A DNA stretch of 64,000 nt from Dendrobates tinctorius (Eukaryota): NCBI RefSeq assembly GCF_039654945.1, contig NW_027361698.1, positions 22,382,001 through 22,446,000 on the forward strand. The letters are read 5' to 3'. The notes beneath the pieces are model-generated. The model was not told the DNA's origin and searched no databases. It saw only the letters and a program-made list of their open reading frames with translations. Shown here piece by piece: positions 1 to 64,000 of this stretch; within the stretch, counting starts at the first letter, position 1, and each line of letters begins with the position of its first letter. A program made the translations under genes and the position numbers.

Positions 1-159
1 TTCCCTGCAAGATTAGAACAGGTTGGAATTTATTTAGGAAACACATTATAAATGAAGTGTAGCGATAAACTCAGTATAAAATCATGTATGTGGTTATCTA
101 TTCTTTTAACCTACCTAAAAAAGATCTTCTATCAAATAGACTAACTGCTTGTCCTAAGT

Positions 160-1354
160 GCCACCATACCAACATGGCTCCCCTTTACGCCAACAGCTAC
201 ATGGCTGTTTTTGAGGAGGAAGTGGTTTACACTAATCCACTTTTTCAGACACATTGTTCCATATGTAAAAGGTACATCGATGATGTATTCTGCATCTGGA
301 TGGGTCCCCAAGAGACCTTAACCACCTTCTTTGATACTCTTAACACTACCTGGACAGGTCTTTCCTTCACTATTACCAGTAGCGTAGAATGTGTCAGCTT
401 CTTGGATACGATGGTCATAAAAGATGACAAGGGTATACTTAGTACTGACATGTATACCAAGACCACGGATCGTAACAGCCTTTTGCATTTTACCAGTTTA
501 CATCCACCTGCCATCAAAAAGGCCTTCCCCAAATCACAGTTCAAAAGAGTGCAAAGAATAGTCTCTGATCTTGACAAATGTGAGCTCCGGCTTCCACAGA
601 TGCAATCTAAGTTCATAGAACGTGGTTACCCCCATACAATTTTAGTTGGTGCATTGAACGCACACAGCGTACACAAGTGAAGGGGCGAGTACCTATTGTC
701 CGCACCTATCAACCTTATGTGAATATTCTGCACAAGAGAATAAGAAAATATTGGGGCTTTTTATCTTCTGCTCATCCTGAAATCCCAGAGTTTCTTAACC
801 CATTCCTTCCGTGTTACAAATGACCAAATAATATACGTAATTCACTTATTAGGGCCGACATAGGTCCCACTAAAAAGACTTCCATGCAGAGATTTTTACA
901 AACTCCAAAAACGGGCACTTACCCTTGTCTTCAATGCCATCAGTGCAATAATGTACAGAAGGGTAACGCATTTTTCCATCCACACTTGGGTAAAAAGTAT
1001 CCCATTAAAGATTTTGCTACGTGCTACACCAGCTATGTAGTTTATCTCATTAAATGCCCCTGCGGACTCCTCTACGTAGGCAAAACAACTCAGGCCATCA
1101 AGGATAGGATAAGTAAGCACAAGTCCACAATCAGGTATAAAAACCTACTTCTCCCCCTGCCCCATCATTTCCATGAATTTTGACATAGCGTGTCATAATT
1201 AAAATTCCAAGTCATAGAGCACATCCCAGCCCCTAGACGTGGGGGTGACCGCATCAGGATTTAAAAAAAATGTGAGTCCTATTGGATTCATGAGTTACAA
1301 ACTTTAACCCCGAAGGGTCTAAACAGGGACTACGACCTATTGTCTATTATGTAA
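160..1354 (+). pseudogene. Penelope-like element (PLE) pol 3' half: reverse transcriptase C-terminus plus GIY-YIG endonuclease, disrupted
   Basis: ORF 84-680 has NMAP..AN.YM, RYIDDVFCIW, VSFLD and TD.Y.K.TDRN.LLHF.S.HP (PLE RT/thumb). ORF 884-1183 has C..C..C and YVVYLIKCPCGLLYVGKT...RISKH (GIY-YIG). Stops and frameshifts lie between and after. Confidence 0.93.
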
Positions 1355-2635
1355 ATGAACTCATGTTATCACTGTTTTATGATTGTTTCTCCTGTAACCT
1401 CTTGGTACAATAAGTTATTATGAGGACCTGAAGAAACGTGCTTGACTGTATCCTTACACTGGTCTTGTATGATATAATAACCTTGCTTTCCCTTTATTGC
1501 AGGGCTGTTTATATTGATTGCTCCTGGCTGTCCTCATGTTATTCCATCCAACTGGACCTTTCACCACTATCCTGCTCGGCTGCAATTACTCTATAATGGT
1601 ATTAGTTTGTTGACCATAATAAAATAATCCTGATAGTATTTATTATTTTTTCATTTCTTTCATTTTTTATTTTTACATTTTTTATTTACAATTTTTATAT
1701 ATTTCATTTTCATGTAATCTTGGTACATTACATGGCACACAGGGCTCCATAATTTGAACTACATAATATAAAGCAAGTATGACAAAAGAACTCCTTTTAT
1801 TAACATCCACATATTATTTAAAACACAATAGGTCATACTCCTATCTTATAATTGCCTTGTCCGACCCCCTTCTTACTTGTAGAACATATATGGAACGCAA
1901 TACAGCTTTTGGAGCACATATAATGTTGCTTCCTGTCTTTGGAACTCAAACACAGCGTCTTCCTGCTTTTAGAACTGTATCTGGAGTGCACACAATACCA
2001 CTTCCTGTCCATGGAACGCAACACAAACACAGCATCTTCCTGTCTTTGGAATGCACGCTGCCACCCACTTCCTGCTCAGTGGCCTCAAGCACACGTGCGT
2101 TTAGTCCCGCAACTTTTCTATTTAGTATCCCTTATTCTGGCTCTATTCAGCGATGTGACAAGCAGTGGAAACTGCGTCCTCCTGCAAGGATTTTACATCC
2201 ACTGACCGCTAATGGTAAGCAAACATTAAGATTATATGTCCACATTCTTATCTATGTTTATGGGATTATGACAGCATGGTACCTTTTGTAGCCATACAGA
2301 CGCACAGACCTTGAATGAACAGGTAAATACCCTTTTTCTTTGCCTCCATTTACACACTCACCATTATATACCTCTCTCATGGCATACTTTCTTATATAGC
2401 ATCCCACCATAACAGGGAGCCATACAAATGTGCCTTTATATTCTGTATAACATGTATGTCCATAATACTACTTTAATTTTATTAAATCTTTAAACATTTT
2501 TTAGTTTATAATTATTTCCTGACATATATTACCTTATTCTAGCCTCACAAGGGTCTGCCATACAGGCATTTTCAGCATAAATAACAGGTAAAGTGCCCTC
2601 CTTGCCCTGCATGCATTCACATACTTACCACCTTA

Positions 2636-3479
2636 AGGCCACGTCACACATGACGATTTACCAGCAATCCCGACAATGATATCAACGTGTCAGGATCGCT
2701 GGTAAGTCGCTATGTGATCGCTGGTGAGCTGTCAAACAGACAGCTTCACCAGCGATTAGCACAGCGATGCCGAGCGCGCGGCATCGCTGTGTTCTGTTAG
2801 TTACCAGCGCACTGATGCAGGCAGCTGGTAACTGACGTACACATCGGGTATCCAAGGGATGTGCGTCCCTTGGATACCCGATGTGTACATTAGTTGCCAG
2901 GTACCTGCATCAGCGTGCTTGGTAACTAATTGAACGATCCTCCCACAATCCTCTGCGCGCTGCAGGGGGCGTAACCAGAAGATCCCGGGGAAATTCAGAG
3001 GCTCGTTTGCGCCGCTGCGCCTGGTACCATGGCAACTACCAGCACAACCGGGGCCCCCAGGGGCCTGCCGTGCAGCCCGGTGCAGGCGTCCATTCCCGGG
3101 GGTGGGGGTGTATAGCACAGGCTGGTGCTATACACCCGAGGGAGCAGAAGTCACAGCCTGCCCGCCATGCCTGCATCAGCGCGCTTGGTAACTAATGTAC
3201 TCATCGGGTATCCAAGGGACGCACGTCCCTTGGGTACCCGATGTGTACATTAGTTACCAGCTGATCACTGGGCTCCCGCCGGTCACACGCAGCGATGAGT
3301 GCTGTCCAGCGGGAGCCAGCGACCAAAGAAATGTCCTGGGCTTTCCTGCAGCGATCAGCGATACCGGCAGGGGTGCCGGTCGCTGATCGCTGTCACACAC
3401 AGCGATCTCGCTGTTGTGTCACAAAACTTGTGACTCAGCAGCGATCTCGCTAGCGAGATTGCTATGTGTGACTGGGCCT
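2636..3479. mobile_element. Harbinger-type MITE (CAGCGAT-rich family)
   Basis: Termini AGGCCACGTCACACA / TGTGTGACTGGGCCT; TTA TSD at 2633-2635 and 3480-3482; internal palindromes. Confidence 0.85.
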
Positions 3480-3979
3480 TTACACTCACCTGTTGGTGCA
3501 TGTTTGTTTAAATAGGTCCTTATTACAAAAGGGCGCTGGACAGCTTACCTTATATACTCCGTCCTACAGGTATTTTTCATAGTACCCCTTTGATCCCCAT
3601 TTAAGGATTAACCCTTTCATTTTGGATCCTTTTATTGACTTACATAATCCTGTTATATTTCAATAGGAGACTACATAATTCTCGCTTTCCTACTTCTCCA
3701 CTAAAAAATCTTTTTTCAAAAAAAGCAGTCGAGTAGGTGTATTTCTTTTACTTTTCCTTTAGCTTATATTTCCGTCCTCCCACCTGGTTTTCCCTGGATA
3801 TTAATAATATTATATTATTATTTTATTATTTCTTGTCCCACCGGATTGGTGTATCTATTTTGTATATATATATATACAATCATATGCTATGATTCTTCTA
3901 TATGTCTGTATGAGGACATAATTGTTGGAAAAAAAAAATGTGTGTATCATGTTTTTGTTTGTTATGTTTACATCTCTTA

Positions 3980-4020
3980 TTGCAGACTGATGAAGGCCAT
4001 GTAGGCCGAAACGTTTGCAG
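3980..4020 (+). ncRNA. Minimal type I hammerhead ribozyme-like motif (PLE-associated)
   Basis: ttgcaga CTGATGA A GGCC atgta GGCC GAAAC GT ttgcag: canonical core, 4-bp helix II, short helix I via TGCA. Confidence 0.75.
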
Positions 4021-4069
4021 ACTGCCTAAATAAAATGTTCTTCAAGTTTGCACGCTATAAGTTAAGTGC

Positions 4070-5256
4070 CAAGTTGTTTTCACCATATCAACTCTGACCT
4101 CATACACGGCCTATGGTCCTGACCTGCTTCAGTTTCTTTCTGGGGATTGGTATCAAATATGATTAATGCCATATGGGGTTTCAGGTACACCCTCTCTCTT
4201 TACCCAGCCTTGTTTCACTACTGGAGTAAAGGCCCTTTTACATTTAGCGATGCACCAGCGATCCAACCAGAGATCCGACCCGGTCAGGATCGCTGGTGCA
4301 TCGCTAAATGATCGCTAGTGAGCTTTCATACAGAAAGATCTCACAGCGATGCAGCAGCGATGCAGCGCACGATACTTACCATTCACACACAGCGATCCTG
4401 CGTCCTCCCGCCCGCCTCCACGCGTCGCTGGACGTCACAGCAGGAAGCCCAGCAGGAAGCAGACGACGAGAAATGGAGCCGGACATTCTCGCGCGATCAG
4501 CGATGAGCAGCGGGGGAGCCGGTCGCTGGTAAGTATCACACATAGCGATATTGCTAGCAATATCGCTATAACGTCACAAAACCAGTGACGTTATAGCGAT
4601 ATTGCTAGCGATATCACTTAGTGTAAAACCCCCTTAACACAAATAACACTAGCAAGAAGGTAGGAGGCCCTCCCAAACTGATGCATACCCTGTTTAAACT
4701 GGCAAAAAAAATGCTTCTTAAATAAATTTTGGCTAGAACCAAATACTCTCCCCATCACAGAATTGACAGCACAAATAAAGCACTTTGTGAAGGTGGAGCA
4801 ACGGGATGCCCTATGTAATAAAGAAGCACAAGAAGGCAAATTTCTCCTGAAGTGGAAACAGTTTATTGTGAATTGTTGTTCATTAAGTGATAAAAGAATC
4901 TGGTTGAACCCTTCACTTCTACAGCTTGGTATATAGTAGAGAATCTCAAAAATAACCTGGGACAACTATGCTTAAATTAAAGAAGGAAAGGAAAAAATAT
5001 GAAGAAAAAAGAAAACAGTTTTTTTTAAAACTATAAAATGATAGTCTTTTCATGATGGCTTTAATAAGACGCAATGTCAGCTAGACTAGATCATTTGTCA
5101 GGTCAATTGTTTGTTTAAAGGTCTTTGTTCTTTATGTTATGCCAGCTAAATCCACGAAACATGTTACTATTTGTCCTGTCTGAGTACGGGTACTTGATTA
5201 TCTTCTACAATCTGATTTGTTTTATGAAAAATTCCAATAAAACGCATAAACAAAAT
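4070..5256 (+). mobile_element. L1-clade LINE 3' fragment (degenerate ORF2 C-terminus, 3' UTR, A-rich tail), interrupted by a MITE
   Basis: Degenerate DLIHGLW...FW zinc-knuckle region near 4095-4143; ...KFLLKWKQFI near 4840-4868; AATAAA and A-rich tail at 5237-5256. Confidence 0.5.
4230..4634. mobile_element. Harbinger-type MITE (CAGCGAT-rich family)
   Basis: Imperfect TIRs AGGCCCTTTTACA / TGTAAAACCCCCT; TAA TSD at 4227-4229 and 4635-4637; reverse-orientation relative of 54114-54509. Confidence 0.8.
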
Positions 5257-5281
5257 TCTGCATGACCTACCTGACCTCTGA

Positions 5282-5530
5282 TTAAATCCTATCATATTCC
5301 GTAGCACTTTACATACAGTATCATCGCTGTCGCCAATGGTGCTCACAATCTAAATTCCCTATCAGTATTTGTTTGGATTGTGGGAGAAAATCGGAGAACC
5401 TGGAATAAAACCCATGCAAACACGGGGAGAACATACAAACTCCTTGCAGGTGTTGTCCATGGTGGGACTTGAACCCAGAATCCCAGTGCTGCAAGGTTAC
5501 AGTGCTAACCACTGACCCACCATGCTGCCC
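5282..5530 (-). mobile_element. tRNA-derived SINE (V-SINE-like)
   Basis: Minus strand begins GGGCAGCATGGTGGGTCAGTGGTTAGCACT (A box), GGTTCAAGTCC (B box), then GGAGTTTGTATGTTCTCCCCGTGTTTGCATGGG (V-domain-like core). Confidence 0.85.
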
Positions 5531-5630
5531 ATATAATTTTACTTGGTCTGACTTTTTTATGACAAAAACCTGGCTTTTTTACAGGGTTGTGTAGACTTTT
5601 TATATTCACGGGGATTTACTTGTATTGATT

Positions 5631-6180
5631 TACAAAACCTACAAAAGACAAAATGAAAAAAACCCTGCTATAATTAAATAAGCAAAAAGTAAACGTGCAT
5701 TTAAATCATACAGAGTTCTTAGTAATACTGTATTTGCTCAAACATAGCATAAAAGCCATCCCACCATGGACAAGGTGACTCTGTGGTCGGGGGGGGGTCC
5801 TACACTGTCTAGTATTAGTAACCTTATCATGTGTCAAAGTTGACACCTGTGTGAATAAGGGCAGACAAGGACCGGGTCCCAACCACTGGACACCAGTCAG
5901 GGGAAGCCTTTAAATACAATTTCCAGCTCAGGAGAGGGAGGCCACACCCCAGCTTGCACAGAATGCAAAAATACAAAGAAAAAACACAAAAATTGAGCTT
6001 GGTTTGAGTTGGTACACATGCAGCATATAAATGCACATTCACATGGCCAAAAAGCATACAAAACCTACAAAAGACAAAATGAAAAAAACCCATGTGTACC
6101 AACTGAAACCAAGCTCAATTTTTGTGGTTTTTCTTTGTATATCAGGGTTTTTTTTCATTTTGTCTTTTGTAGGTTTTGTA
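5631..6180. mobile_element. Small non-autonomous element: ~426-bp monomer plus partial direct and inverted copies, 11-bp TSD
   Basis: TTGTATTGATT at 5620-5630 and 6181-6191. TACAAAACCTACAAAAGACAAAATG at 5631 and 6057, inverted at 6156-6180. 5970-6020 is inverted to 6091-6140. Confidence 0.75.
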
Positions 6181-6293
6181 TTGTATTGATTTAGCAGACT
6201 TTTTCAGATGGAGTAAAGTGATTCCCCTGTTTATTAAATGTTTACATGCTTCATATTTGAATACATGTCAATCAGCTTTTTCTAGTAAAACAA

Positions 6294-6654
6294 GGCCGGG
6301 GTCACATTAGCATATATTATCTGATGTGAGCATCGGATGCGATACGCTAATTGCACTCAGCTCAAACTCTGCTGCGAGTGTGAGCCAAGTGTCACCTTAC
6401 TGTGATACGATTTTCTCACATGCGAGAATCGGATCACAGGTGAGGAGAAGAAGGAGAGATTAATCTCTCCATCTTTTCTGTGCAATATAGGCTGCCAATC
6501 AAAGCATGTTGTGATTTTTTTTCTTTTCATGCCAAATCAACATGAGAAAAAAATCGCAGATCTGCTCTGCCTCACTGAATAATGCTGGTCATAGTGAAAA
6601 ATGTAATTTTCTCACATTGCATTCTTTGTATTATACGCCAGTGTGAGCGAGCCC
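6294..6654. mobile_element. Degenerate Harbinger-type MITE abutting the autonomous element
   Basis: Termini GGCCGGGGTCACA / TGTGAGCGAGCCC; TSD not clean. Confidence 0.55.
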
Positions 6655-7030
6655 TGAGGCTGGTTTCACATTTGCGTTTTTTAGCGCTGGAAAAAAACGC
6701 ATACGTGCGCATGCGATTTTTCCCCTATATTTAACATGGGTGCGCATACCTGCGCACTTGTAAGCGCATGTATGCGATTTTCATGCGCTGCGTTTTTTTG
6801 GGGTGTGCGTTGGTATTTTCCAGACGCTGCATGTTGCATTTTTTGGCCCTTGAAAAAATCGCATGCGCACGTATGCGCACGTTTTGCGCTAAAAATGGCC
6901 ATTATAGCCTATGGATGCGCATACGTGCGCACTGGCATGCGCAGGTATGCGCTTTTTTAGCGCAGCGTTTTTTGGGTGGTGTCCACTTTTTATCCTAGTT
7001 AGAATCTTCTAAAGTCCAAAAAAAAAAGGC

Positions 7031-7038
7031 TATATAAA
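7031..7038 (+). promoter_or_regulatory. Putative TATA box of the MADF gene
   Basis: TATATAAA upstream of a putative non-coding first exon (donor GTGAGT at 7128, acceptor CAG ending 7202). Confidence 0.55.
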
Positions 7039-7203
7039 GGAGGTGCCTGCCAAAACTCTGCCACTACTACACTAGACAGATTGAAGAGCAGACATTCAAC
7101 CAAGAACCCATTATATCAGCGAAGAATGTGAGTATATTACATTATATGCCTGTCCTTTTAAATTATGTATGTACTAATGATTTTTATTATTTTTACATGC
7201 AGT

Positions 7204-10200
7204 ATGTCTTCAGAATCAGAGTATTCCCCATCGCGGCAGGAATTGGCGCAAGCAGACCGTGAGGTGATTATTTTCGTGCATCTGGTAAGTATATCTGCTG
7301 CTTCTCCAAATCTCTTACGTTTTTTTCAACTTTCAGACATCGTCATCATCATCTGCGGACGGGAATAGTGAGGGCGAACAGCAGGAGCAGCGAAGCCAAG
7401 TCCCGGTGGTGATACGTAATGTAAGTATCAAATGATTTGTAATGTTTTTTTTTTTTTTTTATCTTCTATTTTTACTCTTTTTTTTTTTTCTTTTTTTGTA
7501 ACTTTTTAGTCAATTTAAATTTGATTATTCTAATGAATGTGTTTTGTCTAGGTTCCACAACGGGATGAAGACGTCTACCTGGATAATGAGCAGCTCATCA
7601 GCCTGGTCCAGGAGCGTTCGCCGTTGTGGGACAGCCGTGACCGGCTGTACAAGGACAATGTGGTGACACGGCGGCTATGGAATGAGGTGGCCACAGCGTT
7701 GATGGATGGCTGGGACAGCGCCACAGCATCCGCCAAAAAGGCGTTTAGTGAGTATTTCCCTGCTCTGTATTGTGCCGCAGTGACTGTTGTCCTTGACGGC
7801 ACTGTTGGGTTTCGTGCTAGGCGTATTCTAGCAGGAAACCCAACAGTGTCATCGTGGTCTACAGTGACTGCTTTGAGTATTGTATTGCTACATTGTGCCG
7901 CAGTGACTGTTGTCCTTGACGGCACTGTTGGGTTTCGTGCTAGGCGTATTCTAGCAGGAAACCCAACAGTGTCATCGTGGTCTACAGTGACTGCTTTGAG
8001 TATTGTATTGCTACATTGTGCCGCAGTGACTGTTGTCCTTGACGGCACTGTTGGGTTTCGTGCTAGGCGTATTCTAGCAGGAAACCCAACAGTGTCATCG
8101 TGGTCTACAGTGACTGCTTTGAGTATTGTATTGCTACATTGTGCCGCAGTGACTGTTGTCCTTGACGGCACTGTTGGGTTTCGTGCTAGGCGTATTCTAG
8201 CAGGAAACCCAACAGTGTCATCGTGGTCTACAGTGACTGCTTTGAGTATTGTATTGCTACATTGTGCCGCAGTGACTGTTGTCCTTGACGGCACTGTTGG
8301 GTTTCGTGCTAGGCGTATTCTAGCAGGAAACCCAACAGTGTCATCGTGGTCTACAGTGACTGCTTTGAGTATTGTATTGCTACATTGTGCCGCAGTGACT
8401 GTTGTCCTTGACGGCACTGTTGGGTTTCGTGCTAGGCGTATTCTAGCAGGAAACCCAACAGTGTCATCGTGGTCTACAGTGACTGCTTTGAGTATTGTAT
8501 TGCTACATTGTGCCGCAGTGACTGTTGTCCTTGACGGCACTGTTGGGTTTCGTGCTAGGCGTATTCTAGCAGGAAACCCAACAGTGTCATCGTGGTCTAC
8601 AGTGACTGCTTTGAGTATTGTATTGCTACATTGTGCCGCAGTGACTGTTGTCCTTGACGGCACTGTTGGGTTTCGTGCTAGGCGTATTCTAGCAGGAAAC
8701 CCAACAGTGTCATCGTGGTCTACAGTGACTGCTTTGAGTATTGTATTGCTACATTGTGCCGCAGTGACTGTTGTCCTTGACGGCACTGTTGGGTTTCGTG
8801 CTAGGCGTATTCTAGCAGGAAACCCAACAGTGTCATCGTGGTCTACAGTGACTGCTTTGAGTATTGTATTGCTACATTGTGCCGCAGTGACTGTTGTCCT
8901 TGACGGCACTGTTGGGTTTCGTGCTAGGCGTATTCTAGCAGGAAACCCAACAGTGTCATCGTGGTCTACAGTGACTGCTTTGAGTATTGTATTGCTACAT
9001 TGTGCCGCAGTGACTGTTGTCCTTGACGGCACTGTTGGGTTTCGTGCTAGGTGTATTCTAGCAGGAAACCCAACAGTGTCATCGGGGTGTACAGTGACTG
9101 CTTTGAGTATTGTATTGCTAAATTGTGAAGCAGTGACTGTTGTACTTGACGGCACTGTTTTTTTTTTATCAACAGTGGACAAAGTCCGAACACGTTGGCG
9201 TTCGATCAAGGACCGCTTCAACAGTGATGTTCGTGCTGAGGGCCAGGTTCGCAGTGGATCTGCGTCAAGGACCAGAACTAGATACCGTCACTATCACGCG
9301 TTGCAGTTCCTAAGACCGGTCCTTGCCACAAGATCGTAAGTATTATACATTTTGGGTTTTTATTTTTATTAATCTGTGTTTTTCTAATCCACAGCTGATG
9401 CTTCTTGTAAAGGCATGGTAGTAATGATTTTCCTTTCTTCCACAGCACCTGGAGCAGCACCCTGCAACCTGGCCCTGGAGCGGTCCTTCGTCGGACGTCC
9501 TCTGACCCGTCCCAGCCATCCGACAGCCAGGAAGCACCTTGCAGGTCCCACACACACACAGCTGGTGACCAGGAAGCTGGGCCATCAGGTGTTCCCCTGT
9601 CCCAGGTCTCTGCCACTGGTTATGCGGGCACTACCCGCCAGCGGCAGAGGGCCTTGGACAGGAATGTCTTGCCCGAGTTTATGCATTTGAGCGAGACATT
9701 TAATTCCAGCCTCAAGTCACTGTCCGACAGAGTTGAAAGCGGTTTTGCACTGATGGAACGTGGTTTTAACCACTTTGAACACCGCTTCAATTCTGTAGAA
9801 CAGCGCCTTGACCGTCTGGAGGCCGACCTCAACAGACCAGCACACCATTTTTTTAGTAAGATTGAAAAGGGCATGGCGGAACACCTTAGTCCTGATCAAC
9901 AGCTGAATGTGCTGCAGGCCTGCAACAATGCTTTCTTGCAGGCTATGCAGCATAATCGGTACGGTCAGCAGTCAGTGGTGTCCTTTCCACCTGTGCCACC
10001 ATTGACTCGCTTCACCTCACTACCGACTTGTGCTGCATACCACTGCACGGACACCTCTCTTCAAAGGCTGGACACCCACCGTTACACCACCACAAGTCTG
10101 AGTGCAGCTGGTCACTTCACCGACACCACCATGGCAAGCGCTGCTCCTGTCTGGAGCACCACCGCCAATCCCATGCATGCGTGGAGCTCAGCCACCACTA

Positions 10201-10958
10201 GGCAAACATGGAACAGCCCTGCCGCTACAACAACATGTAGTAGCCCTGCCACCACCACTCTGCAAACCTGGGCCATCACTGCCGCCACCAGTCCTCCTGC
10301 AAGGACGAGCACTGACCAAGAAGAGCAGCATCAGCCACCTCAGCAGCAGCAGCCAACTCAGCAGCCGCCACCTCAGCAGCAGCAGCCACCTCAGCAGCAG
10401 CCGCCACCTCAGCAGCAGCAGCAACCACCTCAGCAGCAGCCGCCACCTCAGCAGCAGCAGCAACCACCTCAGCAGCAGCAACCACCTCAGCAGCAGCCGC
10501 CACCTCAGCAGCAGCAGCAACCACCTCAGCAGCAGCAACCACCTCAGCAGCAGCTGCCACCTCAGCAGCAGCCGCCACCTCAGCAGCAGCCGCCACCTCA
10601 GCAGCAGCCGCAACCTCTGCAGCAGCAGCCGCCACCTCAGCAGCAGCAGCCATACCAGCAGACGGGGGACCTACATTCCATATTTGCCCCTACTTCAAGG
10701 CGAAATCAATCAAGGCGGGCATTGGGCCAAAGTCGGTCCAGGCACACAAGCCTACGGCGACATGCCATTACAACTAATGTAACTGAACAGATTTCCTCTC
10801 CTACAAGTGTTCCAAGTTTAATTCCCTTAACTGGACTACCTTCCCCCACAAGTTTTGTTGCCCCTTCCCCTCAAACACCGTCTTCAACTGCAAGTGTTGC
10901 ATATTCCCTGCACACCCCCAAATTGAAACCATCTGCCCCCAAACGCCGTAAAAAATAA
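7204..10958 (+). CDS. Harbinger MADF/Myb-SANT-like DNA-binding protein, ~670 aa; exons 7204-7263, 7337-7420, 7552-7747, 9176-9335, 9446-10958
   Basis: GT-AG introns with matching phases (2013 nt total). MADF signature LISLVQERSPLWD...RRLWNEVA...VRTRWRSIKDRF. Coiled coil, BESS-like HHFFSKIE..M.EHLSPDQQL, polyQ/P tract, terminal PKRRKK. AATAAA at 10986. The first two exons are the least certain. Confidence 0.85.
7769..9159. repeat. 123-bp tandem array (11 full units plus a partial) in the intron splitting the MADF domain
   Basis: Units start 7769, 7892, 8015 ... 9122 and are nearly identical. Each has the inverted repeat CACTGTTGGGTTTC / GAAACCCAACAGTG. Confidence 0.97.
10325..10652 (+). repeat. 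Coding CAG/CCR-rich repeat (Gln/Pro tract)
   Basis: Repeated CCACCTCAGCAGCAG(CAG)n, translating to PPQQQ(Q)n. Confidence 0.95.
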
Positions 10959-11087
10959 TTTTTAAATTTTTTTTTTGTGATAAAAAATAAATTTACATTT
11001 GTGGTTCACCATTAATAAGTTTCATTAATGTTGTTTGCGCCGCTCACACACACTGATGGGTAAATACATGTTAAAAACCAACCCAAG

Positions 11088-12488
11088 GGCTAGTATAGTC
11101 ATATGTGAAATAACATGGACTAGTATAGTCATTCAAAGGCCTAGTGTAATAACTCTAGTTTTACCAAATAGAATCTGGTTTCATGAAAAACAAATTGTTG
11201 AAACTTGTCTAAAAAATAAAGTTTCTTTCTAGTTTCACCACTTTGTTTTTGGTGAAACAAGATGCTAGTTGTTTAAAATGCTAGTTGTTAAAAATCGAGT
11301 TATTACAGTAGGCCTTGGTATGACTATACTAGGCCGTGGTATTTCACATATACTACTAGCCCCAAGGCCTAGTATACTCATATTTGAAATACCACGGCCT
11401 AGTATAGTCATTCCAAGGCCTAGTGTAATAACTCTAGTTTTACAAAATAGAATCTGGTTTCATGAAAAACAAACTGTTGAAACTTGTCTAAAAAATAAGT
11501 TTCTTTCTAGTTTCACCAGTTTGTTTTTGGTGAAACAAGATGCTAGTTGTTAAAAATCGAGTTATTACAGTAGGCCTTGGTATGACTATACTAGGCCGTG
11601 GTATTTCACATATACTACTAGCCCCAAGGCCTAGTATACTCATATTTGAAATACCACGGCCTAGTATAGTCATTCCAAGGCCTAGTGTAATAACTCTAGT
11701 TTTACAAAATAGAATCTGGTTTCATGAAAAACAAACTGTTGAAACTTGTCTAAAAAATAAGTTTCTTTCTAGTTTCACCAGTTTGTTTTTGGTGAAACAA
11801 GATGCTAGTTGTTAAAAATCGAGTTATTACAGTAGGCCTTGGTATGACTATACTAGGCCGTGGTATTTCACATATACTACTAGCCCCAAGGCCTAGTATA
11901 CTCATATTTGAAATACCACGGCCTAGTATAGTCATTCCAAGGCCTAGTGTAATAACTCTAGTTTTACAAAATAGAATCTGGTTTCATGAAAAACAAACTG
12001 TTGAAACTTGTCTAAAAAATAAGTTTCTTTCTAGTTTCACCAGTTTGTTTTTGGTGAAACAAGATGCTAGTTGTTAAAAATCGAGTTATTACAGTAGGCC
12101 TTGGTATGACTATACTAGGCCGTGGTATTTCACATATACTACTAGCCCCAAGGCCTAGTATACTCATATTTGAAATACCACGGCCTAGTATAGTCATTCC
12201 AAGGCCTAGTGTAATAACTCTAGTTTTACAAAATAGAATCTGGTTTCATGAAAAACAAACTGTTGAAACTTGTCTAAAAAATAAGTTTCTTTCTAGTTTC
12301 ACCAGTTTGTTTTTGGTGAAACAAGATGCTAGTTGTTAAAAATCGAGTTATTACAGTAGGCCTTGGTATGACTATACTAGGCCGTGGTATTTCACATATT
12401 ACTATACTACTAGCCCCAAGGCCTAGTATACTCATATTTGAAATACCACGGCCTAGTATAGTCATTCAAAGGCCTAGTGTAATAACTT
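11088..12488. repeat. 262-bp tandem array (~5.3 units) between the two convergent Harbinger genes
   Basis: ATGCTAGTTGTTAAAAATCGAG recurs at 11278, 11540, 11802, 12064, 12326. Each unit contains a ~53-bp inverted repeat. Confidence 0.97.
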
Positions 12489-12855
12489 TTAATGGAGCAG
12501 ATTACATTCATCCACTCAATGCTGACTTGTATTCCCCATGGACTTTCATTGGGGTTGGGTTTTGAGTGTTGTGTTTTGAGAAAATCACATACTTTGTTTT
12601 AAACTATTTGCACAATTTTATCTTGAAAAAAAATGGTTTCCTGATTCATGGCCTGCAGCTTTGCTCATTCCAATATATTTAACGCAGACTAGCAATGCTG
12701 CATTTTAACTCGTATGTGTATTTACCTGCCCAGGTGTGTGAACATAACAAAATTCAGTTATACATGGGAAGTTTTTTAATTAATCGGAGTTTAAAAAATA
12801 TAGTGCACTCAGTAATGGTATCAAATAAGGATTTTTATTACCATAAACAACAACA

Positions 12856-14243
12856 TTACACCATTTCATCTTGCCAGTGCACCCGTCCTACATCAGAAAT
12901 AAAGTAGGCCGCAAATTTGTCCCTCATTTGGCCAACTTCAACGGATGACCTGAGAGTGTGCTGAGTGAATTCAGGCAATGGGTTAGGAGCATCATCGTCC
13001 AGTTCAAAGGTCGGGTGCTCTTTAGCCATCACAAAGTTATGTAGAACCACACAGGCCTTCACCACCTCATCGACTGTTTCAAGTTTAAGATTAATGGCCG
13101 TGCCCAGAATTCGCCATCTGGAAACAAGAATCCCAAAAGCACACTCGACAGTTCTTCTGGCCCTGGTCAGCCTGTAATTAAAAATTTTTTTGGTGTGGTC
13201 CAAGTCCCGGCTGGAGTAGGGTTTCAGTAAGTTTCCGCACATTTGAAAAGCCTCATCGCCAACCATTACAAAGGGCAGTGGCGGAGCTTCGGTGTGAGGA
13301 AGAGGCCGTGGCATAGGGAAATTAAATTGGTTGCCATACAACCTCCGGCCCATGTCTGAGTTTTTAAAAGCCTGCGAGTCATTACCACGGCCAAATGCTC
13401 CAATGTCCACTGCTACAAACATACATCCGGCATCCGCAATTGCAATGAGTACTATTGAAAAGTACTTTTTGTAATTATAGTACTCAGATCCCGTTCTTTG
13501 GGGTTTGATGATCCGTATGTGTTTCCCATCAACAGCTCCCAAACAGTTGGGAAAATTGCATACTGTCCAGAATTTGTCAGCAATTTCCATCCACTTTTCA
13601 GCGGTGGGCAGGGGCATAAATTCTGGGCAAAGAACATTCCAGAGAGCCCGGCAGGTGTCAGCAACAATTCCAGACAAGGTAGAGATTCCAATACGGTACT
13701 GGAAGTGTAGTGAGGATAGGGTTTCTCCAGTCGCCAGGAATCTGTGAACAGACAAAGAAGTAAAATTAATATTTATGTATATTATTTTTAAAAACTATAA
13801 AAAAAATATTAGTACATTCACGAAAACTAATTACCCAAGGTTTTGAATACTAAATTTACAAAAAAAAACATCAGACCACACCCCTTTGTTTTTAAAACAT
13901 ACCGTAATGTCACCAGTAGCCGTTCCTCAGGAGGAATCGCACGACGGAGCTGTGTGTCCTGTCTCCGGATGGATTGTTGGACACGAGCAAGCAAATCCAT
14001 GAAACTTTCGTGGGACATCCGGATATAATCAGTAAATTTCTCCGGGTTTGCACGTAGCTCGCTGTAGAGGGTGTGGTATGCCCCACGGCTCTCCCGGAGT
14101 TCAACAATCGGATGTATCCACAAACGCCGCCGTCTTCGCTGCCTCTCTCTCTTCCTTTGTTCATGGCAAGCAACTGCATACGCCTGAGCCATCGCGATGT
14201 CCAAATCCAAGTTGAAGTGAAAACTCTTCCAGCGCAGATCCAT
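12856..14243 (-). CDS. Harbinger DDE transposase (HARBI1-like, DDE_Tnp_4 family), 408 aa; exons 14243-13903 and 13741-12856
   Basis: Splice joins VTL-R-FLATG (donor GTATGT, acceptor TTCACAG). Catalytic motifs GAVDGKH, VGDEAF, RRTVECAFG intact. TATA-like site ~14292-14299 and AATAAA (minus) at 12834-12839. Confidence 0.95.
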
Positions 14244-14710
14244 GGTCACGAGAAGAATCAAGCAAATGTGAAGAATACTGTAGACAGGGTGTATATATAT
14301 TAACATACCACACCCACAATGAAGTCCCATTGGTCTTGTGTGTTGTTGAATGGTTGTTTTTTCTTTTTTGTGGGGTTTTTCCAAAATCTGTAAAAAAACG
14401 CAAACGCACAAAAAACGCATACAAACGCGCAAAAACGCTGCGTTTTTTTCCTGCATGCGCATTAAAATGCTGGAAAAAAACGCAGCGTTTGTATGCATTT
14501 GTATGCGTTTTTTTAATGCGTTTTTTTGCGGGAAAAACGCGCTGCAAAAAAAAGCAAGTGTGAAACTAGCCTGATAGTGTAAATTTGCTACTTTTTTGTT
14601 TTACGGACAAAGTTACATGAATTTTCTCTTGTATTGTGGTCTCTGATATCAGTGTACTCATGGAGGGACTTATCAGGGTCTATGATTGCTGCCACTAAAA
14701 ATTAATATGA

Positions 14711-14912
14711 GGGCTCATACTCACCTGCGAGAGACTCGCACGATTCTCGGCCGGCACCCGGCACTGCCGCCGGCACTGGGACTGGAGCGTGCGGCTGCAT
14801 AGAAATACATCTAACCGCACACTCCGGTCCGAGTGCCAGAGACAGTGCCAGGTTTTCATGTGAGAGACTTGCACGAGAATCATGCGAGTCTCTCGCAAGT
14901 GAGTATGAGCCC
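14711..14912. mobile_element. Harbinger-type MITE (202 bp)
   Basis: TIRs GGGCTCATACTCACCTGCGAGAGACTCGCA / TGCGAGTCTCTCGCAAGTGAGTATGAGCCC; flanks TGA/TCA. Confidence 0.8.
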
Positions 14913-15047
14913 TCATACTTATCACCTCACCAGACTTTTTCTCCTGAACAATTGCTAATAGAAGCAAACAAATTTGAGTGTTTAAATTACTTTGCCAATA
15001 ACCTTAAAGGGGTTCTCTGGTCACATGACATAGATAAATGAGACTTA

Positions 15048-15479
15048 GGGCCCCGTTACACGTATCAATGTCCCAGCGATCCGACGTGGATGGGATCGCT
15101 GGGACATAGTTAGCTGATCGCTGGTGAGCTGTTACATAGACAGCCCCTCCAGCGATCAGGACCAGCGAGCAAGCTGGTTTCCAGGGTAAACAGCAGGTAT
15201 CTAAGAGCCGCGCGGCTCTTAGATACCCGCTGTTTACCCTGGAAACCAGCGTCCAGCGCCGCTAATCGTTGCTCTCCCACTGGCCAGCCTGCATCGCTGG
15301 CCAGCGGGAGACCACCAACGATCAAAAAACGGACCAGGACGTTTGAGCGCGATCAGCGATACCCGGCAGGGGGGCCGGTCGCTGATACATGTCACACACA
15401 GCGATGTCACTGGCGAGATCGCTGTGGCGTCACAAAATCAGCGATCTCACTGACGATCTCGCTGTGTGTGACGGGGCCT
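15048..15479. mobile_element. Harbinger-type MITE (CAGCGAT-rich family)
   Basis: TIRs GGGCCCCGTTACA / TGTGACGGGGCCT; TTA TSD; central palindrome at 15175-15250. Confidence 0.85.
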
Positions 15480-17830
15480 TTAGAACCTCATTACCAATCT
15501 GACATTGATGACCTATCTTTAAAACTATTCAGAAATTTTACAATTATGCCGCTGACATATGTGTCTATGGTTGCACACTACAAGCAAACTTGGTGTAGTG
15601 CAATCCTGTAGCCAGACACCTTTCTATTTAATTTCTGCTAATTCTTGCCAACTAAAATTGAATAAGGTATATAAAAAATGAAAGGGATTGTGTAATAATG
15701 ACAAGTCTGCGGTGACTCGGGCCCAGCTAGACGTGCCCTGGCCAGGAGTATGTCTATCGCATACGCGGTCACATGACTGCTGTTTCCGGGACAGACACTG
15801 ATGAATCCTCTCAGCGCTCAGTGCATGTGCTGGGAGGATTCTCAAGTCTGCAGTCACATAGTGTAACTGCAGACTGGTCATTTTAGACCTGAAAACCCAT
15901 TTGAGCACTTTCCAAAAAATACGAAATATATATAAAAATACCACATGATTTAAAGGAATTGCAGGCCTATATGTTTATTTCTTGTGGAAACAATAATGAA
16001 ACGTTCACTTTAAAATGCTTATTGCTTTGAAGGTACATTTGGCATGTGGGTAGGGTAGATTAATCATGGTTTCCCTCTAAACAGTTGTTGCCTTCTATCA
16101 ATGCATCTTGATCTGCCTTTCAAATCTCCTAAAGTTGGATAGCTGTAAAATGCTATAATCTTGACGTTGGTTGGGCTTTACACTCTGGAGGCTGAGAAGC
16201 CATTTAACACCCTCCCCTGGTGTCTCTTACTTAGCACATGTGGTTGAAGAACTAAATTAACTCTTTCATCATTATTTCATATATTTGTAAAGGTAAACTG
16301 ATAAAGTTGTAACTTTAGTTCTAACAAATATAGACATTGAAAAATGTGGCACTTTGTCTAAATGCCAAATATACGAAAAAATGAATGTAGTTTCAGAGAT
16401 ATGCCAAAGTTGAATTATTTATTAACTTGTTCTGCCACATATTAGTAGAGGAAAACAACACCAGATCTGATCAACTTTTACATAATTTTATCGGTGCAAA
16501 ACTGTATCTGACTTAATAGAACAATGTGGTTTTCCATGGGAGCAGTTCTTGTAACTTTGCCTAAAAATATGGCTCTGATTCATCAAGCAGTTTTTGTCAG
16601 TTTTCGGGTGTACAGTAGCTTGAAATGGTGCAAGACTATTGTGATTTTTTACTTTATACACAAGTCACTGACAGCTCTAACTACCTTTTGAAAAGTCAGC
16701 AGAACTTGGGTGGGAAGAGGCATGACTAAACAAGCCAGGCAAATTAATCATGATTTATGCCCCAAAAGTGCCATAGATTATGACATAAATATACCTTTCC
16801 GATGGTGGTGCAATGCAGGTGAAAAATGTGGCAAATTCAATAAGAGGCACACACATTTGGTGCTTCATACTTCAGTGAACTGTCTATGTAGACCGATGTA
16901 TAACACACCAATGATGATGAATTCAGGTCTAGTATTTAACAGAAAGGACAAGAAACATAATATTAATAATTGCAATAACTGTTGTATGGTTCTGGTGCAG
17001 CATTGGGCAGAAATTCGCAAATTGCATATCATAATGCAGTTTTCGAGCGGTGTTGGATTATCTTTGCAAATTCAGTGTTCTCCAAATATGACAACAATTT
17101 TAATAATATGGCACATATGTAACTCAAAAGAGATGCTATCAAAGTGCTTGATCCAAAGTCTGGGACTTGATTTGTGACCGCTTTTTTGCTGTGAGGAATA
17201 CATTTGCTGGGAATCAATATAATTGTTTTACTGTCTGTATTCAGGCAAACTTTTGAAAACCAATCATTCTCATAGCTTATGCTAGGTATCATATACACCT
17301 ATCTTATTTTGCTGTCACTATACTAAAATTATATATGTACTTTCCATATAAAAAATGTAAATGAATGAATATATCTTAGCTTCATTTTTCCACACAATTT
17401 AGATTTAAATAGTAACTTAGATTTGAAAATTGCATAACTAAAAGCCTCTAATTGCCTGGAAAACGTTCACTAAAATTTCCTCTTGTAGCCTATAGAGCCC
17501 ATTTGTAGCTCTGTAATGCAAACAAAGCCTGTTAAATGTCCAAGTGTCTTCAGCTTATCTGCCTTTGGGAAAAAGGTACCAAACATAGCAGTTTCAGGCT
17601 TTTTAAGCTATTTATTCTGTTAAGAGTCAAACATTTTAGATTTTTGGGGTAGATGTTTACCTTGCTTTTATTTATACGCAGTCAGTGCAAGCACAAACAG
17701 CCAAGGCATTTTTACAAGTTTAAGTTTCGTGCAAAAATCATCCATGTTTGGAAAGTAGCATTTTCATAAGCAAAGAAGCGATGGCTTTTTCACAAGCCAG
17801 CCCACAATTTATCACTTTAATGAGAGAGAC

Positions 17831-18325
17831 TAGAATTGAACGAAACAGGTCGGCCAGATTCATAAGTCGCAAAAGTCGGGTTTCGCGAAGCGAAACCCGA
17901 CCACAGCGTGAAGTCGGCCATGCGGTCTTCGACCTGAGCGCCAAAGTCGGTTTTCCCAGAATGCCTGCACGTGACTTTTTTTCAGCCAATGAGCAAGGAC
18001 ATGCACTGTGGGCAACGAGATGACATGTGCAGCATCCGGGGGGGAGAGAGAGAGAGATTTCGCTGCCTCTAGGGTTAAAATTCATGCCAGCGAAAATCTT
18101 CTGGGCATGCGCACTTTAAAAAAGCGGTCCGGCATGTAGTTGTGTTTACTGTACTCCACTCATTGCCGACTTTTATTCCCCATTGACTTGCATTGGGTTT
18201 CGTGTTTCAGTCGGACCTCCGACTTTTCACGATAGTCGGCCGATTTCGTTCGACTCGACTTTTGAGAAAGTCAGGTTTCATGAAACCCGACTCGACCCTA
18301 AAAAAGGCAAAGTCGCTCATCCCTA
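17831..18325. mobile_element. hAT-type MITE
   Basis: 8-bp TSD AGAGAGAC (17823-17830, 18326-18333); termini TAGAATTGAACGA / TCGCTCATCCCTA. Confidence 0.85.
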
Positions 18326-21169
18326 AGAGAGACAAAACAGGTGTATTGTTTTGAAGGAGAAAAAGTTATTGCTTCTCAACTAGGACTGAAAAAATATCCA
18401 AATATCCCTTTTTGGGGCCTACAACTGCTTTTCTAATCACAAAATGATAAGGAAATCACAAACTTTTTTTTATCAAGCCTTCCAAAATGTATCCCCTTCT
18501 TTAGGGAAACAAAACAAGAGTACTGTTTTCAAAGTGAAGAAAGTATGACTTGTCACCAAAACATTCCAAACATTAGCCCTATTTTGGGAGCTGTTTTGTT
18601 TGTGTAACCTCAAAAGAGTAAATTAGTAAATTTCCTGGCAGCAGCAGGACAGCCTAGCACTTTTAAACACAATGGGGAAATGTTTGGCTGGCATGGCTGT
18701 GCAGTGGCTGTGGTAGGAGCAACATGGCAGACACTTCAGAAGTTGCAGGTAAGAAGATGTGTGGCAGTTTAGAGCCAGAAATGGCATTCATTACAGAAGC
18801 AGTGTGACTGGAGTGGCTGTGACAGGAGCAGAATGTTAGAGAGTTAGAATGAAGCAGGCCAGAGATGTTTGGCAGTTTAGGGCCATAAATGGCAGCTCTG
18901 GCAGCAGCAACGCTACAGTAAAGATGACTTGATGGTCATGGAGTAGATGCTCTTCTGAGTGTGGTTCATCAACACTAGCAGCAGCAGAATGGTGTAGGAT
19001 ACAGTAATGGGCAGCACCATCTACACCTACTTGACTGATATCCATTATGCTGTGTGACATCAGGTAAAGGACACATTAGTCAAACAGAAGAAGAGGGTGC
19101 TGGGCAAGGAATAGGGCTGAAGTGGCAGAAGTTTCAGACTTACCATTGTTCTTCAGCATAATTTGCATATCAATTCAAACATTGATTTCAGATGAGTGGA
19201 TTGGCTATATAAAGGAATTGCTGGACTTGTTTTGAAAAAGCTAAATGCAACTCTAAATAGTTTGATAGGTGAAATACTGCTGACAGACTCCCTTCAAATG
19301 ACAGAAATGTATTGGAAAACTGTTAACTTGTTTGAAGAGATGTGTTAACTTGATAGCAGAGACTAAGGTATGAACAGCATTAAGAATACTTCTGAGAAGT
19401 TCATAATCTGGAGTTTTAATTGCAGAGTTATTGGTGTGGACTATACCTAGTACCTAGATAAATAAGATGGACTGAACTTGGAAACTATTTTGGTAGTAGA
19501 ATGGAAGTCAGGAGTAGCAGAGGTGATAATTAGACACCTGGCTGGAGCTGATCCAAGTGGAAGGAGAAGTAAACACATGACAAATACTAATCAAGAATAA
19601 TACTTTCAAAATATTCAGTCACATGTGTGCCTGAGCTGGCCTTAAAAGGCCTTGTGTCATGACATCAATGGTGTCTGCCCAGATAACATAGTATTCTGGT
19701 ATGGACTATTGTAACATACTGCAGGTGCTGAGGAAGTCGCCACAGATCAGAGACAGACCAAGATTTAAAGAGTTTATCTACAGGGAATAGACTCTCCATG
19801 TAGGGAGAAGCAGTGGGGGATTAAATGCGACAGAGTAGACAATATAAACAGCAAAATAGATTAAAGAAAGCTATTAAACAGTTAAGCAGCATTGAAATGG
19901 TTAAACTGGAATTATTATAACTTATCAGTCCGGGGAAGGCTTGATTGAAGGGTCTCTTTCTCCGACATTGGCACTGACAACAGCGGCACTTGCAGTCTCT
20001 GTAGTTTCTCCTCTGGATGAAGCTGGGACCTCCGGGGTTACAGTTTCTGTAGTCTTCTCTCAGGATAAAGCTGGATCCTCAAGGGTTACAGTAAGGAAGC
20101 AGGGAGATGCTGCGGAACTGAGTCTCCCCTGCTCTGAGTCTCTTTATGATACTCCGACTGTCTTTCTACTGGAAGGTTATTGCGCTTACTGAGAAGTCTC
20201 TCTGCCACACTCAGGGGCTCCGGCCTGTCACTGTGGTCACTGGGACTGTGCACTCGGGTCACTGTCTCTGCACTGTCAGGGGGGAGGTCTCCTCTGGTCA
20301 CGGAGGCTACCGAGTCCACCTACTCATACAGCATTCACTATGTCTCGTACTTCAGTCCCAGTCCTCTGATGGGGAGTTCTTTCTCTCTGGAAGCGTGGTG
20401 CTGCAGTCTGCTTTCTCTCTGTCATGCTCTGCTCTGTGCCTGGTGCGCTTTCCTTTCGCTCCCTCTGCCTGCACAGCTTCCGGTCCACCTCCCCTTCTTT
20501 ATCCTCACTGCCCCTTGCAGTCACATGGTCCAGTCGGTCCATGGCAGAAAGTCTTCAACCCGGCAACCCTGCTGTCTGACACAGAGCAGGAAAGGTAACT
20601 CTTTTTTGACTCTTCTTCCTCTTCACCCCCTTACACTAGCACAGAGCAAGTCAGCCATTGGGGAAGAAAGCAAGAGCATGCAAGTGACTAAAAACAGACA
20701 TATATGGTTATATATATTTATAATAATATCTAATAAAATTGTGAAATATTAGGGGTGTGTTAAAAATGTTGTACTAATTTCTAGCTTTCAAAACAAAGAA
20801 TATATAAACATCTCAATCAATAATAAAAATGATTTGCTGTCAAAACATACTTCATTACGTCTATAGTTGCCCTACCAGAACATAGAACCCAAATAATTTT
20901 GGTATTAGTTTTACTTTTGGTCTGTGGTTTATTCATAGTTTCAGTAGTTCTCTGCTCTTTATCTTTGTGCAATCTTTAAGAGTGATGCAAAAAGGTCCTA
21001 CAGGCTACTTGCTTCTGAATCTCAACCTACCATGAAGACCAGTGGTCACAAAATTTAGACATAACTATGTATGGTGTTTCAGATGAATGTAACCCAATGC
21101 AGCATGTGATATCAACCTAACTCTTCCACATTTATGTGCTACATCTGTGTCTTCATGCTTTAGTCTCAA

Positions 21170-21597
21170 AAAAGACATCGACATTTACAAGAGTTGTACT
21201 TTTGATCGACGCCATTGGTTTTACCATATTATGCACTAGAAAACGGGAAAAAAATTCCAAGTGCGGTAAAATTGCAGAAAAGTGCAATTCCACAATAGTT
21301 TTTTATTGTTTTTACCATGTTCATCAAATGCTAAAACTGACCTGCCATTATGATTCTCCAGGTCATCACGAGTTAGTAGATACCAAACTTGTCTAGGTTC
21401 TTTTTTAATTAAGTGGTGAAAAAAATCCAAAGTTTGGGTGAGGGCTTATTTTTTGCATGCAGAGTTGACATATTTAATGATAATGGTGTAGATACACTCT
21501 TTTGATTGCCCGTTATTGCATTTTAATGCAATGTCGCGGCGACCAAAAAAATGTAATTCTGGCGTTTTTACTATTTTGTTCGTTACGCCATTTACCG
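21170..21597 (+). mobile_element. Fragment of a large non-autonomous TTAA-type (piggyBac-like) element
   Basis: Resembles 44500-44990 and, reverse-complemented, 59300-60100. Confidence 0.5.
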
Positions 21598-21734
21598 TTT
21601 ATTTAATGTTTAATGTTCAGGGAGCTATGTATATAATATGTGTGTTTTGTGTTAGGACCTTAAGTCATGTGATGGGAATCTGACATTTGATTGGAGTAAG
21701 GTCCTTTTTATTGTTTAGTGATTCAGTGGTGTGT

Positions 21735-21776
21735 CAGCTTTGATAAAGATCGAGGCACCGATCAAAATGTGTCGCT
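21735..21776 (+). ncRNA. CpG-decayed hammerhead motif in PLE pLTR
   Basis: gc TTTGATAA A GATCG aggcac CGATC AAAATGTGTC gc. Restoring three CpG transitions gives GAAACGCGTC. Confidence 0.6.
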
Positions 21777-23364
21777 CATGTTCTCATGTGCATTATGGTG
21801 TAGTCCAGGAGCTGAATGTATTTTAATAATAATAATATGGAATAAATTTGGATTTTTATCAAGAGGAGCAGGAATACCAACTTTGTCTTTTTTCCATGGT
21901 CACATCTCACAGGACGGAGTTCCGTGCAGTTTCTGAAGACAGGTGAGCTGGCTTTTTTTCTTCTAATTTTGATTCGTATAGTTGTTTGCCTGGCACCCGA
22001 TCTTGCTCGTAAGTTATTGGACTAACACTAGAGCACTTGCATTAAATAACTTGAGTAAGGACAACACCTACATCACCATCTGCCACATTTTGATGTTTTG
22101 AAACATATTGGATTTATCCAGGAAAAGGTTTATTAAAGCTGCACAATTTTTTTTCTAATTTACCTGATGAGACAAATGATTCTCCTAATATACCTGATAT
22201 ACTAGTACAGCTGGAGCGTGATTCCCAGATGACTGAGAATAAAGAAAAAATCTACAACTACCTTCATGCAATTTTCGGATGAATGGAATAACATCTTACC
22301 TGTTCATTGAATCTTCTGCACCTTATCATTAAGTATGAGGAATCCAAATTATCTGACATCCAGAAGGAAATAGAAAACATCAAACAGATACTGGACACAT
22401 GCAATAGCACACGAAAACAAGATGATTTACTCAAAAAAAATGCATGAGACTGTAGCCAAGTTAGGAGATGATATCATGCAGAGAAAGAAACGAAAGTTTC
22501 AGCGTGATCTTGATGATTATTCTCAGAATAAAGTCTATGACTGGACCAATTGACAGTCCTTTTCGAAGTCACCAAAGTCTATTTTAAAGCGAACTGGTTA
22601 CAGAAAATCACCTAGCAAACAACATGTCAGTTTTAATTCATTTGACGGTAATTCATCTGACAATAACACCAGTATGTCAGATACGTCTCTTAATAGATCA
22701 ACTTATCACAATAAAAACAGATATTACAAGCCGGCAAAAAATGCAATAGGTGTGGCTGGCACAAGCACAGAAAGCTATTCTGGCATGCTGACACGCCGCA
22801 AGAGAAATTTCATGATGAGCTAGTGGCAAACAGTGTATTGAATCTTTCATCAAGGAATTTGACTGAGAATCAGTTGGAAGTGTCATATGGATTAAATTTT
22901 GTTCTAGATCAGGATTTTAATTTGTTTTCTACAATTTTGGATGTTAATAAATTTATTCGTAATCTTACGATAAGAAAGCATTTTTGGACAGAACAACCAG
23001 ATTGTTCTACTCAATCCATCTGTCGAATGAAAATGAATTCCATAAACTAGACTTCCAGGAAAAATCTCCCTTCTAACTTTACATGAATTGAATGGTGATA
23101 TGAACAGGCTGGGTGATATTATTACTTAGTCTAATAATTTAAAGGTTAAAAATCCATTTTTTTACCGGATACAGTCCAGATCAGAATGTATGGATAAATT
23201 CCAAGAGATTGTGGAACAAGAGCTTAAGTCATTGAAATACAATGATGAAAACACATATAGGAAAAGCAATCTTTCAAAAAGGAACCAATTGGCTATACAA
23301 GAACTTAAAAATATGACTATTGTCACTATAAAAATGTTGGATGTGAGGGGGTCATAGTTGTTAT

Positions 23365-24896
23365 TGTAACAACCCTGCTGGCATCGCTGCATGGCCTCCC
23401 ATTCCCCACTCACCAACTTGCTCACTGCTCCAGGCCATGCTGTGATTTCTGATTTCTGCCAGCTCCTTGCTTTGTCTCCTGTCTGCTGTGTTCATGTTTC
23501 CTTACTGTGTGTATAGGGGGGCGGCACCTGAACTCTCTGCGTCTTATGTCAGGGTGCACCTGGCTAATATGTCCCTGACCAATTACCAAGAGCCCTCTAC
23601 TATTTAGGGCTGCCTCACCCACTGGAACCTTGCCTGAGCAATGTCTAAACTCAGTTAGTTTCTTGCTGCTGAGTAAGCCAGGCCCCATCCTGTGTCTCAC
23701 CTTCTCTGAAGGCTCTTATTGCTTATGTCTTTGTCTTGTCTAGTACTTCTCTGTCCGCCCTCCAGGAGACAGAATATCCTGGTCCTTGTGTCCTTGGTCG
23801 TATACCTTGTCTCGCACCTTGCCTTGTCTGAACTCTGTCCTACCTCTGTCTGTCTATTTGTTTGTGGTTCCTTTCCCTGCTGTGTCTTTCCTGGTGTCCT
23901 CCCTGTCTGCTTGTGCTCTGTACTCTAGCGGTTCTGCTCTGTTCTGCCTGTGATCCACTTCTTCTGCTTCAGAACCTCTTGCTGCAAGCTTCTATCCACA
24001 GACCTTGTGGTTCAGCTTTGCTCCACTCCTGCTGCTGCAGAACCTCTTGCTGCAGCTTCTCTCTGCAGACCTTGTGGTTCCGCCTACTCCGCATTCCAGC
24101 AGCTCCGCCTACTCCACACTCCAGCGGCTCTGTCTACTCTGCTCTCCTGAGGCTCTGCCTACTCCACACTCCTGTGGCTCCAAACACTCCACACTCCTGT
24201 GACTCTGCCTGCTCCACACTCCTGCGGCTCCGCCTACTCCACACTCCTGCCTGCATCCTACCTGTTCCTTCATATTCCACTCCTTCCAATCTGTATCAGC
24301 ACTGGCACCCTCTGTGTGAACAGGTCTCTACTTGTTCCTTCATATACCACTCCAGTTTGCCCTGTGTCTCTCCCGTGCCAGCCTGCCCTGTGTCTCTCCC
24401 GTGCCAGCCTGCCCTGTGTCTCTCCTGTGCCAGCCTGCCAGTGTCTCAAGCTATGCCCGCTTGCCAGTGTCTCAAGCCGTGCCCACTTGCCAGCGTCTCA
24501 AGCCATGCCTGCCTCCCCTGTGTCTCAAGCTGTGCCTGCTTGCCATGTGTCTCAAACTGTGCCTGCTTGCCATGTGTCTCAAGCTGTGCCTGCTTGCCAT
24601 GTGTCTCAAGCTGTGCCTGCTTGCCCTGTGTCTCAAGCTCTGCCTACCTGCCTGCCTGTCAGTCACACCTGTCCAAGTGCTTTGTCCCCTAGTGGGATCG
24701 GCAGCCATAGCCAGACAGCACCCTGGAGTGGCACCCGGCAGCTACCTGCGGCACAAGCCTGACCTCACCATCAGAGGCTCCAGCAAAGACCAAGGTAGCT
24801 GTCGTAGTCACGCCCCTTCCAGGGTAGTCTGGTTTGTGGCACAGTGGGGCCACAACCCCCCGGCTCGCACCAACCCACCAAGGCACGAGCGTGACA
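23365..24896. mobile_element. Solo LTR (1532 bp, probably Gypsy) with internal minisatellites
   Basis: TGTAAC...GTGACA termini; 5-bp TSD GTTAT (23360-23364, 24897-24901); removing it rejoins the PLE RT region. Confidence 0.9.
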
Positions 24897-26919
24897 GTTA
24901 TAAACTCTGAATATTATAAAAACAAAATTTTTGAAATGTTGTCTGACTCCTCCACATATAAAAAACTGTCTACCAATCCGACATCATTATTTAAAATCAA
25001 GGTGAATAGAATTATCAATGATGGATTAATATTGGGAGTCTTGTCTAAAAAATCAAGCAGAATTTTTGGAAGTATCACGTCCTATTTTGCCCATATTACA
25101 TGTACTACATAAGATTCATAAACATGAAAGTTTTCCACCTATGAGACCAATAGTTTCCAGAATAGGTTTTGCTAATGAACATGTATGCAAATGGTTAGAT
25201 TCCTTGTTACAGCCACTCATCTGCAGAATCCCAGGTTATAATTAAAGATACTAAGGATGTTCTTGATGTTTTGTCTCATAAGGTTTGGTCATCTGAATAT
25301 ATTTGATTGTGTTGCGATGTCACGGCATTGTATAACTGCATACCACATACAATTGCTTTGCGGGCTTTAGAATTCCATCTTACCAAGTACAATAATTATT
25401 CCCATGATCTTATAAATTTTATCTTACAGGTTACATCTTTTTTGTTAACCCAAAACTTTTTTCCTTTGATCAACAATATTATTTACAATGCACTGGAGTG
25501 GCCATGGGTGGTAAGTTTTCACCTGGATTAGCAAATTTAGTCATGACTTTATAGGAATTTCAATGTCTGTTTTTGCTGTCTAATGATTTTTTTCTGACCT
25601 CTATTGTTTGGTATGGCAGACACATCAATGACACCTTGATCATTTGGACGGGCGATGTATCTGCCATACAGGACTTTGTGGATTACATCAATGTGAATGA
25701 GTATAATTTGAAATTCACACATGTCTACGACAAGCATCAAATTTCCTTTTTGGATCTTGAGTTGCGAGGGGTACACAATCAGTTAATTTCCACACAGACA
25801 TACTCTAAGCCAGTTAAAGGAAATACAATTCTACATGCAACCAACAGTCATCATAGACATACGATGAAATCGATTCCTGTTGGGAAAATATCAGGATCAA
25901 AAGAAATTGTACTAACAATGATGGCCTGAATAGCGAATTAAAACAATCTTGTGATAAATAAAAAAAAAGGAATTACCCTAATTGGATGATAAATAGGGCA
26001 TTAAATATAGTATCTGCTTAAAAACATGAAGATTTAATCTCCCAACAGACAAATCAAATTAATAAAAAGAATCAAGATTCTTCCAATAACAAATCATTTT
26101 TATGGTTTCAATTCAGTCCCCAAGTCTATAAAATTAGGAATATTATTAACAAATTAATACCTATATTACATGAGGATCCTATTTTGGTGTCGGTGTTGGA
26201 GCAAGGCTGTAATATAGTAGCAAGAAAAGCCCCAAAATTGGGTAACACGCTGTCCCCTAAAACATGGTTAAGTTGTAGGGGGTTGTTAGAAATGTGGGGG
26301 AACGAATTGCAGGACTTGCAAACAAATGATGAATGCTAAATCCTTCAAGAATTATGATAATATAATTTCATTTAATATAAAAGTTTATTAATTGAAACAC
26401 TTTTTTTTGTATATAAAATTGACTGTAACATTTGCAATAAGGCATATGTTGGTTGCACATCCAGAAAATTAAAAACACGCATAGCAGAGCATTTGTATGA
26501 CATATCTAACAGTACAAGTACTAGTGCCAATCGCAATGTCTCCTCAGTAGCCAAACACTTTATCAGTCATCAATCACGTAGCATTGATTCTTTTCAGGTA
26601 GTTGGTTTAGAACGGATCAATAGACCACCATGGGGTGGGGATATCAGAAGACGCCTACTTACCTGGGAAGCATATTGGATTTATAACCTGGGGACTAGGT
26701 TTCTGAATGGTCTCAAGAAACAGAATGAGATCATGTTTCACTACTAGTTCATATTCAAAGCATTATTTCATTTTTTCTTTTTATTTCATTATAATTATGT
26801 TCTAATATGTTTCTTTGTTATTTGTATTTGTTTATTTAATGTTTATTGTTCAGGGAATCTGACATTTGATTGGAGTCAGGTCCTTTTTATTGTTTTGTGA
26901 TTCAGATCGCAGCAGTCAT

Positions 26920-27490
26920 CGAAATCCCTAACCCTAACACAGCCCTAACCCCAAACCCAACCTTAACCCCCAACTGCAAAGAATGGAATTTTTTTTTTTT
27001 TATATTTTATAATATTTTGATTTACTATTTTTTTTAATTTTGATCACCATGATAGGGTATATCACAGTGATCAAAAAGAACCAATAGGAAAAATTTCCTA
27101 TTGTTGCCATTTAAGGGCTCACAGATCTCAACGAGCGCACTGCGAATGCGCCTGCCATTTTTTTTCCAGGATGTTAAAGGAGGGACTGAGGGATGGCGGA
27201 GGTAGCGGGTTGCTTCGGGAGGCATTTCTCTCTCCTCTGACATGTATATCATGTCAGAAGAGACAGAAATAATTGAAACAGCTAATGCACACTTTTTTTT
27301 TCTTGTGATCGCGAGATTTCCCGTCTCTGGGAGGTGCTACAGCCTCTATCCTTATTGCCTTTGAGGGATGAGGGAATAAGTACCCTTAGCGGTCGCCTTT
27401 TAATGGTATCAGCGATCATTAAGGGGTCAAGTGCATGTATAAACAAATGCTACAAGAGTCTTGATTTGAAAGAAAATGTGAATAGTTGTA
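26920..27490 (+). mobile_element. Right end of piggyBac-like non-autonomous element, copy 1 (includes CCCTAA-like repeats)
   Basis: Ends ATTAAGGGGTCAA; repeated, with flanking DNA, at 28730-29310. Confidence 0.6.
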
Positions 27491-27562
27491 TGAGAAGTTA
27501 GGCGATAGGCCAATCTATGGAAATGTGTTTTTAGATCACACTAAAATCTGTTGGTATTGGGA

Positions 27563-27836
27563 ATTAGACTGTAGACTGTGAGCCCTTGCGGGCAGAGTCC
27601 TCCTTCCCTCTGTACTTGCGTGTTTATTGTACTTGTCTATGTATGCCCCTCTTCACATGTAAAGCGCCATGGAATAAATGGCGCTATAAAAATGAATAAT
27701 AATAATAATAATAATTAATCAAACTGTCCTAGATAGTGCATTCTAGAGAATTGGCACAAAATGCAAAAGTAACACGATAGTTTAGTAAGAGAGAGACCAA
27801 TTAGTAAAGAGTTGCAATAGTCCAGATGAGAATGAC
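27563..27836. mobile_element. L2-type LINE 3' tail (+) joined to a short L2 RT fragment (-)
   Basis: GACTGTGAGCCC...TGTAAAGCGCCATGGAATAAATGGCGCTATA then (AAT)n. 27780-27836 matches the L2 piece at 58325-58383. Confidence 0.65.
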
Positions 27837-27891
27837 TGTCATACACGCAGGTGGCACACGTGGTTTGCGGAACCACGGGGCCAAGCTTACC

Positions 27892-28711
27892 TGTTATGAT
27901 GAGTCACCAAAGGAGGAAAAAACAAAATACCAGCTAAGTCCAGAAAAACCAGAGAGGTTGGTAGCTATCGGATTGCAAACCCCTGAACCTATCCACAACA
28001 ACTAGCAGTAGCCGTGGGGGGTTCCTATGGTGCCCTAGACCCCTCGATCACAGCCGGAGAGCTACATAGCCTAAAGACAGAAAGGTGAAAAACTAAACTT
28101 CCCCAGAGCAGACCCCAAAGCAATAGGCAGCCCCCAACATATAATGACGGTGAAGCAAGATGAAAACACTAACACAGATAGAAAGATAGGTTGAGCAAAT
28201 GATGGGGCCCAAGCTAACTACATAGGACAGGATAGGAAAGCTGCTGTCTGCCATCCGCAAAAACCCTATCAAAATGAGCCAACCGACTGATAGGAAAAAC
28301 AGGCCCTGAAGTCGCTAGGCTTCAAAAGACTATATCAGCACTCAGGTATATTCTGAAGACAGAGCAAAAGATCAACCGATCAGAGACAAAAATGGAATTC
28401 AGCTCACCCCCGGCCGGGGATGGCAGAACTCCCAAAAAACAAGGCAAGACGAAAACAAAACTGAAGAGTACAAAGCAGAGCAGAAAAACTTAGCTTTGAG
28501 ATGCAGGAATCAGACTGGTCTCCAAGAATCCAGCAGGAAAATCACCAGCCAGGAAGAAGGGCGTCGGCAGCCTTATATCCAGTCCTCAATTCCAGCCACC
28601 CAGTTATCATCTAGCTGCCCAGGTGTTTGGTAATCAGTCTCACTACCTTCCTTCACCAGAGGAGGGAGTTCATCAGACCTCAATGGTGAAGGGAAAAATG
28701 AACTCACAACA
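27892..28711. mobile_element. Solo LTR (820 bp)
   Basis: TGTTATGA...TCACAACA termini; CTTACC duplicated on both sides (27886-27891, 28712-28717). Confidence 0.8.
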
Positions 28712-28729
28712 CTTACCTAGGAGGGGCAT

Positions 28730-29310
28730 AACTAACCCCAACTGAAAAGAATTGAAAAAATGTGTTTTTTTAATTTTATAATTTTTATCTAATTAAGGGG
28801 GTGACAAAGGGCAATTTGATTTACTATTTTTTTTTTTTCATTTTGATCACCATGATAGGGTATATCACAGTTATCAAAAGGAACCAATAGGAAAGATTTC
28901 CTATTGTTGTCATTTATGGGCTTTCAGATCTTGGCGAGCGCACTGCTTATGCGCCCACCATTTTTTTTCCAAGAAGATGACGCCAAGCTGGGGGACTGAT
29001 CAGGAAGGACTGGGAGATCGCGGCGGTACCAGGTTAGTTCGGAGAACATCATTTTTCTCTCCCCTGACATGTATATCATGTCAGAAGAGACAGAAATAAC
29101 TGAAACAGCTGATAGACATTTTTGTGATCGCGATATTTCCTGTGTCTGGGGGGCGCTACATGCTTATGCCTTATTGCCGTTAAGGGATGAGGGAATAAGT
29201 ACCCTTAGCAGCTGCTGTTTTAATGGTATGGGTGGTCATTAAGGGGTCAAGTGCGTGCATAAACAAATGTTACAAGGTTCCTGATTTGAAAGAAAATGTG
29301 AATAGTTGTA
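28730..29310 (+). mobile_element. Right end of piggyBac-like non-autonomous element, copy 2
   Basis: Colinear similarity to 26960-27490 including the downstream flank. Confidence 0.6.
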
Positions 29311-30045
29311 TAGGTGCATCTCACAAACTTAGAATATAATTAAAAGTTAATTTATTTCAGTTCTTCAAAACAAAAAGTGAAACTCATATATAAAGTCATT
29401 ACAAACAGAGTGATGTATTTCAAGTGTTTATTTCTGTTAATGTTGATGATTATGGCTTATAGCCAATGAAAACCCAAAAGTCATTATCTCAGTAAATTAG
29501 AATACTTTATAACACTAGCTTGAAAAAATGATTTTAAAATCCAAAATGTTGGCTTACTGAAATGTATATTCAGTAAATGCACTCAATACTTGGTCCGGGC
29601 TCCTTTGGCATCAATTACTGCATCAATGCGGCATGGCATGGAGGCGATCGGCCTATGGCACTGCTGAGGTGTTATGGAAGCCCACGTTGCTTGATAGCAG
29701 CCTTCAGCTCATCTGCATTGTGGGGTCTGGTGTCTCTCATCTTCCTCTTTACAATAGCCCATAGATTCTCTATGAGGTTAAGGTCAGGTGAGTTTGCTGG
29801 CCAACCAACCACAGTGATACTGTTGTTTTTAAATCAGGTATTGGTACTTTTGACAGTGTGAACAGGTGCCAAGTCCTGCTGGAGAATGAAATTTCCATCT
29901 CCAAAAAGCTTCTTGGCAGAGGGAAGCATGAAGTGCTCTAAAATGTCCTGGTAGACGGCTGCACTGACTTTGGTCTTGATGAAGCACAGTGGACCTACAC
30001 CAGCAGATGATATGTCTCCCGAAACCATTGTTGATTACTTGTGGA
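29311..30045 (-). mobile_element. Truncated Tc1 transposon (one TIR plus transposase C-terminal remnant)
   Basis: Starts TAGGTGCATCTCAC; SSAGVGPLCFIK..V.AAVYQDILEHFMLP...ILQQDLAPVHT. Confidence 0.85.
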
Positions 30046-30304
30046 TATCTTTTATCAAGACAAAAGTCAGCGCAGCCCAGAGGCATATTTAGGGGTTCAG
30101 CTCCGGGGGGTCGAAAAATCTGAGTGGGCCTCTAATCGGTAACCCTGATTACAACTCAGGTGGTGCACTCTAGTCGTGGGTATAGGAGAACCTCAGCAGA
30201 TGACCGTGCTGTAACTGAAAAAATCTCTATACAAAAAGCAATACTGATATTACTGCCATATGGTGACCTCATAGTGGTAGTTTACAATACAGTTACAGAC
30301 CCAT

Positions 30305-31228
30305 TGTGCCGCAGGGCCGGGCTTTCATAGGAGGGGCATAACTAACTACCTGGTTTTCACTGAAGCTCCTGATCCTGGAGTCAGGCTTGAACTGCAGGTA
30401 GCCACCAGGTACAACTCCTAGTCAGTCCCCAGTACTGGAGCTGCATATCGCAGGGGTCAACCTCGCTGTCACAGGCTCTATTCAGACTACACAGGTTCTG
30501 GATCTTTGACTAAAATGGATTCTAACATGGAGCCACAGACGGGGATGTATTTGAATACTGGAACAGGCTCCAACAGTATGGACTCTGGAACACTGAATGA
30601 TACAGGTCTAGGATCTAGTTCTTATGTAATGGTTACAGGATTCAGGTACCGCAGATACGGCTTCAGTGTTCAGGTACCTCTAGTGCAGCTTTAGGGTTCA
30701 GGTACCACCTATGTGGTTTCAGGGTTTAGGTACAGCCAGTGCACCTTCAGGGTTCAGGTCCCGCTGGTGCTGCTTCAGGGTTAAGATACCTCCAGTTGTG
30801 GCTTGGCCTTAAGGGATCGCCAGGTGTGGTTTCAAGTTCAGGCCTTGGCCACATAAGGACCAGGGGATCAGTTTCATGTTCAACTACACGGGATACTAGG
30901 ACTGGGGACATGGCAACATATAGTTGGACACACTAAATAAGGAATTACAGGGGTTTCTCAGGCACCTCCCTACTGGGAAGGGTGCCTTTTATACAAGTTA
31001 CCAACCAACTATTGGCTTGGGTCATTTTCAACCTATACACTCTGCCTCTTTAAAACTAGGAGAGCATGTGCGCATTAGGTGCTTTGCAGGGAAGTTTGTG
31101 CAGTTTGCACAGGAAACAGGAGAGATAAAGACATGGAGGTCATTGCACAGCCAGAGAGGTGAATATGTCAGCATCTCTACATGGAGGGGGAAAGGGAACC
31201 ATGCAGGGGTGCCGGCATTGATGCTACA
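30305..31228. mobile_element. Possible degenerate LTR with ~30-bp internal repeats
   Basis: TGTG...TACA termini and repeated CTTCAGGGTTCAGGTAC units at 30635-30845; no TSD found. Confidence 0.35.
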
Positions 31229-31962
31229 ATGAGTAAGAGCAACAGAAAGAGTTTTTGCAAGGTGTGAAAAGGTTGAATTCTACTGATGTTTTTGAGGTGT
31301 AGGTGACATGAGCTAGCAAGTGAATGAATGTAGCTCGTGAATGAAAGATCTGAATCAAATATGACCCCAAGACAGAGAGCATGTTATTCGGGAGTAATGT
31401 TAGAACCACATATGGAAATGATATATTGGGTATAGGTAGGTTAGCAGAGGAAGGAAACACAAGGAGTTGAGTTTTTGATAGTTTTAGATAGAAGGAGGGC
31501 ATAATGTTAGAGACAATGGAAAGGCAATCATTGGTATTTTGTAGTAATGCAGGGGTGATGTTAGGAGACAATGTGTATAATTGTTTTTTTTCAGCATAGA
31601 GATGGTACTGAGAAACCAAATCTACTGATGGTTTGTCCAATAGGGGCAGAATATAAGGAGTAGAGGAAGTGACCAAGAACTGAGCCCTGAGGAATCCTGA
31701 CAGTAAAGGGAAGAGGAGAGGAAGAGGAGCCAGCAAAAGATACAGTGGAGGGGTAGGAGGAGAACCAAGAGACAGCAATATTCTTAAGGCCGGTAGAGCG
31801 GAGCATATTGAGGAGGAGCTGGTGATTCACAGTGGCAAATGCTGCAGAGAGATCCAGGAGAATCAGCAGGGAGCAGTGACCATTAGATTTAGATGTTAGT
31901 AGATCATTAGAGACTTTAGTAAGGACAGTTTCAGTGGAGTGTAAGGAGCACAAACCAGATTA
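31229..31962 (-). pseudogene. L2-clade LINE reverse transcriptase fragment
   Basis: HSTETVLTKVSNDLL...LILLDLSAAFATVNH, PQGSVLG, YHLYAEKKQLY, LKLSKTQLL. Confidence 0.9.
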
Positions 31963-31964
31963 AA

Positions 31965-33280
31965 AGGGTCAAGTTGAGCTTTTTTTATGAGAGATGGCCT
32001 CACATTTGACTCTAGACTACTTTGGTATTAAGATTACAGATGAGTTCATGTTGGACTCAAGGCCTGCAAGATGTGAGGTACTGTGGCTGTAAAACAAGCC
32101 CAAATCATCAACCCTTCAGAATTGCGCTTGACAGTTGGTATCATGTTTGTACTGATATGCTGTGTTTGTTTTTTGCCAAACATAATGCTGAGCATTATTA
32201 TCAAAGATCTCTACCTTATGTTTTTTGCTGTCCAATGGAAATTGTTCCATGAATCTTGTGGTGTGTTCAGATGCTAGTTTTTTTCTAATTGTACAGTCAT
32301 GGACTTGAACATTTTACACTTTACTAAGGCCTTTGTATTCTGAGCTGCAGTTCTTGGGTTTTTGTGCAATTCCTCTGTGCATCGCTTGTTCTGGACTTGC
32401 TAAATAATAATATTAATAATATTATTAAATAATAGTAATAATATTTTAGAGTGTAAAAGTATGGACTTTAAATTGCTTGGAAATTGATTTTTTATAAAAC
32501 TCCCCATTTGATAGGCAGAAAAGATTGCTTCACGAAGAACCTTACTGATGTCTTTCTTCATTGACATTATGTTAACACACATATGAATGCTGTAGCAGCA
32601 AACTAGAAAAAGATATTTCCAGCTCGTGGTGACATTTCTTTAAACTTTATTCCATCATAGATAGAAAAATATAATTCTGATGCAAAGCATAAATGCAGAA
32701 AGCAATGTGTTTCAAATGGATTCAACCATTGTTTGTCAGAGAACGGTTGATCCGTTCGAAACGCATCGCTTTCTGCCTTTCTGATTTATATCAGAATGAT
32801 ATTTTTTAATCTATGATGGAATAAAGTTTAAAGAAATTTTACCACGAGCTGGAAATATCTTTTTTCTAGTTTTTCTCATCGCACGAATATTCAGATCGTG
32901 AGTTCCCTATACACTGGACTATGACAATGGGTGAGCTGGCATAACATTTTTCTACTTACTCTAGCAGCAAACTGCCAAATTTATGCTTTTAAAGAGGTGG
33001 TCACTCTTGCTGTTGAAAAATTAATCAATGGAATTTGATTAGTAAGCACTGGTTATTGCCTACCCTCTTAATACCTGCAGTAGGGGTGTACTGAACACTT
33101 TACATACTTCTGCATTTTCCCTAGTTTTTGTTAAATATAGCAACACAGTATAGTTTGTCATGTGTAGTTGTTCTTCTGAGGTTGCACTTAGCCTAATAAA
33201 GACCAGATATATTTTTTTAAATTATGTCCTGATTCGTAAAACCATAGAATTAAAAATGGTGTACTTAGTTTTTCTCATGA
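31965..33280 (-). mobile_element. Highly degenerate Tc1 remnant interrupted by a small foldback insertion
   Basis: Tc1-like remnants such as AAACAAGCCCAAATCATCA and AATTGCTTGGAAAT; no intact ORF. Confidence 0.45.
32605..32961 (+). mobile_element. PLE pLTR-derived mini-insertion with 5' inversion, partial hammerhead and 12-bp TSD
   Basis: TAGCAGCAAACT flanks both sides (~32593, ~32962). 32600-32730 is inverted to 32744-32873. GAACGG ttgat CCGTTC GAAACGCATC at 32741-32767. GGTGAGCTGGC at 32930 also occurs in the pLTR at 21942. Confidence 0.75.
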
Positions 33281-34184
33281 TTGCACAGAAAAATCTAGCT
33301 AGAAACAATAAGTGCTGTAATGTTCATTATTTTGAAGCAGTTCAAGGATCAAATCATTGCAAATCAACTACCACAGACTAACATTTTTTATACTCTATTA
33401 AATGACATCATTTTTCAGATTATTAATGAATTGAAATATGACATATTCAGTTATCCAAAGAAAGGGGCTCTAAAACCTGTTTTTATAACTGGTTTATGGG
33501 CCGCATAGCTACAATGTGCACACAGAACAGGCTTCTTTCAGGATTGTGCAAGCTCTTTGTGGTATCAAATACATTGAGTTTGTGGTCTGTGGTTGTACTT
33601 TTTCATAACGTAAAATAAGAAATGCTATACATCATTTTAAACTTGTTCTCTATATATGATTTGTACACGAGCGCTGAAACTAATCCTGAATAATTTATGA
33701 GGTTACATTTTTGTGCCACTTTTCCAAAATTGCTCCAGTATTTTTAACAGTAGATCATGAGTAATAATAGTATCCAAATGTAAAATTTGTAAATGTATTA
33801 ATTGAAAATAATGACTATAGATGATTTGAGCACAATATACTAGCTATGTACAATGAAACAGTTTACAATTAAGTTGCTATTGAAGCTCAAAAAATACTTT
33901 GGCTTTTTTGATCTTTTGGTGCTGTATATAGTGTAGTTTGAATATGAGTCCAGTAGTCCAGTCTATTATAATTGCCAGTCAAAGAAAACTGTTATAAGAA
34001 ATGGAAGCTGAATAGCAGTGAACTTCTCAGCCACCAGTTGATGGTTTCTGATTGCAAAATCAGCAGTTTGGTGAGAGAAGGCTTTACTCAGGTCCTTTTC
34101 CTTGTAGCCTTTCTTTTTAAAGGCAAACGGAAAATGGTGTGAACCAGTGCCTGGAGGATGGGAACCATTTGTTTTTCACTATAA

Positions 34185-34336
34185 GGCCGGCATCACACTA
34201 CCGTGTGTGATGCGAGAAACTCGAGTCTCTCTCATTAACACGCAGCTCCGGTCGGAGTGCAGGTGGGAGCGCCGGGTGTTGATGCGAGAGACTCGTTCGA
34301 GTTTCTCGCATCACACACATCATTGTGATCCCAGCC
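34185..34336. mobile_element. Harbinger-type MITE (152 bp)
   Basis: GGCCGGCATCACA / TGTGATCCCAGCC; TAA TSD. Confidence 0.75.
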
Positions 34337-36774
34337 TAAGTGTAACAGGTTCATTTTCAATAAAATTTACCCAACTCATTCAACTTCGTTACAGATACCG
34401 TCCAACAGTCTTCATATGTCATGCATGCTCCTTCTGCTAAGCTGTCCCTGGTTCTTCCTATTAACATGTAATCTGGTAACGTGGTCTCCATTCCGCAGCT
34501 TCTGGATCACTGGTCTATCTTGTCCCTGGTGCTCCCTGTCCACTTTCCCCATCTTGGGCAAAACTACAGGATACAGGATGCCACTGCCAATTCCTGTTGG
34601 ACTGTAGGTCCCAGACGTCACGGTAATTATCCAAAGGCCAAACTGCTGATTCCCTCCAGCTGCTCAGATCCACATGCACTCTGAAGACAGGCATAATACA
34701 CTTCTCCAACTTAAATTCTTCTCCTCAAGAAAAACCATCTCTCTCTAGAATTTCCCGATCACTGTCAGCCAACTCCTCCCACTCGCTAGCTACCCATTGG
34801 CTAACTATTCCTGTCTTATCTGACATCGAAATCTGAATCTGACTCTAGAGAGCCCCCATTGTCCTAAACCCTACATAACCCTTACTGAACACTAAACCTA
34901 ACTGTATAACTACATATCCCTACCTCTATCCCTCACACCTAGAGACATACTGTGTATATATAATCAAATGCTACAACATTACATGGTACACATAATGAAT
35001 TTCAATTAATCAAATAAACTTGGTTTCCAGAGACTTAGTAATTAAAAAATGCATAAGGCGTGTGGTAAGGTACTTGGAAGTAGAAGTGCTGATGATGGTG
35101 CATGCAGACGATGAGGAAGTAGGGCAGGTGTGACTGTGGCTGTTGCTGGAGCACAAGCAGCACGCCCATGTACGACACATAGCTTCCTGTCACACTTTGC
35201 AGGGTAACAAGGGACACCACTTCAGAAGCCACACCAGTGCAAACAGGTGGTTGGTTGGATAAGAGATAATGCTTCCAGTATGCTTACCAGCACCACCCAG
35301 TCTTCCACACCATCCAGTCTCACTATGCAAGAGTCTGGATCACTTAAGCCTCAGCCTGATTTTCCTTGCTCCCACCATATTGAGTCCCAGGAGACCAGTG
35401 ATTCCACACTAAATCACACCGAGGAGTTCTTTACATCAGCATTTCTAGATTGTGGTCTCTCATCCTGCATGTTCCAAGAGGGACAGGAGGACATGCTGTT
35501 TAGTCATGCACAAAACTTAGAGCAGCTACGGTCACAAGAAGATTATGATAGGGTACGATAAATTTTGTCTAAGGAGGTACAAGATGATAAGACACGGTTG
35601 CTGATAAGTCAAGTTGTTGGTAATATGGATGAGTGAGCACTAAATGCTAAGGTGCTCATTGCTTGAACTGAGCAATTCCTAATATTCACAAATTTGTTTT
35701 GAGTAATGAGTATAATGGGTGTTAACAGTGAAACTGAGCTTTTTTCCAGGAGACCCTACAAAGAGGTCTGGGGGGACAGTGAAAATGTTCAAATGGATGG
35801 GAAAAGTGCAGAATGGAAGGAGAACAGCATGAGGAAGACCCATGGAAGCATCTCTGACTCCGAGATCGCTGCTGAGAACAATGGTGCCACACTTTTGCTC
35901 CACTTAAAAGAGTGACAAAAAAATTCCAAATCAGCGAGAAATTGCATTTTACTGGAATAAAAAGTTAAACATTTTTTTCTGTATCATGACTTGTATTTAA
36001 GGCAAAATCAAGGGTATGGGCACACGCTGAGTAAAATTTCTTCTCCATTTCTACACCTCTTGGCAGGAAAAGTGCAGCAGCAAAAGCGTGCATTTTTGGT
36101 ACATTTTTGCAACGTTTTTCGTGCCTTCTTGCCCTGTGTTTTTGGTTGATTTGAATGAAGTCAATGTTGAAAAATGCAGGGAAAAAGCGCACAAAGAATT
36201 CACATAATGCAGATTATTTTCTGCACCAAATCTGAAAGTCAAAAATACTTAACGTATGCACGACACACTAGGTTTCTCATTCACTTTGCTGTCAACAAGT
36301 TTTGCATCAAATTTGCGATGAAAAAAGTTTTTTGAGGCTTATATAGCAGCGAAATCTCAACTCTATGGATGAGCAATATAATACCGATAAATTTTTAAAC
36401 AAGTTTTTTGAGGGTTATATACCAGCGAAATGTAACAGAATAGTCTATAGGTGAGCAATATTATTATTTATTATTACAGTGCCATTTATTCCATGGTGCT
36501 TTACATGTGAGGAGGGGTATACATAATAAATACAAATACAATAATCTTAAACAATACAAGTCACGACTAGTGTTGAGCATTCCGATACTGCAAATATCGG
36601 GTATCGGCCGATATTCACTGTATCGGAATTCCGATACCGAGTACCAATATTTTTACAATATCGGATACCGGAATCGGAAGTTTGCATAATGCAATGAGCC
36701 AGTGTTGTGGCTGTGATTGGCTGCTGAAATGATGTCATCATGATGCGCGGTCTGTGCGCATCATGATGCGCAGT

Positions 36775-37045
36775 GTGTGCGGGCCTACCGGGGGTCTGTG
36801 CGGGCCTGCCGGGGGTCTGTGCGGGCTGCCGGGGGTCTGTGCGGGCTGCCGGGGGTCTGTGCGGGCCTGCAGGGGGTCTGTACGGGCCTGCAGGGGGTCT
36901 GTACGGGCCTGCTAGGGGTCTGTGTGGGCCTGCCGGGGGTCTGTGCGGGCCTGCCGGGGGTCTGTGCGGGCTGCCGGGGGTCTGTGCGGGCCTGCCGGGG
37001 GTCTGTACGGGCCTGCCGGGGGTCTGTGCGGGCCTGCCGGGGGTT
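36775..37045. repeat. 20/21-bp GC-rich minisatellite GGGGGTCTGTGCGGGC(C)TGCC
   Basis: About 13 copies; shorter inverted copy at 39619-39690. Confidence 0.95.
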
Positions 37046-37200
37046 GTGTGTGTGTGCAAGCATCGTCCGATGGGACTACAAGTCCCATTGGGCTATGCCT
37101 GCTACAATGACAGTGATTGACACATTAGCCAATGATGGGATAGTTGTAGTCCCATCATCCGGCTAATGTGTTGAATGTAAAAAAAAACAAAAAAAACAAA

Positions 37201-37700
37201 CATACATACTACATACATACTACATATATACAACATTCATACAACATACATACATACTACATACATACTACATATATACTACATTCATACAACATACATA
37301 CATATATACTACATTCATACAACATGCATACATACATATATACTACATTCATACAACATACATACATACTACATACATACTGCATACTACATATATACTA
37401 CATTCATACAACATACATACATACTACATATATACTACATTCATACAACATACATGCATACATACATACTACATTCATACAACATACATACATATATACT
37501 ACATTCATTCAACATACATACATACATACTACATATATACTACATTCATATACCATACATACATACTACATTTATACTACATTCATACAACATACATACT
37601 ACATACATACTACATTCACACTGCATACATACTACATACATACTACATACAATACATTCATACAATACATACAGTACATATAGACATACAGTACATATAA
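37201..37700. repeat. Compound CATA/TACA microsatellite
   Basis: Seen directly. Confidence 0.95.
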
Positions 37701-38185
37701 CATAGAGTACATACTCACCATCACTTGTCACTTTGATCCCCGAAGCCAGTGTCATCTTTAAAAAATATTAAAATAACAAACAAGTGATATACTCTCTGAT
37801 CCGCAGAAATCCACGAGTGTCCCACGACGATCTCCTGCACTGCATCACTGAGAGGTTACTATAGTTCACTGGTCTCACTTTATGGCAAAAGCTGCGTGGG
37901 AACTTTCCCACACAGCAATGCCAAAAGTGAGACTAGGGACTATTTTTTTGCAGTGGCGGAGGAATACAGTGCGGAAGGATACCTACCTCCCATCATTGTA
38001 TTCCTGGGGCCCCTAGAGAGCGGTGGTATCAGCTGATGCTGCTGTTCTCCACGGGAGTTCGTCGTGGGACACTTGTGGATTTCTGCGGATCAGGGAGTAT
38101 ATCGCTTGTTTGTTATTTTAATATTTTTTAAAGATGACACTGGCTTCGGGGATCAAAGTGACAAGTGATAGTGAGTATGTACTCT

Positions 38186-39478
38186 ATGTTATATGTACTG
38201 TATGTCTATATGTATGTATTGTATGAATGTATTGTATGTATGTTGTATGTCTGTAACATGTTTTATGTATGTTGTATGTATGTAGTATGTATGTTGTATG
38301 AATGTAGTATGTATGTAGTATGTATGTAGCATGTTGTATGAATGTAGTATATATGAAGTATGTATGTAGTATGTATGTATGTTGTATGAATGTAGTATAG
38401 ATGAAGTATGTATGTAGTATGTAGTATGTATGTATATTGTATGAATGTAGTTTATATGTAGTATGTATGTATGCTGTTTGAATGTAGTATGTATGTTATA
38501 TGAATGTAGTATATATGAAGTATGTATGCAGTATGTATGTTGTATGAATGTAGTATGTACATATGTTGTATGAATGTAGTATATATGTAGTTTGTATGTA
38601 GTATGTACGTATGTTGTATGAATGTAGTATATATGAAGTATGTATGTAGTATGTTGTATGAATGTAGTATATATGAAGTATGTATGTAGCATGTAGTATG
38701 TATGTATGTTGTATGAATGTAGAATATATGAAGTATATATGTAGTATGTATGTATGTTTGAATGTAGTATATATTAAGTATGTATGTTGTATGAATGTAG
38801 TATATATGAAGTATAAATGTATGTATGTTGTATGAATGTAGTATATATGTAGTATGTACGTATGTTGTATGAATGTAGTATATATGTAGTATGTTGTATG
38901 AATGTAGTATATAAGATGTATGTAGTATGTAGTATGTATGTATATTGCATGAATGTAGTATATATGAAGTATGTATGTAGTATGTATGTATTTTGTTTGA
39001 ATGTAGTATATATGAAGCATGTATGTAGTATGTAAGTTGTATGAATGTAGTATATATGAAGTATGTATGTTGCATGAATGTAGTATATATGAAGTATGTA
39101 TGTAGTATGAATGCATGTTGTATGAATGTAGTATATATGTAGTATGTATGCAGCATGTACGTATGTTGTATGAATGTAGTATGTATGTAGTATGTTGTAT
39201 GAATGTAGTATATATGAAGTATGTATGTAGTATGTAGTATGTATGTATGTTGCATGAATGTAGTATATATGAAGTATGTATGTAGTATGTATGTTGTATG
39301 AATGTAGTATGTATGTAGTAAGTATGTTGTATGAATGTAGTATATATGAAGTATGTATGTAGTATGTATGTTGTATGAATGTAGTATATATGAAGTGTGT
39401 ATGTAGTATGTATGTATGTAGTATGTATGTATGTAGTATGTATGTAGTATATATGTAGTATGTATGTAGTATGTATGT
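38186..39478. repeat. Compound TATG/TGTA microsatellite (mirror of 37201-37700, expanded)
   Basis: Seen directly. Confidence 0.95.
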
Positions 39479-40468
39479 TTTTTTTTACATTCAACACATT
39501 AGCCGGATGATGGGACTACTACTGTCCCATCATTGGCTAATGTGTCAATCACTGTCATTGTAGCAGGCATAGCCCGATGGGACTTGTAGTCCCATCGGAC
39601 GATGCCTGCGCACACACACGCACAGACCCCCGGCAGCCCGCACAGACCCCCGGCAGGCCTGCACAGACCCCCGAGAGGCCCGTACAGACCCCGCCCACAC
39701 ACACACACGCACAGTGTCCGCCCACGCACTGCCCATACTCTTTCCCCCTCCTGAACTGGATGTACAAGTAAAGAAAGGGTTTTTTATTATTCCGATATTT
39801 CTGTCCCATTGACTTGAATGGGACTTCCGGTATCGGAATCGGCAATACCCGATACTTTTTGGGTATCGGCCGATCCAATCCAATCCGATATTTCTCAATA
39901 TTTGATGGTATCGCGCAACACTAGTCACGACTGGTACAGGAGGATGGGTGAGGATACAGTAGGTGAGGGTAGGGCTGGTTGTGCAGCGGTTTGGTGGATC
40001 GGTGGTTACTGCAGGTTGTAGGCTTGTCGGAAAAGGTAGGCACCCATACATTTTTAACAAATTTCCTTTAAGCTTATATAGCAACAAAATCTACCCTAGA
40101 ACATGTAAAAGTCTGTAGATGAGCAATATATTATACTGATCAATTTTTTAACAAGTTTTTTGAGGCTTATATATCAATGAACTGCAGGGCTGCCACTAGG
40201 ACTTTCGGGGTCCCATACTGGTAAAATTTTCGGGGCCCCCTTGAGACTCCGCCCAGGCTCCACCACAGTCCCGCCTCCACCCCTTGGATATGTCCAAAGT
40301 CCCACCGCTCTCTCTTGGCAAAACTCCACTTCTCACCAATCACACATTAACAGTTCCCATCACCAGATTACACATATAGTCGGCAGCTTTTGTTTTGGCC
40401 AAAAGATTTTTTAAGCCACCACCATAACACGGTAGACTCTTTTTGCCGTGCCCTAATCTACTGTTACC

Positions 40469-41242
40469 AAGATTCAAGATTCAAAGAAGCTTGATTGGCA
40501 GGACTAAATACACATTAGTTTTGCCAAAGCAAGTGTACAAAAGGGAATAGGGATAGGGACTGTAGGAATGTTGGGTAGGGGCTGTAGGAAAGGTGGGTGG
40601 GGGGCAGATCCAGGATGGGGCTATAGAAGTCCATGGCATAGGGAAGGTGAATGGGGGGCATGGGGCAGATCCAGGGTGGGGCCATAGAAGTCTATGGCAT
40701 ATCATAGTTCTCTTTCTCGCAGTCTATGACATTCGCTCACATATTGTGCTGCTATCTCCACTGCTCTCTCTTCTTCCCCCAGCAGGATATATGTTTTCTC
40801 TTCCTCCTTCATGGTGATGAAATCTGGGAAGAGATGTGAGAGTCTCCTGAAGTGAGTGTCCCTCACTGCTGAGTATTTGGAGCAGTGTAGCAGGAAGTGG
40901 GTCTCATCCTCCAGGGCCTCCAGGTCACAGTGTTGGCCCAGTCTTTCCTTCCTGGGCTTGTAGCTCTGCCTGTGTTGGCTGGATTCGATGGCCAGACTGT
41001 GGGCACTGAGTCTATACCGGCTCAGGATCTTGCGGTCTCTGGGGTCCGGGAGTTTCTCCAGGTATGGGGCCAGTCTGTAGTCTCTCTGTAGACTCCAGTA
41101 CATGGTCATTTTCTGTGAGCTGATGATGTCGTACTTCCAGTCACTTACGTACCTCTCCTGGCCTTCGTCTACCATCTTCCTGATTCCGGCTTTTGTCAGG
41201 TTGCTGTGATTGGTGTTCTGGTCAGGTTGGATTTTGGGTGGG
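40469..41242 (-). mobile_element. 5'-truncated LINE, probably RTE-X clade (C-terminal zinc knuckle, 3' UTR, TTGAATC tail)
   Basis: YRLSAHSLAIES...ERL..HC....EDETHFLLHC..Y..VR; TSD CTGTTACC (40461-40468, 41243-41250). Confidence 0.8.
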
Positions 41243-42339
41243 CTGTTACCTATTAAATATTTGTTAAAATATGTCATCCAGTTTAGGTATATTTTTATTT
41301 TTCAATTTTTAAAATGACCAATAATATCACATACAAGGGAAAAATACCACCGCACCATGTCCAGACCACATAGTGACCTATAATACCACACAGAATGAAC
41401 AAATACCGCCAGACCATGACCAGACCACATATTAACACCACAGTGACCGAATAATATCATATACAAGGAACAGCACTGCACCATGACCAGACCACATATT
41501 ACCACCACAGTGACTGAATACTACAATAATAATCAGTAATAAAAAAAAACATGATACTATCACCATAAGTGCCATTATACACATGAGATCTGTACTTAGT
41601 ATGCAGTGTCTGTGTATAGGTAATACAGTGATCAATGACATTATACACAGGGATTCTATACAGGGTATAGTGTCAGTATATAGGTAACACACTAACTCAC
41701 CAGTGACGTCTCTAGGTGAAGTCCTTCATCTTTGTTTTTCATCTTTCATCCAGCACAGATCGCCATCACGTCTTCCAGCCAGGGCTCGTCTCTGCAGGAA
41801 ATAACACAGTTACCTAGAGCTCCGCTTGCAGAACACATTACTTATTTTTCCCAACTTCTACATTGCATCACATGAAGAAAAAAAGGCAACATAGTATCAC
41901 TCTACACAGTAACAGTACCGCCCCCCCATTTAAAACAGTACACTCAAAAAATAAAATAAATACATCACTACAGTTATAATATCCCTTAATTAGACCCTGT
42001 GGTAATAATATCCCCCATCCTAGCCCCTGTGTGTCTCATTCCTGGATTCAGCCATACGTTCTCCCATCCCACCCTCATGAGTATCCATTCTGCCCCATAT
42101 GATCTCCCCATCCTGCCCCATCTGTCTCCATCGTATCCATCCTTCCCCATGATCCTGCACGATCGGTCTCCAACCCTGCCCCATCTGTCTCCAATCCTGC
42201 CCCCAGTGTCTCCAGTCATGCCCCCATGTCTTTGATCCTACCCCCTGTGTCTCCAATCATGCCCCGTATCTCCATTCTGCCCCGTGTCTCCAATCATGCC
42301 CCGTATCTCATTCTGCCCCTTCCTGTGTCTCACTGTCAC

Positions 42340-43260
42340 ATTCTGCCCCCATCGTGTCCAGCATTCTGCCCCCATCATGTCCAGCATTCTGCCCCATCGT
42401 GTCCAGCATTCTGCCCTATCATGAACAGCAATCTGCCCCATCGTGTCCAGCATTCTGCCCCATCGTGTCCAGCATTCTGCCAATCGTGTCCAGCATTCTG
42501 CCCCCATCATGTCCAGCATTCTGCCCCCATCATGTCCAGCATTCTGCCCCCATCATGTCCAGCATTCTGCCCCATCGTCATCAGCATTCTGCCCCATTGT
42601 CACCAGCATTCTGCCCCCATAGTGTCCAGCAATCTGCCCAGCATTTTGCCCCCATTGTCACCAGCCTTCTGCCCCATCGTGTCCAGCATTCTGCCCCATC
42701 GTGTCCAGCATTCTGACCCCATAGTGTCCAGCATTCTGCCCCATCGTGTCCAGCATTCTGCCCCATCATGTCCAGCATTCTACCCCCATCGTGTCCAGCA
42801 TTCTGCACCCATCGTCACCAGCATTCTGTCCCATCGTCACCAGCATTCTGCCCACATAGTGTCCAGCAATCTGCCCCATTGTGTCCAGCATTCTGCCCCC
42901 ATTGTCACCAGTGTTCTTCCCCATCGTCACCAGCATTCTGCCCCATCGTCACCAGCATTCTGCCCCATTGTGTCCAGCATTCTGCCCCCATAGTGTCCAG
43001 CATTCTGCCCCCATCGTCACCAGCATTCTGCCCCCATCGTCACCAGCATTCTGCCCCCATCGTCACCAGCATTCTGCCCCCATCATCACCAGCATTCTGC
43101 CCCATTGTCACCAGCATTCTGCCCCCATCGTGTCCAGCATTCTGCCCCATTGTGTCCAGCATTCTGCCCCCATTGTCACCAGCATTCTGCCCCATCGTGT
43201 CCAGCATTCTGCCCCATCGTCACCAGCATTCTGCCCCCATCGTCACCAGCATTCTGCCCC
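42340..43260. repeat. 22/23-bp minisatellite CAGCATTCTGCCCC(C)ATCGT(GTC/CAC), ~40 copies
   Basis: Seen directly; preceded by related degenerate units at 42100-42340. Confidence 0.95.
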
Positions 43261-45714
43261 TGATACCCCATATGTGGGAGAAAACTACTGTATGGGCCCA
43301 CGTCGGGGCTCGGAAGGGAAGTAGTGACATTTTGGAATGCAGATTTTGATGGAATGGTCTGCGGGTGTCATGTTGCCTTTGGAGATCCCCTAATGTATGT
43401 AAACAGTGGAAACCCCCCACAAATGACACCATTTTGGAAACTAGACCCTCTAAGGAACTTATCTAGATGTGTGGTGAACACTTTGAACCCCCAAGGGCTT
43501 CACAGAAGTTTATAATTCCCGGGCGTGAAAATAAAAAAATCATATTTTTTCCACAAACATGATCATTTAGTCCCCAATTTTTTAAATTTCCCAAGGGTAC
43601 CAGGAGAAAATGGACCCCAAAAGTTGTTGTCCAATTTGTCCTGAGTACCCTGATACCCCATATGCGGGAGAAAACTACTGTATGGGCCCACATCGGGGCT
43701 CGGAAGGGAAGTAGTGACGTTTTGGAATGCAGTCTTTGATGGAATGCTCTGCGGGTGTCATGTTGCCTTTGGAGAGCCCCTAATGTACCTAAACAGTGGA
43801 ACTCCCCACAAGTGACCCCATTTTGGAAGCTAGACCCCCCCACGGAACTTATCTAGATGTGTGGTGAGCACTTTGAACCCCCAAGGGCTTCACAGAAGTT
43901 TATAATGCCCGGGTGTGAAAATAAAAAAAATCATATTTAATTCCCACAAAAATGATATTTTTGCCCCCAAATTTTTATTTTCCTAAGGGCAACAGGAGAA
44001 ATAGGACCCCAAAAGTTGTTTTGCAATTTATCCTGAGTACCCCATATGTGGGGGTAAAACACTGTTTGGGCGCATGGCAGCGCTTGGAAGAGAAGGAGCA
44101 CCATTTGACTTTTTCAATGCAGAATTGGCTGGAATTGAGATCAGATGCCATGTTGCATTTGGAGAGCACCTGATGTGCCCAGCAGTGGAAACTCCCCAAT
44201 TCTAACTCCAACCCTAACCCCAACACACCTCTAACCCTAATCTCAGCCCTAACCCTAGACCCAACCCTAGCCCTAGCCCTAACCCTAGCCCTAGCCCTAA
44301 CCCTAATGGGAAAATGGAAATAAATACATTTTTTTTAATTTTATTATTTTTCCCTAACTAAGGGGGTGATAACGGGGGGTTTGATATACTATTTATGGCG
44401 GTTTTTATTTTTGGCAGCTGTCACACGCTAAAAGACGCTTTTTATTGTAAAAATAGTTTTTGCATCACCACATATTGAGAGCTATAATTTTTCCATATTT
44501 TGACCCACTGAGTCATGTGAGGTCTTATTTTTTGTGGGACGAGTTGACGTTTTTATTGGTATCATGTTTGGACATGTGACATTTTTTGATCGCTTTTTAT
44601 TCCGATTTTTGGGACGCAGAATGAACAAAAACCAGCATTTCATGAATTTCTTTTGGGGGGGTGCGTTTACAGCGTTCTGCATGCGGTAAAATTGATAAAG
44701 CGATTTTATTGTTCGGGTCAGTACGGTTATAGCGATACCTCATTTATGTCTTTTTTTATGTTTTGGCGCTTTTATGCAATAAAAACAATTTTATATAAAA
44801 AATAATTATTTTTGCATCGCTTTAATCTGCGAGCTATAACTTTTTTATTTTTTCTCTGATGATGCTGTGTGGCAGCTCATTTTTTGTGGGATAAGATGAC
44901 GTTTGATCGCGTGTTATTGCACTTTTTGTTCGGCAGTATGATAATAAATCATTATTTTTTGCTTCGTTTTTTATTTTTATTTTTTAAGGGGTTCGCTAAA
45001 GGGGTTAACTAATGGGAAAGTTTTATAGGGCAGGTCGTTACGGACGCGGCGATACCAAATATGTGTACTTTTACTGTGGTTTTTTTTTTTTTATTTCCAA
45101 AAAATGAATTTATTAGGGAATATTTTTTTTTTAAATTTATTTAGCGATTTTTAAAAAAATAATTTTTACACTTTTTCTTTTTTAACTTTATTAGGTTGTC
45201 CCAGGAAGGACATCACTGTCCTGTGACAGATCGCTGATGACAGATCAGCAATCTGTCACAGGCAGTACAGAAGGCTTCCTCATGCCTGCGCTTTGCAGGC
45301 ACTGAGGAAGCCAGCTCCCTGCAGGCCCCCGAAGGTCCCCGTCGCCATCTTGGATCCGGGGACCTGCAGGGAAAGAGCCCCCCGCAGCAGCGCTGCACAT
45401 TGCGCTGCTGTGGGCAGCTCAGGAAAGCACGGAGGGAGCCCCCCTCCCTACCGATGATTCCCTTTAACCCCCTGTACACCGCGATCATGTTTGATCACGG
45501 TGTGCAAGGGGTTAACGTGTCGGGGGCGGTCTGTGACTGCCCCTGACACATAGTGCCGGGTGTCAGCTGTGATAATCAGCTGACACCCGGCCGCGATCAG
45601 CGGCGCTCACCAAGTGGGCGCCGCTGATCGCCCTAGACGTACTATCCCGTCCATGGGCATAGGGGCCCGGGTCCCATGGACGGGATAGTACGTCTGATCT
45701 CAGAAAGGGGTTAA
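43261..45714 (+). mobile_element. Right part of a large piggyBac-like (TTAA) non-autonomous element with a 390-bp internal duplication and CCCTAA repeats
   Basis: TGATACCCCATATG at 43261 and 43651; (CCCTAR)n at 44200-44306; ends AAAGGGGTTAA. Confidence 0.65.
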
Positions 45715-47186
45715 GGCTTATAAAGCGGCAAAATGTACGCAAGAAGATATAGTACTCTACGGATGAGCAATATAGTACTGATACATTTTTCAACAAGTTT
45801 CTTGAGAGTTATATGCTAAGGAAATGTACTCCATATCACGGAATAATCTATAGGTGAGCATTATAATACAATACATTTTTTACCAAGGTTTTTGAGACTT
45901 TTATGGCAAATAAATGTACCCAGGAAGATATAATACCCTGCAGGTGAGCAATATGATACCAATAATTTTTAAACAAGTTTTTGAGGCTTATATAACAGCT
46001 AAATGTACCCAAGAAGATGTAATACACTATGGGTGAGCAATATAATACCGATAAATTTTTTACCATGTTTGTTGAGGTTTTGATACCAACAAAATGTACC
46101 ACGTATCAGAGAATAGTCTATAGTAAGAATGATAATATAGATACATTTTTTACCAAGTTTTTTGTGGCTCTTATAGCAACAAAATTTACTAAAGAAGATG
46201 TAATACCCTGTGGGCAAGTAGTATAATACCAATAAATTTAAACAAGTTTTTGGAGGCTTTTATAGTGAATAAATGTACCCAAGAAGATGTAATACCTTAT
46301 GGACGAGCAGTATGATACCAATAAATTTTGAACAAGGTTTTGAGTTTTATATAGCAAGAAAATGTACCCAAGAATATATAATACCCTATGGATGGGTAAT
46401 ATAATATTGATACATTTTTTCGACAAGTTTCTTGAGGGTTGCATACCAACCAAATGTACTCAATACCACGGAATAGTCTATGGGTGAGCAGTATATTACC
46501 GATAAATTTTTTAACAAGTTTTTTGAGGGTTTTATAGAAACATAATCCACCCAAGAAGATGTAGTACACTATGGGTGAGCAATATAATATCAATACATTT
46601 TGAACAAGTTTTTAGAGGATTTTACAGCAACGAACTATACCCAAGAATATGTGCTACCCTATGGGTGAGCAATATAATACCGATACATTTTTAACCATGT
46701 TTTTGAGGCTTTGATACCAACGGAATGTACTTCATACCAGAGAATAGACTATAGGTGAGCATTATAATACAGATTCATTTTTTACCAAGTTTTTTGTGGC
46801 TTTTATAGTAACAAAATGTACCAAAGAAGATGTTATACCCTGTGGGCGAGCAGTATAATACAGATAAATTTGGAACAAGTTTTTGGAGGTTTATACCGTA
46901 TAGCGACTAAATGTACCCAAGAAGATGTAATACCCTATGGATGAGCAATATGATACCAATAAATCTTGAACAAATTTTGGAGCCTTATGTAGCAACAAAC
47001 TGTACCCAAGAAGATGTAATACCCTATGGATGAGAAATCTAATAATGATAAATTTTGAACAAGTTTTTTTGAGGGTTATATGCCAAGGAAATGTACTCAA
47101 GACCACAGAATATTCTATGGTTGATCAATATAATAACAATAACACTTTGAACAATGTACTCCAAAACACGGAATAGTGTATGGGTA
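45715..47186. repeat. ~89-bp AT-rich satellite (~16 units); displaced pieces at 36325-36460 and 40051-40180
   Basis: Recurrent AAATGTACCCAAGAAGATGTAATACCCTATGGGTGAGCAATAT. Confidence 0.9.
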
Positions 47187-47549
47187 AGAAATGTGAAGAA
47201 ACAAGGAAAATTTTCAAACTCTATTTTCTACTGTTATAAACCACCAAAATATAATAGAAAGCACCTAGTATTGTATGGATGAGTAATTTAATCCTGAACT
47301 ATTTTTCTATGCTTTTTGTAAGTTTTACATACCACCATAATGCAACAATAACTGTGTTAAACTTTATGGATAGCCAATAAATCCATGACAAAATTTTGAA
47401 TGAAAATATTTTGAAAGTGTAGATAATATACTTATACAGGCATAAATGCTTTTCAGAAAGTGCAAAGCCAGACAGGAATTGTGAGGATGGTCATCCATAG
47501 ACCCCTGAAAGGCAACAACTGGTGGGCCTCATTAAAATATTGAATATTA

Positions 47550-49450
47550 TAAACAAATATGTGCTGCTGTCATCTGGTGGTGTGGAAAAGTGTGGGCTGA
47601 TCCAGGCTTTGCCCATTTTTATGAAAGTGAGCCTGTCTGCATTCTATGTTGACAGGTGTAATTGCCTATTTGTTATGACCCCCCAGGTTGCACTAAAAAC
47701 CCACTTAGGCAAGACGCAGGTTGTAGGACAATTAAATTTCATGTTTAATTGTGAGCAGTGGCTCAGAAGCAGGATAGTTGCATTGACTATGACGTCATCG
47801 CCTCTCACCATCTTTTTAGAGTCCTCAAAGTCTTGGAGAACCACACAAATGTCAGACATTCATGCCCACTCTTCAGTTGTTATGTGCGAAGACTGGCCAG
47901 AATATCGACGGGCATGTTGGAGCTAGTACTCAACCTCTGGCCTCTTGTGCTCACAAATCCTTGCCAACAAGTGCAGTGAAGAAGTGAACACGAAACATGC
48001 ATTGGAGTAGAGGAAAACAGTACCAGAACTCGCAGCAGCACACCGGATACTTTTTGAAGTCCAACAGAAATAGGTAAACAATTCCTTTCCTATTTTGTGG
48101 TTCATTTTTTTACTTTGTAGTAGGCAATCAGCCACACTGGGCACATATTGTAAAACCTATTCAAACAAGAATGGGATTGTTCTAATAGGATTACATTATA
48201 CACAACTGTTTACAAATGTGTTTTTTTTCAGGCATGTCTTCCCTGACACAAGAAGCATCTTGGCATTATTAAATTCTGTCTAAACTTTGTGATTTATTAC
48301 TGATGATTTTAAAGTATACCAATAAAATATTATAATATTATAATATTTTTTAATCAAAACATCTTTGTAAGTGGTTATCTTCGTATGCTCTGGGCAATTA
48401 CTTGCTTTTAGATCGTACCTTTGATTTTCTCTCAGTATGTCTATGATACCACAGTACTTGGACTTTTTCTTTTGATGATTTCAAATGTTCATCCAGTGTT
48501 CCTTCACGGAAATGTAGCGTCACTGGCCACAAGCTCTTGTCCACATGTTGGTCATTAATTTGACAATGCTAGTAAGTGCGTTAGTAAGGGCACCTGTGAT
48601 GTACCTGGACATGTGCTGGTACAAGGCAGGGATGTCACACCTGGAAGCTGAGGACCAAGTACCAAGAGATGGCTGCCACCATAAGTCGGTGGAAATCCTC
48701 TTTATCTACCAACCTAAATGGCAACATTTCCATGGCAAGCAGCCTGGAAATGTGCCGTTTAGCATTTGGGCCTGTGAGTGGGTGGCTGGGAACTTTCTTT
48801 TTCATTCCATGGCCTGGGCTAAGGACATCTGAACTCTAGGCTGGCACAATAATTTGGAAGTCACTGATGGTAAGTCAGATTTTGCAAGGATAGGTGAAAG
48901 GCAGAAGGCATTTGCGCCAGTGTTTTGGACAGAGGATTGGGAAGCATCTATAACAGGGGAAAAGGCAGTGGTGTCACCTTTTGGCACCAATCATGGACCC
49001 AAGAGTTCGACCCACCGAGTCAGGTGCTTAGATGGAATGTGCCTGATCATGCGGGTGGTGGTTAGGTTCTTAGTGGTCAGGCCCCTGTTGATCTTTGCAT
49101 GGCATAGTTTGCAAATGGCCATTTTGTTTGTCTGAGAACTCTCTTTAAAAAAGTCCCATGCTGGGCAACACCTAATTTTTTGATGGCGAAATCCAGGACT
49201 TATGGTCCACTGTGGAGCAATTGCCCACCTTCTCTCTCTGGTCACCCCACTGCTTTTTCCATTCTGTTTTGGTGCTGCCTATCCCCCTCAGCACTGCTAG
49301 CCACGCTCTGCATACTAGCTTCCCAGGTTGGGTTGATGACTTTGTCATCCATTAGCTCATCTTCCTCCATTGAAACCCTGGTCCTCCTGACTTCGTGACT
49401 TAATAACAAGTCTTAGCTGCAACTGTGTCTCATCATGTTCCTCCTCCTTA
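47550..49450 (-). pseudogene. hAT (ZBED-like) transposase relic of the inner element
   Basis: PAWDFFKES...AICKLCHAKINRG...TTTRMIRH..SKH; MSDICVVLQDFEDS.KMV.GDD; inverted homology to 51650-52500. Confidence 0.85.
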
Positions 49451-49744
49451 TCCTAAATTGGCCATTCCCCACCATCATGTTCTTGTAGCCATGGCTGCTC
49501 TTAATTTTGTGCATCACTAAACAGCATATTGACCTGTCCCTCTTGGAGCTATGACTGACCATTTATTTTTAAACATTGGCAATTCTGCACTATATTTTCA
49601 AAAATGCCTATTAACCCACTAGCTACCAGTGGCCCTTAACAATACAACAATATTGCAAAACCCCTTTCAATACCCATGGTTAAGGGCCTCAGTGTAGGTT
49701 ATCTACCTTATGGTATACCAGCTCCATACTCCAATTTACCCTAC

Positions 49745-50730
49745 ACAAAGTAACATTGTATGTCTGAGAAATGAAGGCCTACAAAATTTTTAAAAACTTT
49801 TTAGCAGTTTTACAGACCACAGAAATATTCCCAGACCAAGTAACACTGTATCTCTGAGAAATGGAAGCCTGCAACATTTTGAAAAGCTTTTTACCAGTTT
49901 AAGAGATCACATAAATGTTCACAGATCACATAACACTGTATGTCTGAGAAATGGAGGCCTACAAACTTTTTTAAAGCTTTTTAGCAGTTTTACATATCAC
50001 AGAAATGTTCACAGACTACATAACACAGCATATATGAAAAATGGAAGCCTTCAAAATTTTTAAAAGATTATGTTCACATTTATAGATGACAGAAATGTTC
50101 ACAGTCCACATAATACTGTATGTCTGAGAAATGGAAGCCTACAAAATTTTTAAAAGCTTTTGTTCACTTTTAGAGATCTCAGAAATGTTTGCAGACCATG
50201 TAACACTGTGTGTCTGAGAAATGGAAGTGTACAAAATTTTTAAAAACTTTTTAGCAGTTTTACAGACCACAGAAATATTCACAGACCAAGTAACACTGTA
50301 TCTCTGAGAAATGGAAGCCTGCAACATTTTTAAAAGCTTTTTAGCAGTTTAAGTGATCACATAAATGTTCACAGACCACATAACACTGTATGTCTGAGAA
50401 ATGGAGGCCTAAAAACTTTTTTAAAGCTTTTTAGCAGTTTTACACATCACAGAAATGTTCACAGACTACATAACACTGCATATATGAAAAATGGAAGCCT
50501 TCAAAATTTTTAAAAGATTATGTTCACTTTTATAGATCACAGAAATGTTCACAGACCATGTAACACTGTGTGTCTGAGAAATGGAAGTGAACAAAATTTT
50601 TATAAGCTTTTTAGCAGTTTTGCATATCACAGAACTGTTCATAGACCACGTAATACTGTATGTCAGAGAAATGGTAGCCTGAAAATTTTTTAAACGCTTT
50701 TGTTCACTTTTAAAGATCACAGAAATTAAC
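49745..50730. repeat. 90-bp satellite (11 units) with 450-bp higher-order periodicity
   Basis: GAGAAATGG recurs every 90 bp; variant units at 49841/50291 and 50021/50471 match. Confidence 0.92.
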
Positions 50731-53519
50731 TCCACACTACAGAATAGTGTATGGGTGAGCAATTTAGCCCATTAAAATGTTTCAACGATTTTTGGGTGTG
50801 TTATATAACACAAATAAGGACCTCAGAGCACATAATACTTGATGGATCAAAATATATTCAACTTTTCCAGCACCCACAAAACAAAACTGTGGCTATATAT
50901 TTGCCAACGGACTGGACAGGCCTATGCCTGTCTATAGACTGGATTCTGTCATTCTTCATGCTCCTGCGACTCTCTTTCCCTCCCTAGGCTAAATGCAGAT
51001 TGTATGTGCTGCCAACGATTAGCCCTTAGATACGCTCTTAGTATGCTGACTCAGCTTCAGCACCAGTATCTAATCCATGGGCCTCTGATACACTATACTG
51101 TACACACAGGCCTAGACAAGCACTCTCTCCATCCAGTACAAAGTGTCACAGAGCTGTGCAATGTTGTCAGTGTGCCCAGCCTGGCTATGCCTGTCCTTTT
51201 ATAATCTCTGACGATATTAGATGGCCAGCCAAACACAGTAATGCCACATACAAGATGGCTACAGTGTTACAATGACTCACAGGCAATCCCTGCATGCTTA
51301 TTGGCTGTTTAACAGGTGCCAAAGATGTGTGGTGGTAATTCAAGTTTGAACTCGAGCACAGCCCATTGGTTGCTCAGAAACGAACATATCCGAGTACTGT
51401 GATAACCGAGTTTCACCGAGCACATTCTCTCATCCCTAGTTGTTAAGTCACCAAGTAAGGAGGACCAGAGTGCAGCGGTGGAAGACGAGGTGTGGATGCC
51501 AAAGTCACTGACTCGACCTGGGGAGTTGGCATGCAGAGCTATGAAAGCAGCACTGAGGGGGAGGGATCAGAAGTATCGAAACAGACAGTAATTGGTAGTG
51601 TGATGACTAGTGGGAGAATGTGGGCAACTGTTCAGCAGAACACCTACACTTGTGAATTTCTCTATCAAAGAGTTAAGTGTTCCCCAGTCTGGGATGTTTT
51701 GAAAGAGAATTCTGAGACAAAGAAGGTTATTTGCAAACTGAGCCATGCCAAGATCAGCAGGGGCATGACCACTAACAGCCTAACCACCACCAGCATGATC
51801 AGGCAAATGTGATCTAAACACCTGACTTGGTGGGCCAAAAGCCTGGGTCCACAATTGGTGCCAGAGGGTGCACCACTGCCTCTACTGTGTCCTAGGTGCT
51901 TGCCAATCCCTTGTCCAGATGCCTCCAGTCCTGCACCTGTCCTTGCACATTCTGAGGCACCATTATCAGTCACTTCCAAATCCTTGTCCCAGCACAGATT
52001 TCAGCTGTCCCTACCCAAGGATTTGTATGAAAAAGAAAGTTCCCTGCCACCCACCCACAGACCCAAATGCTAAACGGGCACATTTCCATGATGCTTGCCT
52101 TGGAAATGTTGCCATTTAGGCTTGTAGACACAGAGGATTTCTGCCAACTCATTGCTGCAGCCGTCCTTCGGTCCAGCTGACACTATTTCTCCCGGAGTGG
52201 CATCCCCGTCTTGTACCAGCATTTGTAAAGGAACATCACCCGAGCTCTTACCAACGCACTTACTGGGATTGACCACTTAATGATGCACATACTGGCAAGG
52301 CTTTGTGAGCAACAGAGGCCAGTTGTGGAACACCAACTCCAACACGCCTGGTCAGCCTTCGCACATAGCTACTGAAGAGTGGAAATGGATATCTGATATT
52401 TGTGCAGTTCTCCAAGACTTTGAGGACTCCACAAAGATGGTGAGTGTCGATGATGCCATCATCAAAGCAACAATCCCGCTTCTGTGCCTACTTAATCGAT
52501 TGCTGCTGACAATTAAATATGAAACTGCATGCAGACCAGGTGTAGATGGAGGAAGCCATGAGACAAGGAGATACTACCTAGCTAAGCCTCATCTTATCTG
52601 TTCAGCATGGATTGGCTAACAATGAGGATGTTGAGGCTGAGGAGGAGGAACAGGAGCTGGTGGCTAGTGTAACGGAGGCTAGTACCCTTACAATCTTTGT
52701 TCCGTCTCTCCTACATGGATGGGCTGGGGAGGGGAATGAGGAAGAAGAGAGGAAGGAGGAGATGGAGAGTCATCATAGTGGAGACAGGGAAGTGTTGACT
52801 GTAGGGAGCTTGGCACATATGGCTGATTTTTTTTACTGCTGACTTTCCTGTGACCTTCACCTTATATTAATCTTGGCCAAAAAAGAGTACTGGTTGTTTG
52901 CCTTGCTAGTCCCATGCTACAAGGAGAACCTTGCATGTCTCCCTCTTTAGGTGGAGAGGTCTACTAAAATGCTGCTATACCAGAAGACCTGTGTGGAAAA
53001 TATGTTGAAAATATTCCCATCAGACAATGCTAGTGGCAGGAGGGAAGCTTCTTTTCCCAACCAAGCAGCAGGGGCAAGGGAGACACACACCAGGTACAGC
53101 AGAGGCAGTGGTACACTGTCAAAGGCCTGGACCAATTTCATGAAACTCTCCCAGCGTCCAGGCCCTGAGGTCCGAGTGTTTTTGACAAGGAGGGAAAAGT
53201 TTTTAAAGATGGTTAAGGAATACCTTACCACAAAACTAGCGTACTCCCTAATTCCTCTGCGACCTTCAAATATTGAGTCTCAAAACTGGACACCTGGTAT
53301 GTGCTGTTCCTCTATGCCTTGGAGATGTTGTGGTGCCCTGCTGATAGTGTGTTGTCTGAGCGGGTTTTTAATGCCACTGGGGGGTTCATAACAGACAGGT
53401 TCTTTTGCCTGTCAACACAGAATGCAGACAGGCTCACGCTGATGAAAATGAACAAAGCCTGGATTATCCCTAACTTTTCCACACCACCAGATTACAGCAG
53501 CACCTAAAGTGTTTTTAAT

Positions 53520-54110
53520 CTTCAGCACTTGAATTAGGCCCTCCAGTTGTTCCCTCCAAGGGTGTATGGATGACCATCCTTTTATTTTTTTCTGGCTTTG
53601 CACTGTGTGCAGGGCCTTTATGAGTCCAGAAGCACCACATCTACAATTCCTTAATTTTTTAATGAGGCATTCCAGTTGGTGCCTTAGAGGGTGTATGGAT
53701 GACCTTTTTTTTCTGGGTTTGCACTTTGTGCAGGGCCTTTATGAGTCCAGAAGCACCACATCTACAATTTCTTAATTTTTTAATGAGGCACTCCAGTTGG
53801 TGCCTTAGAGGGTGTATGGATGACCCTTTTTTTTCTGGGTTTGCACTTTGTGCAGAGCCTTTATGAGTTTTATGAGTGCAGAAGTACCACAACTACACTT
53901 CATATTTTTATGAGGCACTCCAGTTGGTGCCTTCAGAGGTGTATTCATGACCCTCCTTATAATTTTATTCTTGCTTTGCATTGTGTGTTTAGACTTTGAG
54001 TGTAGAAGTACCACAACTACACTTTCTTAATTTTTTTTACAAGGCCCTTCAGTTGGTACCTTGTAGGGTGTAGAGATGACCCTGCTTGTAATATTTGGCA
54101 GGCTCTGCAC
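53520..54110. repeat. ~122-bp tandem repeat (~4.7 units) downstream of the outer hAT transposase
   Basis: GAGGCACTCCAGTTGGTGCCTT recurs at ~53664, 53785, 53912 and 54042. Confidence 0.85.
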
Positions 54111-54113
54111 TTA

Positions 54114-54509
54114 AGGGCATGTCACACTAAGAGATATCGCTAGCAATATCGCTATAACTAGTGACATTATAGCGATATTGCTAGCGATATCGCTGTGTGT
54201 GATACTTACCTACGACCCGCTCCCCCGCTGGTTATCGCTGATCGCGCGAGAACGTCCAGGACTGTTTCTCGTCATCAGCTTCCTGCAGCGCTTCCTGCTG
54301 TGACAAAGAGCGACGCGTGGAGCCGGGCGGGAGGATGGAGGATCGCCTGGTGTGACTGGTAAGTAGCGATCCCCGTCCCCAGCGATGTCGCTAGTGAGAT
54401 CTGCCTGTGTGGCAGCTCACTAGCGACCACTTAGCGATGTACCAGCGATCCTGACCACGTCATATCGCTGGTCGGGATCGCTGGTACATCGCTAAGTGTG
54501 ACAGTACCT
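54114..54509. mobile_element. Harbinger-type MITE (CAGCGAT-rich family)
   Basis: AGGGCATGTCACAC / GTGTGACAGTACCT; TTA TSD; removal restores the GCAC-TTA-GTGC site of the 122-bp repeat. Confidence 0.88.
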
Positions 54510-55705
54510 TTAGTGCATAGCCTTTATGAGTCTAAGAGTACAACTAGATGACAATTTAAAGAGACTGTGTATGAGGCTCTCATTTATGTCTAATATAGGG
54601 TGTATCTGAGTTCTTCTTCCATCTAATTTTTGGAAGTTCTTGCTAAATTACACTGAAATTTCCAAATTTTAATAAAAATTTAAATTTTGGCTTACTTAAA
54701 TTATTAGTTTTTTCTATTCCTTTTAAAATATTGCTTCAAGGATAGTCATTATACATTCAAATAGTCAGTATACAGGAAAGAAGGTTTCATTTTTTCCTGC
54801 AAACTCCAATTTTTTATCAATTTTAAATGTTTCATTGTCATTCCTTTATAGCAGAGTAAAAGTGTCACCATTGTTCTCAGCAGCAATCTGGGAGTCAGAA
54901 ATGCTTCCAGGTGTCTTCCCATTCTCCTTCCATTCAGCACTTTTTGCATCTATTTCAACATTTTCACTAGCTCCCCAGACCTCCTTGTAGGGTCTGTCAG
55001 AAAATGTTCGGATTTCCCATTGACTCTCTTTATACTTGTTACTCCAAACAAGCATCCAAGCATTAGGAATTGCTTGGGTCGAGTAACGAGCATCCAAGCA
55101 TTTTAGTGCTCGCACATTCCTAGGAAGCAAGAAGGCTGTTATCCATGGTTAAGCTGCATCAACTATATTTTCTGCATTCAGTTACAGAGGAGGTTTTTAC
55201 TATCCATCAGTATCTGACAAGTGATTCTGAATATGTAATTTATTTGCTTCAGTATCCCTGTAACTTGTGGTATCCCGGTGAGACGACATGGGATTTTAAA
55301 ACCAGTGTCAATCATCACCGATATACAATGAAGAAAAAGAGACTTGACTTACCTGTATAGAAACATTTTGTGGAACATGGACACACAAATCTCGCATTTT
55401 GTATTATTGACCAGGTTCCCTCTTTGAGAAAATGTGGAGACAGAAAAACACTGTTATAAACTAAAGAACTAGAATGGATACATAAACTTAAAACTTTGAG
55501 ACCAAATGGTCTAAATGTGAAATATGAATGCATGACAATATGTCACTGTATAGAAGGGAATAAAGGAGTATACACACTATTAATGCAGAGAACTTTAAAG
55601 CAGACGAGTAATGTAAAAACAAAGCTCCCATGAAATGTAATATATGGTAATGATGTCACATAGTACAACATATAGTAAGACAAAGATATAATAACCCAGT
55701 TAAAG

Positions 55706-56642
55706 CATGTGGACATGAGGAAAGCCCTATAGAAGGTAAGAAGGGCAGAGTTCAATAGCCCATAATGGACAATGTGAACACATAAAAATCTGTGCCTACC
55801 ATGGAGAAGGAAAAGGGATCAGACCTCATGTGTACCGCCACACCGTTTGTGGCTTCTTCATGGGCAATTGTTCAGATTGTCCATTATTACCTAAAGAACT
55901 CTGCCCTTCCTACTATCTGCATAGAACAAAAAACCAGACCAGCACCTCCATGTAATGTGAACAGTTGCCCACTGCAATGACTACATAACTTGCAAAAAGG
56001 AGTAACACAGCAGCACTCTGTAGACACCAATATATATGCAAACACAAAATCTAACATAATTGCTGAATAAACTGTAATAAAAAGTAAAAAGTTTTTTTTA
56101 AGGTTCTTGTAAAAAAGTACTTACAAAAATGAAGGTTCTTAGTGCATAAATTGGCCAATTCATGTGAGCCCATCACCCGTGACAAGGTGACACTTCTCTG
56201 AGGGGTCCTATCATCTGAAACATGCCTATCTTGGGCTATAAGCCTATAGTGTGAATGGGCAAACATGCCTCTCCTGGGTTACAAATCTACACATTTAAAT
56301 GGGCTTGTAGGAACCAAGCTGATTAAAAACACCCTTGGGCTGATGGGTGGGGTGCAAAGTCAGAAAGGAGGCAGTTTCCTCATGTGGACATGAGGAAAGC
56401 TCCACAGAAAGTAAGAAGGGCAGAGTTCAATAGCCCATAATGGACAGTGAGAACACATAAAAACCTGTGCCTAGCATTGAGAAGAAAAAGGGATAAGACC
56501 TCACGCGTATTGCCACACAATTTGTGGCTTCCTCAGGGGCAACTGTTCACATTGTCCATTATGGGCTAATGAACTCTGCCCTTCTTACTTTCGGCAGGGC
56601 TTTCGTCATATCCTGATGAGGAAACTGCCTCCTTTCGGACTC
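55706..56642 (-). mobile_element. Retrozyme-like element: 675-bp monomer x ~1.4 with a hammerhead variant in each copy
   Basis: 55706-55915 is repeated at 56381-56590. Minus strand 56540-56498 reads gccc CTGAGGA A GCCAC aaattgt GTGGC AATACGCGTG agg; a decayed copy lies at 55865-55823. Confidence 0.7.
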
Positions 56643-56644
56643 TA

Positions 56645-58262
<1,618 letters not shown>

Positions 58263-58264
58263 TA

Positions 58265-58470
58265 CTTTCTGTAGGGTGAGGAATATGTTTGTGGCTATTG
58301 CATTCAGGAAGGATTGGAGAGGGGAGAGTTTAGTAAGAGGGAGACCGATTAGTAAAGAGTTGCAAAAGTCCAGATGAGAATGAATATATGCAACAGTAAT
58401 AGTTTTTGCAAAGTCGAAAGTAATGTCAAATAGAAATGTTTTTGAGGTGTAGATGACATGAGCGAGCAAC
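58265..58470 (-). mobile_element. L2 LINE fragment
   Basis: AKTITVAYIHSHLDFCNSLLIGLP.TKLSPLQS.LNA. Confidence 0.8.
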
Positions 58471-58552
58471 TGATAGGATGTCAGATGTCTGATCGGCCCT
58501 CCTGCAACTTCATCGCCAGATTGTTGCAATGACGTCCAGAGGTCAAATGATC

Positions 58553-59197
58553 TGAAAAATGAGGATGAATGAACTCATGGAGATCAACATCCAACACTGC
58601 GGAGACACCATCACATGTTTCTCAGCGCAGTGATTCTAGAGCAATGCCCCATCCCTTATGGGAATTATGCAAAAACATGCAAAACACAAGCCGCGGAGAC
58701 ACCATCACATGTTTCTCAATGCAAGCAATGTCTAGCCAGGTCTTTCCCCGGGAAGGGACAACCACGGGAAGGGCAGTCTCCAATGAAGGAAACCACCTAT
58801 GCCAAAACATGGTATCCATCCACAGACAGCTGTTTCGGGGTATTGCCCCTCAGTGTGGAGTAGGAAACTGGCTAGTAGGAGCAATGCCTAGTAAAAGACT
58901 GTGAAAAATGAGGATGAATGAACTCATGGAAATCAACATCCAACACTGCGGAGACACCATCACATGTTTCTCAATGCAGTGATTCTAGAGCAATGCCCCC
59001 ATCCCTTATGGGAAATATGCAAAAACATGCAAAACACAAGCCGCGAAGACACCATCACATGTTTCTCAACGCAAGCAATGACTAGCCAGGTCTTTCCCCG
59101 GGAAGGAACAACCACGGGAAGGACAGTCTCCAATGAAGGAAACCACCTATGCCAAAACATGGTATCCATCCACAGACAGCTGTTTCGGGGTATTGCT
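58553..59197 (-). mobile_element. Non-LTR retrozyme-like tandem repeat, ~350-bp monomer x 1.85, type I hammerhead
   Basis: Units start 58553 and 58902. Minus strand 58859-58818 reads tccaca CTGA(---)GGGG caata CCCC GAAAC agct GTC tgtgga. Confidence 0.88.
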
Positions 59198-59199
59198 CT

Positions 59200-60115
59200 A
59201 AAGAGGGACTAAGTAAAAAAAGTGAAAAAAAAGTAAAAAAAAAAATCACAAAATAAAGAACAAAAAAATATATTAATTACGTATATTTATGTAAAAACAA
59301 AAAAAACAAACAAAAAGTACACATATTTGGCATCACCGAGTCCGGAATGACCCGACCTATAAACTGTTGCACTAGTTAACCTCTTCAGTGAATACCGTCA
59401 AAAAATGTGGCAAAAACCTCTCCTTTTTGTTCATGCTGCCAAACAAATAATACTCTATGAAAAAGACAAATGTAAAGAAAATTGGTATTGCTGAAAACGT
59501 CTTCTTGTCCCGCAAAAAACAAGCTGCCATAGAGCTTTATTAGCAGAGAAACAAAAAAAATTAGCGCTCCCAGAATATAGCGATGCAAAAACAATTATTT
59601 TTCTAAAAAATGTTTTTATTATGTAAAAGTAGGATAACAAAATTAAATAAGTGGGATATCGCTGTAATTGTGCTGTCCAGAAGAAAAAAGCTGCTTTATC
59701 ACTTTTACCACATAGTGATCAATATAAAAAAACCCTCCAAAAACAATTCCTGAATTGTTGGTTTTTGTTCATTCAGCCTCACAAAAATCGGAATAGAAAG
59801 CAATAAAAAAATATTATGTGACCAAAAATAAAAACATCAACTCATTCTACCAAAAACAAGCCCTCACATGACTCTGTCAGCAGAAATTTAGAAAAATTAA
59901 AGCTCTCAAAATATGATGATGCAAAATTTTGATTTGTAAAAAAATTATATTTAGTGTGTGATAGCAGCCAAACATAATAAAACTATATAAAGCTGGTATT
60001 GCTGTAACAGTACCGACCCAAAGAATAAAGTCGTCTTATCACTTATACTGGAATGACATAAAACATAAATAAAACTAATTTTTGATCTGCTATTGATTTG
60101 TTAGTCCTGCCTCAC
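59200..60115 (-). mobile_element. Fragment of the piggyBac-like non-autonomous family (reverse orientation)
   Basis: Reverse complement resembles 44400-45200. Confidence 0.6.
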
Positions 60116-60130
60116 AAAGATCACACTAAT

Positions 60131-60510
60131 GCTTGGCTCACATTTACCCTGTACTCTGTGCTGAGCGCTTACATTGGGGTTTCCATGTAAATCTCTGAAA
60201 TACATGATTCAGACTTAACCATCAGTGGAAGAGTCCCTATAATGAGGCAAATGTTTATGCCATATGGCCTATGATCCAGGCTGTGTCTGTCTTTTTAAGC
60301 GTGCATAAATGTGTCGTCGACCACAGTTTTGTGCCCCTCTAAATATAATTACACTGCATAACAGGGGCCAAACAGATTCTACAGTAACTCTGCTGCCTCA
60401 TTATAGTGAGTGGAACCATCGTGGTTTTCATTTGAATCACATAATCCAGAGATTTTGATGGAGACGCCGATGTAAGTGCTCAGCATAGAGCGCAGGATAA
60501 ACATGATTCA
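60131..60510. mobile_element. Degenerate MITE with long TIRs
   Basis: CTCTGTGCTGAGCGCTTACAT (60154) is inverted to ATGTAAGTGCTCAGCATAGAG (60470). Confidence 0.6.
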
Positions 60511-60858
60511 AAATGTTATGGACAATGTTCCCAGTAAAAGCTTCAAGTCAATCCACAAAAAAAGCAAATCCCTACTCAGGTCCAGAGCATTGAGACCGCC
60601 GCATTGAACTGTGTCAGTATCAACATGACGCTGACACAGTTCAACACTGTGATAGAGCAGGAAGACACGAGCTCTCTTCCCTATCACTGTCCATCTTTTT
60701 GTAAACCACAGACTGCTGTTTTTGAGAAATCAGCATGCTCACACAGGGCAGTGCAATTATGTCATTTCATCACGCCACTTTGCAGTCCAGAAGAGAAGAT
60801 GGAAGCTGCAATGTCGGGGGAATCAGTATGAGTGGAGTATATGCATCATGATTTTGTA

Positions 60859-62035
60859 CAGGGTGGGCCATTTATATGGATACACCTAAATAAAATGGAA
60901 ATTGTTGGTGATATCAACTTCCTGTTTGTGGCACATTAGTATATGGGAGGGGGGAAGCTTTTCAAGATGGGTGGTGACCATGGTGGCCATTTTGAAGTTG
61001 GCCAATTTGGATCCAACTTTATTTTTTCCCATGGGTCATGTGACGCATCAAGCTTATTGAGAAAAGAAAAACAATGGTGTGTTTGGTTTTAACATAGCTT
61101 TATTCTTTCATGAGTTATTTACAAGTTTATGACCACTTATAAAATGTGTTCAAAATGCTGCCCATTGTGTTGGATTGTCAATGCAACCCTCTTCTACCAC
61201 TGTTGACACACTGATAGCAACACCGCAGAAGAAATGGTAATCTAAGGGGTCAGATTCCTTGTAGAAATGCTCGGACCTGACACCCATAATGTGGTGGTTC
61301 ACCACCTTGCTGGAAAAACTCAGGGAACATGCCATCTTCAGTGCATAAAGAGGGCAACACATCATCATGTAGCAATTTCAGATATCCAGTGGCATTGAGG
61401 TTTCCATTGATGAAGAATGGCCCCACTATCTTTGTACGCCATATGCCACACCATACCATCAATTATGGGTGTCAGGTCCGAGCATTCTTGGAAAGTGGAT
61501 TCGTTGTCGTGGGCCAGCTGAATGGCCCCCAAGGTCTCTCGATCTTACCCGTTTAGACTTATATCTTTGGGGTCATCTGAAGGCAATTGTCTATGCTGTG
61601 AAGATACGAGATGTGTAGCATCTGAAACAACAGATACTGGAAGCCTGTGCTAGCATTTCTTCTGTGGTATTGATAACAGTGTGTCAAGAGTGGGAGAAGA
61701 GGGTTGCATTAACAATCCAACACAATGGGCTGCACTTTGAACACATTTTATATATGGTCATAAACTTGTAAACAACTCATGAAAGAATAAAGTTACATTA
61801 AAACCAAGCACATGATTGTTTTTCTTGTGAAATTTTCAATAAGTTTGATGTGTCACATGACCCTCTTCCCATTAAAAAAACTAAAGTTGGATCCAAAATT
61901 GCCAACTTCAAAATGGCCACCATGGTCACCACTCATCTTGAAAAGTTTCTCCCCTCCCATATACTAATGTACCACAAACAGGAAGTTGATATCAACAACC
62001 ATTCTCATTTTATTTAGGTGTATATATGAATGGGC
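60859..62035. mobile_element. Tc1/mariner (rosa/Tc3-like) derivative built from two inverted 3' ends
   Basis: Starts TA|CAGGGTGGGCC. Minus-strand MVWCGI...VGPFFI.GNL...FQQGG.PPHY. Plus-strand WPPRS.DLT..D.YLWGHLK..VY. ~60870-61230 is inverted to ~61655-62030. Confidence 0.8.
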
Positions 62036-62131
62036 AGTGGGGACTGTCATACTATATGTGGAGGCCATCATACTATATATGTGGTGGCTGGGGTCGTCAT
62101 ACCATATATAAGTGGGGACCATCATACTATA

Positions 62132-63741
62132 CAGCTCTGGCAAATATTAAGAGACCACTGCAAAATTTTCAGTTTGTCTGATTCTTCTCTTTATAGGTAT
62201 ATTTTTGAGTAAAATGTAAATTGCTCTTTTATTCTTTAAACTACTGACAACATGTCTACGAATTTACAAGCACTAAATTTTATATTTTCAGAAAATGAGA
62301 AATGGTCAAAATAACAAAAAACGCAGTGTTTGCAGACCTCAAATAATGCTAAGAAAACAAGATCATAATCATTCAGAAACAACAATACTAATGTTTTAAC
62401 TCAGGAAGAGTTGAGAAATCAATATTTTGTGGAATACCTATGATATTTAATCACAGCTGTCATGTGTTTTGGCATGCTTTCCCCCAGTTTTTCACATTGC
62501 TTTTTTGTGACCTTTTGCCACTCCTGGTACACAAATTTGAGCAGTTCTTCTTTGTTTGATGGTTGTGACTATCCATCTTCCTCTTGATTACATTCCAGAG
62601 GTTTTCAATGGGGTTCAAGTCTGGAGATTGGGCTGGCCATGACGGGGATTTGATGTGATGGTCCTTCATCCACACATTGATTGACCTAGCTGTGTGGTAT
62701 GGCACATTGTCCTACTGGAAAAAATAGTCCTCTGAGTTGGGGAACATTGAATGAGCAGAAGAAATCAACTGTTTCTCCAGGATAACCTTGTTTGTGGCTT
62801 GATTGATACGTCCTTCGCAAAGATTAATCTGCCCAATTCCTGCCTTGCTGAATCATCCCCAGATCATCGTCAATCCTCCATTAAATTTCACATTGGGTGC
62901 AAGACACTGTGGCTTGTACACCTCTCCTGGTCTCCCCATCTAGCCATTAGATGACCAGGTGTTGGGCAAAGCTGAAAATTACACTCATTAGAGAAGATTA
63001 CCTTACTCCAGTCCTCTATGGTCCAATCCTTATTGTCTTTGGCAAACTTTAGCCTGGCTCTCCATTGATTCTCATTGATGAAATACTTTTTTCTACCTTT
63101 ACATGACTTGAGGCCTGCCTCTAGGAGCCTGTTGCGAACTGTTCTTGCCATGCACTTCACCCCAGCTGCCATTTGCCATTCCTTTTGTAGGTCACTTGAT
63201 GTCATCCTGTGGTTGCCGAGTGACATTCGAATAGTATGACGGTCATCCCAGTCAGTGGAGAGTTGTTTTCGCCCTCTGCCGGTCTGTAGCTTTGCTGTCC
63301 CCAATGTCTGATGCTTGACCTTGTTGTAAAGGAATTTTAAGGATGGAGGCAACATGACGCTCACTGTATCCTTCTGCAAGTAAAACCAGAATTGAGCCCT
63401 TTTACTCCTCACTCAAGACTTTTCTTTTCAACTCCTTTGGCTTGGTTAAAAGTTATTTTTTCATTCCTATTAATTTTAGGATATTACTAGCACTTGTTTT
63501 GCCATCCAGCTTGTCCTATTGCAAGAGGATGATTGTGGACACCACAGCAGGGTTTTTTTTATACTTTCCTTCTTTAAATAAGATTTGGTTCAGGTGATTA
63601 CCTAATCAGAAGCACATTAAGTAGAATGAGGTGTACTCTGGATGGAATTCAACTGACACTGGAATGGAATGGCTGCCAGACATGAAGAGAAGCTGATTGT
63701 TATAAAACTGTGCAGTGGTCTCTCAATTTTTGCCAGAGCTG
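62132..63741 (-). mobile_element. Full-length degenerate Tc1 transposon (1610 bp) within a ~25-bp minisatellite
   Basis: TIRs CAGCTCTGGCAAA.ATT.AGAGACCACTGCA; TA TSD; WSKVIFSNE and WPAQSPDLNPIENLW; multiple disruptions. Confidence 0.93.
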
Positions 63742-64000
63742 TATATGTGTGGGCCATCATACTATAGAAATGTGGGAACCACCATGCTATATATAGGTGG
63801 GGATCATCATACTATATATATAGAGAGGTTAGTATACCTCAAATTTGTAATAAAGGGCTTTGGGGACCATCATCCTCTATATACAGAGCTGTGTGGGAAA
63901 TCAGAGGACATTATTTGTTATAAATTGGGGCATTATTAGTTTTGATAGGGGCACTCAGGTATCATTATTATTTTTTGAGGGGATCATTGTTAACTTTGAG

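What the first reader, a model, noticed from the sequence alone, without database searches (positions are those of the whole stretch)
11088..12488. Array of ~53-bp-stem hairpins between the two convergent polyA sites
Each 262-bp unit has GTTATTACAGTAGGCCTTGGTATGACTATACTAGGCCGTGGTATTTCACATAT paired to a downstream arm with 3 mismatches, plus short hairpins (TTTCACCA/TGGTGAAA). It lies just past AATAAA of both genes (10986 plus, 12834 minus), so read-through from either side gives tandem dsRNA stems. With the intronic array, one young transposon holds two independently amplified hairpin arrays. This suggests either a built-in termination or small-RNA module, or hairpin-driven amplification during gap repair that seeds satellites.
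Basis: partly seen in the sequence, partly recalled or inferred. Interest (0 to 1): 0.72.

Follow-up and report, generated by a model that had tools for sequence, protein, structure and literature searches.

The report
Fold-back repeat riding a frog transposon
A jumping gene with about 1,900 copies in this frog genome carries, between its two genes, a fold-back DNA repeat whose unit number differs from copy to copy; it likely arose from a DNA-copying error at an old inserted mini-transposon and is likely a passenger that changes length when the transposon is copied, not a working RNA signal.

Summary
The array is real. It lies between the two convergent genes of a 7.9-kb PIF/Harbinger transposon with about 1,900 copies in this genome. 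Each unit is a whole ~85% palindrome: a 123-bp segment plus its inverted copy. Relatives show how it was likely built. A palindromic mini-transposon inserted in the gap, a small inverted triplication formed at its edge, and the doubled unit then expanded in tandem (0-9 units in 121 copies). Unit number differs as often between near-identical copies as between older ones, and copy-private mutations stay in single units. Length therefore likely changes when the element is copied (gap repair), not with time. Hairpins are not needed for this, because a non-palindromic coding repeat varies too. Evidence against a terminator or small-RNA module: four old copies lack the hairpin, stems erode with almost no compensation, there is no G-U bias, and four of eight Harbinger families have no hairpin there. 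No stand-alone arrays were seen. Still open: four of eight families hold unrelated hairpins in this gap, against 7.5% of flanking windows. The scan had not noted this before.

The parts
6658..14571 (.). Full-length autonomous PIF/Harbinger DNA transposon (family F1, my label), 7,914 bp, flanked by TGA on both sides (6655-6657, 14572-14574)
   Evidence: Ends read from the sequence; about 1,927 left array junctions in G000; 120 further copies fetched
6658..6682 (+). Left terminal inverted repeat, about 25 bp, followed by subterminal repeats
   Evidence: Alignment of the two ends
14547..14571 (-). Right terminal inverted repeat
7552..10958 (+). MADF (Myb/SANT-like) gene from the first MADF-domain exon to the stop; domain split by the intron 7748-9175; last exon about 9447-10958; upstream exons not mapped
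   Evidence: Pfam PF10545 in both exon pieces, E 1.8e-06 and 1.4e-05; ORF list
7769..9159 (.). Intronic array of 123-bp palindromic units, 11.3 copies here, 2-22 unit starts in other copies; not homologous to the intergenic unit
10324..10652 (+). Gln/Pro-coding 18/21-bp direct repeat, used as the non-palindromic control; its length also varies between copies
10986..10991 (+). AATAAA 28 nt after the MADF stop; its use as the poly(A) signal is not shown
11087..12487 (.). The finding: array of H-H' palindromic units (11087-11365, 11366-11627, 11628-11889, 11890-12151, 12152-12419) and a 68-bp tail (12420-12487)
11366..11488 (+). Segment H in unit 2: 68 bp of native gap sequence plus about 55 bp from the left arm of the inserted mini-transposon
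   Evidence: 94% match to the single H of L133; alignment to L170 and to the stand-alone copy in the L090 flank
11509..11624 (-). Inverted copy H' in unit 2, followed by CAA and the next H
12491..12679 (+). Decayed centre and right arm of the same ~310-bp palindromic mini-transposon
   Evidence: Alignment to the stand-alone copy
12834..12839 (-). AATAAA 17 nt after the transposase stop; its use is not shown
12856..14243 (-). Transposase gene, 408 codons: exon 14243-13903, intron 13902-13742, exon 13741-12856
   Evidence: PF13359 DDE_Tnp_4, E 5e-27; 161-nt GT..AG joint in contigs of 3 of 4 runs laid on copy L096, mapped back to the window by hand

Best explanation
The array is a variable-number tandem repeat inside a Harbinger transposon; it likely arose by a small inverted triplication at the edge of an old inserted mini-transposon, likely changes unit number when the transposon is re-synthesised during gap repair, and is likely a passenger without a required function. 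Steps: (1) shown - the nearest outgroup copy L170 has one proto-H and a ~310-bp palindromic mini-transposon in the gap. (2) Inferred - one template switch copied about 156 bp as direct, inverted, direct. (3) Shown - the flanking direct copies make H-H' a tandem unit, present 0-9 times, with subfamily-specific loop deletions (296, 273, 268, 262, 249, 240 bp). (4) Shown statistically - unit number changes between copies but arrays are close to static after insertion. (5) Inferred - the change happens during homology-directed repair of the excision gap, which is how cut-and-paste elements gain copies.
For: Origin: L170 (transposase 93% identical, outside F1 in the rooted tree) has no inverted copy of H's first half. 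Its gap hairpin matches a stand-alone element in the L090 flank at 86% over 243 bp, and that element has identical 8-bp flanks. The 296-bp unit type has about 156 bp direct, a 26-nt loop and about 130 bp inverted, close to published small inverted triplications (148/160/148 bp, 30-bp spacer; PMC13334657). Inverted arms share one diagnostic core across subfamilies (307 identical among the 340 arms in the eight commonest haplotypes), so one origin. Timing: in 55 disjoint nearest pairs the difference in unit number does not grow with distance (rho 0.008, p 0.95); pairs differ in 8 of 12 at 0-2 substitutions per 4.6 kb, 19 of 26 at 3-15, 13 of 17 at 16-60. Copy-private substitutions lie in one unit rather than several: 42 to 1 in the intron array, 86 to 10 in this array. 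A clock-like turnover model predicts 57% in several units for old intron arrays; 0 of 16 were seen (P 1e-6, and 5e-4 at a quarter of the rate). No required function: L132, L133, L136 and L143 (4 of 23 old-tail copies) lack H' yet have intact ends and TNA flanks; variant states mostly break pairs (55 breaking, 14 and 11 wobble on either strand, 5 two-sided); Rfam 0. Precedent: VNTRs in Medicago PIF/Harbinger elements attributed to gap repair (PMC2213677).
Against: Four of eight Harbinger families here have a strong hairpin of unrelated sequence in the same gap, against 26 of 347 flank windows. In F1 the older mini-transposon hairpin decayed while the new one arose. No collapsed copy was found among copies with the young tail (0 matches genome-wide; about 16 of 20 copies have that tail), although collapse there needs only 68 bp of imperfect homology. 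Mean unit number rose from 1.4 in old-tail copies to 3.6 in young ones. Pairs with zero substitutions differ less often (9 of 20) than more distant pairs (about 73%), so some accumulation with copying steps or time exists. Ten private variants do sit in several units of this array (4 of them at junctions of direct duplications, 3 in one block duplication). Gap repair itself is inferred, not observed. The root of F1 is poorly supported (0.36).
Confidence: 0.65

Rival explanations
1. A long hairpin between the two convergent genes is selected, whatever its sequence: it would insulate the two 3' ends or turn read-through RNA into double-stranded RNA that tunes the element's own expression; the tandem amplification is secondary.
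For: Hairpins of unrelated sequence in the gap of F1, F2, F3 and F4; 4 of 8 families against 7.5% of flank windows, binomial p about 0.002, about 0.012 without F1 (hand calculation). Contigs of runs with spliced transposase RNA cross both AATAAA sites up to or into the array (X18, X22). Five uninterrupted 27-bp helices on either strand. No collapsed young copy.
Against: F5, F6, F7 and F8 have no strong gap hairpin; in F6 the two AATAAA motifs lie about 40 nt apart. F6 and F7 carry palindromes and palindrome arrays upstream of the MADF exons instead, so they collect in any non-coding interior. Four hairpin-less F1 copies. Pairing falls from 121 paired and 8 mismatched in the oldest unit type to 100 and 16 here; only 1 G-U per strand among 16 mismatches; one common two-sided change. 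The families are related, so not independent trials.
Confidence: 0.15
2. The array is an ordinary unstable minisatellite: hairpins stall replication and units are gained and lost continually at each locus, independent of transposition.
For: Strong folding. Published small inverted triplications are removed by polymerase slippage in E. coli (PMC13334657, section 2.6), which fits the hairpin-less copies. Zero-difference pairs differ less often than others.
Against: Differences do not grow with distance; private mutations are not spread between units; a non-palindromic repeat varies about as often.
Confidence: 0.12
3. The unit is itself a mobile miniature element, or the seed of a satellite, that has piled up in tandem and also spreads outside the transposon.
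For: About 55 bp of each half-unit comes from a real mini-transposon; MITE-derived tandem repeats are known in Xenopus (reviews PMC12628747, PMC9659126).
Against: The unit's ends are not that mini-transposon's ends. The first 20 clusters of exact arm matches correspond one to one with the first 20 left junctions, and all 14 newly fetched clusters lay inside the transposon. 13,163 arm matches agree with about 11,900 plus or minus 1,100 expected from 1,927 elements. The largest array seen has 9 units.
Confidence: 0.05
4. The array, or its variation in unit number, is an assembly artefact.
For: Raw long reads could not be examined; near-identical units in about 1,900 copies are hard to assemble.
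Against: Subfamily-specific unit types follow the tree; three duplicated loci with identical flanks have identical counts; private-variant density rises with copy age as it does outside the arrays; public runs hold the junctions.
Confidence: 0.03

Closest known systems
MtPH-A6-4 PIF/Harbinger elements of Medicago truncatula with 60-bp VNTRs (PMC2213677; passages read)
   Same: Same superfamily; internal tandem repeats of variable number (2-35), tied to the element wherever found, absent from some copies (5 of 23), attributed to abortive gap repair.
   Different: There the repeats are subterminal and not described as fold-back units, and the timing was proposed, not tested. Here the unit is a whole palindrome between convergent genes, its origin is traced, and static-after-insertion was tested.
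Small inverted triplications, DUP/IN/DUP (PMC13334657; abstract, sections 2.4, 2.6 and Discussion read)
   Same: Direct-inverted-direct layout, sizes near 150 bp, a spacer near 30 nt, and precise collapse back to one copy.
   Different: Described as rare, unstable events in yeast rad27 mutants and cancer genomes. Here one is fixed in a transposon lineage, copied to about 1,900 loci and expanded into a VNTR. A FEN1 or Okazaki-fragment link is untested.
MITEs with internal tandem arrays: clam DTC84 (PMC3879986; passages), Xenopus Xmix/Xstir and miDNA4 (seen only through reviews PMC12628747, PMC9659126)
   Same: Short arrays with variable middle and fixed end variants carried by a DNA element; MITE-derived sequence in the unit.
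   Different: Those are non-autonomous, and the Xenopus ones gave stand-alone satellites. This element is autonomous and no stand-alone array was found.
Galileo TIR extension by tandem repeats (PMC4168063; passages)
   Same: Slippage and template switching during transposition and repair are invoked for repeat growth.
   Different: P superfamily; repeats lie within long terminal inverted repeats, not between genes.
Hairpin-RNA silencers of DNA transposons such as maize Mu killer (recalled, no call)
   Same: An inverted duplication in transposon sequence that could give double-stranded RNA.
   Different: Mu killer duplicates coding sequence at one locus and acts in trans. This hairpin holds no coding sequence, sits in nearly every copy, and no small RNA is shown.

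Membership tests
PIF/Harbinger autonomous transposon (host element) | DDE_Tnp_4 transposase | tested here: met
   PF13359, E 5e-27; relatives named ALP1-like or HARBI1 by their sources
PIF/Harbinger autonomous transposon (host element) | Second gene with a Myb/SANT (MADF) domain | tested here: met
   PF10545 in two exons
PIF/Harbinger autonomous transposon (host element) | Short TIRs and 3-bp TWA-type target duplication | tested here: met
   About 25-bp TIRs; TNA on both sides in 115 of 116 copies with both ends found, identical in 78
Small inverted triplication | Direct-inverted-direct layout with a single-copy ancestral state | tested here: met
   L137-type units and tails; single proto-H in outgroup L170
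Small inverted triplication | Sizes near 150/160/150 bp, spacer near 30 nt | tested here: met
   About 156 bp direct, about 130 bp inverted, 26-nt loop at the inner junction; the outer spacer is only 3 nt
Small inverted triplication | Junction microhomology of about 6 bp | tested here: inconclusive
   Only 4 bp (inner, with 2 extra bases) and 2 bp (outer), read; the junctions may have been remodelled since
Small inverted triplication | Formation at Okazaki-fragment ends or by FEN1 failure | not testable with these tools
   Needs replication mapping
hAT-type miniature element (remnant) | Stand-alone palindromic copy with TIRs and 8-bp target duplication | tested here: met
   One ~310-bp copy in the L090 flank with identical 8-bp flanks; 6 of 8 flank bases match in L170. 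That 8-bp duplications mark hAT is recalled
hAT-type miniature element (remnant) | Matching autonomous hAT partner | not tested
   No search made
Functional structured RNA (pre-miRNA, hairpin-siRNA locus) | Compensatory changes and G-U tolerance on one strand | tested here: not met
   365 units: 55 breaking, 14 and 11 wobble, 5 two-sided variant states; 1 wobble per strand among 16 mismatches
Functional structured RNA (pre-miRNA, hairpin-siRNA locus) | Known RNA family | tested here: not met
   Rfam gathering threshold, 0 matches over 6600-14600
Functional structured RNA (pre-miRNA, hairpin-siRNA locus) | Transcribed through the stem | tested here: inconclusive
   Contigs of spliced-RNA-bearing runs reach or cover the array, but have no strand, and host intron RNA or DNA is not excluded
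Functional structured RNA (pre-miRNA, hairpin-siRNA locus) | Processed small RNAs or A-to-I editing | not testable with these tools
   Only contigs were served
Termination or insulator module of convergent Harbinger genes | Present in all families and required in cis | tested here: not met
   Absent from the gap in F5, F6, F7, F8 and from 4 old F1 copies
Satellite DNA | Long stand-alone arrays outside the element | tested here: not met
   unassembled blocks cannot be excluded

The most novel reading that the evidence does not exclude
Frog Harbinger transposons need, or gain from, a long hairpin of any sequence between their two convergent genes. They have acquired one four times from unrelated DNA (mini-transposon insertion followed by inverted triplication), replaced it when it decayed, and tune its dose by changing unit number at each transposition: a structure-only cis-module that renews itself through the element's own error-prone repair.
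Probability: 0.15. Interest if true: 0.75.

Novelty: new variant of a known kind. Interest (0 to 1): 0.42.

Why it matters
Even as a passenger, this is a natural experiment: about 1,900 copies, each with three independent repeat arrays that appear to change when the element is copied and then stay put. That makes the long-proposed link between transposon gap repair and repeat-number change testable in a vertebrate germ line. It also shows small inverted triplications, described as rare lesions in yeast mutants and tumours, being fixed and amplified by transposons, clearly in three families of one genome. If the hairpin in the gap proved selected, it would be a new cis-element for two-gene transposons.

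Tried and rejected
RNA levels: no holder was on record as RNA. Summed contig depth falls after both stop codons in X1 and after the transposase stop in X22, but contig depth cannot rank parts and no verified DNA run was available, so this is not used. The X22 joint from tail to first arm is a mapping ambiguity between direct repeats, not a collapsed copy. Other letters seen in contigs over the array include a known subfamily variant and show no A>G cluster; contigs drop rare variants, so editing is untested. Organism B's run X5 had almost no cover over H and none over the MADF end; absence in contigs is no evidence. Transversion excess among arm mismatches (14 of 16; p 0.005 against 47% transitions in close pairs) was dropped: fixed non-coding differences have only about 30% transitions, and hairpins pooled by hand show about 37%. 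A raw correlation of the two arrays' unit numbers in 61 young copies (rho 0.29, p 0.02) vanished in disjoint pairs. The idea that hairpin-less copies are the ancestors was rejected as likely: they are nested among hairpin-bearing copies. H and the intron unit are both 123 bp but not homologous. Midpoint rooting is wrong for a ladder tree and was replaced (FastTree, after iqtree failed to start). Paques et al. 1998 was not held. Look-ups of earlier scan findings gave one unrelated frog note and two bacterial palindrome notes; none was used.

Full report
1. Observation. The array is present as described, with corrections. It spans 11087-12487 as units of 279, 262, 262, 262 and 268 bp and a 68-bp tail. 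The quoted 53-nt arm has 3 mismatches with its partner and folds far better than shuffles (z -16.7). The whole unit is also a palindrome (z -19.1; 100 pairs, 16 mismatches, 24-nt loop). So the array is an alternation of a 123-bp segment H and an inverted copy H'. The two AATAAA motifs are at 10986 (+) and 12834 (-).

2. Host element. Window 6658-14571 is a complete PIF/Harbinger transposon: about 25-bp terminal inverted repeats, TGA on both flanks, a plus-strand MADF gene and a minus-strand DDE_Tnp_4 transposase. The second transposase exon is 100% identical to a protein that NCBI lists from Dendrobates tinctorius, and its nearest relatives are from poison frogs and toads. In G000 (6.36 Gb) the left array junction occurs 1,927 times, the window-type right junction 353 times and a 20-nt arm motif 13,163 times. 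The transposase intron is spliced in contigs of 3 of 4 runs laid, from three studies, so the family is transcribed.

3. Survey of copies. I fetched 120 copies of this family (F1, my label): 40 chosen by the unit itself, which cannot show zero units; 20 by the right junction and 20 by the transposase; 14 by the arm motif and 6 more by the transposase; and 20 by an old tail motif. With the window, inverted arms per copy were 0 in 5, 1 in 9, 2 in 23, 3 in 33, 4 in 36, 5 in 12, and 6, 7 and 9 in one each. One of the five zeros (L138) is a large deletion. The other four (L132, L133, L136, L143; 4 of 23 old-tail copies) have H without H', with intact ends and TNA flanks. L132 and L136 instead carry direct triplications of 98 and about 164 bp, and L141-L143 a 49-bp direct repeat. 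A pattern for a collapsed array with the young tail found 0 matches genome-wide. No stand-alone array turned up: the first 20 clusters of exact arm matches match the first 20 left junctions one to one, and the genome-wide arm count fits the number expected from elements alone (6.15 per copy in 20 position-ordered copies, about 11,900 plus or minus 1,100).

4. Origin. The nearest outgroup copy, L170 (transposase 93% identical), has one proto-H followed by a decayed ~310-bp palindrome. That palindrome matches a stand-alone element in the flank of L090 (86% over 243 bp) whose two flanks are identical 8-mers; 8-bp duplications mark hAT elements (recalled). H is 68 bp of native gap sequence plus about 55 bp of this element's left arm, and 12491-12679 is its centre and right arm. 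The longest unit type (296 bp) reads about 156 bp direct, a 26-nt loop, about 130 bp inverted, then direct again. This is the layout and size of small inverted triplications (medians 148/160/148 bp, 30-bp spacer; PMC13334657, sections 2.4, 2.6 and Discussion read), which that paper also shows collapsing precisely. Inverted arms share one diagnostic core across subfamilies, so I infer one event. Hairpin-less copies are nested among hairpin-bearing ones and are likely collapses; L133 and L136 share a branch (support 0.97), so their parent likely transposed without the hairpin. The root within F1 is weak (0.36).

5. When unit number changes. In 55 disjoint nearest-neighbour pairs (two duplicated loci and L138 left out, four pairs of 60 or more substitutions dropped) the difference in unit number is independent of sequence distance (rho 0.008). 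Pairs differ in 8 of 12, 19 of 26 and 13 of 17 cases at 0-2, 3-15 and 16-60 substitutions per 4.6 kb; for the intron array 9 of 12, 19 of 26 and 15 of 17. The two arrays change independently (rho -0.04). Against full saturation, only 9 of 20 pairs with zero substitutions differ. If arrays turned over continually, mutations private to a copy would spread between its units. They do not: 42 in one unit against 1 in several for the intron array, 86 against 10 for this array (L074, L128, L138, L150 left out; counts for old intergenic units are inflated by differing unit types). A simple clock-like simulation predicts 57% spread in old intron arrays against 0 of 16 seen (P 1e-6). So length likely changes at or near transposition. 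Homology-directed repair allows replicative transposition of mPing in yeast (PMC10288884, abstract), and gap repair was proposed for VNTR changes in Medicago Harbinger elements (PMC2213677, passages). Expansion and contraction of tandem repeats during break repair in yeast is recalled (Paques et al. 1998; not held). Hairpins are not required: the non-palindromic Gln/Pro repeat differs in 6 of 12 and 15 of 26 of the same pairs.

6. Is it a functional RNA or terminator? Rfam gives 0 matches. Among 365 units, variant states at paired positions break the pair in 55 cases, give a wobble in 14 (plus strand) and 11 (minus strand), and change both sides in 5, only one of them common. The stem is better in the oldest unit type (121 pairs, 8 mismatches) than here. 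Contigs of X18 and X22, which carry spliced transposase RNA, cross the MADF AATAAA up to or into the first arm; X18 contigs also cross the transposase AATAAA and cover 252 nt of a unit. They have no strand and may come from host introns or DNA, so read-through is possible but not shown. Small RNAs and editing were not testable.

7. Other Harbinger families in G000 (my labels; transposase identity to the window; 71 loci besides L170). F2 (85%), F3 (69%) and F4 (84-89%) have long gap hairpins of unrelated sequence. F4 repeats the F1 story: a mini-transposon-like core, a direct-inverted-direct layout, and a 368-bp tandem period in L166. F5 (54-57%), F6 (63-64%), F7 (47-51%) and F8 (61-62%) have no strong gap hairpin in the representatives tested (one each, three for F7). 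F6 and F7 carry palindromes and palindrome arrays upstream of the MADF exons, F6's again direct-inverted-direct, and several match elements found elsewhere in the fetched DNA. Four of eight families against 26 of 347 flank windows is an excess (p about 0.002; about 0.012 without F1, by hand), but the families are related and palindromes also collect elsewhere in these elements. This is the main reason to keep a selected hairpin open at about 15%.

8. What is known. VNTRs in PIF/Harbinger elements (PMC2213677), in MITEs (PMC3879986, passages; Xenopus cases through reviews PMC12628747, passages and first part of section 4, and PMC9659126, passages) and in Galileo (PMC4168063, passages) are described, as are small inverted triplications. 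Searches for Harbinger with palindromic tandem repeats in Xenopus, hairpins between convergent Harbinger genes, Harbinger internal tandem repeats (0 papers), Harbinger minisatellites in frogs and inverted triplication with transposon gap repair (0 papers) listed no description of this arrangement. Two listed papers were checked by passage and did not bear on it (PMC12676858; PMC13668399). Repeat-database reports and subscription journals are not in the library, and no supplements were read, so the family may be named elsewhere.

9. Verdict. A real feature and a new variant of a known kind: a fold-back VNTR born of a small inverted triplication, carried by a recently active transposon, with a traced origin and a tested timing. 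Passenger reshaped at transposition 0.65; selected hairpin module 0.15. Interest 0.42.

Noticed in passing
116 F1 copies with both ends found (L031-L150 and window): The two 3-bp flanks differ in 38 of 116 copies, nearly always at the middle base (22 TAA..TTA against 5 TTA..TAA), far more than mutation explains. This would fit element ends carrying a donor overhang into the target, in line with the staggered cut at the duplication proposed for mPing (PMC4561436, passages).
   Followed up: partly
window 7748-9175; L151 and L171 (MADF-domain intron): The same MADF intron holds a hairpin in F1/F4 (123-bp unit, amplified), F2 (about 80 bp) and F3 (about 125 bp, similar to the F4 mini-transposon core); F6, F7 and F8 have a short plain intron there.
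   Followed up: partly
L151-L162, gap between the genes: In F2 the gap hairpin encloses and abuts a TA microsatellite that reaches over 1 kb in some copies; L154 has a ~1.4-kb insertion there that looks like a Tc1-type transposon (label recalled).
   Followed up: no
L189-L196, L199-L202 and L203-L222, upstream of the MADF exons: F6 has a 470-bp 90-94% palindrome and 298-325-bp tandem arrays; F7 has arrays of 149, 181 and 325 bp with varying copy number, several palindromic.
   Followed up: partly
F1 tree: Mean unit numbers rise along the ladder: 1.4 and 4.3 (gap, intron) in 23 old-tail copies, 3.6 and 9.3 in 61 young copies. Drift in master copies or slow loss in old copies is not resolved.
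   Followed up: partly
L057, L084, L141, just outside the left end: A 1.1-1.4-kb non-autonomous relative (at least one end about 92% identical) sits directly beside the full-length element.
   Followed up: no
P0002, P0004, P0013, P0017, P0019, P0035, P0041: Several database proteins named after host genes contain the second transposase exon (seen directly for P0004 and P0019), and X1 has a loose end at the transposase splice acceptor: host exons may splice into this acceptor, or the gene models are wrong.
   Followed up: no
L073, L074, L128 (G000 C16, 41.06-41.40 Mb): One insertion lies in at least three duplicated segments with identical flanks and identical unit counts.
   Followed up: yes
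window 45714-47141, 49751-50726, 53585-54096, 43269-44198: Older tandem arrays of 90, 90, 121 and 390 bp elsewhere in the window; not examined.
   Followed up: no
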